From NCBI GenBank assembly GCA_963665295.1, contig OY762209.1, forward strand, positions 4,352,001 to 4,416,000: a DNA stretch of 64,000 bases, in the 5' to 3' direction. The stretch is from Syntrophorhabdaceae bacterium (GTDB taxonomy: Bacteria; Desulfobacterota; Syntrophorhabdia; Syntrophorhabdales; Syntrophorhabdaceae). Below the pieces are notes generated by a model. It saw nothing but the letters and a program-made list of their open reading frames with translations. It was not told the DNA's origin and did not search any database. Of the stretch, positions 1 through 64,000 are shown in pieces; position 1 is the first letter of the stretch; every line of letters begins with the position of its first letter. Made by a program: the position numbers and the translations under genes.

Positions 1-325
1 CTTTCTTGTCAATCTTGATGACTTTCGGCCTGTCGTCGGTCATCTTCAATACTACCTTCTTAAGGTTGAGAATCAGCTCGGTTACGTCTTCCTGCACGCC
101 TCTTACCGTCGAAAACTCGTGATCCACACCATCAACCCATACAGATGTGATAGCGCTCCCCATAATTGAGGAAAGCAACACTCTGCGCAGTGAGTTACCG
201 ATCGTTATTCCATATCCTCTTTCGAAGGGCTCTGTCGAAAACTTTATATAATTATACTCTTTCTTCTCAATCTCGATCTTCGTTGGCTTGATAAGCTCCT
301 GCCAATTCTTCTCAAACATATGCAT
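1..325 (-). CDS. rpoA: RNA polymerase alpha subunit, N-terminal part (runs off window; start at 325 or 319)
   Basis: Manual translation [12 protein letters not shown]...[22 protein letters not shown]...HEFSTV; follows rpsD; SD GAAGGAG upstream. Confidence 0.95.
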
Positions 326-347
326 ATGCCCTCCTTCGGGGTAAGGA

Positions 348-968
348 CTATCTCGAATAATACTCTACTATGAGCTGTTCCTTTATTGGCATTGTTATGT
401 CTTCTCTTACCGGCAGAAGTCTGATCACACCTTTCATTGCCTCTTTATCCAACTCTATCCAAGATGGTACCCCGCGCCTGACAACGGACTCAAGGGCGTT
501 CTTGACCGAGAACAGTTCCTTGTTCTTAACGGCCACCTCATCTCCTTCCTTCACGAGAAACGAGGGTATATTCACTCCCCTTCCGTTTACCATGATGTGT
601 TTATGAGATACCAACTGTCTCGCTTCCTTCCTCGACGTGGCAAATCCCAATCTGTACACCATGTTGTCAAGTCTTCTCTCCAGCAGCACAAGGAAGTTCG
701 TCCCCGTAATACCCGCTTTCCTCTCTGCCATGCTGAAGAATCTCTTGAACTGTTTCTCGCTCAGGCCGTAAGTCTTCCTTACTTTCTGTTTCTCCCTCAG
801 CCTGAGGCCGTATTCCATAAACTTTCCCCTCGTCTCCACATGGACTCCAGGCGGATAGTTCCTCTTCTCTATTTCACACTTTTCCGTATAGCATCTTTCG
901 CCCTTAAGGAAAAGTTTAACTGCCTCTCTTCTGCACAATCTGCATGATGGTCCTACGTATCTTGCCAA
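348..968 (-). CDS. rpsD: 30S ribosomal protein S4
   Basis: [37 protein letters not shown]. Confidence 0.98.
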
Positions 969-979
969 CGCTTCCCTCC

Positions 980-1369
980 TTAAACCCTTCTTCTTTTAGG
1001 TGGCCTGCACCCGTTATGCGGTATCGGCGTAACGTCCCGAATCAGATGAATTCTCAGGCCGGCGCTCTGAAGCGCTCTCAATGCCGCTTCCCTCCCGGCC
1101 CCGGGTCCTTTGATGAACACATCGACTGTCCTCATCCCGCTCTCCATCGCCTTCTTGGCTGCGTTCTCCGCGGCAAGCTGCGCTGCGAAAGGCGTGCTCT
1201 TCCTGGAACCCTTGAATCCCACAACCCCGCCGCTCGACCACGATACCACGTTACCCTGAGGGTCGGTAATAGTGATTATTGTGTTGTTAAAGCTCGACTG
1301 GATATAAGCCTCCCCTATGGGCACATTCTTCTTAACCTTCTTCTTGCCTGTCTTCCTGGTTCTCGCCAT
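980..1369 (-). CDS. rpsK: 30S ribosomal protein S11
   Basis: [35 protein letters not shown]. Confidence 0.98.
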
Positions 1370-1377
1370 CTACCACC

Positions 1378-1746
1378 TCATTTTTTTCTTTTCATTGACG
1401 TCTTTCTCGGACCCTTTCTCGTACGGGCATTTGTCCTGGTCCTCTGGCCCCGCACCGGCAAGCCTCTCCTGTGCCTCAGGCCCCTGCGACAGCCTATATC
1501 CATCAGTCTCTTGATATTGATACTTACTTCCTTCCTCAGATCGCCTTCGACCTTGTAAGTATTCTCTATGATATCGCGTATCTTTGCGATCTCTTCATCT
1601 GTGAGGGCGTTCGTTCTCTTATCAGGACTAATTCCCGCCTCGGCTATTATCCGGTTCGACAACGCCCTTCCAATCCCATATATATAGGTCAGCGCAATCT
1701 CTATCCTTTTGTCCCTCGGTATATCAACACCTGCGATTCTTGCCAC
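1378..1746 (-). CDS. rpsM: 30S ribosomal protein S13
   Basis: [28 protein letters not shown]. Confidence 0.98.
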
Positions 1747-1757
1747 GTCAATCCTCC

Positions 1758-1871
1758 TTAGCCCTGTTTCTGCTTATGCTTTGGGTTCTCGCATATCACC
1801 CTGAGGACACCCTTCCTCTTGATGATCTTGCACTTATCGCATCTCTTCTTGACTGAAGGCCTTACTTTCAT
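1758..1871 (-). CDS. rpmJ: 50S ribosomal protein L36 (37 aa, not in ORF track)
   Basis: Manual translation [37 protein letters not shown]. Confidence 0.97.
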
Positions 1872-1880
1872 CTCTTCCTC

Positions 1881-2099
1881 CTACTTTACCCTGTATATAA
1901 TCCTTCCCCGGCTAAGATCATACGGCGAAAGCTCCACAACGACTTTGTCGCCCCGTAATATCTTAATGTAATGCATCCTCATCTTGCCTGACACATGGGC
2001 AAGCACCTTATGACCGTTGGGAAGTTCCACTCTGAACATAGCGTTCGGCAACGGCTCAATCACTGTCCCTTCTATTTCTATTCCCTCGCCTTTTGGCAT
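1881..2099 (-). CDS. infA: Translation initiation factor IF-1
   Basis: [29 protein letters not shown]. Confidence 0.98.
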
Positions 2100-2106
2100 C
2101 GTACCT

Positions 2107-2859
2107 TCACAGTGCGCTCAATATCTCCGCGCCATTTTCTTTTAAAGCCACCGTATGCTCAAAATGAGCGGAAAGGCTGCCATCCCTTGTGACTGCAGTC
2201 CAACCGTTCTCTTTTATCGCCACGTCGCTTTCCCCCACATTGACCATAGGCTCAATGGCTATCACCAGCCCCTTCTTGAGCCTGGGCCCGGTGCCTCTCT
2301 CACCGTAATTAGGCACCTGTGGGTCCTCATGAAGACTCCTTCCTATTCCATGCCCAACAAACTCCCTCACTACCGAGAATCCGGCCGCCTCCACATGCGA
2401 CTGAACCGCATGAGAGATGTCGTGCAGCCTCTTCCCTCCGCTCGCCGCTTCTATACCTTTATAGAGACTCTCTTCCGTTACTTTCATGAGTCTCTCTGCC
2501 TTCTGTGACACCTTTCCGACTCCGGTGGTGACGGCCACATCGCCGTAATACCCTTCATACTCCACGCCGAAATCGATGCTGACAATGTCACCCTCTCTAA
2601 GCATGCGCTCACCCGGCATACCGTGTACCACTTCGTCGTTCACCGACACGCACAGGCAGAACGGATATCCGCTATAGCCCTTGAAGGCAGCTCTTATCTT
2701 TCCTATACCTCTGATCCTATCTTCACAAAAGCTCTCCAGATCGATAGTCCTCATTCCTTCCCGAACGGCGCCTTTCACTTGCAGAAGTATCTCCATGGCG
2801 TATCTGCTTGCCGTCCTTATTTTCGCTATCTCTCCGGGATCCCTTAATATAATCATCAC
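2107..2859 (-). CDS. map: Methionine aminopeptidase type I
   Basis: [31 protein letters not shown] motifs. Confidence 0.96.
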
Positions 2860-2925
2860 TCAAACGTATATCCCTCGCCCCACGCCAAAGCCCTCATACC
2901 TGCCCGGCCTTCGGCCTGGTGTACA

Positions 2926-4233
2926 TTATCTCCTGCCCTTGATCCTCGCGGATTTCTTCACGAGACCGTCGTAGTGCCTGAGGATCAGGTGCGATTCGAT
3001 CTGCTGAATCGTATCGAGCGCCACACCCACTACTATGAGCAGCGCAGTTCCTCCGAAGTAAAAAGGCACGTTGAACTTCTTTACCAGCAGGGTGGGCAAT
3101 ACGCACACGAAGGAGATATACACCGCCCCTATGAAGGTTACCCTCGACAGCACTTTTTCGATATACTCCGAGGTCTTTTTCCCCGGTCTGATCCCCGGTA
3201 TATACCCTCCGTACTTCTTCATGTTATCGGCCACATTATCAGGGTTAAAGACAATCGCCGTATAAAAGAAACAGAAGAACACTATAAAACCGATATAGAG
3301 AAGTTCGTGGAGAAAACTTCCCGGCGTCAGATAGCCCGCGAAGGTTTTCATGTACGGATGGTTGATGAAGTTCGCGATGGTCGCAGGAAACATGATTATG
3401 GACGACGCGAATATAGGAGGAATAACGCCCGCTGTATTCACCTTTAAAGGCAGATGGGTAGCCTGCCCGCCATACATCTTTCTTCCCACCACGCGCTTCG
3501 CATACTGCACCGGTATCCTTCTCTGCGACGTCTCCATAAAGACTATGAAGGCCACCACAAAGAACATCATGGCAACTACAAGAATCACTACAAACCAATT
3601 CATTTCACCGCTACTCACAAGGCCCATGGTACTTGCGATCGCATTGGGCATTCTTGCCACAATACCGGCAAAAATGATCAGTGATATGCCGTTGCCTATA
3701 CCCTTCTCTGTAATCTGCTCACCAAGCCACATGATGAACGACGTGCCCGCGGTAAGGGTTATCATGGTCATTAACCTGAATCCCCAGCCCGCGTTGTACA
3801 CCACCAGCTCGCCCGCAGCGCCCCTCATTTGCTCCAGACCGACTGCAATGCCAAACCCCTGAATCAGGCTGATAACCACCGTCCCATACCTTGTGTATTG
3901 GGTAATCTTTTTCCTTCCTGCTTCACCCTCCTTGGAGAGCTTCTCCAGGGTGGGCACTACCACCGTAAGGAGCTGAAGGATAATCGACGCGCTGATGTAG
4001 GGCATGATTCCAAGCGCAAAAATGGAGAGTCTTTCCAGACCTCCGCCCGCAAACATGTCGAAAAACCCGAGCAACGTCCCCCGAGCCCTTTCAAAGATGC
4101 CTGCCAAAACCTTTCCATCTATGCCTGGAGTGGGGATATGCACGCCCACCCTGTATACGGCGAGCAGGACAAGTGTTGCAATTATCCTACGCTTTAGCTC
4201 GGGGATTTTTCCAATATTCTGGAAACCTCCCAT
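2926..4233 (-). CDS. secY: Preprotein translocase SecY
   Basis: SIFALGIMPYISASII, GIGNGISLIIF, IPGIRPG, FGGTALLI. Confidence 0.98.
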   Translation of the reverse strand: MGGFQNIGKIPELKRRIIATLVLLAVYRVGVHIPTPGIDGKVLAGIFERARGTLLGFFDMFAGGGLERLSIFALGIMPYISASIILQLLTVVVPTLEKLSKEGEAGRKKITQYTRYGTVVISLIQGFGIAVGLEQMRGAAGELVVYNAGWGFRLMTMITLTAGTSFIMWLGEQITEKGIGNGISLIIFAGIVARMPNAIASTMGLVSSGEMNWFVVILVVAMMFFVVAFIVFMETSQRRIPVQYAKRVVGRKMYGGQATHLPLKVNTAGVIPPIFASSIIMFPATIANFINHPYMKTFAGYLTPGSFLHELLYIGFIVFFCFFYTAIVFNPDNVADNMKKYGGYIPGIRPGKKTSEYIEKVLSRVTFIGAVYISFVCVLPTLLVKKFNVPFYFGGTALLIVVGVALDTIQQIESHLILRHYDGLVKKSARIKGRR

Positions 4234-4676
4234 TAAACCAATACCTCCACCGTACCGCCCTGTGCCTGTATCTTCTCTATGGCCTTCTTTGATGCCTTAT
4301 GAACAGTAAGTTTGATCGCGAAATCGATCTCTCCGTCGGAGAGCAGCTTTACGCCGTTCTTGATCTGTTTCACAAAACCTGCCTCGAGGATATCCTGAAT
4401 TCCCACTTCTTCCTTACCTCTGAACCTCTCGAGGTCCTCTATCTTAATCACGGCGAACTCGACCCTGAAGGGGCTCTTGAACCCTCTCTTCGGTATCCGT
4501 CTTGTAAGCGGAAGCTGTCCGCCCTCAAAACTCTTGCCTTTCGTACCGCCGCTCGTCGATCTCTGCCCTTTATTTCCATAACCCGCAGTCGTGCCAAGAC
4601 CCGACCCGGTTCCTCTTCCTACACGCTTCCTGCTCTTTTTGGACCCTTCGGATGGCTTTAAGTCAGACAGTTTCAT
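4233..4676 (-). CDS. rplO: 50S ribosomal protein L15
   Basis: RVGRGTGSG, FEGGQLPL; position before secY. Confidence 0.97.
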   Translation of the reverse strand: MKLSDLKPSEGSKKSRKRVGRGTGSGLGTTAGYGNKGQRSTSGGTKGKSFEGGQLPLTRRIPKRGFKSPFRVEFAVIKIEDLERFRGKEEVGIQDILEAGFVKQIKNGVKLLSDGEIDFAIKLTVHKASKKAIEKIQAQGGTVEVLV

Positions 4677-4862
4677 TTATCGAACATCCTCCACAATTCT
4701 CAAGAGATGCATGACTTTCTTGACCATGCCTCTTATCTCCGGCGTATTCTTCAGAACCCTTTCTTCCTGAAGTTTTCTAAACCCGAGGCTCTTAATCGTA
4801 GCCCTCTGGTCCTCTGTGCGCCCTATATAGCCTTTGACCCATTTCGCTTTCAGGTAGCCCAC
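4677..4862 (-). CDS. rpmD: 50S ribosomal protein L30
   Basis: 61 aa between rpsE and rplO; NTPEIRGMVKKV. Confidence 0.9.
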   Translation of the reverse strand: MGYLKAKWVKGYIGRTEDQRATIKSLGFRKLQEERVLKNTPEIRGMVKKVMHLLRIVEDVR

Positions 4863-4863
4863 G

Positions 4864-5370
4864 TTATCCCTCCTCGCCCTTTGTCTTTCCCCTTTGCTTC
4901 AGTGACACCTCGGGTGACTTCAGTAAGGAAAGCCCTTTAATCGTGGCTTTTACCACGTTATGGTAATTCCTCGACCCATAACATTTCGTCAGTATATTCG
5001 TGATTCCCGCAACCTCAACCACCGCTCTCACCGCTCTACCCGCGATAACGCCCGTGCCTTCCTTTGCCGGTTTCATAAACACCTGACTCGTCCCGTACTT
5101 TTCCATAATCTCGTGGGGAATCGTCCCTCTTACCACGGGAACTTCAACGAGATCCTTCTTGGCCCGTTCCACCGCTTTCCGAATCGCGTCAGGAACTTCA
5201 TTGGCCTTTCCGAGACCGTATCCCACCTTGCCGTTGCCGTCACCAACAACTACAATGGCGCTGAAACTGAACCTTCTTCCGCCTTTGACAACCTTCGCAA
5301 CCCGATTTATGTAAACCAGCCTGTCCTGTAACTCGAGTCCCTCTGTTTCCATACGTTTTTTCTCGACCAA
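4864..5370 (-). CDS. rpsE: 30S ribosomal protein S5
   Basis: [25 protein letters not shown]. Confidence 0.97.
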
Positions 5371-5384
5371 CAGTTGACCTCCTC

Positions 5385-5750
5385 CTAGAAAATTAACCCG
5401 GCTTCCCTTGCAGCATCTGCGAGCGCCGCTATCCTGCCATGGTATTTAAAACCATTTCTGTCAAATACCACGTGCTCCACTCCCAATGCCTTGGCTTTGG
5501 TCGCTATGTAGTGGCCTACCTTTTTCGCAGCTTCGACGTTTCCGCCATACTTCAACTCTGCCTTAACTTCCTTCGACAGCGTCGATGCGCCTGTGATCAC
5601 TTTGTCTGCGGAGTCGTCTATAAGCTGCACATATATTTCCTTCAGGCTCTTATACACGCACAGTCTCGGTTTTCCCGCAACACCGGATATTTTCTTTCTG
5701 ATCCTCTTTTTTCTACGCGCTCTTGCTTCAGCTATTTTTCTTCTATCCAT
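5385..5750 (-). CDS. rplR: 50S ribosomal protein L18
   Basis: [23 protein letters not shown]. Confidence 0.97.
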
Positions 5751-5761
5751 TTGAATACCCC

Positions 5762-6298
5762 TTACTTCCCGCTTTTCCCTGCTTTCTTCCTCAGGACTTC
5801 ATCCGCGTACTTCACACCCTTATTCTTATAGACGTCCGGAGCCCTAAGCGCCCTCATCTTCGCCGCTATCTCTCCGATGAGTTCCTTATTTATGCCCCTT
5901 ATGGTGATCAACGTCTGCTTGTCGATCTGAGCTGAAATGCCCTCAGGCAACGCAAAGGAAATCGGGTGCGAATAGCCCAGATAGAAAACAACGTTATCCG
6001 ACTGTATTTCAGCCCTGTAACCTATGCCCACTATCTCAAGCTTCCTCTCAAAGCCTTTGTACACGCCCTCGACCATATTCGCCACGAGCGTCCTCATAAG
6101 TCCATGGAAGCCCTTTATCCTCTTCTCTTCGCTATCCCTCGTTACCGTGACCGTATTGCCGTCAAGGTTGACACGTAAACCCTCCAGGAGCGGCCTTGCC
6201 AGCGATCCTTTCGGTCCCGTTACCATAACCTGACCATCCTTTACTTCCAGCTTCGTGCCTTCCGGCATCTCAATCGGTTTCCTGCCTATCCTTGACAT
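5762..6298 (-). CDS. rplF: 50S ribosomal protein L6
   Basis: MSRIGRKPI, GIGYRA, LGYSHP, KGVKY. Confidence 0.97.
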   Translation of the reverse strand: MSRIGRKPIEMPEGTKLEVKDGQVMVTGPKGSLARPLLEGLRVNLDGNTVTVTRDSEEKRIKGFHGLMRTLVANMVEGVYKGFERKLEIVGIGYRAEIQSDNVVFYLGYSHPISFALPEGISAQIDKQTLITIRGINKELIGEIAAKMRALRAPDVYKNKGVKYADEVLRKKAGKSGK

Positions 6299-6305
6299 CG
6301 TAACC

Positions 6306-6707
6306 TCACCAGACCAGGAGAAGGGGTTCCCCTCCCACCTTATTCTTCATTGCGTTTCTATCGGTCATAAGCCCTCTCGATGTGGAAAGGATTACCAGAC
6401 TGAGTCGCGTCTTCAATCCTGCTATACCGTCGGACTTCACATAAACCCTTCTGCCCGGTTTGCTGATCCGTTTCAGCCCGGTTATCACGCTCTTGTTGCC
6501 CTCATCATAGTTGACATACACCTTAAGGAACTTTTTTCGCGCCTCGTCGATGAAGGTCTTGTAATTCCTTATATAACCCTCTTCCTTCATTATCTTGGAG
6601 ATTGCAAGCTTCATATTCGAATAAGGTATATCTACCGACTCATGGCGGGCCATGATCGCATTTCTTATTCTCGTAAGCATATCCGCGATGGGATCTACCA
6701 TAGCCAT
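6306..6707 (-). CDS. rpsH: 30S ribosomal protein S8
   Basis: DPIADMLTRIRNA, ISKPGRRVY, STSRGLMT. Confidence 0.97.
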   Translation of the reverse strand: MAMVDPIADMLTRIRNAIMARHESVDIPYSNMKLAISKIMKEEGYIRNYKTFIDEARKKFLKVYVNYDEGNKSVITGLKRISKPGRRVYVKSDGIAGLKTRLSLVILSTSRGLMTDRNAMKNKVGGEPLLLVW

Positions 6708-6717
6708 AGGGGCCCCC

Positions 6718-6903
6718 TTACCAACTCGATTTAATGACTCCAGGCACCTCTCCTCTCAAGGAACGCAACCTGAAGCAAATTCTGCACATTTGAAACCTGC
6801 CCAAATACCCTCTCGGTCTCCCGCAAATAAGGCACCTGTTCCTGGTCCTTACTTTATACTTCGGAGTCCGCTTCGTCTTTTCCATCATTGCTTTTCTTGC
6901 CAT
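6718..6903 (-). CDS. rpsN: 30S ribosomal protein S14, zinc-binding (type Z) form
   Basis: 61 aa with CLIC and CRIC; VIKSSW. Confidence 0.96.
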
Positions 6904-6914
6904 CTAATCCTCCG

Positions 6915-7454
6915 TCAACCCCTGAAAGGCATGCCCATAAGTTTCAGAAGCTCAAAGCCTTCTTCGTCCGATGGCGCCGTTGTGGTAATGGTAATATTCA
7001 TTCCCCTTACCTTATCGATCTTATCATACTCTATCTCAGGGAAGAGGGTCTGTTCTTTAACACCCAATGTGTAGTTACCCCTGCCGTCGAAAGATTTCGC
7101 AGATACTCCCTTGAAATCCCTAACCCTCGGCAGCACAATCGTCACCAGCTTGCGGTAGAACTCGTACATCCTGTCCCTACGCAGGGTAACCATACATCCG
7201 ATCGACATACCCTCTCTCAATTTAAAGGATGCGATCGATTTCTTCGCTTTCGTGATAACCGGTTTCTGACCCGTTATGGCCATAATATCATGAGAGGCTG
7301 CGTCCAGGGCTTTCACATTCTGAATCGCTTCGCCCAGCCCTACATTCACCACGATCTTTTCAATTTTCGGAACCTGCATCACATTCTTGTATTTGAACCT
7401 CCGCATAAGGGCGGATTTCACTTCCTTCTCATAATATTCCGCATATCCTGTCAT
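6915..7454 (-). CDS. rplE: 50S ribosomal protein L5
   Basis: [26 protein letters not shown]. Confidence 0.97.
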
Positions 7455-7467
7455 CAGCTGTTGCCTC

Positions 7468-7791
7468 CTACTTGTCTATAGCCTCTTCGCACTTTTTGCA
7501 GAATCTGATCTTTCTGCCGTCTTCGAGGACCTTCTTGCCCACCCGCACAGGCTTGGAGCATTTTTCGCAGTAAATCATCACGTTCGAGAGATGAATAGGG
7601 CTCTCCCTTTCCATGATTCCGCCCTTCGACTTCTGGCTCGGTTTCACGTGTCTTTTAATTACATTGATCTTTTCCACGATCAGCCGGTCCTTCTTCTTTA
7701 CGATCCTCAGTACCTTTCCGGTTTTGCCCTTGTCCTTGCCCGTTGTCACCATCACAAGGTCATTCTTCTTTACGTGATAATGTTTCTCCAT
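7468..7791 (-). CDS. rplX: 50S ribosomal protein L24
   Basis: KOW motif [17 protein letters not shown]. Confidence 0.97.
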
Positions 7792-7872
7792 AATTACCTC
7801 ATCTTAAGCTATCAACTTTCAAAGGAAAGCCGTTTGCTGACCATAGTATGCTTGTATCCCACCACTCAGCCA

Positions 7873-8241
7873 CTACACTACTTCCGGTGCCAAAGATACG
7901 ATCTTCATGAACTTCTTTGCCCGCAGCTCCCTCGCCACGGGTCCGAAGATCCTCGTTCCGATAGGCTCATTATACTGATTGATGATGACAGCCGAATTGT
8001 CGTCAAACCTCACATAAGAACCATCTATCCGCCTTATCTCTTTGCTCGTCCGCACGATTACGGCCTTCACCACATCCCCTTTCTTAACCTTCGCGTTAGG
8101 TATGACTTCTTTCACGGAGGCCACGATGATATCCCCCACTGTGCCGTACCGCTTCCGCGAACCACCGAGGATTCTTATGCATCCCAGTTTCTTTGCCCCT
8201 GAGTTGTCTGCTACATCTAGTTTAGTTCGTTCCTGTATCAT
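7873..8241 (-). CDS. rplN: 50S ribosomal protein L14
   Basis: [26 protein letters not shown]. Confidence 0.98.
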
Positions 8242-8533
8242 CCTTTACCACCTCTTCTCGAACCATTACCGGTTCTTCACGCTTTATGATCTCTTTCACA
8301 AGCCATCTCTTGTCCTTGCTCAATGGCCTTGTCTCAACAAGAAGAACCCTGTCTCCAACCTTGCACACGTTTGTCTCATCGTGCGCCTTATATCTCTTCT
8401 TCATCTTCAAATATTTATGATATCGAGGATGCTTTAAGAATTTCTCGACTTCTATCACTACACTCTTATCCATCTTGTCTCTGACGACTACACCTACAAT
8501 CTTTCTTCTGCCAACAGCGCTTTTCAGTTCCAT
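8222..8533 (-). CDS. rpsQ: 30S ribosomal protein S17
   Basis: [24 protein letters not shown]. Confidence 0.96.
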
Positions 8534-8543
8534 GCCTACCTCA

Positions 8544-8738
8544 TTAAGTGTGTAATTCCTGTTGTCTCAAAACCGTTTCCAACCTTGCCACATCCTTCTT
8601 GATTACCTTCATCCTCGCCGTATTCTCCAACTGGCCGGTGGAATGCTGGAACCTCAGGTTGAACATCTCTTCCTTCAGGTCCTTCTTCTTCTTCAGCAAC
8701 TCCTCTTTCGTAAGCTCTTTCAGCTCTTTCGCTTTCAT
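8544..8738 (-). CDS. rpmC: 50S ribosomal protein L29
   Basis: FNLRFQ..TGQLEN..KKDVAR; position. Confidence 0.96.
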
Positions 8739-9151
8739 TGTTCCTCACTTCTCGCTACAAAGCGCGTACCGATAGGCAGTTTAAAAGACGCTATCCGCAA
8801 GGCCTCTTTTGCCTTATCCTCGGGCACACCCTGGATCTCATACAAGACCTTTCCCGGTTTTACCACCGCCACCCAACCCTCAGATGGCCCCTTCCCCTTA
8901 CCCATACGGGTCTCAGCAGGCTTCTTCGTGATCGGTTTGTCAGGAAATACCCTGATCCACACTTTGCCCGTCCTCTTTACATATCTCGTGAGCGCGATCC
9001 TAGCCGCTTCAATCTGTCTCGCCGTGATCCAACCGCACTCCAGGGCCTGCAATCCGAAATCTCCGAAGCTCACTTCATTGCCCCGGCTGGCCACGCCCTT
9101 CATCCGGCCTTTCATCTGTTTCCTGTACCGTACCCTTTTTGGTGCAAGCAT
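8735..9151 (-). CDS. rplP: 50S ribosomal protein L16
   Basis: QIEAAR, RMGKGKG, KLPI. Confidence 0.98.
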
Positions 9152-9794
9152 TATCTTGCCTCCTGATAAATTTCTCCCTTAAAAATCCATACTTTTATGC
9201 CAATAACACCATACTTGGTGCTCGCAATAGCAGTTCCATAATCAATGTCGGCCCTAATGGTCTGAAGCGGCACGCGACCTTCACGATACCATTCAGTCCT
9301 TGCCATCTCAGCCCCTGCAAGCCTACCCGCGCACATGGCCTTGATCCCCTTGGCTCCGAACTTCAGCGCCTGAGATACATTCCTCTTCATCGCTCTTCTG
9401 AAGGACACCCTTCGCTCGAGTGAAGGGCGATGTTCTCCGCCACAAGCTGCGCATCTATCTCGGGCCTCTTGACTTCAGTGATATTGAGGATGATTTCCTT
9501 GTCGGTAATCCGCTGCAGTTCCCTCTTAAGATTTTCAACTTCAGCGCCTTTTCTTCCTATGACAAGTCCGGGTCTCGACGTAAAGATATTCACCTTTGCT
9601 CTTTTATCCTTATTCGCTGCCCTCTCTATCTCTATCTTCGAGATTCCTGCCTGGTGCAGCTTCTCCTTCAGGAATTTCTTGATAGCCAAGTCCTCATGAA
9701 GAAACTTCGCGTAATTTCTGGACGCAAACCACTTGGAGTCCCATGTCTTTATTACGCCAAGCCTAAAACCAAAGGGATTCGTCTTCTGACCCAT
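9151..9794 (-). CDS. rpsC: 30S ribosomal protein S3, split by an apparent 1-nt deletion near 9420 (probably a sequence error)
   Basis: N-part [11 protein letters not shown]...VAENIAL (9387-9794) and C-part SFRRAMK...[13 protein letters not shown] (9151-9408) lie in different frames. Confidence 0.93.
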
Positions 9795-9807
9795 TTATCC
9801 TCCAAAA

Positions 9808-10140
9808 TTATGCTTCATCTAAAATCATCGTAATATGACTGCTGCGCTTCCTTACCTTTGTTGCCCTTCCCATAGCCCTCGGAAGAAACCTCTTCATCAC
9901 CGGTCCGCCGTCAACTATGACGTTCTTTACGAAAAGGTTGTCGATATCCACGTACTTCCTCTGCTTGGCATTCGCAACAGCGCTGTCAAGAAGCTTTTTA
10001 AGTATATCCGATGCTTTCTGCGGCATGTAGGTGAGCATACCACTTGCATCGTTGACGTTCTTCTTTTTTATCAAATCCCCTACGAGCCTTACTTTCCTCG
10101 GGGATATGCGTATCATTCGTGCCCGTGCTATGATTTCCAT
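9808..10140 (-). CDS. rplV: 50S ribosomal protein L22
   Basis: RISPRKVRLV, PRAMGRA, SHIT. Confidence 0.97.
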   Translation of the reverse strand: MEIIARARMIRISPRKVRLVGDLIKKKNVNDASGMLTYMPQKASDILKKLLDSAVANAKQRKYVDIDNLFVKNVIVDGGPVMKRFLPRAMGRATKVRKRSSHITMILDEA

Positions 10141-10145
10141 AATTC

Positions 10146-10436
10146 CTAATCCTTCCTCTTTACTACTTTGGCCTTCCTGTCCCCTGAATGGCTGTGAAAA
10201 GTCCTCGTAGGCGAAAATTCGCCCAGCTTATGCCCTACCATCTCTTCCGATACGAAAACTGGTATGAACTTCTTTCCATTATGGACCGCAAAGGTCAATC
10301 CAATAAAGTCAGGAGTAATTGTCGAGCTCCTCGACCACGTCTTTATCACCTTAGAGCTCTTCGTCTCCTTCGTTTCTCCGACCTTCTTTACCAACTTTAG
10401 GTCCACGTATGGCCCTTTTTTTAGAGACCTCGCCAT
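10146..10436 (-). CDS. rpsS: 30S ribosomal protein S19
   Basis: [23 protein letters not shown]. Confidence 0.98.
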
Positions 10437-10445
10437 GGAAACCTC

Positions 10446-11273
10446 CTAATCCCTTTTCTTTATGACAAACTTATCAGTTCGCTTATTCTTTCTGGTTTTA
10501 AGCCCTTTGGACAACTGTCCCCAAGGAGAACACGGGTGTCTCCCGCCTTTAGACCGGCCTTCGCCGCCGCCCAAGGGGTGATCCACAGGGTTCATCGCCG
10601 TTCCTCTTACCGTAGGTCTAATGCCGAGCCACCGAGGCTTCCCCGCCTTCCCTATGGTTATATTCTCATGGTCTACATTGCCTGCCTGTCCGATCGTAGC
10701 CACACAATTCAGATGTATGAGCCTGACCGCTCCAGACGGCAACCGGACATGACCGTAATCGCCCTCTTTTGCAACAAGCTGCGCATAGCAACCCGCTCCT
10801 CGTGCGAGCTGACCGCCCTTTCCGGGCTTCATCTCTACATTGTACACGGAAGTTCCAAGAGGTATAAACCGGAGCGGCAGTGCGTTCCCTTCTTTTATCT
10901 CAGTGTCCGCCTTCTTGCTCGATATGATCACCTCACCCACCTTAACCCCATGAGTGGCGATCATATATCTCTTTTCACCATCCGCATAAGAAACCAGAGC
11001 TATATGGGCCGATCTGTTAGGATCATACTCGATTCCCTTGACTGTCCCCGGTATCTCGAATTTGTCCCTCTTAAAATCAACAATCCTATATCTTCTCTTG
11101 TGGCCGCCACCAATATGCCTGGTGGTAATCTTTCCCGAGTTATTCCTTCCTCCGGACTTCTTTATCGGCCTGAGCAAAGACTTCTCGGGTTTATCTTTGG
11201 TAATCTCATCATACGTCAGGCCGCTCATGAACCTCCGGCCCGCTGAAGTAGGTTTATATTCCCTGACGCCCAT
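10446..11273 (-). CDS. rplB: 50S ribosomal protein L2
   Basis: [25 protein letters not shown]. Confidence 0.98.
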
Positions 11274-11560
11274 TATGCACCCTCAAAAATCGTTATTTTA
11301 TCTTTAGGACTTAGCTTCACATACGCCTTCTTCCAATCCGCCTGCTTTCCGGCGAACCTCCCTACCCTTTTCTTCTTCCCTTCCACTTTGACCACGCTCA
11401 CGGAGACCACTTTCACCTTGAAAAGTTTCTCCACGGCCTTCTTGATCTCTATCTTGTTCGCGTTCCGCTGTACCTCGAAGACATACTGGTTCGCGTTTTC
11501 CTTCACAAATGAGCTTTTCTCCGTAATTACCGGCCTCAACACCACGTCATATTCGTTCAT
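11273..11560 (-). CDS. rplW: 50S ribosomal protein L23
   Basis: PVITEKS, ANKIEIK, WKKAYV. Confidence 0.97.
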
Positions 11561-12180
11561 GATACAAGCACCTCTTCAATCCTCCGTAACGCGCTCAGAG
11601 TCATTATCAACTGCTCGTGCCTGATCACGTCATAGACATTTAACCCCTCAACCTTTAATACCTTTACATACGGTATGTTCCTTGCGGACTTCTCCACTGT
11701 ATCATCTTTCTTGTCGATTACGAAGAGAGGCTTCGTAAGGCTGAGCGACTTCATGATGACGCTGAAGCTTTTGGTGCTGATTGCCGAAAGCTCAAGGTTA
11801 TCCAAAACCTTCAGGTTGGATCCCGAATATCTCGCACTCAGTGCGGATCTCAGGGCACCCCTTCTCACCTTCTTAGGCAGCAAATAGCCGTAGTCGCGAG
11901 GATGAGGCCCGAACACCGTGCCTCCACCTACCTGAACCGGCGACCGCGACGTACCCTGGCGGGCCCTTCCTGTTCCTTTCTGCCGGAACGGTTTCTTTCC
12001 GCCGCCGCTTACTTCCTTCCGCGTTTTTGTGGATGCAGTGCCGCTCCGCCGATTCGCGAGTTGCATCTTCACCACATCGTGAATAAGGTACGGCTTCACT
12101 TCGCAATTAAAGACCTCGTCCTTAATCTCGATCTCCCCTACCTTTTCACCCTTCATATCTATAAGGTCTGCTAATGCCAT
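11557..12180 (-). CDS. rplD: 50S ribosomal protein L4
   Basis: KPFRQKGTGRARQG, GGGTVFGP. Confidence 0.97.
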   Translation of the reverse strand: MALADLIDMKGEKVGEIEIKDEVFNCEVKPYLIHDVVKMQLANRRSGTASTKTRKEVSGGGKKPFRQKGTGRARQGTSRSPVQVGGGTVFGPHPRDYGYLLPKKVRRGALRSALSARYSGSNLKVLDNLELSAISTKSFSVIMKSLSLTKPLFVIDKKDDTVEKSARNIPYVKVLKVEGLNVYDVIRHEQLIMTLSALRRIEEVLVS

Positions 12181-12189
12181 AAAGGACTC

Positions 12190-12495
12190 CTAAGATTTTA
12201 TCTCTACGTCAACGCCGGCTGAAAGTTCTAATTTCATGAGGGCATCCACGGTCTGTTGTGTCGGTTCCACGATATCTATCAACCTTTTATGGGTCCTCAC
12301 CTCAAACTGCTCCCTCGATTTCTTGTCGATATGAGGCGACCTCAACACACAGAACTTCTGAATCCGCGTGGGTAACGGTACCGGTCCTACTACCTGTGCC
12401 CCTGTCTTCTTCGCCGCTTCCACAATTTCCTTCACCGATTGATCAAGCAGCCTATGATCAAAGGCCTTCAGGCATATCCTGATTCTCTGCCTCAT
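12190..12495 (-). CDS. rpsJ: 30S ribosomal protein S10
   Basis: [30 protein letters not shown]. Confidence 0.98.
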
Positions 12496-12505
12496 CTTCT
12501 ACCCC

Positions 12506-13697
<1,192 letters not shown>

Positions 13698-13705
<8 letters not shown>

Positions 13706-15794
13706 ATAGAACCTCCGTTACTGTTTTTTCTCTATTTTTCATTAAATTTTCATAGATATGTGTTGGAACGGGTGCGTAATGGAAAAATTCCATGGTAAAG
13801 TACCCCCTTCCCTGTGTAGCCGACCGAAGATGCGTCGTGTAACCGAACATCTGGTCAAGGGGGATATAACCCACTATGTATTTGAAGTCGTTTCTATCAC
13901 CTAATTCAGCAATTCTTCCCCTTCTCGATGAAATGTCACCTATGACCGTCCCCATGCAATCCGGCGGCACATTGATGTCCACTTTCATAATCGGCTCAAG
14001 GATAACGGGGTTCGCTTTATGCACAGCATTCTTGAGTCCCAGCGACGCGGCGAGTTTGAACGCCAGTTCCGACGAGTCCACGTCATGGTAAGAACCGTCC
14101 ATAAGCTCCACTTTTATGTTTATCATCGGATAGCCGAGGACGACCCCTTTTTCAAGAGTCTCCTTTACGCCGGTCTCGATGCTCGAGATATACTCCCTCG
14201 GGATAACCCCGCCCACTGTCTTGTTTTCGAAAGCGTAATCCGCTCCTTCCAACGGCGAGATCTGAAAGACGACATGACCGTACTGCCCTCTACCGCCTGA
14301 CTGCTTTATATATTTCCCCACGCCCGTGGTGCCCTTTGTGATAGTTTCGCGATAGGCAACCTGCGGCGGAGAAGATATCATCTCCAGGTTGTGCTCCCTC
14401 TTTGCCCTGTCCATGAGTATCTCCAGATGAAGCTCACCCATGCCCGACAATATTACTTCTCCCGTCTCCTTGTCCATCTTGACGGTAATCGAGGGGTCCT
14501 CAATGGTGTACCTGTTAAAAACAAGCCACATCTTTTTCAGATCGTCTTTTCTCTTGGGGGTTATGGCGATCGATACCACGGGTACCGGCACTTCGATAGT
14601 CTCGAAAAGAATATCCGTGCCTTCCAAGGTAAGCGTGTCGCCGGTGCTCGCATTCTTGAGGCCCACTATAGCACAGATGTCGCCTGCCTCTACGCGCTTC
14701 ACGTCTTCACGCTTATTCGCGTGAAGCCTCAAAATTCTGCCTATGCGCTCAGTCCGGCCTCTCGTGCTGTTGGCAACAATGTCGCCTGTCTTCAACTCGC
14801 CGGAATAAATACGTATGTAACTTAACTGACCCACGAAGGGATCATTCATGATCTTGAATACAAGTCCGCTGAAGAGTTCGTCTTTCGACCCCTTCAATTC
14901 TCCTTCAGCGCCGTCTTCGGTCCAATATTTATAAGGAGACACATCGACGGGCGACGGAAGATAGTCCACGATCGCGTCAAGAAGTGGTTGTACCGCTTTG
15001 TTCTTGAACGCGCTGCCGCAAAGGACAGGCAGGAAATTGCCGTTAAGGGTTCCCTTTCTTATTACTCTCCGGATCTCTTCCTCATCGATGGCAACTCCGT
15101 CCAGGTAATTGCCCATGAAGGCGTCATCCGCTTCGCAGAGCGACTCCATCATCTCTACCCTCAGTTCCTCGGCTCTCGCTCTCAGATCATCAGGTATGTC
15201 GCCGACCGTGTAATCCAATCCCTTCACGTCTTTATCATAGGTAAGAGCGATCCCTTTTATGACATCGACCACACCGATAAAGTCGTCACCGTTCCTTATC
15301 GGTATCTGAAGCACAAGGGGGTTCGCTTTCAAAATATCGCGCATCATCTGAACGCATTTGTCGAGGTTCGCCGCAGGCCGGTCCATCTTGTTCACGTAGC
15401 CTATTCTCGGCACCCCGTACCTGTCGGCCTGTCGCCATACCGTTTCCGACTGGGGCTCAACGCCTTCCACACCGGAAAAGAGGGCTACCGCGCCATCCAG
15501 AACTCTGAGCGACCTGCCTACCTCTATGGTAAAATCGATATGCCCAGGCGTATCGATAATGTTTATCCTGTGATCTCTCCAAAAACACGTAGTGGCCGCT
15601 GCCGTGATCGTGATGCCTCTTTCCTTTTCCTGCTCCATCCAGTCCATGGTCGCAGCGCCATCATCAACTTCGCCGATCCTGTTGTTCACTCCTGTATAGA
15701 ACAGCATCCGCTCCGTTGCAGTAGTCTTCCCTGCATCGATATGAGCCATGATGCCGACATTCCTTAATACGTTGATACCATTCTTACTCATCAA
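13698..15794 (-). CDS. fusA: Elongation factor G (str-operon copy, divergent)
   Basis: [40 protein letters not shown]. Confidence 0.95.
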
Positions 15795-15803
15795 ACACCT
15801 TGT

Positions 15804-16274
15804 CTACCACCTGTAATGCGCAAAAGCCTTGTTCGCTTCGGCCATTTTATGTGTATCCTCTCTCTTCTTTACGGAACCACCCTTATTATTGTATGCATCG
15901 AGGATTTCCCCCGCAAGGCGCTCCGTCATCGTCCTTTCCGACCTGTCCCGGGAATATCTGATCAACCATCTGATCCCGAGGGACAGCTTCCTGTTCACTC
16001 TCACTTCCACCGGCACCTGGTACGTTGCCCCGCCTACTCTTCTCGCTTTTACTTCCAGTTCCGGCTTAATATTGTCCATCGCCTTCTGGAATATCTTCAG
16101 TGATTCTTCCTTGAGCTTCTCTTCAACAAGGTCAAAGGCACCGTAGACAATTTTTGTCGCGGTGCTTTTCTTGCCGTCGAGCATGATGCAGTTGATCAGC
16201 CTCTGTACGACCAGGTCGTTATATTTGAGATCAGGTACTCTTTCTCTCTTTGCTATATGTCCTTTCCTTGGCAT
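15804..16274 (-). CDS. rpsG: 30S ribosomal protein S7
   Basis: [24 protein letters not shown]. Confidence 0.98.
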
Positions 16275-16286
16275 ACCTTTGCTCCT

Positions 16287-16661
16287 CTATTGTTTGGGTC
16301 TTTTTGCGCCGTATTTCGATCTGCTCTTCTTCCTGTTTGCCACGCCGCTCGCATCCAATGAGCCCCTGATTATGTGATACCTTACGCCCGGTAAGTCTTT
16401 TACTCTACCGCCTCTTATGAGGACCACCGAGTGCTCCTGGAGGTTGTGCCCGATTCCTGGTATATAACTTGTAACCTCTATGCTGTTTGTCAATCTGACA
16501 CGGGCAACTTTTCGCAATGCCGAGTTCGGCTTTTTCGGTGTCGTCGTATAAACCCTCACACAAACCCCTCTCTTCTGGGGACAATCCGTAAGGGCCGGCG
16601 AAGAACTCTTCTTTTTGACGACCTTCCTCCCTAGCCTCACTAATTGGTTAATAGTTGGCAT
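16287..16661 (-). CDS. rpsL: 30S ribosomal protein S12
   Basis: [27 protein letters not shown]. Confidence 0.99.
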
Positions 16662-16727
16662 CCTTTTTTACCTCCAAAAAAATAATCCCCTTTAAAGGGA
16701 TGAATGTACCCGCAAAAAAACTTGTGT

Positions 16728-16756
16728 ATATTAAACATTTTCCCTTGCCATGTCAA
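16728..16756 (-). promoter_or_regulatory. Sigma70-type promoter of the ribosomal supercluster
   Basis: Minus strand TTGACA (16756-16751), 17 nt, TAATAT (16733-16728), upstream of rpsL. Confidence 0.7.
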
Positions 16757-17123
16757 GTGATTTCTGCCAAATCCGCCTCATCAGTCGTCCGCTGAAGCCC
16801 CTATCGAAACAAACCAGAGTGACTTGCCGGGCTGATGCGCTTGGATCACCGCAGAAACTGCAGGCACATGAAGCTTGGGACCTACTTTTCCGATCTCGAG
16901 GTGTTCCCTATTCCACTTGCTACTTCTGATTCTTCTGAGATGCAGCGTATATATACCATAGTTGACGTGGACTTACAACAAAATAAAACTCAATCAGGGC
17001 CTGCGGGCGCCTCGCGGCACAGAGAAAACCCACCTCTCCGGTCTTCTGCCGTCCGCCCCGGGCGCGCCGCATGAACAACCTCCGCCTTACCGTATACAGG
17101 CTGGAACGTTTTCTGCTGGTTTA

Positions 17124-17176
17124 TTGTGATATATTGAACAAAAATCTTGACAATTTCCGGCACTTTATAATAACTT
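17124..17176 (+). promoter_or_regulatory. Rex-like box plus sigma70-type promoter of the MFS gene
   Basis: TTGTGATATATTGAACAA (17124-17141), then TTGACA (17147-17152) and TAACTT 18 nt later. Confidence 0.4.
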
Positions 17177-17218
17177 GCAGAGTCCCTAATACTACATTTA
17201 ATATTGAAGGAGGTTTTT

Positions 17219-18541
17219 ATGGCGCAGGAAAAGGTATTTAACCGCTGGCTCGTAGTGGTAGGAGCACTACTAATTCAAATAAGTCTTGGAGCTATCTATA
17301 TTTATAGCGTTTTCAAACCCGGCCTCAAGGCGACCTTCCCCACATGGTCCAATACGGACCTCGCTCTTCCCTCTCAGCTCGTACTTTTCTTCTTCGCCGC
17401 AAGCACAATACTTGCGGGCAGGGTTCAGGACAAGGTCGGACCCCGCGTGGTGGCGAGCATAGGCGGCGTCCTGGTGGGCATAGGACTGGCGATAGCCTCT
17501 TTTGCGAAGGACCTTACCATGTTTACCATCGGTTTCAGCGTTGTAGGCGGAATCGGCATCGGAACCGCGTATGTATGTCCTATCGCAACTTGCGTAAAAT
17601 GGTTTCCCGACAAGCGCGGCCTTATCACGGGCCTCGCAGTGGCCGGATTCGGCGCAGGGGCCCTCGTATTCACCCCCGTAGCAAAATCCTTTATCGCCTC
17701 CGTGGGTGTAATGCCCACTTTCCTCTATCTGGGCATCATTTTCTTCATCGCCGTCGTGATCGGCGCTCAATTGATGATTAACCCACCTGCCGGCTACAAG
17801 CCCGCGGGATGGAATCCCCCGGCAGTCGCCGCAGGCGCTGCGGCGAAAGGGGATTTTACCATGGGGCAGATGCTCGCCACCCCGCAATTCTGGATCTTGT
17901 GGCTCACCTATTTCGCCGGATCAACGGCGGGACTGATGATCATCATGAACGTTACAAACATTTGGCAGTCTTTTGCCATGATCGATCTCGCGAAGACGAC
18001 CGGCACCATTCCCAAGGACATATATTCCGACGTTGTGGCCAAAGGCGCAATGGCGGTCATGGTCGTGGCCATACTCAATGCTGCAGGCAGAATAGTCTGG
18101 GGTAAGGTATCGGATACTCTCGGCAGGAAAACGACCCTCCTCGTCATGTTCGTTTTCAGCGGAATAATCATGCTTGTTCTGAACGGCCTCTCGTCGTTCC
18201 CTCTTTATATCTTCGGTGTGTGTTGCGTGGGCTTCTGCTTCGGCGGCTTCCTCGCCCTTTACCCCGCGGTGACCACCGACTATTTCGGGACAAAGAACGT
18301 GGGCGTCAATTACGGTTGTATGTTCATGGCCTACGGAGCAGGCGGCCTATTCGGTCCGTGGCTGGCCCCTAAGCTCATGAAAGTAGTCCAGAAGATCCCC
18401 TTCGAACTCGTGGACAAAGGTAACCTCATCACCAAACCATACGAGGCAGGGAGCTATCTTACCTCTTTCTTAATTTCGGGTGTCATGTGCCTCGTTGCTG
18501 CAGCTCTCATTCTGACAGTGAAGCCTCCGAAACTTAAATAG
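17219..18541 (+). CDS. MFS transporter, oxalate:formate antiporter (OFA) family
   Basis: About 12 hydrophobic segments; GRVQDKVGPR, KWFPDKRGLITGLAVAGFGAG, DYFGTKNVGVNYG; SD AAGGAGG. Confidence 0.88.
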   Translation: MAQEKVFNRWLVVVGALLIQISLGAIYIYSVFKPGLKATFPTWSNTDLALPSQLVLFFFAASTILAGRVQDKVGPRVVASIGGVLVGIGLAIASFAKDLTMFTIGFSVVGGIGIGTAYVCPIATCVKWFPDKRGLITGLAVAGFGAGALVFTPVAKSFIASVGVMPTFLYLGIIFFIAVVIGAQLMINPPAGYKPAGWNPPAVAAGAAAKGDFTMGQMLATPQFWILWLTYFAGSTAGLMIIMNVTNIWQSFAMIDLAKTTGTIPKDIYSDVVAKGAMAVMVVAILNAAGRIVWGKVSDTLGRKTTLLVMFVFSGIIMLVLNGLSSFPLYIFGVCCVGFCFGGFLALYPAVTTDYFGTKNVGVNYGCMFMAYGAGGLFGPWLAPKLMKVVQKIPFELVDKGNLITKPYEAGSYLTSFLISGVMCLVAAALILTVKPPKLK

Positions 18542-18578
18542 GGGCTCACACCTTTATAGTCCGGATCTTCGTATCATG

Positions 18579-18621
18579 CAACAAAAAGGGGGCAAACTTC
18601 AAGTTTGCCCCCTTTTTGTTG
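18579..18621. terminator. Bidirectional intrinsic terminator
   Basis: Perfect 21-bp inverted repeat CAACAAAAAGGGGGCAAACTT-C-AAGTTTGCCCCCTTTTTGTTG between convergent genes. Confidence 0.9.
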
Positions 18622-18673
18622 AGATGGACCGCGCCTGTACCGCGCGCCTTCCTTCCCACGGGAGGTTCCATAT

Positions 18674-19618
18674 TTACTTCGTCAACAACAGATATTCATA
18701 TTTGTACAGGTCTTCGATGAACTGGCAGATCATTTCACCCTCATCGCTCCCACGCCCCTGAGACCTCATGATGTACCGAAGTCTGTCCGTCCACTCCACC
18801 CTCACGAAATCCGCGAAGGGACCCCGCACAACATGATAACCCGAGGCATGCGCCAACCGTTCAAGATGGGAAAACTTGATCGTGTACTCATCATGCCCCA
18901 TGAGGGATATCCTTTCCGGATTCCCCGTGGCCTCAATTTGAACAATTGACCGGAGGGCCTCCGGGACCTTCGCTTCACAACTGTGCTCGCCCAAATAGAT
19001 GTAAGGTACCCCCGACTCACAGAGCTTTTCTATCGCGTCGAGTGCGCCTATGTTCATATTGAAGGTGTCGCCCTCAGGGGCCTCGAGGCCGTATTTGGTA
19101 AAGAAATGCCTTGCCTTCATAATGCCTGGATCCCTTGGTTCCGAGTCCACATCAATGCTCCGGCGATCAATTCCCACAAGGGTGGGAAAATCCCCCATAT
19201 TCTCGTTCAGGATCGCCAGATCGAAGCTCGCGAGGTCCCCGGGATCGGTCTCGAGGAAATCTCCCTGCCTGAATACAACCTCCTGTCCGCCAAGGGTCTC
19301 TTTTTGTTTCCCGAGGAGGTAAGGCGATATATCGAGCATAACCGGCTTCAGCGATGTGTCCCTCCCGAGAAAATCCTTCATCAGATATCCATAGCCTCCG
19401 CCTATTTCAATCACCCTGCGCACCCTTTCCATGGGTAACAATACGCGCAGGTAATCATAGAGCAGATGTCCGTAAGAATCGTCACGGACAAGTACTTTCC
19501 GTAACGGGGTGTCCTCCGGATGGAGGGCGTTACATACGGTCAGCTCCCATCCCAGGCTGGTCAGCGCGTTAATGTGGTAGTCCTTCGTAGTATTAATGGG
19601 CATAAGATAATACGCCAT
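18674..19618 (-). CDS. Class I SAM-dependent methyltransferase-like protein
   Basis: VIEIGGGYG motif I, MLDISP, GDFL. Confidence 0.7.
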   Translation of the reverse strand: MAYYLMPINTTKDYHINALTSLGWELTVCNALHPEDTPLRKVLVRDDSYGHLLYDYLRVLLPMERVRRVIEIGGGYGYLMKDFLGRDTSLKPVMLDISPYLLGKQKETLGGQEVVFRQGDFLETDPGDLASFDLAILNENMGDFPTLVGIDRRSIDVDSEPRDPGIMKARHFFTKYGLEAPEGDTFNMNIGALDAIEKLCESGVPYIYLGEHSCEAKVPEALRSIVQIEATGNPERISLMGHDEYTIKFSHLERLAHASGYHVVRGPFADFVRVEWTDRLRYIMRSQGRGSDEGEMICQFIEDLYKYEYLLLTK

Positions 19619-19693
19619 GTCCCACCTGCCGTCTGACAGCAGGTAAGGCGCGTGGCTATCAATTTACCATATCGGCGAAAAATACGAAAGAAA

Positions 19694-19723
19694 AAGCCCC
19701 CAGGGGCAATCCCCTGGGGGCTT
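19694..19723 (-). terminator. Intrinsic terminator of acs
   Basis: AAGCCCCCAGGGG-CAAT-CCCCTGGGGGCTT stem followed by a U-tract on the minus strand. Confidence 0.85.
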
Positions 19724-19741
19724 CGGTTATGCATGTTGTTC

Positions 19742-21718
19742 TTACTGTCTGCCCTTCACGATCTCTTCGACAACTGACGGATCAGCAAGAGTCGTGGTGT
19801 CGCCAAGCTCATCCAATGCGCCGGCGGCGACCTTCCTCAGGATCCTTCTCATGATCTTGCCTGATCTTGTCTTCGGCAGACCTGGTACAAACTGGATCTT
19901 GCCGGGAGAGGCGATAGGACCGATCTCTTTTCTTACGTGAGCTACCAACTCTTTCTTCAGGGCATCAGTTCCCTCAACGCCCGTCTTCAGGATAATGTAG
20001 GCGTAAAGGTCTTCGCCCTTCACTTCGTGCGGGAAACCAACGACTGCGGACTCTGCAACTGCCGTCGTCAGGGAGTTAAGTGCCGCCTCAACCTCTGCGG
20101 TTCCCATTCTGTGTCCGGATACGTTCACGACGTCGTCGATACGGCCCATGAGCCAGAAATATCCGTCTTCGTCTTTTCGTGCGCCGTCACCGGAGAAATA
20201 GAAACCAGGCTGCTGCACAAAGTAAGTGTTGAAGAATCTTTCCGGTTCGCCAAAAACGCCTCTCATCATGCCAGGCCAGGACCTTCCGATGCAAAGCTCG
20301 CCCTGCTCGTTGACGGGTGCATCCAATGCGGGCATGTCGGCCGATGATCTCGGCTGCAAGGCGCGGGCGTCGACGCCAAAGAAGGGAAGTGACGCCGAAC
20401 CTGGTTTTCCAGGCCATGCGCCGGGAAGCGATGCGATAAGGATTCCGCCGGTCTCTGTCTGCCACCAGGTATCAGTGATGGGGCATTTCTCTCCGCCGAC
20501 ATACTTGTGGTACCACATCCATGCTTCAGGGTTGATGGGCTCGCCCACGGAACCTAACAGTCTCAGTGAGGACATATCCCTTCCCTGCGGCCATTTCTCG
20601 CCGTCTTTCATAAGAGCCCTGATGGCGGTTGGCGCGGTGTAGAAAATGCTGACTTTGAATTTCTCGATAATCTGCCAGAACCTGTCCGGGTTCGGGTATG
20701 TGGGCACTGACTCGAATACGATCGATGTCGCGCCGTTGCAAAGCGGACCATACACAATGTATGAATGGCCGGTTACCCAACCGATATCCGCGCTGCAGAA
20801 GAAAATGTCTTTGTCTTTGTAATCGAAGATGTATTTCAACGTTGCATACACATAGGTCATGTAACCGCCCGTGGTATGGAGCACGCCCTTCGGTTTGCCT
20901 GTGGAGCCGGAGGTATAAAGGATGAACAGCGGGTCTTCCGCATCCATCTGCTCTGCCGGGCATACGTCGGTAATGTCGGGAGCTGCCAGTTCGTCCTCGA
21001 AGAACGTATCTCTGCCGGCCTTCATGGGAACCTCAAAGCCCTCGAGTCTCTTTACAACGATAACCTTGTCAACTGTGTGACCCTGCTGTGCACAAAGGTC
21101 GCAAGCGATATCGGCATTCGCCTTGGAGCTGACATTTTTGCCCGAACGCCAGTAACCGTTTGCCGTGATGAGAAGTTTTGCACCGGCATCAAGGATCCTG
21201 TCACGGAGCGCTTCAGCGGAGAAACCACCGAAAACGATCGTATGGATTGCGCCGATTCTTGCACATGCAAGCATTGCGATCGGAAGCTGATAGATCATGG
21301 GAAGATAGATAGCTATCCTGTCGCCCTTCCGCACGCCTTTTTTCTTCAGGACGTTTGCGAACTTCGATACGGCCTTCAGCATTTCCCTGTAGGTGAGTTT
21401 TACTACATCGTCATCCGGCTCGCCCTGGAAGATGATGGCCGTCTTATCGCCTTTTCCCTTCTTGATCTGTGCGTCAAGGCAGTTGTAAGAGATATTGGTT
21501 TTGCCGCCGATGAACCACTCTACTTCGCCCTTTGAAAAATCTTCTCTGTTTACCTTGAGCCACTTTTTGTACCAGAATAACTCCGATGCTATGTCGCCCC
21601 AAAATGTGTCCGGATCCTCGATGGACTGCTTCCACATCTTCTCATACTGCTCGCGGCTGTCGACATATGCCTGCTCAACAAATTCTTCTGATGGATAAAA
21701 CTTATTTTCCTCTGCCAT
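19742..21718 (-). CDS. acs: Acetyl-CoA synthetase (AMP-forming)
   Basis: YTSGSTGKPKG, DTWWQTETGG, PKTRSGKIMRR; SD AGGAGG before ATG 21718. Confidence 0.95.
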   Translation of the reverse strand: MAEENKFYPSEEFVEQAYVDSREQYEKMWKQSIEDPDTFWGDIASELFWYKKWLKVNREDFSKGEVEWFIGGKTNISYNCLDAQIKKGKGDKTAIIFQGEPDDDVVKLTYREMLKAVSKFANVLKKKGVRKGDRIAIYLPMIYQLPIAMLACARIGAIHTIVFGGFSAEALRDRILDAGAKLLITANGYWRSGKNVSSKANADIACDLCAQQGHTVDKVIVVKRLEGFEVPMKAGRDTFFEDELAAPDITDVCPAEQMDAEDPLFILYTSGSTGKPKGVLHTTGGYMTYVYATLKYIFDYKDKDIFFCSADIGWVTGHSYIVYGPLCNGATSIVFESVPTYPNPDRFWQIIEKFKVSIFYTAPTAIRALMKDGEKWPQGRDMSSLRLLGSVGEPINPEAWMWYHKYVGGEKCPITDTWWQTETGGILIASLPGAWPGKPGSASLPFFGVDARALQPRSSADMPALDAPVNEQGELCIGRSWPGMMRGVFGEPERFFNTYFVQQPGFYFSGDGARKDEDGYFWLMGRIDDVVNVSGHRMGTAEVEAALNSLTTAVAESAVVGFPHEVKGEDLYAYIILKTGVEGTDALKKELVAHVRKEIGPIASPGKIQFVPGLPKTRSGKIMRRILRKVAAGALDELGDTTTLADPSVVEEIVKGRQ

Positions 21719-21777
21719 ATAACCCTCCTGTGCGGTATTAGATATAACTACTAGCAATAACTATTCTTGGATGGTTA

Positions 21778-21832
21778 ATTGTAAACATCCCCGTAATAGG
21801 TTGTCAATAAAATTATGTTAATATTTTCACAA
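21778..21832 (-). promoter_or_regulatory. acs promoter with Rex-like palindrome
   Basis: Minus strand TTGACA (21807-21802), 18 nt, TACAAT; ATGTTAATATTTTCACAA at 21815-21832. Confidence 0.55.
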
Positions 21833-21940
21833 TTAGGGCCATATTTGACCCTTTTTGCCTGCGTAAAATTAAGCTGCCTCCTGCATACGACGCGCCGTTT
21901 TTGTTTCGCCCTGTGTACAGTTTTCGACCGCCCTCCAGCC

Positions 21941-23732
21941 CCTTAATCCCCCACCAAAAATAATCAAAAACCCCGTTGGCCCCTACGAATAGGGATGATA
22001 GAATGTAGTCACCACACCAAATTCCATCACCAACGAGGTGAATCAATTATGCCACAGGGCCTCCTTCCGTACAAGTATGAAGAAGAGAAAAGAGAAACAG
22101 GCATGACCTCCCTCGCAGGGCTCCCCCTCTACCTCGACCTTGCATCGGCCTTGGGCCTCGCCGGTTCGATCGGTGCTCACATGCATATAAAGAGTGAAGG
22201 CTGGACAGACACGCAGATAATCCTCACCCTCATTCTTCTGAACCTTGCCGGAGGAGACAGCGTAGACGATGTAACTATCCTTGAAAAGGATGAGGGGCTG
22301 TGCAGAGTCGTGCGGCGAATAGAACAGAAAGGGCTTACCCGCAAGGAACGGAAAGCCCGGGAGCGGCAACGCACGTTCCCTTCCCCTTCCCCGATATTCC
22401 GGTATCTCTCCGCCTTCCATGATGCGCGGGAGGAGAAGAAGAGGGAAAAGGGGAAGGCCTTCATTCCCGCCCCGAACGAGCATCTTATGAACCTCATGAA
22501 GGTACACCGGGATTTCATCTGCTCCATAGTGAAGTCCGCCTCCCCAAAGGTCGCGACCCTCGATATGGATGCAACCCTGATAGAGACGTTGAAGAGAAGC
22601 GCCCTCTTCAGTTATAAACACCATAAGGCCTATCAACCGTTCAATACCTGGTGGGCGGAACAGGAGTTGATTCTTCATACCGAGTTCAGGGACGGCAATG
22701 TCCCTGCGGGACATGAACAGTTAAGAGTATTCAAGGAAGCCCTCTCAAAGCTTCCTCCCGGTGTAGAGAAGGTCTATCTCCGTTCCGATACCGCAGGGTA
22801 TCAACACGACCTCCTGAAGTACTGCGAGAATGGCGAAAATACACGCTTCGGCAGGATCGAGTTTGCCATAGGCGCCGATGTGACCTCTGAGTTCAAAAAG
22901 GCAGTGGCCCAGGCAGAAGAGTGGAGACCTCTCTATAAAGAAGGAAAGGAGACGGGAAGGGAGTGGACCGAAGTCTGCTACGTACCCAATGCGGTCGGCC
23001 ACAGCAAAAAGGATCCGGAATACCGCTACTTCGCTACCCGTGAGCTTTTAAAACAGGATATCCTTCCCGGCATGGAAGGGCAACTCTCATTCCCTACGAT
23101 GATGATGACACAAAAGCGCTACAGGATATTCGGCATCGTCACAAACAGGGATATGGAAGGAGATGAACTGATACGGTGGCATTATAAACGGGCAGGGAAA
23201 TCGGAGGAGGCCCACTCTATCATGAAAGAGGACCTTGCCGGGGGAAGACTCCCAACGGGTAAGTTCGGAGAGAATGCCGCCTGGTGGTGGATAATGGTCC
23301 TCGCCTTTAATATCAATTCGGCATTGAAACGTCTGGTGCTGAAAGGATCATGGGCCACCAGGAGAATGAAGGCGATCCGCTTTTCCCTCATCAACCTGCC
23401 GGGAAGGGTCATGACCCACGCGAGGGAACTTGTGATCCGCATATCGAGAGAACACCCCTCCCTGGAATTATTGTTCGCAGCACGGCAACGCATCATGGAG
23501 CTTGTACTTTCGGGATAGATGATGAGAAGCGGGGAAGAGACTCTTTGTGGAACGAGACGGCGAAAGGAGGGGTGTGCCCAAATCTTACCCGTCAGAGAGG
23601 CGTGTGCCATGTCTGGATAGACGAAACGGAACGAAGGGTTCATATTTGATTCCGATTTAAAGGGTGGTGGGGAAAGACGGCTCGGATGGAGGGCAAAGCA
23701 GCGGTAAGGGCGAGAGGGGTGGTGGATTATGG
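21941..23732 (+). mobile_element. IS1380-family insertion sequence (1792 bp)
   Basis: IRL CCTTAATCCCCCACC (21941-21955) vs reverse complement of IRR CCATAATCCACCACC (23718-23732), 13/15 identical; AGCC flanks both ends (21937-21940, 23733-23736). Confidence 0.85.
22049..23518 (+). CDS. IS1380-family DDE transposase
   Basis: TLDMDAT, FRDGN, YLRSDTAGY, RAGKSEEAHSIMKEDL, FGENAAW; SD GAGGTG. Confidence 0.88.
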   Translation: MPQGLLPYKYEEEKRETGMTSLAGLPLYLDLASALGLAGSIGAHMHIKSEGWTDTQIILTLILLNLAGGDSVDDVTILEKDEGLCRVVRRIEQKGLTRKERKARERQRTFPSPSPIFRYLSAFHDAREEKKREKGKAFIPAPNEHLMNLMKVHRDFICSIVKSASPKVATLDMDATLIETLKRSALFSYKHHKAYQPFNTWWAEQELILHTEFRDGNVPAGHEQLRVFKEALSKLPPGVEKVYLRSDTAGYQHDLLKYCENGENTRFGRIEFAIGADVTSEFKKAVAQAEEWRPLYKEGKETGREWTEVCYVPNAVGHSKKDPEYRYFATRELLKQDILPGMEGQLSFPTMMMTQKRYRIFGIVTNRDMEGDELIRWHYKRAGKSEEAHSIMKEDLAGGRLPTGKFGENAAWWWIMVLAFNINSALKRLVLKGSWATRRMKAIRFSLINLPGRVMTHARELVIRISREHPSLELLFAARQRIMELVLSG

Positions 23733-23745
23733 AGCCGCCGCCCGA

Positions 23746-23774
23746 TTGACTATTGATATAAAGCGTGCTAACTT
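23746..23774 (+). promoter_or_regulatory. Promoter of tatA
   Basis: TTGACT, 17 nt, TAACTT with TG extension. Confidence 0.55.
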
Positions 23775-23794
23775 CACATAAGGAGGGTTTGCCT

Positions 23795-24010
23795 ATGTTT
23801 GGTCTCGGAATGCCTGAACTTATCATCATAATGGTCATAGTACTGCTCATATTCGGAGCAGGTAAACTCCCTGAGATAGGCGGAGCGATAGGCAAGGGCA
23901 TCAAAGGTTTCAAGAAGTCCATGAAGGAGCCTGACGAAATAGATGTCACGCCGAAGCAAAGTGCCGATAAGGAAAAGAAGGAAGACCAGGAGAAGAACAA
24001 GGCGTCCTGA
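23795..24010 (+). CDS. tatA: Twin-arginine translocase TatA/TatE
   Basis: [12 protein letters not shown]...[11 protein letters not shown]...[16 protein letters not shown]. Confidence 0.95.
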
Positions 24011-24172
24011 CCTCCCCCACGGTCCATCAGCCATACTTTGACAATAGTTTCAACATGATGTCTGGGCGCCCTGCCTGTGAGAGCCATCTTCCCTTCCGCC
24101 ATGTAAACCCTGTCCTTTCCCCTCAGGCATTTGCCTCTTGATAACACGCACGCATACAGCTACAATGATGGT

Positions 24173-25147
24173 GTGAAACTTCTGGATGGTTACAAATCTT
24201 CTTCCATAGAGCAGGCGGTTCGGGCACTGAAAAACGGCGATATCGTCGCTTTCCCCACGGAGACCGTTTATGGTCTTGGCGCCGATGCGCTGAATGCCCT
24301 CGCTGTTGCGAAGATATTCGAAATCAAGAAACGGCCTCACTTTGACCCGCTTATAGTCCATGTCGCCGAAAAGGACTGGATATTCCGGTACGCGGAGGCT
24401 GTCCCGCCAAAAGCCGTTCAACTCGTCGAACAATTCTGGCCGGGCCCTCTCACGATTATCCTGAAAAAGAACGCCCTCGTCCCGGATATCGTCACCGCGG
24501 GACTTCCTACTGTAGGGATACGTATGCCCTCTCATCCCGTGGCCCTCGACCTTATAAAAGGTCTCGATCATGCCGTTGCCGCCCCCAGCGCCAACCCTTT
24601 CGGATATATGAGCCCCACGAAGGCGGGTCATGTAGCGGAGATGTTTAAGGACACGTCCCTCATGGTGCTTGATGGCGGAGACAGCGCTTTCGGCATCGAG
24701 TCCTCCATAGTCTCGGTTTCGGCGGACACGGTCCGCCTCCACCGGCATGGAGCAATATCCCTTGAAGACCTTACCATGGCGGTTGGCCCTCTTTCGGAAA
24801 AAGAACGGGATGGAACGTGCGAATCACCCGGGGAACTCCCTTATCACTATGCGCCGCACACCCCTCTCAAGATTGTCAGGTCTCCCGAGGACGTGGAAAA
24901 CCCCAGATCCTCCTACCTTTCCTTCAAGAGACCCGTCGTGCCTCCGGACGCCAAGTACGTGAAGGTCCTCTCCGACTCCGGCAATATGAGAGAGGCCGCG
25001 GCCCGATTCTTTTCCTCCCTCATAGAACTCGACCGCGAAGATGTCGATATCATCTACGCGGAGGCCATACCCGAAAAGGGCCTTGGAAGAGCCATGATGG
25101 AGAGGCTCAACAAGGCATCGAAAAAATACTTTCACATAACCCGTTGA
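24173..25147 (+). CDS. sua5: L-threonylcarbamoyladenylate synthase (Sua5-type TsaC with C-terminal domain)
   Basis: FPTETVYGLGA, KKRP..DPLIVH, APSAN, SPG....HYAP; start placed at GTG 24173. Confidence 0.9.
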   Translation: MKLLDGYKSSSIEQAVRALKNGDIVAFPTETVYGLGADALNALAVAKIFEIKKRPHFDPLIVHVAEKDWIFRYAEAVPPKAVQLVEQFWPGPLTIILKKNALVPDIVTAGLPTVGIRMPSHPVALDLIKGLDHAVAAPSANPFGYMSPTKAGHVAEMFKDTSLMVLDGGDSAFGIESSIVSVSADTVRLHRHGAISLEDLTMAVGPLSEKERDGTCESPGELPYHYAPHTPLKIVRSPEDVENPRSSYLSFKRPVVPPDAKYVKVLSDSGNMREAAARFFSSLIELDREDVDIIYAEAIPEKGLGRAMMERLNKASKKYFHITR

Positions 25148-25215
25148 TAATTTTGAAAACACATGATAATCTAATTTCTATGAAAAGTGACCGTCGCAGT
25201 AATGGAACTCTCAGG

Positions 25216-25348
25216 GAAGTGCTTGATTTTATTGGTATTTGTAGTTGTCTGCGCTTCATGCAAAAGAAAGCAATCACATGCTTTTTCAATGAGTTAAGGA
25301 CAACTTCCTACAACTTGTTCACAGGTTTCCCACAAAAATTGTGGAAAA
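25216..25348. promoter_or_regulatory. Cluster of three DnaA-box-like 9-mers with two IHF-like sites
   Basis: TTGTTCACA 25315-25323, TTTCCCACA 25326-25334, TGTGGAAAA 25340-25348; GAAGTGCTTGATT 25216-25228, TTTCAATGAGTTA 25284-25296. Confidence 0.45.
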
Positions 25349-25368
25349 CCCCGTATAATCACGCCCTC

Positions 25369-25740
25369 GTGCGTGTATGTTCCGTTCTTCTCTGCCTCGT
25401 TTTTCTCACTTCGTGCAGCTACTTTCGAAGCGCGAAAAAGGACGCGAAGCCGGCGGCACAACCAAAAGTCGCTGAGCAGGCTAAACCGGCGGAGACTCCT
25501 AAGAAGAAGAGTGCACCCGAGCCGAAGAAGACAAGGATAGCCCTGGACAACGCCCTCATAGATCAAGGCCAGGAAGAGGTCAAAAAACAGTTCGGAGAAC
25601 CGGATGTGGTGAGCAAGACACCCGAGAATCAGATATTGTGGACCTATAGGCCAAAATGGAAACTCATACCGGACAGCGCCGACACGGTGTATGTTCAGTT
25701 TGTGGACGGCAAGGTAGTAAAGATAGTTCGGACGCAATAA
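25369..25740 (+). CDS. Putative lipoprotein (Lys/Pro/Ala linker plus SmpA/BamE-like C-terminal domain)
   Basis: Hydrophobic N-terminus with lipobox LTSC; EEVKKQFGEPD...WTY...VQFVDGKVV pattern. Confidence 0.6.
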   Translation: MRVCSVLLCLVFLTSCSYFRSAKKDAKPAAQPKVAEQAKPAETPKKKSAPEPKKTRIALDNALIDQGQEEVKKQFGEPDVVSKTPENQILWTYRPKWKLIPDSADTVYVQFVDGKVVKIVRTQ

Positions 25741-25763
25741 CAAAAACAGGGGACGGGATATTT

Positions 25764-26021
25764 ATGATATGCGAAAAATGTGCAGGCGAAGTCGAGACTA
25801 TTCTTTGCACACACTGTGATGCGGAGGTCATAAGACTCGGTCCGTTCTGCTATGCGTGCGGACAGGCTCTTGATAAAGAAGCCGGAGCAACGGAAGAGGG
25901 AGAGGGAATCGATCTCTCTTCGCGGATACTCTGCAGCGACGAGGCCTGTATAGGCGTGGTGAACGAGGAAGGAATCTGTAAGGTGTGCGGAAAGCCTTAC
26001 GAGCCTGCCTCGCAGGGTTGA
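25764..26021 (+). CDS. Small cysteine-rich (zinc-ribbon-like) protein
   Basis: 85 aa with CEKC, CTHC, CYAC, CSDEAC, CKVC. Confidence 0.7.
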   Translation: MICEKCAGEVETILCTHCDAEVIRLGPFCYACGQALDKEAGATEEGEGIDLSSRILCSDEACIGVVNEEGICKVCGKPYEPASQG

Positions 26022-26366
26022 CTACCCGCTCCCCGGCGCTTCCTGCCTTTCGGATACGCCTTTCAACCGGTCTCCAGGGGTAATTTCAGGGAGAGGGGTT
26101 CCTCGCTTTAACCAGTTACACGATAAATATTTCCATGAGGCCGGGTTCGCGCAGGTCATGAGGGGGATATCAACCCCTGTAAAAAGACGCGCGGCACCCT
26201 TACCTGAGGGTTCTCCCGCAAAAACAAAGGACGTTCAAATCATGCATGATATAACAGACAGGAAAACAGTCAGATGGGTGAACAGGAAAGAATCACCCTG
26301 TGAAAACATTCCAGGGGGTGCTGCAACCTACCACCCAATGCCGGTCTGTCCGGAAAGGGGTTTGCC

Positions 26367-27287
26367 ATGAGTTTCTTCGACAAGATCAAGAATGGACTTA
26401 CCAAAACAAGGGACCAGATACTCACTCGCATCGAGTGGGCCGTAAAGGGAAAACCGATAGATGAGGATGCCTTCGAGTCAGTGGAAGAAGCTCTGATTCT
26501 TTCCGACGCGGGCTATGAGACCACTGAACTTCTTGTGAATGCGTTAAAGGAGAAGTGGAAACGAGGTATGATCCGAAATACGGAGGACATCGAGGTTTCC
26601 ATGAAAGAAGAGGTGACAAACCTCCTCTTGCCCATAGAAAAACCGATTGTTACGGACGCGAGCAAACCTTTCGTCATATTGATGCTTGGCGTGAACGGGG
26701 TGGGCAAAACGACGACCATAGCGAAGCTTGCCGCCATCTACCGTGCCTCAGGAAAAAAGGTCATCCTGGGGGCGTGTGATACGTTCAGGGCTGCTGCAGT
26801 GGAACAACTCGAGGTATGGGCACAACGCCTCGATATGGACGTGGTGAAGCATGCTGAAGGCTCGGACCCTGCGGCTGTCGCCTTTGATTCCACCAAGGCG
26901 GCGAAGGCTAGAGGCGCCGACGTGGTAATACTGGACACCGCGGGCAGACTCCACACAAAAGCGAACCTTATGGAGGAGATGAAGAAGATAAAACGCGTCA
27001 TTACAAAGGAAGTAAGTGGCGCCCCCCATGAAATACTGCTTGTGGTGGATGCCACAAACGGCCAGAACGCCATAGCTCAGGCAAAGACGTTCAACGAGGC
27101 CCTGAATGTGACAGGCATTGTCATCACAAAACTCGACGGGACCGCAAGGGGAGGTTTTATCCTGCCTATCGCACACCTGTTGAATATCCCCATAAGATAT
27201 ATCGGCGTAGGCGAAAGGATGGACGATCTCGTCCCGTTCAGCGCACGAGATTTCGCGGAGGCTCTTTTTTCAACCAGGCGGGCCTGA
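26367..27287 (+). CDS. ftsY: SRP receptor FtsY
   Basis: GVNGVGKTTT, DTFRAAA, DTAGR, TKLDG, GVGE. Confidence 0.97.
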   Translation: MSFFDKIKNGLTKTRDQILTRIEWAVKGKPIDEDAFESVEEALILSDAGYETTELLVNALKEKWKRGMIRNTEDIEVSMKEEVTNLLLPIEKPIVTDASKPFVILMLGVNGVGKTTTIAKLAAIYRASGKKVILGACDTFRAAAVEQLEVWAQRLDMDVVKHAEGSDPAAVAFDSTKAAKARGADVVILDTAGRLHTKANLMEEMKKIKRVITKEVSGAPHEILLVVDATNGQNAIAQAKTFNEALNVTGIVITKLDGTARGGFILPIAHLLNIPIRYIGVGERMDDLVPFSARDFAEALFSTRRA

Positions 27288-27559
27288 ACCAAGAGCGTCT
27301 CTCTGTGACCGGCGAGAGCCTTACACTCCCCATCGTTCCGCAAAAGGCAAGACTGTCTGTTTCCCACCAAGAGATGACGTTTTCCGGTTTGACTTTGCGC
27401 CGGTTCGATTATACTATAAGGATCATGTATATGACGAGGTACGTGAAGGCTGAATTGCTTCCGGGTTTTCCTGATACCCGCCGCACCATACACAATCCGC
27501 CTTGTCGCCGCGAGGTTCTCGATTACACCATCCCGCCCGGAATTTCCCGGACAGCCTAA

Positions 27560-28309
27560 ATGAACCGGGAACTGATCATCCATTCCCTGACAGGGGCCAG
27601 GAAATATCTCTTCAAAGCCCTCGCAGTCGTTGCCCTATCAACCATCGTGAGTTTCCTTTTCTCCAAAGACCTCATTCGTCTTCTCCTCAAAAGTGTGAAC
27701 ATTCAGATATACTATCTGAGTTTTCCCGAAGTCTTTCTCGCCTCTGTTGAGCTTTCAATGTACGCAGGGGTATTTTTTGCCTTTCCCCTTCTTGTCTACC
27801 TGATCTGGCATGAATTTCGTGCGTCTACGCGCCTGACGTGGACCCAGGGGTGTGTATTTATGATCTTCGCGGTTCTCCTGTTCTATACGGGCAGCATATT
27901 CTGCTACCGCGTCGTGCTTCCTTCAGGTATTTCCTTCCTTCTCGGATATGGGACGGGTCACATAAAAGCAATGATATCGGTCCAGAGATTCGTCGTCTTT
28001 TGCTCGGCTATGATATTTGCCTTTGGCATCACTTTTGAGGTACCTATAGTCCTCCTCATCTTAAGCAAGGTGGGGATACTGAAGTCAGGGACCCTTGTAC
28101 GCACAAGAAGGTATGCGATCCTCATTATTACTATCGCCTCGGCATTGATCACGCCCACCCCCGATGTTTACAACATGATGCTTTTGGCAGTCCCCACATA
28201 CATTCTTTTCGAAATAGGCATACTTCTCATGAAGTTGAACGAGAAGAAGGCGGCTAAACTCAAAGAGGCACAAGACGAAGAACGGCCCGGCGGCGCGTTC
28301 CCGGGCTAG
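27560..28309 (+). CDS. tatC: Twin-arginine translocase TatC
   Basis: About 6 TM segments, FGITFEVP, RRYAI, ALITPTPD. Confidence 0.88.
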   Translation: MNRELIIHSLTGARKYLFKALAVVALSTIVSFLFSKDLIRLLLKSVNIQIYYLSFPEVFLASVELSMYAGVFFAFPLLVYLIWHEFRASTRLTWTQGCVFMIFAVLLFYTGSIFCYRVVLPSGISFLLGYGTGHIKAMISVQRFVVFCSAMIFAFGITFEVPIVLLILSKVGILKSGTLVRTRRYAILIITIASALITPTPDVYNMMLLAVPTYILFEIGILLMKLNEKKAAKLKEAQDEERPGGAFPG

Positions 28310-28375
28310 TTATTTCCCCTTTCCTTCACCGGAATTCAAATCTTGTATTGACCTGGCTTTTGTAATCTATATAGA

Positions 28376-28960
28376 ATGTACGTCGTGGATGATTATCTCG
28401 CTCAATACGGTTACATCGCCATCGTGGTAGGCACCTTTCTTGAAGGTGAGACAACGGTTCTCCTCGGAGGTATATTCTCGAAGCTCAACTACATGAGACT
28501 CGACCGGGTCATGCTCTGGGCCTTTACGGGAACCATTCTCGGCGACACCACCTTCTTTTTTCTCGGAAAGTACCTGGGCAGGAACGTCATCGAGCGGTAT
28601 GCGTTCCTTCGGTCCAGGATTCCCATGGCCAGACGGATCATAAAACGATACGGAAATTTCATCATATTTCTCGCTCGATTCTTCGTGGGCGTGAGAGGTA
28701 TCATCTTCCTGCTTCTGGGATTGATGGATTTGAAGAAGCGCACCTTCTTCCTTTACTGCACCTTGAGCGCTCTTTTCTGGAGTATCGCGGTTTCTCTCAT
28801 CGGCTACCTGTTCGGCGAGGTCGTTTATATCTTTGCCCACGATGTCCGGAAATACGAGTTCTACATCATTCCGGCGGTTCTCGCCGGCGTTCTCGTGCTT
28901 ATTTTCCTTTACAGGCACATAATGAGAGAAAAGGAGGAGGAATCCTATGGAAATGAATGA
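28376..28960 (+). CDS. DedA family membrane protein (start may be GTG 28385)
   Basis: YGYIAI..GTFLEGE, GTILGD, ARFFVGVR. Confidence 0.88.
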   Translation: MYVVDDYLAQYGYIAIVVGTFLEGETTVLLGGIFSKLNYMRLDRVMLWAFTGTILGDTTFFFLGKYLGRNVIERYAFLRSRIPMARRIIKRYGNFIIFLARFFVGVRGIIFLLLGLMDLKKRTFFLYCTLSALFWSIAVSLIGYLFGEVVYIFAHDVRKYEFYIIPAVLAGVLVLIFLYRHIMREKEEESYGNE

Positions 28961-29171
28961 AAAGATGGCGAGAGAGCTTAAGCGGAAATTTGAAATAGAG
29001 CAGAGCAAGCACGAAGCTGAGGTCCTCGATCACTGGAGGGCTGAACTCGACATCATATATAAAAAGAGATATGAGAGTCTTGCATCCCTTCAGGTCGATA
29101 TGAAGCAACTCATGGAGAAGATGAACAATCGAATAGTCATGCTCCGACGTCAGGTAAAGGAATCGGGCTAG
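28947..29171 (+). CDS. Hypothetical helical protein
   Basis: Strong SD GGAGGAGG, overlaps dedA stop, charged helical composition. Confidence 0.65.
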   Translation: MEMNEKMARELKRKFEIEQSKHEAEVLDHWRAELDIIYKKRYESLASLQVDMKQLMEKMNNRIVMLRRQVKESG

Positions 29172-29240
29172 CCGAAGCGCGACCGGCCGCGGTCAATCCT
29201 GGTTCCATATACTGATTGAGGATGAATAAAGGCGCACACT

Positions 29241-30305
29241 ATGATGCAAAGTAAGTCTTTCACGGTATATCGCTTTTGGCGACCCCTATGCCATATCGTC
29301 CGGAATATGCTCCTAACCGCGACATGCATCCTGGCCGTATTCCTTCTCATCTACCCCATCGCGGCGGATGCCCAGGCCCCTCAGAAGAAGAATACGTCAC
29401 CTGACAAAAGGTTGTCCGACCTTGAAAAAGAGGTCTCCCGCATACGAGGAGAGACCGATGTCTTCACTACCGACTATCTCACCGAATCCCTTAGCCTCTG
29501 CGATAAGAAAATACCCCTTTCGAGGGACGATGTGAGGGAAAGGTTCGAGCGTGAATTTTTCCAACTCCTCGAGAATAAGGGACTCCTCACCATCCTTGTG
29601 AAGCGCTATCTGAAGTATTTCAGCATGATCAACAACGAGACGCAGAAAGCGGGTGTGCCCGCTGATCTCATCTACCTCGTGATCACCGAATCCTACCTCA
29701 ATCCCCGCGCCGTGTCCAAGGCAAATGCCGCCGGATTATGGCAGTTCATCAAGGAAACCGGCAAGAGAGAGGGCCTCACCATTACGGACCATGTCGACGA
29801 AAGATACAACATGAAGAAGGCCACCCGTTCGGCCCTCACGCACCTGAAACGGCTTAATGCCGAGTTTGGGGATTGGCTCATAGTCATGGCAGCCTACAAC
29901 GCCGGCGCAGGAAGGCTCAGGGAGGCCACTGAAAACCAGGGCACCACCGATTTCTTTGAACTTTTCCTGCCCGAGGAAACCGAGCGATACATCTTCAGGA
30001 TCGCCGCGATCAAGGAGATAATCATGGACAGGGAACGGTTCGGGATCTACGTGGATGAGAAGACCCTTTACAAACCCGTCCTTCTGTCAGAGATACACCT
30101 CGAGATTGAGCAGGAGACACATGTTCTCACCTTCGCCAAGTGTATGGACGTCCCTTACCGCACCTTCAGGACCATGAATCTCCACCTAAGAAAATACAGG
30201 ATCCCCAAAGGATTCTACACTATCAACGTGCCTTACGAAAAAAAGGAGATCTTCCTGAAGCGAATTAAGAACTACCCCCAGATCCGGTTTATCAAGGAGG
30301 GATGA
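29241..30305 (+). CDS. Lytic transglycosylase (MltD-like SLT domain); start uncertain
   Basis: ITES, AAGLWQF, AAYNAG, LPEETERY motifs; signal-like N-terminus. Confidence 0.88.
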   Translation: MMQSKSFTVYRFWRPLCHIVRNMLLTATCILAVFLLIYPIAADAQAPQKKNTSPDKRLSDLEKEVSRIRGETDVFTTDYLTESLSLCDKKIPLSRDDVRERFEREFFQLLENKGLLTILVKRYLKYFSMINNETQKAGVPADLIYLVITESYLNPRAVSKANAAGLWQFIKETGKREGLTITDHVDERYNMKKATRSALTHLKRLNAEFGDWLIVMAAYNAGAGRLREATENQGTTDFFELFLPEETERYIFRIAAIKEIIMDRERFGIYVDEKTLYKPVLLSEIHLEIEQETHVLTFAKCMDVPYRTFRTMNLHLRKYRIPKGFYTINVPYEKKEIFLKRIKNYPQIRFIKEG

Positions 30306-30980
30306 CTACCGTCCCGTACCTATCTTCATAAGGAGCCGATCCGGCCGAACACCGCACATCCTCACGAGAGCGCGTCACCACCCCCTTCGCACGATACCTC
30401 TTTACTCCGGCCCTTTTTGTGACACACAATCCCGCCTCCCTCCCCGTCTCCCCGGAAGGCTGCCGGAGAAAGAAGAGGAACGAAAGTTATTTACTGCTCC
30501 GCTATGATTATTGTGCTGCCGGGACTCCCAGTTCAATGAACAGCGTAACTGCGGTGGATCTCCTCCCCATGTGAGGCCTGCGAAATCTGAGAATGTTTGC
30601 TTCTCCTACAGGCCCTCAGGTAGCCGGCCCAGTCAAACCTCTCTCCAACACTAAGCCACCTACCCTGCCCATCCCGGTCCGAACCCTGCCCGCGCGCTGG
30701 ACGCCACTCCCCGGACTCAGGCCGAGATACATGAACCTCCGTCGATCAGGCCCCTCTTCTCGCCAGGTGCCTTAATGCATGCCGCTCGAAACCCGCAACA
30801 AACAGACGCCATGGATTCGGCAGCCCACGCCACTTCCACCACTGCGCAAGGCTGCGCACCAACTCCATCCCCGAGGATAGTCAAGGCCGCAACGATTCCC
30901 GTAGTTCCGCATCTGTGAGCCTTGGACATGCCGAGCCGAACCCCATCCTCAGAGACGCTGACAGGCCCTTGTTTCCAGGA

Positions 30981-32384
30981 CTAGAGCGACGCTTTGAATA
31001 CCCCGAAAAGGCCCTTTGGCAGGATGCCCATGTAGAGTATCAGCAGGACGAATACATAGCACATTGACTTCTGAAAAAGAGTAAGACGGATAGGCTGAAT
31101 CTCGTTGGTGACTTCCTTTGAGTAACTCATCCGCACGAGGTTCAGATAGTAAAAAATCGAGATTACCGTGTTCACCGCGCCTATAATCACAAGCGTCAGA
31201 TGACCCTGTTTGAAGGCATTGGTAAAGAGAAAAAGCTTTCCTGTAAAGCCGCCTGTCGGAGGAATGCCTGCGAGGGAAAAAGCAGCTACGGCAAGGGTCA
31301 GGGCCAGGACCGGCGCCCTTCTGGAGAGGCCTGCCAGGTCATCAAGCACTACATTCTCGCCCCTGGTGGAAATCAGCACGATTACATAGAGGCACGCCAG
31401 ATTCATAAGCATGTAAATCGCAATGTAATAAACCGCAGACGCACTTCCATCCTTAGTAAGCGAGAGAATACCCATCAGCAGATACCCCGCATGGGCAATA
31501 CCGGAATAGGCCAGCAGCCTTTTGACATCCTTCTGTACCAGACCGACAATGTTCCCGAAGGTCATGGAGAGCGCCGCCAGCACGATAAGTATATTGACGA
31601 ACTGAGCGGAAAAGGAGGGAGCGAGCATGGTAAATCTTATGAGCAGAGCAGCTCCCGCAAGCTTCGGTATGGTCGCGATAAAACTGGTGGTAACGTTTGA
31701 AGCTCCTTCATAAATATCGGGGGCCCAGAAATGGAAGGGGAAGAGCGACAGCTTGAAGAAGAACCCCGAGAGCGTGAGCGTGAGCGCAAGGATACCGAAG
31801 GGGTGGTCGAGAAATAGCGGCAGCACGCGGACGATATCAGCAAGGTATGTGGACTGGCAGATAGCGTAGATGTAGCTCATGCCATAGAGCATGACCCCCG
31901 TCGAGATTGCGCCAAAAAACAAATACTTCACCGCCGCCTCCCACTGCACCTTCGTTTGCCCCTTCCGCAACGGAACCATCACGTACAGGCTGTACGAAGA
32001 GACCTCAAGGGAGATGACGATGGAAATAAGCTCGACCGAACTCACGAGCATCATAAGTCCGAGCACGGAAAAAGAGAGGAACATAAAGTATTCCGCTATG
32101 TACTCTCCCTCGATGTCATCCGTTCTGTCGATCATAAAAATAACCATACACAGCCCGAAGGCAAGCATCACCTTAAAGAGCTGCGAAAAAAGGTCCACAC
32201 TATAGGCGCCGTTAAACAACTGCGCCTTCGCCGGGATACAAAAAACAGCCAGCACCAGAGGCACCAGAGCGGCTACCCTTAAGAGGGGAAGAGACACCCC
32301 TCCTCTGCCTTTGTTCAGAGATACGAACACAAAGATCACCGCGAGGAGGAGAACGGATATTTCAGGAAGCACAAACGTAAGCAT
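30981..32384 (-). CDS. nuoN: Complex I-like subunit N
   Basis: EAAVKY, FKLSLFPFHFWAPDIYEGA, KRLLAYSGIAHAGY, SLAGIPP. Confidence 0.92.
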   Translation of the reverse strand: MLTFVLPEISVLLLAVIFVFVSLNKGRGGVSLPLLRVAALVPLVLAVFCIPAKAQLFNGAYSVDLFSQLFKVMLAFGLCMVIFMIDRTDDIEGEYIAEYFMFLSFSVLGLMMLVSSVELISIVISLEVSSYSLYVMVPLRKGQTKVQWEAAVKYLFFGAISTGVMLYGMSYIYAICQSTYLADIVRVLPLFLDHPFGILALTLTLSGFFFKLSLFPFHFWAPDIYEGASNVTTSFIATIPKLAGAALLIRFTMLAPSFSAQFVNILIVLAALSMTFGNIVGLVQKDVKRLLAYSGIAHAGYLLMGILSLTKDGSASAVYYIAIYMLMNLACLYVIVLISTRGENVVLDDLAGLSRRAPVLALTLAVAAFSLAGIPPTGGFTGKLFLFTNAFKQGHLTLVIIGAVNTVISIFYYLNLVRMSYSKEVTNEIQPIRLTLFQKSMCYVFVLLILYMGILPKGLFGVFKASL

Positions 32385-32395
32385 AATCGGACCCC

Positions 32396-33889
32396 TTAAT
32401 GGAGATAATTCTGTAATTGGCTGCTGAGATGCGCCAGCGTCTTTTCCACGGTCAATACAAAGGGACGGGGAAAGAGACCCATCCAGATTACAAATACCAC
32501 TAACGGGGCGAGATAGACGATTTCCCTCAGATTCATATCGGGAATCAACCTCTTATCCTCTCTGCCCCACACAATCTGCTTTAAGAGACGAAGCATATAT
32601 GCTGCGGCAATGATCGCGCCCACCACCGCAAAAAACCCCGCTACCTTGTTGTTGATGAATGTGCCTATGAGTACGTATAACTCACCGACAAAGTTATTGG
32701 TGCCCGGGAAGGCGAAGGACGAGATCGCGAAAACACCGAAGAAACCCACGTATATGGGCATAATCTTACTGAGCCCCGAGTTGTCGTAAATCTCCCTGCT
32801 GTGAGTGCGCTCATAAATGATACCCACACAGAGAAAGAGTCCTCCTGTGGTAATTCCGTGGTTAAGCATCTGCAGGAGCGCCCCTTCGAATCCGAACAGA
32901 GTGAGACAAAAGATACCCAAGGTGGCAAAACCCATATGTGCGACGCTTGAATACGCAATCAGTTTCTTCATATCGGTCTGGCTGAGGCACACGAACCCGC
33001 CGTATATGATCCCGATCACGGACAGTATGATCATTAGAGGTGCAAAGTAGACACTTGCCTTCGGCGTCATAGGCAAGCAGAATCTCAGAAATCCGTAGGT
33101 CCCCATCTTAAGAAGCACACTTGCCAGGAAAACACTACCCACCGTAGGCGCCTCCGTATGCGCAGCAGGCAACCACGTATGAAATGGAAACATGGGCACC
33201 TTGATGGCGAAGGCCAGGGCAAATGCGAGAAACACCCACATTTGAAAGTTGAAACTATAATCTCTGAACATGGCTTCGGGAATGCTGAAGGTTCCCGTGG
33301 CGAGATAGATCGCAATGATGGCGACAAGGAGAAATACGCTTCCGAAAAGCGTGTATATGAAGAACTTGATGGATGCATAGTCTTTCTTCGGCCCGCCCCA
33401 TACGGCTATGAGGAGGTACATGGGAATAAGCATGGCCTCCCAGAACACATAGAACAATATGAAATCAAGGGCACAGAAAACCCCGATCATGGCGGTTTCC
33501 ATCATCAGAATGCAGAACATGAACTCCTTCACCCTGAGTTGGATGGCCTTCCACGAAGAGAGCACGCATAAAGGCGTGAGCATCGTCGTGAGAAGAATCA
33601 GGAAAATCGTGATTCCATCAATACCAAGAACATAATTAATATTGTACGCTGGTATCCAGGGGATCAGTTCCGCGAACTGAAACATGTGGGTGGACGAATT
33701 GAAATTTGTATAAAGAGCGAGAGAGATAAGGAAATTGATGATTCCCGTAACCAGGGCAGTTACCTTTATAGCCCTGTCGTTCCTGAGGAGCAGAAGCACG
33801 CATGCCCCCACCAACGGCAGAAATATCGTGGTCGAAAGGATCGGAAAGCTGAGGGGATTCATTATGAGAAATTGGTCCGTACGCATCAT
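32396..33889 (-). CDS. nuoM: Complex I-like subunit M
   Basis: FYVFWE, KVPMFPFHTWLP, LLKMGTYG, KKLIAYSSVAHMG. Confidence 0.93.
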   Translation of the reverse strand: MMRTDQFLIMNPLSFPILSTTIFLPLVGACVLLLLRNDRAIKVTALVTGIINFLISLALYTNFNSSTHMFQFAELIPWIPAYNINYVLGIDGITIFLILLTTMLTPLCVLSSWKAIQLRVKEFMFCILMMETAMIGVFCALDFILFYVFWEAMLIPMYLLIAVWGGPKKDYASIKFFIYTLFGSVFLLVAIIAIYLATGTFSIPEAMFRDYSFNFQMWVFLAFALAFAIKVPMFPFHTWLPAAHTEAPTVGSVFLASVLLKMGTYGFLRFCLPMTPKASVYFAPLMIILSVIGIIYGGFVCLSQTDMKKLIAYSSVAHMGFATLGIFCLTLFGFEGALLQMLNHGITTGGLFLCVGIIYERTHSREIYDNSGLSKIMPIYVGFFGVFAISSFAFPGTNNFVGELYVLIGTFINNKVAGFFAVVGAIIAAAYMLRLLKQIVWGREDKRLIPDMNLREIVYLAPLVVFVIWMGLFPRPFVLTVEKTLAHLSSQLQNYLH

Positions 33890-33893
33890 TTAT

Positions 33894-35654
33894 TTACCTG
33901 CCCATTATAATAAACCAGACGATGAAGAAGAAAATGAATAAAGACATCCCGATATAGGCCTGAACCTTTCCGGTCTGCAGCTTCCTGACCACAAAACCCA
34001 AGGTCCTCACTGAAACTGCTGATCCGTCCACCACGCCGTCAATGATATGCTGGTCAAAGGCATAGGAAGCTTTTGCTTTTGCAAAAAGACTCCTCAATCC
34101 TACCGTCCGATACAGCTCGCCCCAGAAAGCGTCCACGGGCGCAATAATCCTGTTGTCAACCCACAGGAAAGCCCTACCTCCCTTTCTGTAGAAGTAATCC
34201 ACATCCAGGTTCATCTTATCCTCGGGTGTCAGTTTCTTCACCAACAGGAAGAACACGAGTCCTGTAAAAGAAAGGATCTGCAGCATCTCCGCGAAATGAT
34301 GCGATGTGTACGGGTGATACTCCGCCTTGAACGGAAGAAGTACATACAATGCGCCGGGAAACACACCGATAAGGAAACACAGAGCTGACGTAAGGCCCAT
34401 AGCCCAAAGCATGTTCTTTGGAGGTTCTTTTGCCTTTATAGGCGCTTCCTTCCCGAAGAACGCAAAGTAGGTCACTTTCAAACCAACGGAGAGGAACGTA
34501 CCGATACCCGCCAGGTTCATGAAGGTGAAGAGCCACAGCCGCCCCGTCTCGTGGGCCGACGCGGTAATCATCGACTTGCTCACAAAACCGCTGAAGAACG
34601 GGAAGCCGGAAATGGATATAGCCCCCACTATGTAGAAAATCATGGTAACAGGCATATATTTGTAAAGGCCACCCAACTGAGACAGCTTTGCCGTGCCCGT
34701 CATGTAGAGAATGGACCCGGCACCCATGAACAGAAGCGCTTTATAAAGTATGTGAGCGAAGGCGTGGGCGCACGCCCCGTTGAGCGCCAACTCCGTGCCG
34801 ATCCCCACTCCCGCCACCATGTAGCCGACCTGACTTACTATATGGTACGCAAGAACCCTGCGGATATCGTTTTCTATCACGGCGTAAAACACCCCGTAGA
34901 CTGTCATTGCCGTCCCAAGAATCGCGAGGATCTCGAAGCCTGCAAATCCCCTCGCGAGCACATAAACTGCTGTTTTCGTGGTAAAGGCGCACATGAGAAC
35001 CGCCCCTTCCACGGTCGACTCCGGATACGCGTCGGGTAGCCATGCATGGAGCGGTATCACCGCAGCGTTAAGGGAGAATCCGGCGAGGATCAGATACTCC
35101 GCCAGTCCCGCCTGCTCCTGCAAAATCCTCGTGAAAACGAAGTTACCCGTCTTCCCGTAGTAAAGCATCATACCCATGAACAAACAGAGTCCGCCGAATA
35201 TGTGCACCAGGAGATACCGGTATCCCGCATCGACCGACTTCTGTTCTCTTCTGTACCAGACCAGGAAGACCGACGAGAACGCCATGACCTCCCAGAAGAT
35301 GAACAGTGTCAGATAATCTCCCGCGAATATGGCCCCGAGTGATCCGCCGATATAGAAGGATCCGGCTATGTAATGACCGTCCTCCTTGCGGTGAAGGCCG
35401 TACAGGGCGCCCAGGAATGCCATGATCGTAAAGACCCATGCGAAAACCAGACTGAGTTTGTCCACCCTGCCTAAAACGATGTCCGTATTGAGAAACCGGA
35501 TCGACCCAAAGACTCCCTCCTGCATGAGGGCCACGTCAATGATAGAGAGAATCGGGATGAGAAGGGCGAAACCCTTCTTTGCCTTGCCCTTAAAAAGGGG
35601 AAGGAGAAGACTCCCGATAAAGAAAAAGATTGCCGGATGCACCCACTTATCCAT
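33894..35654 (-). CDS. Antiporter-like subunit with NuoL-type C-terminal lateral helix (NuoL/MrpA-D hybrid)
   Basis: FWEVM, LHAWLPDAYP, RRVLAYHIVSQVGYM; C-terminal DQHIIDGVVDG...LQTGKVQAY; start ATG 35654. Confidence 0.8.
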   Translation of the reverse strand: MDKWVHPAIFFFIGSLLLPLFKGKAKKGFALLIPILSIIDVALMQEGVFGSIRFLNTDIVLGRVDKLSLVFAWVFTIMAFLGALYGLHRKEDGHYIAGSFYIGGSLGAIFAGDYLTLFIFWEVMAFSSVFLVWYRREQKSVDAGYRYLLVHIFGGLCLFMGMMLYYGKTGNFVFTRILQEQAGLAEYLILAGFSLNAAVIPLHAWLPDAYPESTVEGAVLMCAFTTKTAVYVLARGFAGFEILAILGTAMTVYGVFYAVIENDIRRVLAYHIVSQVGYMVAGVGIGTELALNGACAHAFAHILYKALLFMGAGSILYMTGTAKLSQLGGLYKYMPVTMIFYIVGAISISGFPFFSGFVSKSMITASAHETGRLWLFTFMNLAGIGTFLSVGLKVTYFAFFGKEAPIKAKEPPKNMLWAMGLTSALCFLIGVFPGALYVLLPFKAEYHPYTSHHFAEMLQILSFTGLVFFLLVKKLTPEDKMNLDVDYFYRKGGRAFLWVDNRIIAPVDAFWGELYRTVGLRSLFAKAKASYAFDQHIIDGVVDGSAVSVRTLGFVVRKLQTGKVQAYIGMSLFIFFFIVWFIIMGR

Positions 35655-35892
35655 AGAAATCCTCGTCCTTTGCCAGAAATAAATGGGCAATGCCCTTTGC
35701 TACCTTAATGAGGAGGAAACAGCCCACTATTCCGAACAGGGTCCAGAAGGCGTAAATCTTGTCGATGAGGTAGTGGGCATGGGCCCTCGACAGCATCACA
35801 TCGAACAGTACCAAAGCAACCAGATAGATAATCAATACCTTCTTCAGGGCTGCCATGTGCGATCTTAAAAACTCGATATACCTTAGTATCAT
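35647..35892 (-). CDS. Small two-TM hypothetical subunit within the operon
   Basis: 81 aa, two hydrophobic stretches, overlaps both neighbours. Confidence 0.75.
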   Translation of the reverse strand: MILRYIEFLRSHMAALKKVLIIYLVALVLFDVMLSRAHAHYLIDKIYAFWTLFGIVGCFLLIKVAKGIAHLFLAKDEDFYG

Positions 35893-37361
35893 GAGAAGAG
35901 CCTTCCTATGAGGTGCGTGAAAAAGCCCGGGAAAAGACCAAGGGCAACAGAAATCAGAGATGCCAGCACAAGGGGAACTACCATTGTCATGGGCGCTTCC
36001 TTAATGCCTGCCTTAGTCCAGCCGTGTTTCCTCCCCTGAAAGAATGCCCTTATGGTTATGGGAGCGAAATACGCCACGTTCAGGATCGTGCTCGCCATAA
36101 GGACAATCAATATGGGAATGTTATGGATCTCGAGGGCGCCGTTCAAAAGGTACCATTTCGTGACGAAACCCGCCACGGGAGGCGCGCCGATCATACTCAA
36201 CGAACCAATGGCGAAGGCACCCATAGTAAAGGGCATGGCGTAGCCTATACCCGCCATATCGCTGATCTTCTTCTTGTGAGTGGCCACATAAATCGCCCCG
36301 GCACAGAAGAAGAGGGTGATCTTGCTGAATCCGTGATTGACGATGTGAAGCACCCCGCCTGTAATGCCCGACACATCAAGAAGGGCGACACCCAGGATAA
36401 CGTAGGAGAGCTGACTTACCGTAGAGTAGGCAAGCCGTGCCTTGAGGTCATCCTTCGTGAGAGCGATAATGGACGCCACCAGGATCGTGAATGAAACCAC
36501 ATAGGCCGTACACAGGCCGAGATTGAGGTTCTGAAGTAACTCAACTCCAAAGGTAGAGAGCATGACCCTCGTTATACAGAACACGCCGGCCTTCACGACT
36601 GCGACTGCATGGAGCAGCGCGCTTACCGGTGTGGGAGCGACCATTGCAGAGGGGAGCCAATTGTGGAGAGGCATGATCGCGGCCTTCGCGAACCCCGCGA
36701 TAAAGAGCACGTACGTGACGCTCACCCACACGCTATCCGCGTTTTTGGGGAAGATTCCTCCTGTTATATTGTCTGCGAAATCCAACGTCCCCGTGAACAC
36801 ATAGGTGAGAACCACGGCTGGAAGGAGAAAACCCTTCGACGTTCCCATGAGGTATACGATGTATTTCTTTGCCCCAGCGTATCCTTCCCGATCCTGGTGG
36901 TGGGCGACAAGGGGATATGTAAAAATTGTGATAACCTCATAGAACAGGTAAAGTGAGAAAAGGCTTCCCGAGAAGGCGACTCCCTGCGCTCCCAGGATGG
37001 CGATGGCGAAACACGTATAATACCGCGTCTGCGCGTGTTCATCCAAAGACCTCATGTACCCGATGTTATAGGAGGTCGCGAAGATCCATAGAAAGGACGA
37101 CACGATGCCGAAGATCAACGATAGCGCATCGACTCTGAAGTTAAGCGAAATACCCGGCGCGATAGATGACAGGGTGTAGACAATCCTGCCGCCGTGCATC
37201 ACTAGGGGCACCATGGCCGCTACGGATATGAAGGTCAGCACCGCGCCCGCCAGTGACCAGAATTCGCGGACGTTCGGCTTCTTCCCCGACAACGATATGA
37301 GAAGGGTCGTTATGAGTACGATTATTATAGGTATGAGAGGTTGTGCGCTTTCAATCAACAT
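35889..37361 (-). CDS. Extra MrpD/NuoL-like antiporter subunit
   Basis: LFYEV, KAAIMPLHNWLPSAMVAPTPVSALLHAVAVVKAG, RLAYSTVSQLSY. Confidence 0.85.
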   Translation of the reverse strand: MLIESAQPLIPIIIVLITTLLISLSGKKPNVREFWSLAGAVLTFISVAAMVPLVMHGGRIVYTLSSIAPGISLNFRVDALSLIFGIVSSFLWIFATSYNIGYMRSLDEHAQTRYYTCFAIAILGAQGVAFSGSLFSLYLFYEVITIFTYPLVAHHQDREGYAGAKKYIVYLMGTSKGFLLPAVVLTYVFTGTLDFADNITGGIFPKNADSVWVSVTYVLFIAGFAKAAIMPLHNWLPSAMVAPTPVSALLHAVAVVKAGVFCITRVMLSTFGVELLQNLNLGLCTAYVVSFTILVASIIALTKDDLKARLAYSTVSQLSYVILGVALLDVSGITGGVLHIVNHGFSKITLFFCAGAIYVATHKKKISDMAGIGYAMPFTMGAFAIGSLSMIGAPPVAGFVTKWYLLNGALEIHNIPILIVLMASTILNVAYFAPITIRAFFQGRKHGWTKAGIKEAPMTMVVPLVLASLISVALGLFPGFFTHLIGRLFS

Positions 37362-37367
37362 AGTCTA

Positions 37368-37694
37368 TCAGTCCTTCATCTCCTTGAGCTTATCGCCTTC
37401 AATATGCCCATACCGTCTGAATATAAGAATAATGATGCCAAGGGCGATGGCGGCCTCCGCTGCTGCGATACCCATAATGAAGAGGGTGAATATCTGGCCT
37501 GCCGTATCTCCCGCTCTGGTGAACCGATTGAAGGCTACAAAGTTAACGCCTGCACCATTCATAATCAGTTCAAGGGATATGAGCATCCCTATAAGGGTCC
37601 GTCTGTAGAAGAGACCCAGTATACCGGCACACAGGAGAAACAGGGCGACATAAAGGTAAATGCTCAGATTGTTGTAAAGGAGGGTTCCCGTCAT
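37368..37694 (-). CDS. nuoK: Complex I-like subunit K
   Basis: LISLELIMN, IAAAEAAIAL. Confidence 0.92.
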   Translation of the reverse strand: MTGTLLYNNLSIYLYVALFLLCAGILGLFYRRTLIGMLISLELIMNGAGVNFVAFNRFTRAGDTAGQIFTLFIMGIAAAEAAIALGIIILIFRRYGHIEGDKLKEMKD

Positions 37695-38200
37695 TTTTCC
37701 CCCTTAGAGAAAAGGGCAAGCATAATTGCGCCGATGATACTCACTACGATAAGTAGAGAGATTAGTTCGAAAGGAAGCATATAAGTGTCAAAAAGGGCTC
37801 TTCCGATGTCCTTCGTCGTGATGACCGACAACTTGTTCTCAGTCCGGAAGGTACCTTTGATGAAGGTGACAAATACGAAGAAGCTGAAAACCGGCACGAT
37901 GAGGGCGGTGAGAAGCTTGGATAACGAATTCCATCCTTTGGGCGCCTTCATGTGCAAGTAATGGGGCCCGGCTATCATCACCGCGAAAACGATGAGAATC
38001 GAGATGGCGCCCACGTATATGAGTATCTGCATCATGGCGATAAACGGGGCGTTCAGGTAAATGTAAAGACCCGAAATCCCGAACATGGTGATGATAAGGG
38101 AGATGAGTGCATAGATCATGGAGCTTGCCGCCGCAGTTGCAAGCGCACCAAAGAGGGTAACCGCAATCATAAGGATAAAGACAATTTCGCCGAAGGTCAT
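37691..38200 (-). CDS. nuoJ: Complex I-like subunit J
   Basis: QILIYVGAI, LPFELISLL. Confidence 0.9.
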   Translation of the reverse strand: MTFGEIVFILMIAVTLFGALATAAASSMIYALISLIITMFGISGLYIYLNAPFIAMMQILIYVGAISILIVFAVMIAGPHYLHMKAPKGWNSLSKLLTALIVPVFSFFVFVTFIKGTFRTENKLSVITTKDIGRALFDTYMLPFELISLLIVVSIIGAIMLALFSKGEK

Positions 38201-38644
38201 CTATTTCCTCTTCTCATATTCTTTCACAAGGTCAAATTGACATCCTGCCCTGGTGTATACCGCGATATTGTAATCCGCAGAGAAAGCGAGGGCGTCCACG
38301 GGGCAGACCTCAACACATATGCCGCACTGACTGCACGTGGTGAAATCAAGAACATATTCAGTGCATGTCTTCTTTTTATCGCCTTCTTTCTTCTCTCCCT
38401 CGATCTTTTTTATTGTTCCTGAGGGACAAGCCTTGATGCACGCCATACACACGATGCACTTCGTACGCTCGGGTCTCTCATCGTCGCCGACGAGCTTCGT
38501 ATGACCACGGAACCTCGGCGCCATTTCAAAAGTCCGCCTCGGGTACTGCACGGTTACCACAGGCTGGAACATGGCCTTGATGGTGACTCCCAATCCTGCG
38601 ACAAGGGAGACCGCACCTTTTACGATTTCGAAAGGTAGTATCAT
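38201..38644 (-). CDS. nuoI: Complex I-like subunit I (two 4Fe-4S)
   Basis: TVQYP, CIVCMACIKACP, CSQCGICVEVCP; ATG overlaps nuoH stop. Confidence 0.92.
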   Translation of the reverse strand: MILPFEIVKGAVSLVAGLGVTIKAMFQPVVTVQYPRRTFEMAPRFRGHTKLVGDDERPERTKCIVCMACIKACPSGTIKKIEGEKKEGDKKKTCTEYVLDFTTCSQCGICVEVCPVDALAFSADYNIAVYTRAGCQFDLVKEYEKRK

Positions 38645-39615
38645 AAGAGCTTTAACATTCCTCCCGTTAAGAGCAGCCATAGAAACGAAACCGGTATCAG
38701 TATCTTCCAGGAGAAGTTGAGGAGTTGATCAAATCTGACCCTCGGGAAGGTCCACCTGAACCAGACGATGACGAAGACAAGGCTGAAGGATTTTATGAAG
38801 AACCAGATGATTCCCGGCAGAAAGGGTCCCTGATAGCCGCCCAGGAAGAAAGTCACGGCAACGGCGCTTATAATGAATATGTTCGTGTACTCGGCAAGAA
38901 AGAAGAGTGCAAACCTCATTCCCGAATACTCCGTGTGAAAACCCGCCACCAATTCACTCTCTGCCTCGGCAAGATCGAAGGGCGTCCTGTTCGTTTCGGC
39001 TACGCCTGCAATGAAATAGATGAGGAAGGGAATGGGGTGGTACAGGATGAACCAGCTTCCCTTCTGCGCCTCCACAACGTCCTTGAGGGAAAAGGAACCG
39101 CACATGAGGATGACCGGCAGAAGGGCCAGGAGAAGGGGTATCTCGTAGGCGATATTCTGAGCGACACTTCTCATGGCGCCGATGATCGAATACTTGTTGT
39201 TTGATCCCCAACCCGCAACAAGCAAAGACAGCACCGACAGGGAAGAGAAGGCGAAGATCACCAGGATTCCCACGTTAATGTCTTTTACCTGGAGGAAGGA
39301 GTCAAAGGGTATCACCACAAAGGACACAAGAACAGGGATGAAGATAAGGATGGGGGCCAGGAAGTAAAGCGGTCTCTCCACGTGCTTAGGGGTGATAATA
39401 TCCTTGCCCAGCAATTTCAGCCCGTCGGCAATAGCCTGAATAAGACCGAAAGGACCAACTTCCTTGGGGCCTATCCTCCTTTGCATATGCGCTGAAACCT
39501 TACGTTCCACCCACGTAAGTATGAGTGTGTTGACCACCACCATGGCGATTACGCCCACGAGACCGATGACGGTCCTTACCACTTCCGCTCCCAGTATGTT
39601 TATGATCTCGTTCAT
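38641..39615 (-). CDS. nuoH: Complex I-like subunit H
   Basis: ERKVSAHMQRRIGP, AETNRTPFDLAEAESELVAG. Confidence 0.95.
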   Translation of the reverse strand: MNEIINILGAEVVRTVIGLVGVIAMVVVNTLILTWVERKVSAHMQRRIGPKEVGPFGLIQAIADGLKLLGKDIITPKHVERPLYFLAPILIFIPVLVSFVVIPFDSFLQVKDINVGILVIFAFSSLSVLSLLVAGWGSNNKYSIIGAMRSVAQNIAYEIPLLLALLPVILMCGSFSLKDVVEAQKGSWFILYHPIPFLIYFIAGVAETNRTPFDLAEAESELVAGFHTEYSGMRFALFFLAEYTNIFIISAVAVTFFLGGYQGPFLPGIIWFFIKSFSLVFVIVWFRWTFPRVRFDQLLNFSWKILIPVSFLWLLLTGGMLKLL

Positions 39616-39649
39616 TCGTTTATCTTCTCAGCTTCGCGCGTCACGTTTT

Positions 39650-41224
39650 TCACCTGTCTATCTCCGGTATGACAAGATCAAGGCTTCCCAATATGGAAAT
39701 GGAGTCCGAGAGAAGGGTCCCCTCTGCAAGATACGGAAAAACTATGAGGTTCGAGAAAGAGGGCACCCGCCACCTCATTCTATATGGCGTGTCGGTCCCG
39801 TCACTCACGATGTACACCCCGACCTCTCCCCGTGGGGATTCGACTGTATGGTATACGTCACCCACAGGGGGCTTCATCTTCTTGGGAACCTTTTCTGCGA
39901 CAAAAGGACCGTCGGAAAGGATCTCCAGCGCCTGTTCTATTATTTTCATGCTTACTTCCATGTCGTGCACCCTGATCATGTACCTGTCGAGGGCGTCGCC
40001 GCTTGTTTCGCACGGCACGTCGAAGTTCAGCCGGTCATAGGCCGCGTAAGGCTCCGCTTTTCTGATATCATACGGGATGCCCACACTTCGAAGCACGGGG
40101 CCGGAAAAACCGTATTTTCTGGCTTTCTCCGCGTTCAGGATGCCTATGCCCTTGGTTCTGTTGATGAAAATGACATTTTTGGTAACGAGGGTCTCGTACA
40201 TTTTCAACCGACCGTACATGCGTTTTACAAATGCCCTGGTTCGATCGACAAACTCCTCGTCCACATCATTGTATAGCCCGCCGAATCTCATGTAGCAGTA
40301 GGTGAGCCTCGATCCCGTTACCCTCTCAAGGATATCGTTGATCAACTCCCTGTCGTCGAATATATAAAGGAAAGGTGTGAGCCCTCCAAGGTCTGCGAGG
40401 TAGGCGCCAAGCCAGAGGAGATGGCTTGATATTCTGTTCAGCTCTATAGTGAGCGTCCTCAGCACCTGTGCCCTCTCGGGGACCGCAATGTTGCAGAGTT
40501 TCTCCACGGTGCATACGTAGGCCGCATTAAAACTCATGGGACCCAGGTAATCCATCCTTCCCGTGTTAGGCAGGAACTGCATGTACCCGCGGTTCTCGCC
40601 CATCTTCTCCTGCATGCGGTGGAGGTATCCCAGGACGGGTTCAGCGGACATTACGTACTCGCCGTCCATTTTCAGGACGACTCTCAGCACTCCGTGTGTG
40701 CTTGGATGCTGAGGGCCAAGATTAATATTGAAGGCGTCTTCCTCTTCCCTTACTTTGAATGAAGCAAGACGTTCTCTATCCTCGGGCGGGACGAGCACCT
40801 TCCCCTTACGAAGGGGATAGATGTCTATACCGTCATGAAGGAAGAAATATCCCATATTAGGGTGCCCGTCAAACACTACTCCGAAGAACTCGTGAATCTC
40901 CCTCTCATACCACGCCGTACCGTCGAATATGGTCGACATAGTGTCCACATGGGGATTATCGGGGTCTACCTTGAGCGCTACCTTTACTCTGCACGGGGAT
41001 TGATAGCTGTTAAAAAAGTAGAGAACCTCCAGGTATTCCTTGTAATCGACGCAAAGCATATCTTCGAGATAGAACTTTTCGTCATCAAAGAATTGCACTA
41101 TGTTGCGGAGGTTGTCCTTCGACGCGGACACACTGACGTGGTAGCCTCTTTCCGAATAGGCTATTTCCGTGGGTTCCGCTCCGGCGACGGCCGTTTTGAG
41201 TTTTTGTATGACGTCTGTTACCAT
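39650..41224 (-). CDS. nuoCD: Fused complex I-like subunits C and D
   Basis: [16 protein letters not shown] then [24 protein letters not shown]; no NiFe CxxC motifs. Confidence 0.92.
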
Positions 41225-41730
41225 TTAGCCTCTGGTTTAGGGAATCGTCTTGTCCCGGTCAGTTTTTCTTCGAGTTTGAGGAAGCCTTCAAGAAGGGCTT
41301 CGGGTCTCGGGGGGCAACCGGGAACGTACACATCCACGGGGACGAGCTGGTCAACCCCTTCGATAACATTGTATTGACCCTCGAACAGAAAAGGGCCTCC
41401 CGATATGGCACAATTACCCATGGCTATTACCCATTTGGGTTCCGGCATTTGATCATACAGAGTTTTGAGGAGGGGCGCCATTTTCTTTGTGACAGTCCCT
41501 GAAACGATCATCACATCTGCCTGACGGGGGGATGCCCGGAAAATCTCAGCGCCGAATCTTGCCAGATCGAACCGTGCCATAGCCACTGCCATCATCTCGA
41601 TTGCGCAGCACGCAAGGCCGAAGGTCATGGGCCAGAGGGAGTTCGCACGGGCGAGATTGAGGACGTCGTCGAGAAGCGCGAATTTTATTATAGGATCTTT
41701 CGTTTCCAGGTAAACACTCCTTTTCCCCAC
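41218..41730 (-). CDS. nuoB: Complex I-like subunit B (start GTG 41730 or CTG 41709)
   Basis: [31 protein letters not shown]. Confidence 0.94.
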
Positions 41731-42071
41731 GCATAGATTATGGCGAGAGCGAGAATGAGCACAAAGGCGAGGAGTGAGTAAAACTCGTAAACCTTGGCCC
41801 CTTTCGTGTAGCTCAACGCCACGGGGAAGAGATAAAGGACATCAACGTCAAAGGCTATGAATATGAGAGCGTATATATAATAGGCGGCGCTGTATCTGAT
41901 CCATGCACCGCCAAAAGGTTCAACGCCGCACTCATAGGTGGCAAAGGTTTTCTTGCCCCTTGTACGAGGTGCCAGGAGGTAGGAGATTCCTACGGGTACC
42001 AATGTGAAAATAATCGCCACCACGAAGAAAACAAGGACGTGAAAGAATTCCGGTAAGCTGTCCGCTATCAT
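41688..42071 (-). CDS. nuoA: Complex I-like subunit A
   Basis: [24 protein letters not shown]. Confidence 0.92.
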
Positions 42072-42126
42072 TGTAGGGTCTCCATTGTTAGCCTGTGGTT
42101 AATATTTAGTATGATTGCCGATCGTC

Positions 42127-42157
42127 TGTCAAGACATTTTTGTGAAAAGTTTCTCAT
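42127..42157 (-). promoter_or_regulatory. -35 hexamer and Rex-like palindrome upstream of nuoA
   Basis: Minus strand TTGACA (42132-42127); TTGTGAAAAGTTTCTCAT at 42140-42157. Confidence 0.5.
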
Positions 42158-42627
42158 GACATGCAATTTTTTCAGATTGAATACCTGCCTGACTGGACGG
42201 CCCCTTTCTCCTTGAAATATGGCCTCCGTTTATATTCCATACTGGATGCAGAATCTTTCCGGGCGGAGACCATTGCGGCGAGTTACGGCGAACCCGGGTC
42301 GGCGGCAGGATTCATCCAAGAAACCTGGGCTGCCTCTTCCGGCAGCAGTACCCTGCAAGCAGGCATACGCCGTTATAGCCGTATTATCAGTGGCTTCCGA
42401 TAATATCTGAATCCGGCCGCCTCTTGCGTTGAAGGTCAAACATATCCGAATTTTCACAATCTCCGGGATTTGTACACAGTTCTTGACCGAAAGCGGCCCG
42501 AAGGCGTTCCCTCCGGGAAATGAAGACCGGCCTGCGTCGGGCGGCAGTTGACGGACGTATTACAAGGATATAGTATCCAAGTGATATTGCGGGATTTCAA
42601 AAACGAATAAGCAGGAAAGGAGGAAAT

Positions 42628-42831
42628 ATGCCATATGTAAACTTTAAGGTGACAAGGGAAGGTGTTACGCCCGACCAGAAGGCGAAGCTGATCGAGGGAG
42701 TAACCAAATTGCTCCATGACGTCCTCGGCAAGAATCCCAACACCGTGTTCGTAGTCATCGACGAAGTAGATACGGATAACTGGGGCGTGGGCGGAGAAAC
42801 GATCACCGCGAGACGGCAAAGGGAGAAATAA
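42628..42831 (+). CDS. 4-oxalocrotonate tautomerase family protein
   Basis: Pro after Met (MPYVN), EVDTDNWGVGG; SD AGGAGG. Confidence 0.9.
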   Translation: MPYVNFKVTREGVTPDQKAKLIEGVTKLLHDVLGKNPNTVFVVIDEVDTDNWGVGGETITARRQREK

Positions 42832-42969
42832 TCCTCCCTCTTCCTCCGGACCCTGCCCGGAACAGCGGAACGCGGGCGAGAAACAAGGTGGAGGATTTCG
42901 CCGTCCTCTGGTATAATGGCATCGTTATCGCCCTTGCGCCCGAGAAAAACAATTAAGGAGAAACAGCCA

Positions 42970-43785
42970 GTGACCATCAAGAGTTCCCCGTGGGAAAACC
43001 GTGCGACAGAGAAAAAGGGAGACCGGCAGTCCGCGGCCGCAGAGGATGAGACGGCCGATTTTGGATTTCAGAAGATTCCGGCTCGGGAAAAGGTAAATTG
43101 GGTGCGCAACCATTTCGATGTGGTGGCGGAAAAGTACGACATGATGAATACCCTCCTGAGCTTCGGCATCCATTACCTCTGGAAAAGAACAGCCATACGC
43201 ATGTTGGGCCTGAAACCCGGAGACCGGGTCCTCGACGTATGCGGGGGGACGGGCGACCTTTCCATCCTTGCCACAAGAAGAATTCGGCCCTCCGGACAGG
43301 TAGTCCTTTATGATATCAACAGAAAGATGATGGTGGCAGGGAGAAGCAAAGGGACCAATGCACGGGCGAGACAGCAAATCATGTTCGTCCAGGGTGATGC
43401 CGAGTGCATCGCCTTCGGCTCAGGAGACTTTGATGCGGCCATGGTGGGATTCGGTGTGCGAAACCTCACCCATATGGAACAGGGTTTCCGCGAAATCCAC
43501 CGCGTCCTCAAACCCGGCGGCAGGCTCATGTGCCTTGAATTCTCAAAACCCGTCTTTCCTCCTTTCCGCCTGCTCTATGACTTCTATTCTTTCTCCATCA
43601 TGCCCCTCCTCGGTAGTCTTATCGTAGGCTCCGCCAAGGCATACACCTATCTACCCGAGTCCATCCGTCTGTTTCCTTCGCCGGACGAACTCGCCGACCT
43701 TCTGAGAGAAATAGGCTTCCGTGACGTCACTTATCGAAGGGTTTCGAACGGTATTGCCGCGGTTCACGTAGGCACCAAAGTCTAA
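42970..43785 (+). CDS. ubiE: UbiE/MenG quinone C-methyltransferase
   Basis: FDVVAEKYDMMN..LSFGIH..WK, LDVCGGTGD, GFGVRN, YTYLPESI; SD AAGGAG then GTG 42970. Confidence 0.9.
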   Translation: MTIKSSPWENRATEKKGDRQSAAAEDETADFGFQKIPAREKVNWVRNHFDVVAEKYDMMNTLLSFGIHYLWKRTAIRMLGLKPGDRVLDVCGGTGDLSILATRRIRPSGQVVLYDINRKMMVAGRSKGTNARARQQIMFVQGDAECIAFGSGDFDAAMVGFGVRNLTHMEQGFREIHRVLKPGGRLMCLEFSKPVFPPFRLLYDFYSFSIMPLLGSLIVGSAKAYTYLPESIRLFPSPDELADLLREIGFRDVTYRRVSNGIAAVHVGTKV

Positions 43786-43956
43786 CCCCTCCCCTGCGCC
43801 CATACCGGAACGGAAATATGCCCGAAGATGGTCACCCCGGAGCATCCCCGCGACCCCCCCGGCGACCCGCGTGAGTCGGCCGCCCCTCCCCTTCGCCTGA
43901 CGGGCCCCGATCAGCCTTTCACGAAGCTCTCCCGGCGCCCGGACGCCCGATTGGCC

Positions 43957-43986
43957 TTGACTTGTAACCCCGGTAGAATATATAAT
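43957..43986 (+). promoter_or_regulatory. Sigma70-type promoter of the aspS cluster
   Basis: TTGACT, 18 nt, TATAAT. Confidence 0.6.
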
Positions 43987-44011
43987 AAATGACTTTTTAA
44001 GGGGGTATACT

Positions 44012-45772
44012 GTGCGAGATAAATACTGCGGATTGGTTACAAAAGAAGACATCGGCAAGACGATCACCCTCTCCGGCTGGGTGTTTCGCAGAAGGGACCA
44101 TGGGGGCCTTATATTCGTCGATTTAAGGGATGTGAGCGGCATCGTACAGATAGTCTTCTCACCCGAAATATCCAAAGAAGCTCATGAACAGGCGGGCGAC
44201 ATCAAGCAAGAATACGTGATCACCATCACGGGCAAGGTGGACCGGCGACCCCAGGGCACGGAGAATCTCAACATACCTACCGGCGAAGTGGAATTATATG
44301 TGACTTCCTTTGAGGTACTCAACACATGCAAACCCTTGCCTTTCCAATTGGACGAAGAGGAACCGAACGAGTCGCTCAGGCTCAGGTACCGCTATCTGGA
44401 TATGCGGAGAGAAGAGGTGAAAAAGGCCTTCCTCATTAGGAGCCTTGCCTACAAAACCACCAGGGATTATCTCGCGGACAGCGGATTTTACGAATTTGAA
44501 ACCCCCATGCTTACCAAAAGCACCCCCGAAGGGGCTCGGGATTTCGTTGTGCCGAGCAGGCTCAATCCGGGAAACTTCTATGCCCTGCCCCAATCCCCGC
44601 AACTCTTCAAACAACTGCTCATGGTCGGCGGTTTTGACAGGTACTTCCAGATTGTAAGATGTTTCAGGGACGAAGACCTCAGGGCGGACAGACAGCCCGA
44701 GTTCACCCAGGTTGACATAGAGATGAGCTTTGTGGACGTTGATGACGTGATCGCCATGAGTGAGGGCCTGATAAAGTCCGTATATGAATCGGTCACCGGC
44801 GCCACTCTGGACACCCCGATCCTTCGCATGAGCTACGACGACGCGATGGAACTCTACGGGTCGGATAAGCCTGACATGCGCTTTGAACTCCTCATGACGG
44901 ACCTCACCGACATCTTCAGAGAGACCGGGTTCGGTGTCTTCAAGAAGACCGTGGAGGAAAAGGGCGCCATCAAGTCGCTGGTTTTGAAAGGCAAGACCCT
45001 TTCGAGAAAGGACCTCGACACCGCCGTGGACATCTCCAAGGAGATGGGAGCGGGTGGGCTCATATGGATGCGCAGAGACAACGAAGCGCTCCAATCGCCC
45101 ATCGTCAAATATTTGAGCGACACTGAAAAAGCGGCCATGGACGAGAAACTCGGACTTGCCGACGGCGACGTGGTCTTCATCATGGCAGGCCCCCGGAACA
45201 AGACAAATGAAATCATGGGGAGGTTCCGTCTTTATGTGGGCGAAAAATACGGCCTCGCGGCAAAGGACCTCTTCAAGTTTCTCTGGATCGTCGATTTTCC
45301 GCTCCTCGAGTACAGCGAAGATGAGAAAAGGTATATGGCAAGGCATCACCCCTTCACCTCTGCAAAAGAGAGTGTGCGCACCTTTGAGGGGGACTATGAG
45401 ACCATAAAGGCGAAGGCCTATGACCTTGTCCTGAACGGCGTCGAAATAGGCGGCGGCAGCATCAGGATATATAGAACCGACGAGCAGATGGCCATGTTCA
45501 AGCTCCTCAACATTAAAGAGGCGGAAGCCAGCGACAAGTTCGGTTTTCTTCTCGAAGCCCTGGAAATGGGCGCTCCTCCCCACGGGGGCATCGCCTTCGG
45601 CTTCGACCGGCTTCTCATGATGCTCCTCAGACTCGAAAGCATAAGGGACGTCATACCCTTCCCTAAAACCCAGAAGGGGGCGTGCCTCATGACCGGGGCG
45701 CCGTCCAGGGTGTCCGCAAAACAGTTGAATGAGCTTAAAGTAAAGGCCATCGTCGATCAGACGGGAGGATAG
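44012..45772 (+). CDS. aspS: Aspartate-tRNA ligase (probably non-discriminating)
   Basis: RRRDHGG, LPQSPQLFKQ, FRDEDLRADRQPEF, GAPPHGG. Confidence 0.97.
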   Translation: MRDKYCGLVTKEDIGKTITLSGWVFRRRDHGGLIFVDLRDVSGIVQIVFSPEISKEAHEQAGDIKQEYVITITGKVDRRPQGTENLNIPTGEVELYVTSFEVLNTCKPLPFQLDEEEPNESLRLRYRYLDMRREEVKKAFLIRSLAYKTTRDYLADSGFYEFETPMLTKSTPEGARDFVVPSRLNPGNFYALPQSPQLFKQLLMVGGFDRYFQIVRCFRDEDLRADRQPEFTQVDIEMSFVDVDDVIAMSEGLIKSVYESVTGATLDTPILRMSYDDAMELYGSDKPDMRFELLMTDLTDIFRETGFGVFKKTVEEKGAIKSLVLKGKTLSRKDLDTAVDISKEMGAGGLIWMRRDNEALQSPIVKYLSDTEKAAMDEKLGLADGDVVFIMAGPRNKTNEIMGRFRLYVGEKYGLAAKDLFKFLWIVDFPLLEYSEDEKRYMARHHPFTSAKESVRTFEGDYETIKAKAYDLVLNGVEIGGGSIRIYRTDEQMAMFKLLNIKEAEASDKFGFLLEALEMGAPPHGGIAFGFDRLLMMLLRLESIRDVIPFPKTQKGACLMTGAPSRVSAKQLNELKVKAIVDQTGG

Positions 45773-45773
45773 A

Positions 45774-47582
45774 ATGAGAAGAAAGCCGGGTTTCATCTTC
45801 AAAAACATTTCAAAGGGCACGAAATACCCTCTGATTGACGTGGAGGAACCCGAGCTTTACCGGGAAGTCTTTCCCTTTACGGAAGTATGTAAAATAAAAT
45901 TCGATCATAAAATCGAGCTTATCGATCCGCCCGAAGAGATTTACATCACGGATACCACGTTCAGGGACGGCCAGCAGTCAAGGCCGCCCTTTACTGCAGC
46001 ACAAATCGCCGACCTTTTTGACTTTCTTCACAGGCTTTCCGGGCCCAAGGGCGTCATCAGGCAGAGTGAATTCTTCGTCTATACCGATAAGGACCGGGAT
46101 GCTCTCGACAGATGCCGTGAACGGGGGTACCGTTACCCTGAAATCACGGGATGGATAAGGGCAAAAAAGGAAGATTTGCAGATTGCAAAAGATCTCGGCC
46201 TCAAAGAGGTAGGAATCCTCACCAGTTGCTCTGACTACCATATCTTTCTCAAACTGAAAAAGACGCGTTCCCAGGCATTGGAAGACTACGTGGGGATCGT
46301 CGAAAGCGCTCTCGACTACGGGATTATACCCAGGTGCCATTTCGAGGATGTCACAAGGGCCGACATATACGGGTTCTGCGTGCCCTTTGCCCAGAGGCTC
46401 ATGCGTATCGCGGACGAGACGAAAATCCCCATCAGGATAAGATTATGCGACACCCTTGGCGTCGGCGTCACCTACCCCGGGGCAGCGCTCCCCAGATCCA
46501 TCGGAAAGCTCATAAGGGCCATGATCGACGATGCAGGGGTCCCTTCCGAGTGGCTTGAATGGCATGGCCACAACGATTTCAATAAGGTGGTGGTCAACAG
46601 CGTCAGTTCCTGGCTCTATGGATGCGCTTATGTAAACGGCACGCTCCTCGGAATCGGTGAGAGGACCGGAAACGCTCCTATCGAGGGTCTTATAATGGAA
46701 TACATAAGTCTCACCGGCGATACCAACGGCATGGACACCCAGGTGATTACCGAGGTCCGGAACTATTTCGAAAAAGAACTGGGACACCTCATTCCGAGAA
46801 ACCAGCCCTTCATAGGAGTAGATTTCAACGCCACGTCGGCAGGCGTCCACATAGACGGCATAATCAAGAATGAGGAAATATACATCCCCTTCGATACGGA
46901 CAGGATACTCAACAGACCCCTGACCATAAATATCACCGATAAATCGGGTCTCGCAGGCATCGCCCACTGGATAAACTCACACTTTGCCCTCGTGGGAAAG
47001 GACAGGATCGAAAAAACCGATCCAGGGGTGGCAAAGATAAACAAGTGGATACTGAAACAGTACGACGAAGGCCGCGTGACCGCGATTTCAGACAACGAGA
47101 TCGAGCACCTCGTGCGAAGGTATGTCCCGGGAATATTCGTATCCGAGTTCGAACTTCTCAAGAAGCGCGCCTACGATATGGCAGCTCACCTCATAGAGAA
47201 GTATATCGAAGACTCTGCCGTCAAGACCATGGTTCCGGAGAAACAGGAAGAAGTCCTTATGAATATCGTCGAGGAACACCCGTACATTCAGTTCGCCTAC
47301 ATCGTGGACCGCCAGGGCATAAAGATTACGAAGAATATCAACCAGGTAATCGACCGCGCCAAGTACCACAAGATAGGGCTCCACGAAGATTTCTCCGACA
47401 GGGACTGGTTTATCAATCCCATCTCCAATGGGAAGATCAGTGTCACGAGCCTTTATTCATCGAGGATCACCGGAGCCCTGTGTGTCACCGTCTCCGGCCC
47501 CATCAGGGATGAGGTAGGCGAGATCGTGGGGGTGCTGGGATTAGACATAAAATTTGAAGATCTCACGAAGGCTGAGGAGTAG
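45774..47582 (+). CDS. Re-citrate synthase-like DRE-TIM enzyme with C-terminal Cache/PDC-like domain
   Basis: [42 protein letters not shown]-terminal DRDWF...[17 protein letters not shown]...GVLGLDI. Confidence 0.75.
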
Positions 47583-47592
47583 AGACAGGCAA

Positions 47593-48885
47593 ATGGGCAA
47601 AACGATAGCCGAGAAAATACTGAGCATGAATACAGGGGCGGATGTGCGCCAGGGTGACTACGCGATAGTAAACGTGGACAGGATACTCCTTCAGGACGGC
47701 ACTGCTCCTCTTGCGATAAAGAGATTCGAGTCAATGGGATTCAAATCCCTTTTCAACGGAATGGCGGTCACCTTCTTCATAGACCACGGGTCCCCAAGTC
47801 CCAGGATGGAGCTTTCCAACGATCAGGTCGCCATACGGCGCTTTGCCGCTTCCCATGGCGCTGTCGTAAGTGAAGTGGGAGAAGGAATATGCCACCAGGT
47901 GATGGCGGAGTATATGCTTTCCCCGGGCCAGGTGCTTGTGGGATCGGATTCGCATACATGCACGGGAGGCGCCCTGGGCGCTTTTTCCACTGGAATGGGG
48001 TCCACGGACATTGCGGCCGCCATGGGCCTCGGAAAGACATGGATGAGGGTGCCGGAGAGTTTCAAATTCGAGATCAAAGGTCATTTTTCCGCGGGCGTTT
48101 CCGTAAAGGACCTTATCATCAGGATTATCGGGATGATAACCGCTGATGGGGCCACCTACAAATCCATCGAGTTCGTGGGAGACACGGTAAACCACCTCGA
48201 TGTGGAAGACAGAATGACCATGTCCAATATGGCGGTGGAAGCAGGGGCAAAGTGCGGCCTCTTCCCCTCGGATATTATGACCTTCCTCTACCTTAAACGA
48301 ATGAGAAGGGAGAAATCCTATCTTGAAATAGGACCGGATCAGGACGCGCGCTATGAAAAGGCCTTCGAGATAGATGTGAAAGGTCTCACACCCATGATAA
48401 GCCTTCCCCATCAGGTTGACAACGTGGTGAGCGTCACCGACGACCGGGCGAAAGGGTTGGTTGTCGATCAGGTCTTCATCGGTTCGTGCACCAACGGGAG
48501 GATAGAGGACCTGAGAACGGCCGCGCTCATACTGCGAGGTCGCCGCAAGGCCAAAAATGTGAGGCTCCTGGTCTGTCCCGCTTCGAGGACCGTGTACTAC
48601 CGGGCCCTCCATGAAGGCATTATAGCAGCCCTCTTCGAGGCGGGAGCCACAATACTTCCGCCGGGGTGCGGTCCGTGCATAGGACTCCACCAGGGCGTGC
48701 TCGGCGATGGCGAGTTGTGCGTTTCCACGTCAAACAGAAACTTTCTCGGGAGAATGGGCAACCCCGAATCCCGGATCATTCTTGCCTCGCCCGCGACTGC
48801 CGCAGCCACCGCTTTAAAAGGAAAACTGACAGACCCCAGGGAGGTTCTTGATGATTATAACGGGAAGGGCATGGAAGTTTGGTGA
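47593..48885 (+). CDS. LeuC/HacA-type aconitase-family large subunit
   Basis: [39 protein letters not shown]. Confidence 0.9.
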
Positions 48886-49348
48886 CAATATTTCCACTGA
48901 CCATATAACACCGGGAAGGTTCTACCACTTGAGGTCGAACCTCGACGAACTGACGAAGCATCTCTTCGAAGACATAGCCCCCGGGTTCCACGAAAAGATC
49001 CGCAAGGGCGATATTATAGTGGGCGGTGTGAACTTCGGTCTCGGATCAAGCAGGGAACATGCGCCCCTCATCATAAAGATGGCAGGAATCGACGCCATCG
49101 TGGCTCGTTCCTTTGCACGAATCTTTTACAGAAATGCGATCAACGTGGGACTTGCCGCCATTATCTGTGATGTCAATGGCATAGACGAAGGAGATACTCT
49201 CGAAATAAGGGTAAATGAAGGCATTCTCACGAACAAGACCAAGGAAGAGGAAAAGAGATTCGCCCCCCTTCCGGCAATCATGAGGAACATACTCGAAGAG
49301 GGTGGGCTGGACCACTACATAAGGAAGCATGGTGAGCTTAAGCTATGA
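48851..49348 (+). CDS. LeuD/HacB-type small (swivel) subunit
   Basis: [33 protein letters not shown]. Confidence 0.9.
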
Positions 49349-50499
49349 GCGAAATTATCGAAATCCCCTATATTGAAGGCGACGGCGCGGGTGAAGATAT
49401 CTGGAGCGCTTCCCGTGAGGTCCTTGAAGAGGCGGTCATCGCGGCCTACGGCGGTGAGAAGCGAGTCTCATGGATCCCCCTTCTTGCAGGACAGAAAGCA
49501 CTTGATCGGGACGGTACGCTCCTCGCTCCCGCCACCGTAGAGGAGATAAGAAAGCACCGGATAGCCCTCAAGGGCCCCCTCACTACCCCGGTAGGAGGCG
49601 GCTTCAGGAGCATAAACGTCTATCTCAGGCAGGTTTTTGACCTTTACGTCTGCATGAGGCCTATCAGGCATTTCAAGGGACTGCCGAGCCCTCTCAAAAC
49701 GCCGGAGAAGGTGAACCTGCTGATACTGAGGGAGAACACGGAGGACCTTTACAGGGGAATAGAGTGGAGAGCGGGCACCGACGAGGCCCGGGCGCTTCTC
49801 GCGTTTCTGAAGGAGACCATGAAGGTGACTCTTTCCGACGATACTGCCCTCGGTATCAAGCCGATCAGCAGGACCGGGACAAGAAGGTTCACGAAATGGG
49901 CCATAAACTATGCGATTGCGAACAACCGCCGTTCCATCACGGTGGTCCACAAGGGCAACATCATGAAATTCACCGAAGGAGGATTCAAAGACTGGGCCTA
50001 CGAGGTGGCCCGGGAGTTTCCCTCTTCCATCACTTTCGACAACGAGGAAGGAAAGATATCCTTCAACGACCGGATTGCGGACAATATGTTCATGCAGGCT
50101 ATACTGAGGCCCGAGGATTATGATATATTACTATGTCCCAATCTGAACGGCGATTACCTCTCAGACGCGTGCGCCGCGCTGATAGGGGGACTCGGTGTGG
50201 CTCCCGGGGCCAACATAGGCGATCACGTCGCCATCTTCGAACCGACCCACGGAAGCGCGCCGAAGTATACGGGCAGGGACATGATCAACCCCACGTCTTT
50301 TCTCCTCTCCGGGGCCATGATGTTCCGTTACATGGGACTCGACAGGGCTTCATCGCTCCTCGGGGACGCAATTGAGGAGACCATCCGGGATGGGATCATG
50401 ACTTACGATCTCGCCCGCCAGGCGGAAGGGGTGAGTCCGGTGGCATGCAGCACATTCGGCGCCCAGGTCGCAAAGAGAATAACGCGTACCGGCCTTTAG
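49345..50499 (+). CDS. icd: Isocitrate dehydrogenase (NADP-type)
   Basis: IEGDG, KGPLTTPVGGGFRSINV, RENTEDLY, VHKGNIMKFTEG, NLNGDYLSD, HGSAPKY. Confidence 0.9.
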   Translation: MSEIIEIPYIEGDGAGEDIWSASREVLEEAVIAAYGGEKRVSWIPLLAGQKALDRDGTLLAPATVEEIRKHRIALKGPLTTPVGGGFRSINVYLRQVFDLYVCMRPIRHFKGLPSPLKTPEKVNLLILRENTEDLYRGIEWRAGTDEARALLAFLKETMKVTLSDDTALGIKPISRTGTRRFTKWAINYAIANNRRSITVVHKGNIMKFTEGGFKDWAYEVAREFPSSITFDNEEGKISFNDRIADNMFMQAILRPEDYDILLCPNLNGDYLSDACAALIGGLGVAPGANIGDHVAIFEPTHGSAPKYTGRDMINPTSFLLSGAMMFRYMGLDRASSLLGDAIEETIRDGIMTYDLARQAEGVSPVACSTFGAQVAKRITRTGL

Positions 50500-50684
50500 A
50501 CCGCCTACGCACGATACGGCAGAGGTGCCCGGGGAGATTCCATCCGAACCGGAGAAACACGGCTCCAGGCAGGAACGGGATAACGACGCGAACCAATAAC
50601 ACCCCTTTTGCAGGGTTACACATCAGGGGGTGGTTTAAACCGCTATGACGGCGGCAATGAAAATCACACGGGAAGGAAAGACCT

Positions 50685-51804
50685 ATGATACAAGACGACA
50701 TTAAAAGCAAGATCGACGAGTTGATTGAACGAATGACCTCTCTCAGAGGTTATCTTTGACCTCCCCAAAATAACGGCACAAATCCGACAACTGGATGCCG
50801 GTATAGGCACCAAGGAATTCTGGGACGACCAGGAAAAGGCCCAGCAGGTTCTCAGGGAAAGATCCAGACTCCAGGAAGAGATAGACCGATGGACAAAGAA
50901 GGAGAAGGATCTGGAAGAGATCCTCATCCTCACGGAGATGGTGCGGGAAACAGAAGACCCCGATGACCTTCAAGAACTCCTTTCCGCGGTCACCACCCTC
51001 GACGATTCCCTCGGCAGCTATGAAATGGAGAGGATGCTCGGTGGGGAGAATGACCAGGGAAACGCCATCATCTATATAAACGCCGGCGCCGGAGGTACGG
51101 AGGCCCAGGACTGGGCGGAAATGTTGTTCAGGATGTACTTGAAATGGGCTGAGAGGAAGAAGTTCGAAACCCAGGTGGTGGACATGCTCCAGGGCGAGGA
51201 AGCGGGCATCAAGAGCGCCACATTCCTCCTCAAAGGACCTTACGCATACGGCTACATGAAATGCGAGGTGGGTATTCACAGACTTGTCCGTGTGTCGCCC
51301 TTCGACGCGAACAACAGGCGTCATACCTCCTTTGCCTCCGTGTACGCCTATCCTGAACTGCCTGAGGACATCCCCGTAGACATACGGGAGGAAGACCTGC
51401 GGGTGGACACCTTCCGCTCCAGCGGACCCGGAGGGCAACACGTGAACAGGACGGAATCCGCCATCAGGATCACCCACCTGCCCACCGGCATCGTGGTCCA
51501 GTGCCAGAACGAGCGCTCCCAGCACAAGAACCGGGCTATCGCCATGGCCATATTAAAATCAAGAATATACGAACTTGAGAAGAAGAAGCAGGAAGAGAAG
51601 ATGAACACCTTGAACAAAGAGAAGAAGGACATCTCCTGGGGAAGTCAGATTCGATCCTATATACTGCATCCCTATAAGCTGATCAAGGACCACAGGACTA
51701 AAACGGAGATGCATAACGCCGAGGCAGTGCTCGATGGAGACATCGATGCCTTCATCAAAGCGTGCCTTTTATACTTGACTTTTGAGCAAAAAAACGATAA
51801 TTAA
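50685..51804 (+). CDS. prfB: Peptide chain release factor 2 with programmed +1 frameshift
   Basis: 24 codons from ATG 50685 to AGAGGT-TAT-CTT-TGA-C (CTT 50754-50756); +1 frame holds SPF and GGQ. Confidence 0.96.
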
Positions 51805-51810
51805 TCACCT

Positions 51811-52044
51811 ATGGAACTATTCAGCGAGACAAGAATAATCGAGTTAGAAGAGAAGATCGACAACCTCATCGGCAACTATCTGGCCCTGAAAGAAGAGCAT
51901 CGACAAACGTTGGAAAAGCTTGCGTCCGTTGAGACCGAGAACACGGATCTCAGGGACAAAGTTAATACGGTTAGGACCGAACGGGAATTGATAATCGAAA
52001 AGGTCACAAAGCTGCTTGAGAAGGTTGAAAAAGTAGAAGCCTGA
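51811..52044 (+). CDS. zapB: ZapB-like coiled-coil cell division protein
   Basis: 77-aa heptad pattern directly before zapA-ssrS. Confidence 0.65.
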   Translation: MELFSETRIIELEEKIDNLIGNYLALKEEHRQTLEKLASVETENTDLRDKVNTVRTERELIIEKVTKLLEKVEKVEA

Positions 52045-52064
52045 AGGCTTACTTAAAGGTGTAG

Positions 52065-52325
52065 ATGGAGAAAAAGGTTGAGGTTAGGATACTAAATCAA
52101 CCGTTCACCTTTATAGGCGAAGACGAAGAAAGGATCAAGAAAGTTGCGGGTTTCGTCGACGGTAAGGTCAGGCTTGTACTCGACAATTATGGTATAGTTA
52201 ATACTATAAATGCGGTCATAATGGCGATGATGGAGCTTTCCGACGAGTATCTGGTCATAAAGGAGCAGGCGGAGAAGGTTGAAGGCAGAACGCTCCGGCT
52301 CCTAAAAAAGATAGAAGGGATTTGA
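52065..52325 (+). CDS. zapA: Cell division protein ZapA
   Basis: VEVRILNQPF, KVAGFVD, MAMMELSDE; adjacent to 6S RNA. Confidence 0.8.
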   Translation: MEKKVEVRILNQPFTFIGEDEERIKKVAGFVDGKVRLVLDNYGIVNTINAVIMAMMELSDEYLVIKEQAEKVEGRTLRLLKKIEGI

Positions 52326-52327
52326 GG

Positions 52328-52500
52328 TTCCCTGCGATGCTCGTGATAAATGGTAGACTTAGAACCAACACCTCTTTATCGGGGGCTTTGTCCTGCTACG
52401 GTGTGCATGCTCGCCTCGGCGAGACGCCTAATGTAGCAAAATAGCACCCACATTTATGAGAGGTTCAAGTTTCTATTGTTTACACGGCATTGCGGGGGTT
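52328..52500 (+). ncRNA. ssrS: 6S RNA
   Basis: 5' CCCTGCGATGC..CGTG pairs with 3' CACGGCATTGCGGGG; inner GAACC/GGTTC; canonical position after zapA. Confidence 0.85.
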
Positions 52501-52663
52501 TTGATAGATTAGGGGTAGTTGTTGAGGAAACAGGGGTTTTGACATAAATACCTTAATGTTATTTGGAGGTAAGGAATAGCCTTAAGAGATACATAAAAAA
52601 AGAGAAGGATGTACTGGTTCCTCACCAGACTGACCCCCTACATGTTATACATAAGGGGGTATT

Positions 52664-54220
52664 TTGGATATACATATAATATTGCCAATCGTTTGTTTCG
52701 TCGCAGCTCTGCTCCTCGGGTTTGTGCTGGCCCGCTTTGTCCAGAAAAAGAAAATAGGCGAGTACGAAAAGATCGGGAAGAAGATTCTGGACGATGCCAA
52801 GAAAGAGGCGGACGTCCTGACCAGAGAAGCTTCGATCCAGGCAAAAGATATCGTCATCAAGGCAAATAATGAGATTGAGCAGGAAGTAAAAACCCGCAGA
52901 CTGGAACTTCAGAACTCCGAAAGGAGGCTTTCACAAAAAGAGTCGGGCCTCGACAAGAAACTTGAAAGTCTGGACAAGAAAGAAGATGAGCTTGCAAAAA
53001 AGGACCGTGACCTCATCCAGAAGCAAGTTCAGCTCGATGCCAAGGGGAAAGAGTATGACGACCTCCTGGTGAAGGGGAGAGAACAGCTGGAGAAGGTATC
53101 GGGTCTTACTGCCGAAGAAGCGAAAAAGGTCCTCATGCAGATGATGGAAGACGAGGCCAAGTATGAGGCGGTCAAGATCTGCAAGAGAATAGAAGAGGAA
53201 GCAAAAGAAAGATCGGACAAGAAAGCCAAGGAGATTATCGCCCTTGCCATTCAGAGATATGCGGGAGATTACGTCGGCGAAGATACGGTCTCGGCCGTCA
53301 CCCTGCCCAACGAAGAGATGAAGGGTCGGATCATCGGCAGAGAAGGTCGGAATATCAGAGCACTCGAGGCAGCCACCGGTGTTGACATTATCATCGACGA
53401 TACACCAGAGGCGGTTATCCTTTCCTGCTTTAACCCCATTCGGAGAGAAGTTGCGAGGATAGCAATCGAGCGTCTCATAAGCGACGGCAGGATCCATCCC
53501 GCCCGGATCGAGGAGATTGTCTCCAAAGTCGCAGAGGAGATGGAAAACAAGACCAAAGAGGCCGGGGAACAGGCGGTCTTTGATCTTGGCGTCCACAACG
53601 TCCACCCCGAACTGGTAAAACTCCTCGGACGGCTGAAGTTCAGGAGCAGTTACGCCCAGAACATCTATCAGCACTCTTTGGAAGTGGCTTTCATTTGCGG
53701 CGTCATCGCCGCCGAACTCAAGGCGAACGTCAAGGAGGCAAAGAGGGCCGGTCTCCTCCATGACATCGGAAAGGCCGTGGATCACGAGATAGAAGGCTCC
53801 CATGCGTCGATAGGAGCGGATCTCGCAAAGAAATACGGTGAACCCGAAGAAATCGTCCATTCCATTCTCGCCCATCATGAAGACGTGCCCGCCGCAGGTC
53901 TCCTGGACGTCATAGTCCAGGCTGCAGACGCCCTCTCGGGCGCACGGCCCGGAGCACGAAGAGAGATGCTCGAGACTTACATCAAGAGACTTGAAGAACT
54001 TGAGCGCATTGCGAATGGTTTTACCGGCGTTGAAAAGTCCTATGCAATCCAGGCAGGAAGGGAGATCAGGATCGTGGTCAACAGCGAACGGATCACTGAC
54101 GACACCACCTACAGCCTGTCAAAGGATATCGCGCGGAAGATAGAAACGGAACTCTCATATCCCGGACAGATCAAAATAGTCGTAATACGAGAGACAAGAG
54201 CTGTAGAATATGCCAAGTGA
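52664..54220 (+). CDS. rny: Ribonuclease Y
   Basis: N-terminal TM, coiled coil, KH ([12 protein letters not shown]), HD (LLHDIGK). Confidence 0.97.
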
Positions 54221-54983
54221 GATAAGAGTCCTCTTTCTTGGCGACGTCATAGGGAAACCCGGGCGGAAGGCGGCGGAGCATTTTATCAAGACCGTTGACG
54301 CGGATTTCAAGGTCATAAACGGTGAAAATCTCGCAGGCGGGATCGGCATCACTCCTGCCGTGGCGATCGAGATGCTCTCTTCCGGCGTCGATATCATCAC
54401 CACCGGGAACCACATATGGAAAAAGAGGGATATCGCTCCTTTCCTCATGGAGGAACACAGGGTGATCCGCCCCCTCAACTACCCTCCGGGCACGCCCGGC
54501 TTCGGCCACGTCATCCTCAAGAAAGGAAACAAGGCCTTGCGTGTCGCGAACATCGAAGGTCGTGTTTTCATGAACCCCCTTGACTGCCCTTTCCGGGCAA
54601 TGGAGGGACTCATCGCCCACATGGACAAATCAATCCCCCTTATTGTCGATTTTCATGCGGAAGCCACATCCGAAAAGATAGCCATGGGCTGGTTTCTCGA
54701 CGGCGGCGCTGCGGCCATGTTCGGCACCCATACGCACGTCCAGACAGCCGATGAGAGAATCCTCCCCAAAGGCATGGGATATATCACCGACGCAGGCATG
54801 ACCGGTCCCGCCGACTCCGTCATAGGCATGGAAAAGAGCGGCATTCTCGAAAAATTTGTCACCCAGATGCCTCAGAGATTCGAAGTGGGCAGGGATGATG
54901 TTGAAATACAGGGGGTCATCGTCACCCTTGAAGCTACCGGTAACCGGTGCATCAAGATAGAGAGAATAAAAGAGAAGGCCTGA
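54210..54983 (+). CDS. ymdB: YmdB-family metallophosphoesterase
   Basis: [28 protein letters not shown]; follows rny. Confidence 0.92.
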
Positions 54984-54992
54984 AGCTGAAGA

Positions 54993-56213
54993 ATGGAGCA
55001 GACCATGGATATTGAAAGAGAGATAGAAATACTCAAAAGGGGCGCCGTCGATGTAATCAACGAAGCGGACCTCCGGCAGAAAATCCTAAAAGCCAGGGCC
55101 GAAGGCAGACCGTTGAGGGTCAAGTTGGGAATGGACCCCACCGCACCAGACCTCCACCTCGGCCACACCGTTGTCATCCAAAAACTCAAGCAATTTCAGG
55201 AACTCGGCCATACTGCGGTCTTCCTCATCGGAGATTTCACCGGCCTCATCGGAGACCCCACGGGCAGGATCGAAACCAGACCTACCCTTACCAAAGAACA
55301 ACTCATGGTAAATGCGCAGACATACAAGGATCAGATATTCAAAATCCTTGACCCGGAAAAGACCGAGATACGGTTTAACAGCGAGTGGATGGAAGCCCTG
55401 AACGCCGCCGACATGATCCGCCTCTGCGCCCAGTATACGGTAGCCCGTATGCTGGAAAGGGATGACTTCAGGAAAAGACTCCAGAACAATTTGTCTATCA
55501 GTATCCATGAATTCCTGTACCCTCTGGTGCAGGCTTACGATTCCGTGGCTTTAAGAGCGGATGTGGAACTCGGCGGACATGATCAGATTTTCAACCTTCT
55601 CGTAGGCAGGGACATCCAGCGGGTGTACGGCCAGGAATCACAGATCGTCCTCACGGTTCCCCTCCTGGAAGGCACGGACGGCGTGAATAAAATGAGTAAA
55701 AGTTACGGGAACTATGTCGGCATAGACGAACCTGCCGACGTAATGTTCGGCAAGCTCATGTCCATATCTGATGAGCTCATGCTGAAGTACTACGAACTCA
55801 TGAGCGATATTTCCCTTGAAGAGCTTAACACCCTGAAGGCAGGCATAAAGAGTGGAGAGGTCCATCCGAAGGCCGCCAAGATCGCCTTTGCCAAAGAGAT
55901 CATCACGAGATTTCATGGGGAAAAAGATGCCCAGGCGGCTCATGATAACTTTGAAAAAATATTCAAGAACAGGGAGATCCCCGACAATATAGAAGTCGTA
56001 ACGGTCAGGAGGGAAGACGCGGGCCCATGGCTGCCCAAACTCCTCACCCATATAGGCATGATCTCTTCCACCTCGGAAGGTAAGCGGATGATCGCCCAGG
56101 GCGCGGTCACGATAAATGGGACCAAGATCAAGACAGAGGACGTCCCGCAGGAAAACGAGCTTATCATCAAAGTGGGGAAGCGCAACTTCAGAAAGGTCCT
56201 TATCGAGGACTGA
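54993..56213 (+). CDS. tyrS: Tyrosine-tRNA ligase
   Basis: [17 protein letters not shown]-terminal S4-like domain. Confidence 0.97.
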
Positions 56214-56485
56214 TTCGGCCCGGTGCCGGAGCCACCGTCTTGTCCGCCCCCATACGGAGTACCCCTCTCCCTTAACGCTCTGATCCCAAACCCCGTTGGC
56301 GTCGCCCCCTTTCAGGGGAACCCGGACCGAGGATCGTCCGGCACGCTCCTGCCGTCCCGTATGTCTCTCCGGGGCTTGAAATAAGACAGACTATATGGGA
56401 GAATGATGGTCGGTACGCACGTCTTTCGATCGCTTTTTAATCCATACCGCAAGATTAGGAAGCCGCGTGACAGGGAGGAACAGGT

Positions 56486-58198
56486 ATGGCATTCCGTTTA
56501 GGTGAACTTCTCGTAAGGATGTCCCAAATTACACAGAAACAGTTGGACGAAGCCCTTCTCCAGCAAAAGCTCGAGGGAGGCAGGATCGGAGAGGTCCTCA
56601 TAAGAAAGGGCCTTATCACGGAACCGGGGATCCTCGAGGCCCTGTCGAGACAGTTCGGAATACCCGTGGTCGACCTCGACAACACCACCATAGATGAGAC
56701 CGTCATAGGCCTCATCCCTGCGAACACGGCCCGCAAGTACACCATCATGCCTGTCAGCAAGAAGGGAAACACCCTCACCATAGCCATCGTAGACCCCACC
56801 AAGATTTTCGATCTGAAGGAGATTAAGATCTTCACAGGCTACAATATCGACCCCGTCCTCACCTCCGAAGCCGCCGTACTGAAAGCGATAGAGACCTACT
56901 ACGAAACGACCCACAACGTGGAGTTGAGGAAGTTGATGGATGACCTCGGCGCCACGGACAACGTTTCCCTGGAAATACTCGAGGAAGAAGAATCGGGAGA
57001 TGTGGCGAAGCTCGAATCGGATGCAAAACAACCGCCCGTGGTCCAGATAGTGAATCACATCTTTACCGAGGCCATCAAGAAGGGGGCCAGCGATATCCAC
57101 ATCGAACCCTTCGAAGACTCGGAGCGGATTCGTTATCGTATCGACGGTGTTCTATACGAGATCATCAGATTACCCATACGGTATAAGGACGGCGTAATAT
57201 CGAGGATCAAAGTGCTCTCACGCATGGACATCGCTGAAAAACGACTACCCCAGGACGGCAGGATCAAGATCCAGATGAAAATAGGCGGTCGTATGAAAAA
57301 TATCGACATCCGTGTTTCGTCGATCCCGACCCTCTTCGGCGAGAAGATCGTTATGCGACTCCTCGACAAAGAGGGTCTCATGCTTGATATGAGGAGGCTC
57401 GGATTCGAACCGGAGAGCCTGAACCTTTTCGAGAATGCCATCCTCAAACCGTGGGGCATGGTGCTCGTCACAGGGCCCACCGGCTCAGGCAAGACCAACA
57501 CCCTTTACAGCGCCATAGGAAGGATCAATACACCCGAGGTCAACATCATGACCGTCGAGGACCCCATCGAATTCAACCTCGACGGGATCAATCAGGTCCA
57601 GGTCCAGGAGTACATCGGGCTTACTTTCGCCTCAGTCCTTCGGTCTTTCCTGCGCCAGGATCCGAACATCATCCTGGTGGGCGAGGTCAGGGACAATGAA
57701 ACCGCGGAGATCGCCATCAAGGCCTCTCTTACAGGACACCTTGTATTGTCCACCCTCCACACGAACGACGCACCGTCCGCAATCATCCGCCTCATGGACA
57801 TGGGTATCGATCCCTTCCTGGTTGCCACATCGGTCATCCTTATAGCCGCACAACGACTCATTCGCAGGATCTGCCAGGAATGCAAGGAGCAGGTCACTCA
57901 TCCCCCAAGGGCGCTCATGGACATCGGTTTTTCCGAGGAAGACGCCAACAGCGTGCGCATATACAAAGGAAAGGGCTGCACCCGGTGCAACAACACGGGA
58001 TACAAAGGCAGGGTGGGCCTTTTTGAAGTAATGCCTGTAACGCCTGCCATCAGGGACCTCATCTTTGCCCGGGCGAACGCCTCTGACCTAAGAAAGAGGG
58101 CAATCGAGGAGGGCATGATCACCTTGAGGCAGAGCGGTCTCACCAAGATCAAGAACGGCGTGACCACCGTCGAAGAAGTTCTTCGGGAAACCTTTTGA
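56486..58198 (+). CDS. pilB: Type IV pilus assembly ATPase (PilB/GspE family)
   Basis: N-terminal RLGELL (MshEN-like), GPTGSGKT, LRQDP, CQEC/CTRC zinc site. Confidence 0.9.
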   Translation: MAFRLGELLVRMSQITQKQLDEALLQQKLEGGRIGEVLIRKGLITEPGILEALSRQFGIPVVDLDNTTIDETVIGLIPANTARKYTIMPVSKKGNTLTIAIVDPTKIFDLKEIKIFTGYNIDPVLTSEAAVLKAIETYYETTHNVELRKLMDDLGATDNVSLEILEEEESGDVAKLESDAKQPPVVQIVNHIFTEAIKKGASDIHIEPFEDSERIRYRIDGVLYEIIRLPIRYKDGVISRIKVLSRMDIAEKRLPQDGRIKIQMKIGGRMKNIDIRVSSIPTLFGEKIVMRLLDKEGLMLDMRRLGFEPESLNLFENAILKPWGMVLVTGPTGSGKTNTLYSAIGRINTPEVNIMTVEDPIEFNLDGINQVQVQEYIGLTFASVLRSFLRQDPNIILVGEVRDNETAEIAIKASLTGHLVLSTLHTNDAPSAIIRLMDMGIDPFLVATSVILIAAQRLIRRICQECKEQVTHPPRALMDIGFSEEDANSVRIYKGKGCTRCNNTGYKGRVGLFEVMPVTPAIRDLIFARANASDLRKRAIEEGMITLRQSGLTKIKNGVTTVEEVLRETF

Positions 58199-58639
58199 GC
58201 CGATCCCCCTTACTCATTTCCTGACATTGCGCGCCTTCCCCTCACTCCCCTTCCCTCGAAGCATGCTGTTATAGCTGCGGGCCCGATACCTGCTCCCCGC
58301 CCCTTATCGCCTTCCTCCTCACCCCCACTCCCCGACGGAGATGACGACTCCACATCATTGTTCTTAATTATATACAATTGTGTTGCAATAAGATACGGCT
58401 CATGCTATCATTCTACCATGATCTTCAAGAGATAACACCATGATGGGTATGATCATATTTCACAATAAATTCGTTTTCCTGCAAATGTTTTCCCCTGGAC
58501 CGCCCCTTCCCTTTTGCCCCTGATTACCACGGGACCGTCGGTGTACGGCCCGGGGAGCCGCGAAAAAACGGGAGGAACGCGACCGTCCGGAGGTTACGGG
58601 CCCATGGCGGACGAGCATTGTAAGGACAGGAGGATAGAT

Positions 58640-59452
58640 ATGACTATAACGGACAGAGGTCTTAAGACCGCTGAAGGTCCCGATGCAGAACGCCTTTTCC
58701 GTGTTCGGAACCACAATTTTTGGGAACAAAAGGCCGCAGAGTTCGCGGAAAGTACCTTGGGGGCCGGATATGCCGAGGGCTTTCTCGATATCATAGATGT
58801 GGAACAGGAATGGACTGTCCTCGACATGGCTTCCGGGGGAGGGACCATTGCCATTCCCCTCGCAGGGAAAGTGAAGAGTGTCACCGCTGTTGATTCTTCC
58901 GAGACAGTCCTTCAAATATTGGAAAGACGTTGCCGTGAGAAGAACATTACCAACATCACCCGGATCCGGGGGAGGTGGGAGGATGATTGGGATGCACTGG
59001 GTATCGGAACCCATGATGTGGCGATTGCGTCACGGTCTCTTCTCGCCTTCGATCCCCTCGCCGGTATAGGCAAGCTGAACCGGACAGCGAAAAGGCGGGT
59101 ATATATTTCCATGAGCGTGGGTGATGGCCCCTTTGACCGCAGGGTCTTCGAAGCCACCGGCAGGAAGCTCGATACGGGTCCGAGCTACACCTATATCTAC
59201 TATAATGTGCTCTATCAGCACCTCGGATTGCTCGCAAATATCGCCTTTGTCCGTGAAGAGTACGACAACGGGTGGGGGAGCCGGGAAGAAGCCCTGGATG
59301 CGCAACGGTGGATGTTTCACGACCTGACGGAAGAAGAGGAGGAGAAGTTGAGGTTTCATCTCGGCACGACCCTTATAGATGTGGACGGGAAATGGCGGCT
59401 GCCTTACGAAAGGCATTGCACCTGGGCCGTCCTTTGGTGGGAGAAGAAGTAA
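58640..59452 (+). CDS. Class I SAM-dependent methyltransferase
   Basis: VLDMASGGG, AVDSS, DVAIASRS; SD AGGAGG before ATG 58640. Confidence 0.8.
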   Translation: MTITDRGLKTAEGPDAERLFRVRNHNFWEQKAAEFAESTLGAGYAEGFLDIIDVEQEWTVLDMASGGGTIAIPLAGKVKSVTAVDSSETVLQILERRCREKNITNITRIRGRWEDDWDALGIGTHDVAIASRSLLAFDPLAGIGKLNRTAKRRVYISMSVGDGPFDRRVFEATGRKLDTGPSYTYIYYNVLYQHLGLLANIAFVREEYDNGWGSREEALDAQRWMFHDLTEEEEEKLRFHLGTTLIDVDGKWRLPYERHCTWAVLWWEKK

Positions 59453-59517
59453 CCGTCCCATCAGGACCGCGGGAGGGTCGAGTTCGGGCGACACCTGGAG
59501 AAAAGGGCCTCCTTTCT

Positions 59518-60453
59518 TCAGGTGCTCCCATCGTAAAGCCGCGACCCCTCAGCCCACAATTTCTCCGCCTCGTTCACGCCTATCCGCTTCAATATCACCC
59601 TGTCCCTGGGTTTCAGGTGGGCAAGACGGTCGCGGTCCGCCCTCGCCACCACCCCTACTCTCGCGTAACCCCCGATTGTCCGTTCGTAGAGCGTGATTAT
59701 GGGCGCCCCGTCTCCCGGGACCTGGATGGTCCCCGGCAAAATCCCCTCCGACACGATACTCCGTTCCGCCCCCTTCCTGAATGTCAGAGGTGCGCCGTCA
59801 AGCCTGATCCCTGTCCGGTTTATTCGCGGGGAGACCGTAAACCCTTCTTCTCTCCGGTCCCCGAAAAATCTCTCCAGCGACAGGCCGGTGAAGTTGCCCA
59901 TTTCAGGCCCCTCTACCACCCTCAAGATATGAGGCGGCACCACGGGAGGGACTGCGCCCGCAGGGGTCATTGACTTCCCGCCGGCTCTCACTTCCTCGAA
60001 AAGGATGAGATCCCCCCTCAGGAGAGGTCGTCCCGTAAATCCTCCGAACCTGCACTCCACATTGGTGGTGCGGCTTCCCATGCGCCTTTCGAGGGCCGGC
60101 GTACCGGAAAAACCTACATAATACCGGAACCCCTCCTTCACCTCTTTCACTGTCACCGTGCTGCCTTTGGGCACCGGGAAAGTTGCCCAGGGCTCCACCG
60201 GATCGTTATCGACGTGGATGACCACCTTCGCCCCCGTGACGGCGCACCACACGTCAAGTCCTGCCGTGAAAGAAAATCCGCTCCCCGTCACTTCAAGGGC
60301 GGGGGTGTCGGGCGGATTCCCGTTAAGGCTGTTCACCATACGAAAGGCGTAGCCATCCAGAGCGGATGACGGGGGAACGCCGATATCCGCGTAGCCGTGC
60401 CTTCCTCCATCCACAAAGAGCGCAAGCCAGGCCGGGTTTATCACCTCTATCAT
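59518..60453 (-). CDS. pxpC: 5-oxoprolinase subunit C (KipA-like)
   Basis: DGGRHGY..GVPPS, GSRTT, GTIQVP.DG.PII, GGYA. Confidence 0.85.
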   Translation of the reverse strand: MIEVINPAWLALFVDGGRHGYADIGVPPSSALDGYAFRMVNSLNGNPPDTPALEVTGSGFSFTAGLDVWCAVTGAKVVIHVDNDPVEPWATFPVPKGSTVTVKEVKEGFRYYVGFSGTPALERRMGSRTTNVECRFGGFTGRPLLRGDLILFEEVRAGGKSMTPAGAVPPVVPPHILRVVEGPEMGNFTGLSLERFFGDRREEGFTVSPRINRTGIRLDGAPLTFRKGAERSIVSEGILPGTIQVPGDGAPIITLYERTIGGYARVGVVARADRDRLAHLKPRDRVILKRIGVNEAEKLWAEGSRLYDGST

Positions 60454-61091
60454 ATCCGCACAAACCTCACCGTATCGCCTATCTTAAGCGTGCTGTAGGG
60501 CTCTTTCTCCGGGTCGAAGAGGGTGGCGTCCGTTTTGCCGATGATGCGCCATCCCGCTGGAGACTCATAGGGGTAGATGCCTGTCTGGAGCCGTGCCAGT
60601 CCCACCGAACCTTCAGGGACTTTCAGCCTCGGCGTTTCGAGCCTCGGGACGTACAGCCTCTTATCCAGTGTGGCCAGGTACGGAAAACCGGGCATAAAGC
60701 CCACCGCGAAGACCGTATATACGGCTGCGGCGTGGATCTCGACCACCTCTTCCTCCGTAAGTCCTGAATATGAACAGACATACTCCATGTCAGGCCCATA
60801 ACCGCCGCCATATCTGACCGGCACCTCATGGACCGCCGGTTCGGGAACGTAGGTGTCCTGGGCCTCCCCTTCCCTTTCAGCCAGCAGGGCCGACAGGGAG
60901 TCAAAGGACACATACCCGGCGTCAAAGCGCACAAGGCAGGATCTGAAGGATGGAATTATGTCAAGAACGCCTTCAAGTTCGAGGGATTTGACGAAATAAT
61001 ACCATCGTCTCACCTTTCTGTGGACTTCAAGGTCGATGCCCTCACCGAAAATTACACGAATGCCCTCTTCTCCGAGTCTCAGGAAGTCCAT
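60450..61091 (-). CDS. pxpB: 5-oxoprolinase subunit B (KipI-like)
   Basis: VPVRYGG..GPD, GFMPGFPYL, QTGIYP..SPAGW. Confidence 0.9.
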   Translation of the reverse strand: MDFLRLGEEGIRVIFGEGIDLEVHRKVRRWYYFVKSLELEGVLDIIPSFRSCLVRFDAGYVSFDSLSALLAEREGEAQDTYVPEPAVHEVPVRYGGGYGPDMEYVCSYSGLTEEEVVEIHAAAVYTVFAVGFMPGFPYLATLDKRLYVPRLETPRLKVPEGSVGLARLQTGIYPYESPAGWRIIGKTDATLFDPEKEPYSTLKIGDTVRFVRI

Positions 61092-61094
61092 ATC

Positions 61095-61874
61095 TCAAAT
61101 GAATGTGTTGAGGGGCGCCACTTCTATACCTTCCTCGCCCGCCCGTTCGCGGAGTCGTCGCGCCGCATCCACGCTCTCCATATTATCGCCGTGGATGCAT
61201 ATGGTGTCGATGTCCATGGCGAGCCAACGGCCGTTCACACTCTCGATGCCGCCCTTCATTACCATCTCGACCGCCCTCTCCGCGATTGAGATCCGGTCTC
61301 TTATGACCGAATTCTCCATGGTCCTTGCGAGGAGCCCCCCTTCGTCGCCATATTGCCGGTCAGGGAAAGCCTCCAGCGCAAGCCTGATCCCTTCCTGCCT
61401 GCATCTCTTTTTGAGCCCGGTTGCCTTTTCTGAACTGAGGGTTAAGAATATTACATTGCCGAACGCCTTTCTTACCGCAGTCACGACCTTCAGAAACAAG
61501 GCCTCTTCCGTCACCAGGTGGTGGTAAAGAGCCCCGTGCAACTTCACGTGCTGCAGAGGCAGCCCCGCAATATTGAGAAATCCCTGCAAGGCGCCCACCT
61601 GGTATACTACATAGTTGATCAATTCTTCCTGGGAAACATCCATGAACCTTCTCCCGAAGGCCAATATGTCGGGATACCCGGGATGAGCCCCCACCATTAC
61701 CCCATGTCTTTTGCACAGGGAGACGGTCTTCTCCATAACGGTCGGGTCGGACGCGTGAAAGCCACAGGCTACATTTGAAGATGTGATATGGCGAACCGCC
61801 TCCTCATCGTTTCCCAGCCGGTAAACACCCAGAGACTCACCCATATCACAGTTCACATCTACACGGAGAGGCAT
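61095..61874 (-). CDS. pxpA: 5-oxoprolinase subunit A (LamB/YcsF)
   Basis: DVNCDMGES, NVACGFHA, GAHPGYPD, HVKLHGALY, TICIHGD. Confidence 0.92.
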   Translation of the reverse strand: MPLRVDVNCDMGESLGVYRLGNDEEAVRHITSSNVACGFHASDPTVMEKTVSLCKRHGVMVGAHPGYPDILAFGRRFMDVSQEELINYVVYQVGALQGFLNIAGLPLQHVKLHGALYHHLVTEEALFLKVVTAVRKAFGNVIFLTLSSEKATGLKKRCRQEGIRLALEAFPDRQYGDEGGLLARTMENSVIRDRISIAERAVEMVMKGGIESVNGRWLAMDIDTICIHGDNMESVDAARRLRERAGEEGIEVAPLNTFI

Positions 61875-61968
61875 ATACTATATTACCAGAAAACCGGGAC
61901 TTTGAAAAACCCTAATCCTGTTTCACGCCATCGGCGGACGCCTCCGCCTGTCCTGCCGGGATCGGTCG

Positions 61969-62108
61969 GGTTCGACAATTTTGTCGTACCACACCTTTCC
62001 GGCCGACATTTGTCCCCCTTAAAGGACAATCCATGCCTAATATTCACGTACAATAACAACGTGTTGCATACATATACCCACCATACACTCCGTGGCATCG
62101 GTATTGCA
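61969..62108 (+). promoter_or_regulatory. Sigma54-type promoter with upstream palindromic enhancer-like site
   Basis: TGGCAT-CGGTA-TTGCA at 62093-62108 (GG to GC spacing correct); GGTTCGACAATTTTGTCGTACC at 61969-61990. Confidence 0.6.
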
Positions 62109-62355
62109 TTTTAAACTCCACGATTGAAATTACTTCCTAATGGGGGTTACAATGACGAAATGGCGTGCAAGTCCTGCAACAGCCCTTTTTTGCAGCTATC
62201 AAGGGTCCGGACGCCCCACGGCCATGTCCTTTGACAAACCCGGTCAGCTGCGTCACGCTGTCGGGCCATGGGGCCTGCATTCCTGGCATCGGTCGAAGGA
62301 CAAGCGGCGTTACCGGGGCTCGCCGGTTCGCAGGGGTGCGCGTTCCATATAGCTT

Positions 62356-62952
62356 ATGAACTACGGAAAACAGATCCTTCTGGTTATTCTTTTGCTGGCC
62401 CTCTTTCCGGCGGCGTCCCTCTATGCACAAAACAGGTACTCGGAATTTGAAAGGGACCTTCAGCTTTCAGAATCGCAGAAATCACAGGTAGAAGAGACAA
62501 AGAGAAGATACATGGACGAACTCAGGGGGCTTAACCAGGAGTATATCAACAAACGGTTGGAACTGAGACAACTGGACTCGAACCCATCGGCCAACAAGGA
62601 AAGGCGGGAAAGGCTTCAAAGAGAATTGGGAACGATAGAAGGCTCGCGGCATAACCTGTTCAATCAGTACCGGTCCGAAGTGACGAGGGCCCTGAACCAG
62701 GACCAAAGGGACAGGTACAACAATTTCGTTGACACAGAGCAGAGAAGAACCATGAATCGCCCTGTAAGCCCTCCCATGAACCGGTTGAGCCCTCCCCCTG
62801 TCGATCAGTATACCGGTCACCCTGCCCCCCGGGGCGTGAACCCTCCTTCCGGCCCCCAGTATGGCCCGACGCCCCCCATGAACCGGCCACAGGCCCCTTC
62901 TTCAATACGTCCGCCCGTCACGTCCCCTCGAATGAGAGGCTATGGAAGATAA
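62356..62952 (+). CDS. Exported helical protein (ZraP/Spy/CpxP-like) with Pro-rich tail
   Basis: Signal peptide ending SLYA-Q; LQLSESQK and ALNQDQR resemble LTxxQ motifs; Pro-rich C-terminus. Confidence 0.6.
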   Translation: MNYGKQILLVILLLALFPAASLYAQNRYSEFERDLQLSESQKSQVEETKRRYMDELRGLNQEYINKRLELRQLDSNPSANKERRERLQRELGTIEGSRHNLFNQYRSEVTRALNQDQRDRYNNFVDTEQRRTMNRPVSPPMNRLSPPPVDQYTGHPAPRGVNPPSGPQYGPTPPMNRPQAPSSIRPPVTSPRMRGYGR

Positions 62953-64000
62953 ACGGGCCATAGTCTATCCATCCCTGCTCTTCGGCATTCTCTTTCTCCT
63001 TATTTCGATAACAGGGTACCTTCAAATACGGATAACCCAGAAGAATATCGGAAACCTCCTTCTGGACGAAGGCGAAATCCTGTTCAAGCACGTGAAAAGA
63101 GAGATCGACCTGAACCTTGAGTACCTTGATCAACTCGACAGGTCTCCCTCCCTGATAACGCCAAACCTTATCACGCTCATGTCATACGACGAGGCTATCG
63201 TGGAGGACCTTTACAACCTCATTCACAGCACGCCCGACGTGCCTCGGGAGCTTCCCTTTTCCAACCTGCTGGCAATGGACGACAAGGGTCGGACAATCTT
63301 CAGAAGGGGGGCCATAACCGTGCCTCCTGCCCGTGTGAAGCGGCTTCTCTCGGGTCAACTGGGGACCGTGGTGAGGATGCCTGACGCAAAAGACCGGACT
63401 CTCTTCATGGGGGTCAGGCTGAAGGACTCCATGGTGTTTGTGGTCCTGAATGACGGCGAGTTGAGGGCCCTCCGGAAGAAACTGGTGGTCAAGGATATCC
63501 TTGAAAGGGAGGAGAAGGGCTTTAACATTGTCGGTATAACCGTCTACGACTCGACAAATTCCCCTTTTGTCACGCTGGTCGGAAGGAAAGACAAGGCCTT
63601 TACCCTCCGCAAGACGCTCGGCTCCAGGTTCTTGCCCGGTTACACGCTGGAAGTCCTTATATCCCGGCAACCGGCCGACAATACCCTCAAAAGGACCGCT
63701 TTCAGCTTCATTGTCATGCTCCTTCTTCTTGCCCTGTCGGGAGCCTTGAGTACCTATGCCATATTCCTCCTGGAAAGAAGACACCGGGACAAGATGAAGG
63801 ACGTGGAAAAGGATATGGAACTGAAAGAAAGACTTGTCTCCCTGGGGAGACTCGCCTCCGGCATGGCCCATGAAATACGGAACCCGCTCAACGCCATCAG
63901 TATGTCGGCCCAGAGACTGAAGAGAGAATTTACTCCCGAAAAAGATCGGGAAGAATATTACAAATTTATCGATATCATGAGGGGAGAGCTTCTCAGAGTG
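62942..64000 (+). CDS. Membrane sensor histidine kinase (NtrB/ZraS-like), runs off window
   Basis: Manual translation from ATG 62942: two TM segments, then ERLVSLGRLASGMAHEIRNPLNAI H-box. Confidence 0.9.
   Translation, partial: MEDKRAIVYPSLLFGILFLLISITGYLQIRITQKNIGNLLLDEGEILFKHVKREIDLNLEYLDQLDRSPSLITPNLITLMSYDEAIVEDLYNLIHSTPDVPRELPFSNLLAMDDKGRTIFRRGAITVPPARVKRLLSGQLGTVVRMPDAKDRTLFMGVRLKDSMVFVVLNDGELRALRKKLVVKDILEREEKGFNIVGITVYDSTNSPFVTLVGRKDKAFTLRKTLGSRFLPGYTLEVLISRQPADNTLKRTAFSFIVMLLLLALSGALSTYAIFLLERRHRDKMKDVEKDMELKERLVSLGRLASGMAHEIRNPLNAISMSAQRLKREFTPEKDREEYYKFIDIMRGELLRV

What the first reader, a model, noticed from the sequence alone, without database searches (positions are those of the whole stretch)
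30981..42071. Headless complex I-like operon with four antiporter-like subunits and an extra small membrane subunit
Seen: gene order nuoA-B-CD-H-I-J-K, then a 490-aa MrpD-like gene, an 81-aa two-TM gene, a ~586-aa antiporter with a NuoL-type lateral-helix tail, nuoM and nuoN. The genes are tightly packed and there is no nuoEFG. NuoD lacks NiFe-binding CxxC pairs, so this is not a group 4 hydrogenase. Known: canonical complex I has three antiporter subunits (L, M, N), and described four-pump variants duplicate NuoM. Inference: here the extra pump is an Mrp-like module placed before the L-like subunit. That could mean higher ion stoichiometry or Na+ coupling for a ferredoxin- or partner-fed quinone reductase, or reverse electron transport in a syntroph. 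The nearby divergent ubiE/menG fits a menaquinone acceptor.
Basis: partly seen in the sequence, partly recalled or inferred. Interest (0 to 1): 0.72.

Follow-up and report, generated by a model that had tools for sequence, protein, structure and literature searches.

The report
Four-antiporter complex I without NADH head
This is an intact respiratory complex I operon with no NADH-input genes, in which a three-gene cassette shared with Mrp antiporters replaces the usual NuoL subunit and likely lengthens the ion-pumping arm to four units; that arm design is already published as 'green complex I', so this is a new, biochemically untested member of a known kind.

Summary
In detail: 12 packed genes, nuoA-B-CD-H-I-J-K, a 490-aa antiporter-like gene, an 81-aa two-helix gene, a 586-aa antiporter-like gene, nuoM, nuoN; no nuoEFG.

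It is not new. Rhizobial 'green complex I' has the same arm (52-54% identity), and Desulfurivibrio dismutans has a headless 13-gene cluster with the same labels and order, expressed in proteomics. The scan also found this before on other DNA.

Added here:
- The cassette also ends three-MrpD Mrp operons.
- The 586-aa subunit is a chimera: Mrp-type body, NuoL-type tail. Its lateral helix spans 77 residues against 52 in NuoL, about one subunit longer.
- Its TM7 lysine is Asn in 20 of 20 complex-I copies, so a fifth pumped proton is not assured.
- Na+ coupling is unsupported (no MrpE in the genome).
- The genome has a second, complete nuo operon with EFG, but 18 relatives carry this operon with no NuoL or cut-off-level NuoG found.
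- In a same-genus genome a three-pump, flavin-headed operon occupies the same chromosomal slot.

Most likely role: H+-coupled electron transfer between menaquinone and a ferredoxin-level partner, probably run in reverse (inferred).

The parts
41688..42071 (-). nuoA (127 aa)
   Evidence: PF00507
41218..41730 (-). nuoB (170 aa), tandem-Cys N2 ligands C41, C42, C107, C139
   Evidence: PF01058, TIGR01957 over cut-off
39650..41224 (-). fused nuoCD (524 aa); no CxxC; His173/His177/Tyr226 of the quinone site
   Evidence: PF00329+PF00346, TIGR01962-like; residue roles recalled
38641..39615 (-). nuoH (324 aa)
   Evidence: PF00146, PRK06076.1-2 over cut-off
38201..38680 (-). nuoI (159 aa), 2x[4Fe-4S]
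37691..38200 (-). nuoJ (169 aa)
   Evidence: PF00499
37368..37694 (-). nuoK (108 aa)
   Evidence: PF00420, PRK05715 over cut-off
35889..37361 (-). 490-aa antiporter-like subunit ('D2'); keeps E142, K226, H251, K257, H339, H343, K347, K402
   Evidence: PRK08375.1-1 over cut-off; residues; tree
35647..35892 (-). 81-aa two-helix membrane protein, conserved member of the cassette
   Evidence: 73 of 80 related loci; 114 representatives; model; weak complex support
33894..35654 (-). 586-aa antiporter-like subunit ('D3'): Mrp-type body, TM15, lateral helix, last TM; TM7 Lys replaced by Asn196
   Evidence: PRK12668 over cut-off
33969..34199 (-). lateral-helix span D486-G562 (77 residues); residues ~513-579 are NuoL-like, ~481-518 Mrp-like
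32396..33889 (-). nuoM (497 aa), TM12 Glu
   Evidence: TIGR01972 over cut-off
30981..32384 (-). nuoN (467 aa)
   Evidence: TIGR01770 over cut-off

Best explanation
These 12 genes encode a complex-I-type oxidoreductase with no NADH module of its own, in which a three-gene cassette shared with Mrp antiporters replaces NuoL, likely giving four antiporter-like subunits in a row that couple proton flow to electron transfer between menaquinone and a ferredoxin-level partner. Shown: gene set, families, residues, the chimeric tail, the distribution. Inferred: the order K-N-M-D2(490)-D3(586), with D3 distal and its lengthened lateral helix running back over D2, M and N to the NuoL-type last helix; the 81-aa protein packing on D3; menaquinone as the quinone; H+ rather than Na+ as the ion. 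The partner at NuoI is most likely free ferredoxin or a separately encoded flavin/Fe-S module. In this host (no dsrA, no Rnf, ETF loci with candidate quinone-reducing partners) I favour net reverse operation, the proton gradient driving electrons from menaquinol to a low-potential carrier (about 0.5; forward about 0.35). Whether the fourth subunit adds a fifth proton is about even, because D3 lacks the TM7 lysine.
For: Same arm order J-K-D2(487)-hyp(84)-D3(586)-M-N on two annotated rhizobial plasmids; D2, D3, M are 54, 52, 52% identical to S. meliloti. Tree: the 490-aa protein falls in a D2 clade and the 586-aa body in a D3 clade (SH-like 100 each), both with rhizobial and Mrp-operon members, neither with NuoL or NuoM. 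Lateral helix D-to-G span: 77-78 in 20 of 20 complex-I copies and 3 of 3 rhizobial ones; 52 in 29 of 32 NuoL; 58 in 31 of 45 Mrp copies. NuoL-tail profile scores 25-63 bits on 23 of 23 complex-I copies and at most 8 bits on 45 of 45 Mrp copies; in a second set 22 of 22 copies followed by nuoM have it and 7 of 9 others lack it. PMC9040806 reports a further 26-residue insert in the five-subunit form. None of 18 relatives with a close copy had NuoL, cut-off-level NuoG or the alternative flavin head found. D. dismutans expresses both D-type subunits with NuoD/M (PMC12142623 Table S1). 81-aa protein against D3(1-520)+D2(90-488): weak support, score 0.47, best control 0.00, runs agree in at least 94% of contacts, partner pLDDT at least 68; the mark was reached by 116 of 157 solved and 2 of 215 mismatched pairs, but at 0.60 or under by only 18 solved ones and both mismatches.
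Against: No biochemistry or structure of this arm was found (paper searches; PDB search 32). TM7 Lys is Asn in D3, and Ala at that Lys abolishes antiport in Bacillus MrpA and MrpD (PMC5703873). Counted from the end of TM15 the linker is only about 12 residues longer than NuoL's (hand count), so '+25' depends on equating the two D-x-x-Y motifs. 14 of 45 three-subunit Mrp copies also have long tails (80-104) of another sequence type. The model is unreliable at 533-567 (pLDDT under 50). The NuoI loop is near neutral (+1) and shows no clear ferredoxin patch. This genome has a real NuoEFG and eight other NuoF-like modules, and all 41 genomes searched have NuoG-like modules. Direction was not tested and terminal reductases were not surveyed. 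No RNA data.
Confidence: 0.68

Rival explanations
1. The arm has four antiporter-like subunits but pumps no more than ordinary complex I: the distal 586-aa subunit, lacking the TM7 lysine, serves as clamp and proton outlet while the 490-aa subunit does the work of NuoL.
For: Asn at TM7 in 20 of 20 complex-I copies and 3 of 3 rhizobial copies. The 490-aa subunit has the TM8 His+Lys pair described for MrpA (PMC7419157) and the TM11 His/His/Lys set of NuoL. A three-pump operon fills the same slot in a same-genus genome.
Against: D3 keeps E122, H203, K227, H297 and K360 invariant over 67 aligned sequences; 14 of 45 stand-alone Mrp copies also carry Asn, and the Lys form is nested among them, so Asn is tolerated in presumed working transporters.
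Confidence: 0.4
2. The enzyme is not headless in the cell: it docks a separately encoded NuoEFG or a NuoEFG-like formate-dehydrogenase or hydrogenase module.
For: Second operon with true E, F, G; eight more NuoF-like modules. In 2 of 22 complex-I-type loci (L026, L031) NuoE/F/G- and molybdopterin-type genes follow nuoN directly. Rhizobial operons include EFG.
Against: 0 of 18 relatives with a close copy have NuoG over cut-off or the family's alternative head, so the second operon's EFG cannot be the general partner; no head genes follow nuoN in 11 other complex-I-type loci examined.
Confidence: 0.3
3. The Mrp-derived cassette makes the enzyme a Na+ pump or adds Na+/H+ exchange.
For: Cassette shared with Mrp operons in 47 of 80 loci; NCBI names say 'Na(+)/H(+) antiporter subunit D'.
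Against: In the Mrp structure the Na+ path is assigned to MrpBCEFG and the MrpA C-terminus, and the MrpA/MrpD interface is sealed (PMC7419157); those subunits are not in the operon and MrpE was not found in this complete genome.
Confidence: 0.08
4. The three cassette genes form a separate transporter that is merely co-transcribed.
For: The cassette has its own ancestry.
Against: The operon has no other NuoL, and D3 carries a NuoL-type tail when nuoM follows and mostly not otherwise.
Confidence: 0.04

Closest known systems
'Green complex I' of Rhizobium/Sinorhizobium/Ensifer (Degli Esposti & Martinez Romero 2016; original not read, known from passages of PMC9040806 and PMC7415380)
   Same: Arm J-K-D2-small-D3-M-N; 52-54% identity of D2, D3, M; same 77-residue helix span, NuoL-type tail and TM7 Asn.
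   Different: Rhizobial operons include nuoEFG and a rearranged order (J..N, A..G, H/I opposite); here canonical order, fused CD, no EFG, anaerobic host. The rhizobial A, C, D, H, I, J match this genome's second operon better than this one.
Headless Nuo cluster RS03515-03575 of Desulfurivibrio dismutans AMeS2 (PMC12142623; passages and Table S1 rows seen)
   Same: Same order by NCBI labels and gene sizes, no EFG; both D-type subunits detected, up in sulfur disproportionation.
   Different: C and D separate; the passages seen call it an ordinary NuoAHJKLMN arm and do not remark on four antiporter subunits; sequences not compared here.
Complex_I_3 of Ca. Manganitrophaceae and 2M complex I of Nitrospira (PMC9040806, section 10 read; Chadwick 2018 not held)
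   Same: Extra antiporter-like subunits with a lateral helix about 26 residues longer per added subunit; Complex_I_3 uses the same two MrpD-like subunits.
   Different: One NuoM here, so four subunits rather than five; 2M keeps a true NuoL.
Three-MrpD Mrp operons (E-F-G-B-C-D1-D2-small-D3)
   Same: Same terminal cassette at 43-56% identity.
   Different: No redox module, have the small Na+ subunits, non-NuoL tail; 31 of 45 keep the TM7 Lys.
Headless 11-subunit complex I-like enzymes (Fpo', cyanobacterial NDH-1; recalled)
   Same: No N module; donor presumed or shown to be ferredoxin.
   Different: Those have a true NuoL and three antiporter-like subunits.

Membership tests
Green complex I | Two MrpD-like subunits replace NuoL in a nuo operon | tested here: met
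Green complex I | D2/D3 orthologous to the rhizobial subunits | tested here: met
   54% and 52% identity, best hits in genome; same clades; complex-I D2 plus rhizobial D2 group at only 83 support
Green complex I | Rearranged rhizobial gene order with nuoEFG in the operon | tested here: not met
   canonical order, no EFG; filed therefore as the green-type membrane arm, not as the rhizobial operon
Canonical 14-subunit complex I | NuoEFG and a true NuoL | tested here: not met
   TIGR01974 168 bits vs cut-off 407.5; tree
Complex I superfamily, quinone-reactive | NuoB tandem Cys, NuoD His/His/Tyr, no NiFe CxxC | tested here: met
   residue roles recalled
Complex I superfamily, quinone-reactive | Quinone reduction coupled to proton translocation | not testable with these tools
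   needs enzyme assay
Group 4 [NiFe] hydrogenase | Two CxxC pairs in the large subunit | tested here: not met
   Cys at 58, 78, 238, 244, 310, 405 only
2M complex I | Second NuoM and NuoL with insert | tested here: not met
   490-aa subunit is outside the NuoM clade and has Lys, not Glu, at TM12
Mrp Na+/H+ antiporter | Small subunits B, C, E, F, G | tested here: not met
   none in operon; MrpE family not found in genome; B, F, G not searched genome-wide
Antiporter-like proton pump subunit (586 aa) | Glu TM5, Lys TM7, Lys/His TM8, Lys/Glu TM12 | tested here: inconclusive
   E122, K227, K360 present; TM7 is Asn196
Antiporter-like proton pump subunit (490 aa) | Glu TM5, Lys TM7, Lys/His TM8, Lys/Glu TM12 | tested here: met
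   E142, K226, H251+K257, K402; E142, K226, K402 in 69 of 69 aligned
Known small membrane subunit folds (81 aa) | Structural match to a solved chain | tested here: inconclusive
   Foldseek none; VIA best Z 5.1, rmsd 7.6, 78 aligned

The most novel reading that the evidence does not exclude
The cassette makes a true five-proton complex I whose distal subunit pumps without the canonical TM7 lysine, and Syntrophorhabdus-like syntrophs use the headless form in reverse to lift electrons from menaquinol to ferredoxin, having swapped it into the chromosomal slot that sister genomes fill with a three-pump, flavin-headed complex: a natural pair of interchangeable gears for one job.
Probability: 0.2. 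Interest if true: 0.7.

Novelty: new member of a known kind. Interest (0 to 1): 0.3.

Why it matters
The architecture is published and common (the 586-aa family was found in 94 of 201 genomes of the phylum, Mrp-type copies included), so the locus itself is not surprising. It matters as a test object. No structure or assay of this arm was found in the searches run. It offers a direct test of whether proton stoichiometry scales with the number of antiporter-like subunits, whether the TM7 lysine is dispensable in a distal subunit, and how syntrophs without Rnf reduce low-potential carriers. The family-level either/or with a three-pump operon at one locus gives a ready comparison.

Tried and rejected
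ubiE adjacency as evidence for menaquinone: rejected; 1 of 11 fetched relatives' four-antiporter regions has it next to nuoA, 8 have the lytic-transglycosylase gene there, 2 neither. A basic ferredoxin patch in NuoI: the loop between the clusters has net +1 to +4 in four-antiporter copies against 0 to -2 in three EFG-bearing ones, too weak to use. Fold of the 81-aa protein: no Foldseek match and only background Z values; the Atlas held neither it nor one homologue. Expression: no RNA holder listed, so no evidence either way. Promoter-like sites were at chance level (12 vs 12.1 expected). Direction of transfer (Mrp to complex I or the reverse): the D3 tree root is unresolved, and two Nitrospiraceae complex-I copies group with Mrp copies, which hints at more than one event; the IQ-TREE run did not finish, so only FastTree was used and no clade test was run. 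Helix length alone as a subunit counter: rejected as a general rule because 14 of 45 Mrp copies have long tails; the tail type is the cleaner marker. Chadwick 2018 and Pereira 2011 were not held. Passages of PMC4453560, PMC6129605, PMC12361115, PMC5419562, PMC4967309 and PMC13490349 did not describe this arm; PMC4758237 mentions a 'NUO11+M' operon in Desulfovibrio africanus that I did not check.
Full report
Observation. The 12 genes are present as described, on the minus strand, tightly packed, and the family scans agree with every name except NuoL. The window is C1:4352001-4416000 of a single-contig 5.5-Mb genome. The closest named relatives of the 586-aa protein are Syntrophorhabdus and Syntrophus MAGs at 78-81% identity.

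What replaces NuoL. A genome scan with the 586-aa protein confirmed 580 stretches and kept the best 80. By gene order, 22 of 80 lie in nuo operons (18 by script; I added two with frameshifts and two the script missed), 47 of 80 end Mrp operons of the form E-F-G-B-C-D1-D2-small-D3 (E, F, G and C-like genes named from one example each), and 11 of 80 are unresolved. The 81-aa gene was detected between the two large genes in 73 of 80 loci, including all 22 nuo loci. So the unit is a three-gene cassette. In a FastTree of 107 antiporter-like sequences with tails removed, the 490-aa protein sits in a D2 clade and the 586-aa body in a D3 clade, each with support 100 and each apart from NuoL, NuoM and NuoN.

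The lateral helix. Of the 80 loci, 75 gave complete D3 proteins (2 broken and 3 incomplete dropped). The span from the D-x-x-Y motif after TM15 to the Gly before the last helix is 77-78 residues in 20 of 20 complex-I copies (window included), 58 in 31 of 45 Mrp copies and 80-104 in the other 14; the 11 unresolved ones are mixed (one search counts one NuoL among the Mrp rows, removed here). In NuoL it is 52 in 29 of 32 (the 30 best loci plus two), 53 in 2 and 48 in 1. A profile of NuoL tails scores residues 513-579 of the window protein at 40 bits, 23 of 23 complex-I copies at 25-63 bits and 45 of 45 Mrp copies at 8 bits or less, while Mrp-tail profiles match mainly the first 35-40 residues. 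A second, partly overlapping set of 31 gave 22 of 22 NuoL-type tails where nuoM follows and 2 of 9 where it does not. The model shows helices at 486-537 and 545-559 and a last helix at 563-585, with low confidence at 533-567, and matches MrpA and NuoL structures. The simplest reading is a splice inside the helix: an Mrp-type body and first helix segment joined to the NuoL segment that crosses M and N. 52, 77 and the further 26-residue insert of the five-subunit form (PMC9040806) then step by about one subunit each. Caveat: counted from TM15 the gain over NuoL is only about 12 residues, and the direction of transfer is not fixed by the tree.

Pumping residues. The 490-aa subunit keeps Glu142, Lys226 and Lys402 in 69 of 69 aligned copies, plus His251/Lys257 and His339/His343/Lys347. 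The 586-aa subunit keeps Glu122, Lys227 and Lys360 but has Asn196 where solved NuoL/MrpA/MrpD have Lys. Asn is in 20 of 20 complex-I copies, 3 of 3 rhizobial copies and 14 of 45 Mrp copies. Ala at that Lys abolishes antiport in Bacillus Mrp (PMC5703873, passages), and the Glu/Lys pair is proposed as the coupling switch (PMC7419157, passages). Four subunits therefore need not mean five protons.

The 81-aa protein. It has 114 representatives, nearly invariant F49, G54, K66, Y80, two long helices with a loop bearing moderately conserved His38, His40 and Asp44, and no known family or fold. Folding it with D3(1-520) and D2(90-488) gave weak support: 0.47 against a best control of 0.00, one control being replacement of D3; contacts agree at 94% or more and partner pLDDT is at least 68; passes at 0.60 or under came from 18 of 157 solved complexes and both false passes among 215 mismatches. 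With the conserved gene order, a structural role on D3 is likely but not shown.

Is it headless? The genome has a second complete operon with E, F, G and L over cut-off and eight more NuoF-like modules. Among 41 genomes, 20 match the 586-aa protein; 18 relatives have a close copy at 77-89%, and all 11 of those 18 that I fetched show the full 12-gene order. None of the 18 has NuoL (20 of 41 do), NuoG over cut-off (12 of 41 do) or the family's alternative head (17 of 41 do). In the host family 16 of 24 have this operon, 6 of 24 a NuoL operon, 2 neither. These are related MAGs, 90-100% complete, so this is 'not found', and kin are not independent. In same-genus G001 the slot between ubiE and the lytic-transglycosylase gene holds a different operon, A-B-C-D, a 649-aa Fe-S/FAD protein, an 810-aa NuoG-like protein, H-N with true NuoL; G009 has it beside the same transglycosylase gene. 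The two designs look interchangeable. Against a strictly headless reading, all 41 genomes have NuoG-like modules below cut-off, and two more distant loci have E/F/G- and molybdopterin-type genes right after nuoN.

Likely chemistry. NuoB and NuoD keep the N2 ligands and quinone-site residues and lack NiFe ligands (roles recalled). The genome has a futalosine-pathway-like cluster (two PF02621 genes over cut-off, MqnE- and MqnC-like genes just under), seven ETF loci, one beside a 688-aa Fe-S/CCG protein and three beside FixC-like genes under cut-off, and no Rnf, MrpE or dsrA found. With recalled potentials (ferredoxin about -450 mV, NADH -320, menaquinone -74), NADH to menaquinone cannot push four or five protons against a normal gradient, whereas ferredoxin can; run backwards, more protons per cycle let menaquinol reduce lower-potential carriers. 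For an organism likely to load menaquinone from acyl-CoA oxidation, reverse flow is the more useful direction. This is inference.

Comparison with what is known. PMC9040806 (passages and section 10) states that green complex I of rhizobia has two MrpD-like subunits in place of NuoL; PMC7415380 (passages) calls its role hypothetical. The 586-aa protein matched 101 plasmid records, 96 of them Sinorhizobium, Rhizobium or Ensifer; two annotated ones show the same arm including the small gene, plus EFG (the third had no annotation). D. dismutans has a headless 13-gene cluster with the same labels; Table S1 lists the MrpD-family subunit at log2 fold change 2.2 (p 0.002), the D3-type subunit detected only on sulfur, NuoM 2.6 and NuoD 2.2, with the small protein, A, J, K and N not detected. 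The D3 family is in 94 of 201 sampled genomes of the phylum. Six paper searches showed no description of the chimeric tail, the Asn or the small subunit, but the 2016 and 2018 primary papers and their supplements could not be read and may cover them. Earlier scan notes, read after my reading was set, reach the same verdict on other genomes.

Verdict. Real, intact, common and of a published design: a new member of a known kind, interest 0.3. The open and testable part is stoichiometry, donor and direction.

Noticed in passing
L127 (G001:C138), L128, L129: Sister genomes carry a three-pump complex I whose head is a 649-aa protein (NuoF-type Fe-S region plus FAD/NAD(P)H oxidoreductase domain, no NuoF FMN domain hit) and an 810-aa NuoG-like protein; in G001 it fills the same slot as the window's operon.
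   Followed up: partly
L033, L039, L041, L042, L052, L054, L076, L079, L086 and others: Asn-type three-MrpD Mrp operons have a longer, partly hydrophobic D3 tail, and many have an extra ~47-aa single-helix gene between D2 and the small gene; no Pfam hit.
   Followed up: partly
L026:12072-17728; L031:9102-14567: Four-antiporter operons followed directly by NuoE/NuoF-oxidoreductase-fusion/NuoG/molybdopterin-type genes: candidate heads.
   Followed up: partly
G000:C1:2585055-2588050, 4701414-4704409, 5383030-5386025: Three apparently identical copies of a NuoE/F/G-like module next to MvhD- and HdrA-like genes (labels recalled).
   Followed up: no
G000:C1:3886539-3889540 and 5053300-5056301: Two apparently identical etfBA-fixC-like copies.
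   Followed up: no
G000:C1:3582275-3582604: ATP synthase c-like subunit with Gln and Glu-Ser-x-x-x-Tyr but Leu where Na+-binding rings have Thr (motif recalled); ion specificity unclear.
   Followed up: no
L020, L021: Two relatives' operons are split by several frameshifts, probably assembly errors.
   Followed up: no
window 45774-47582: 602-aa protein resembling a Re-citrate/isopropylmalate-type synthase with a C-terminal extension, upstream of leuC/leuD/icd-like genes (labels recalled, not scanned).
   Followed up: no
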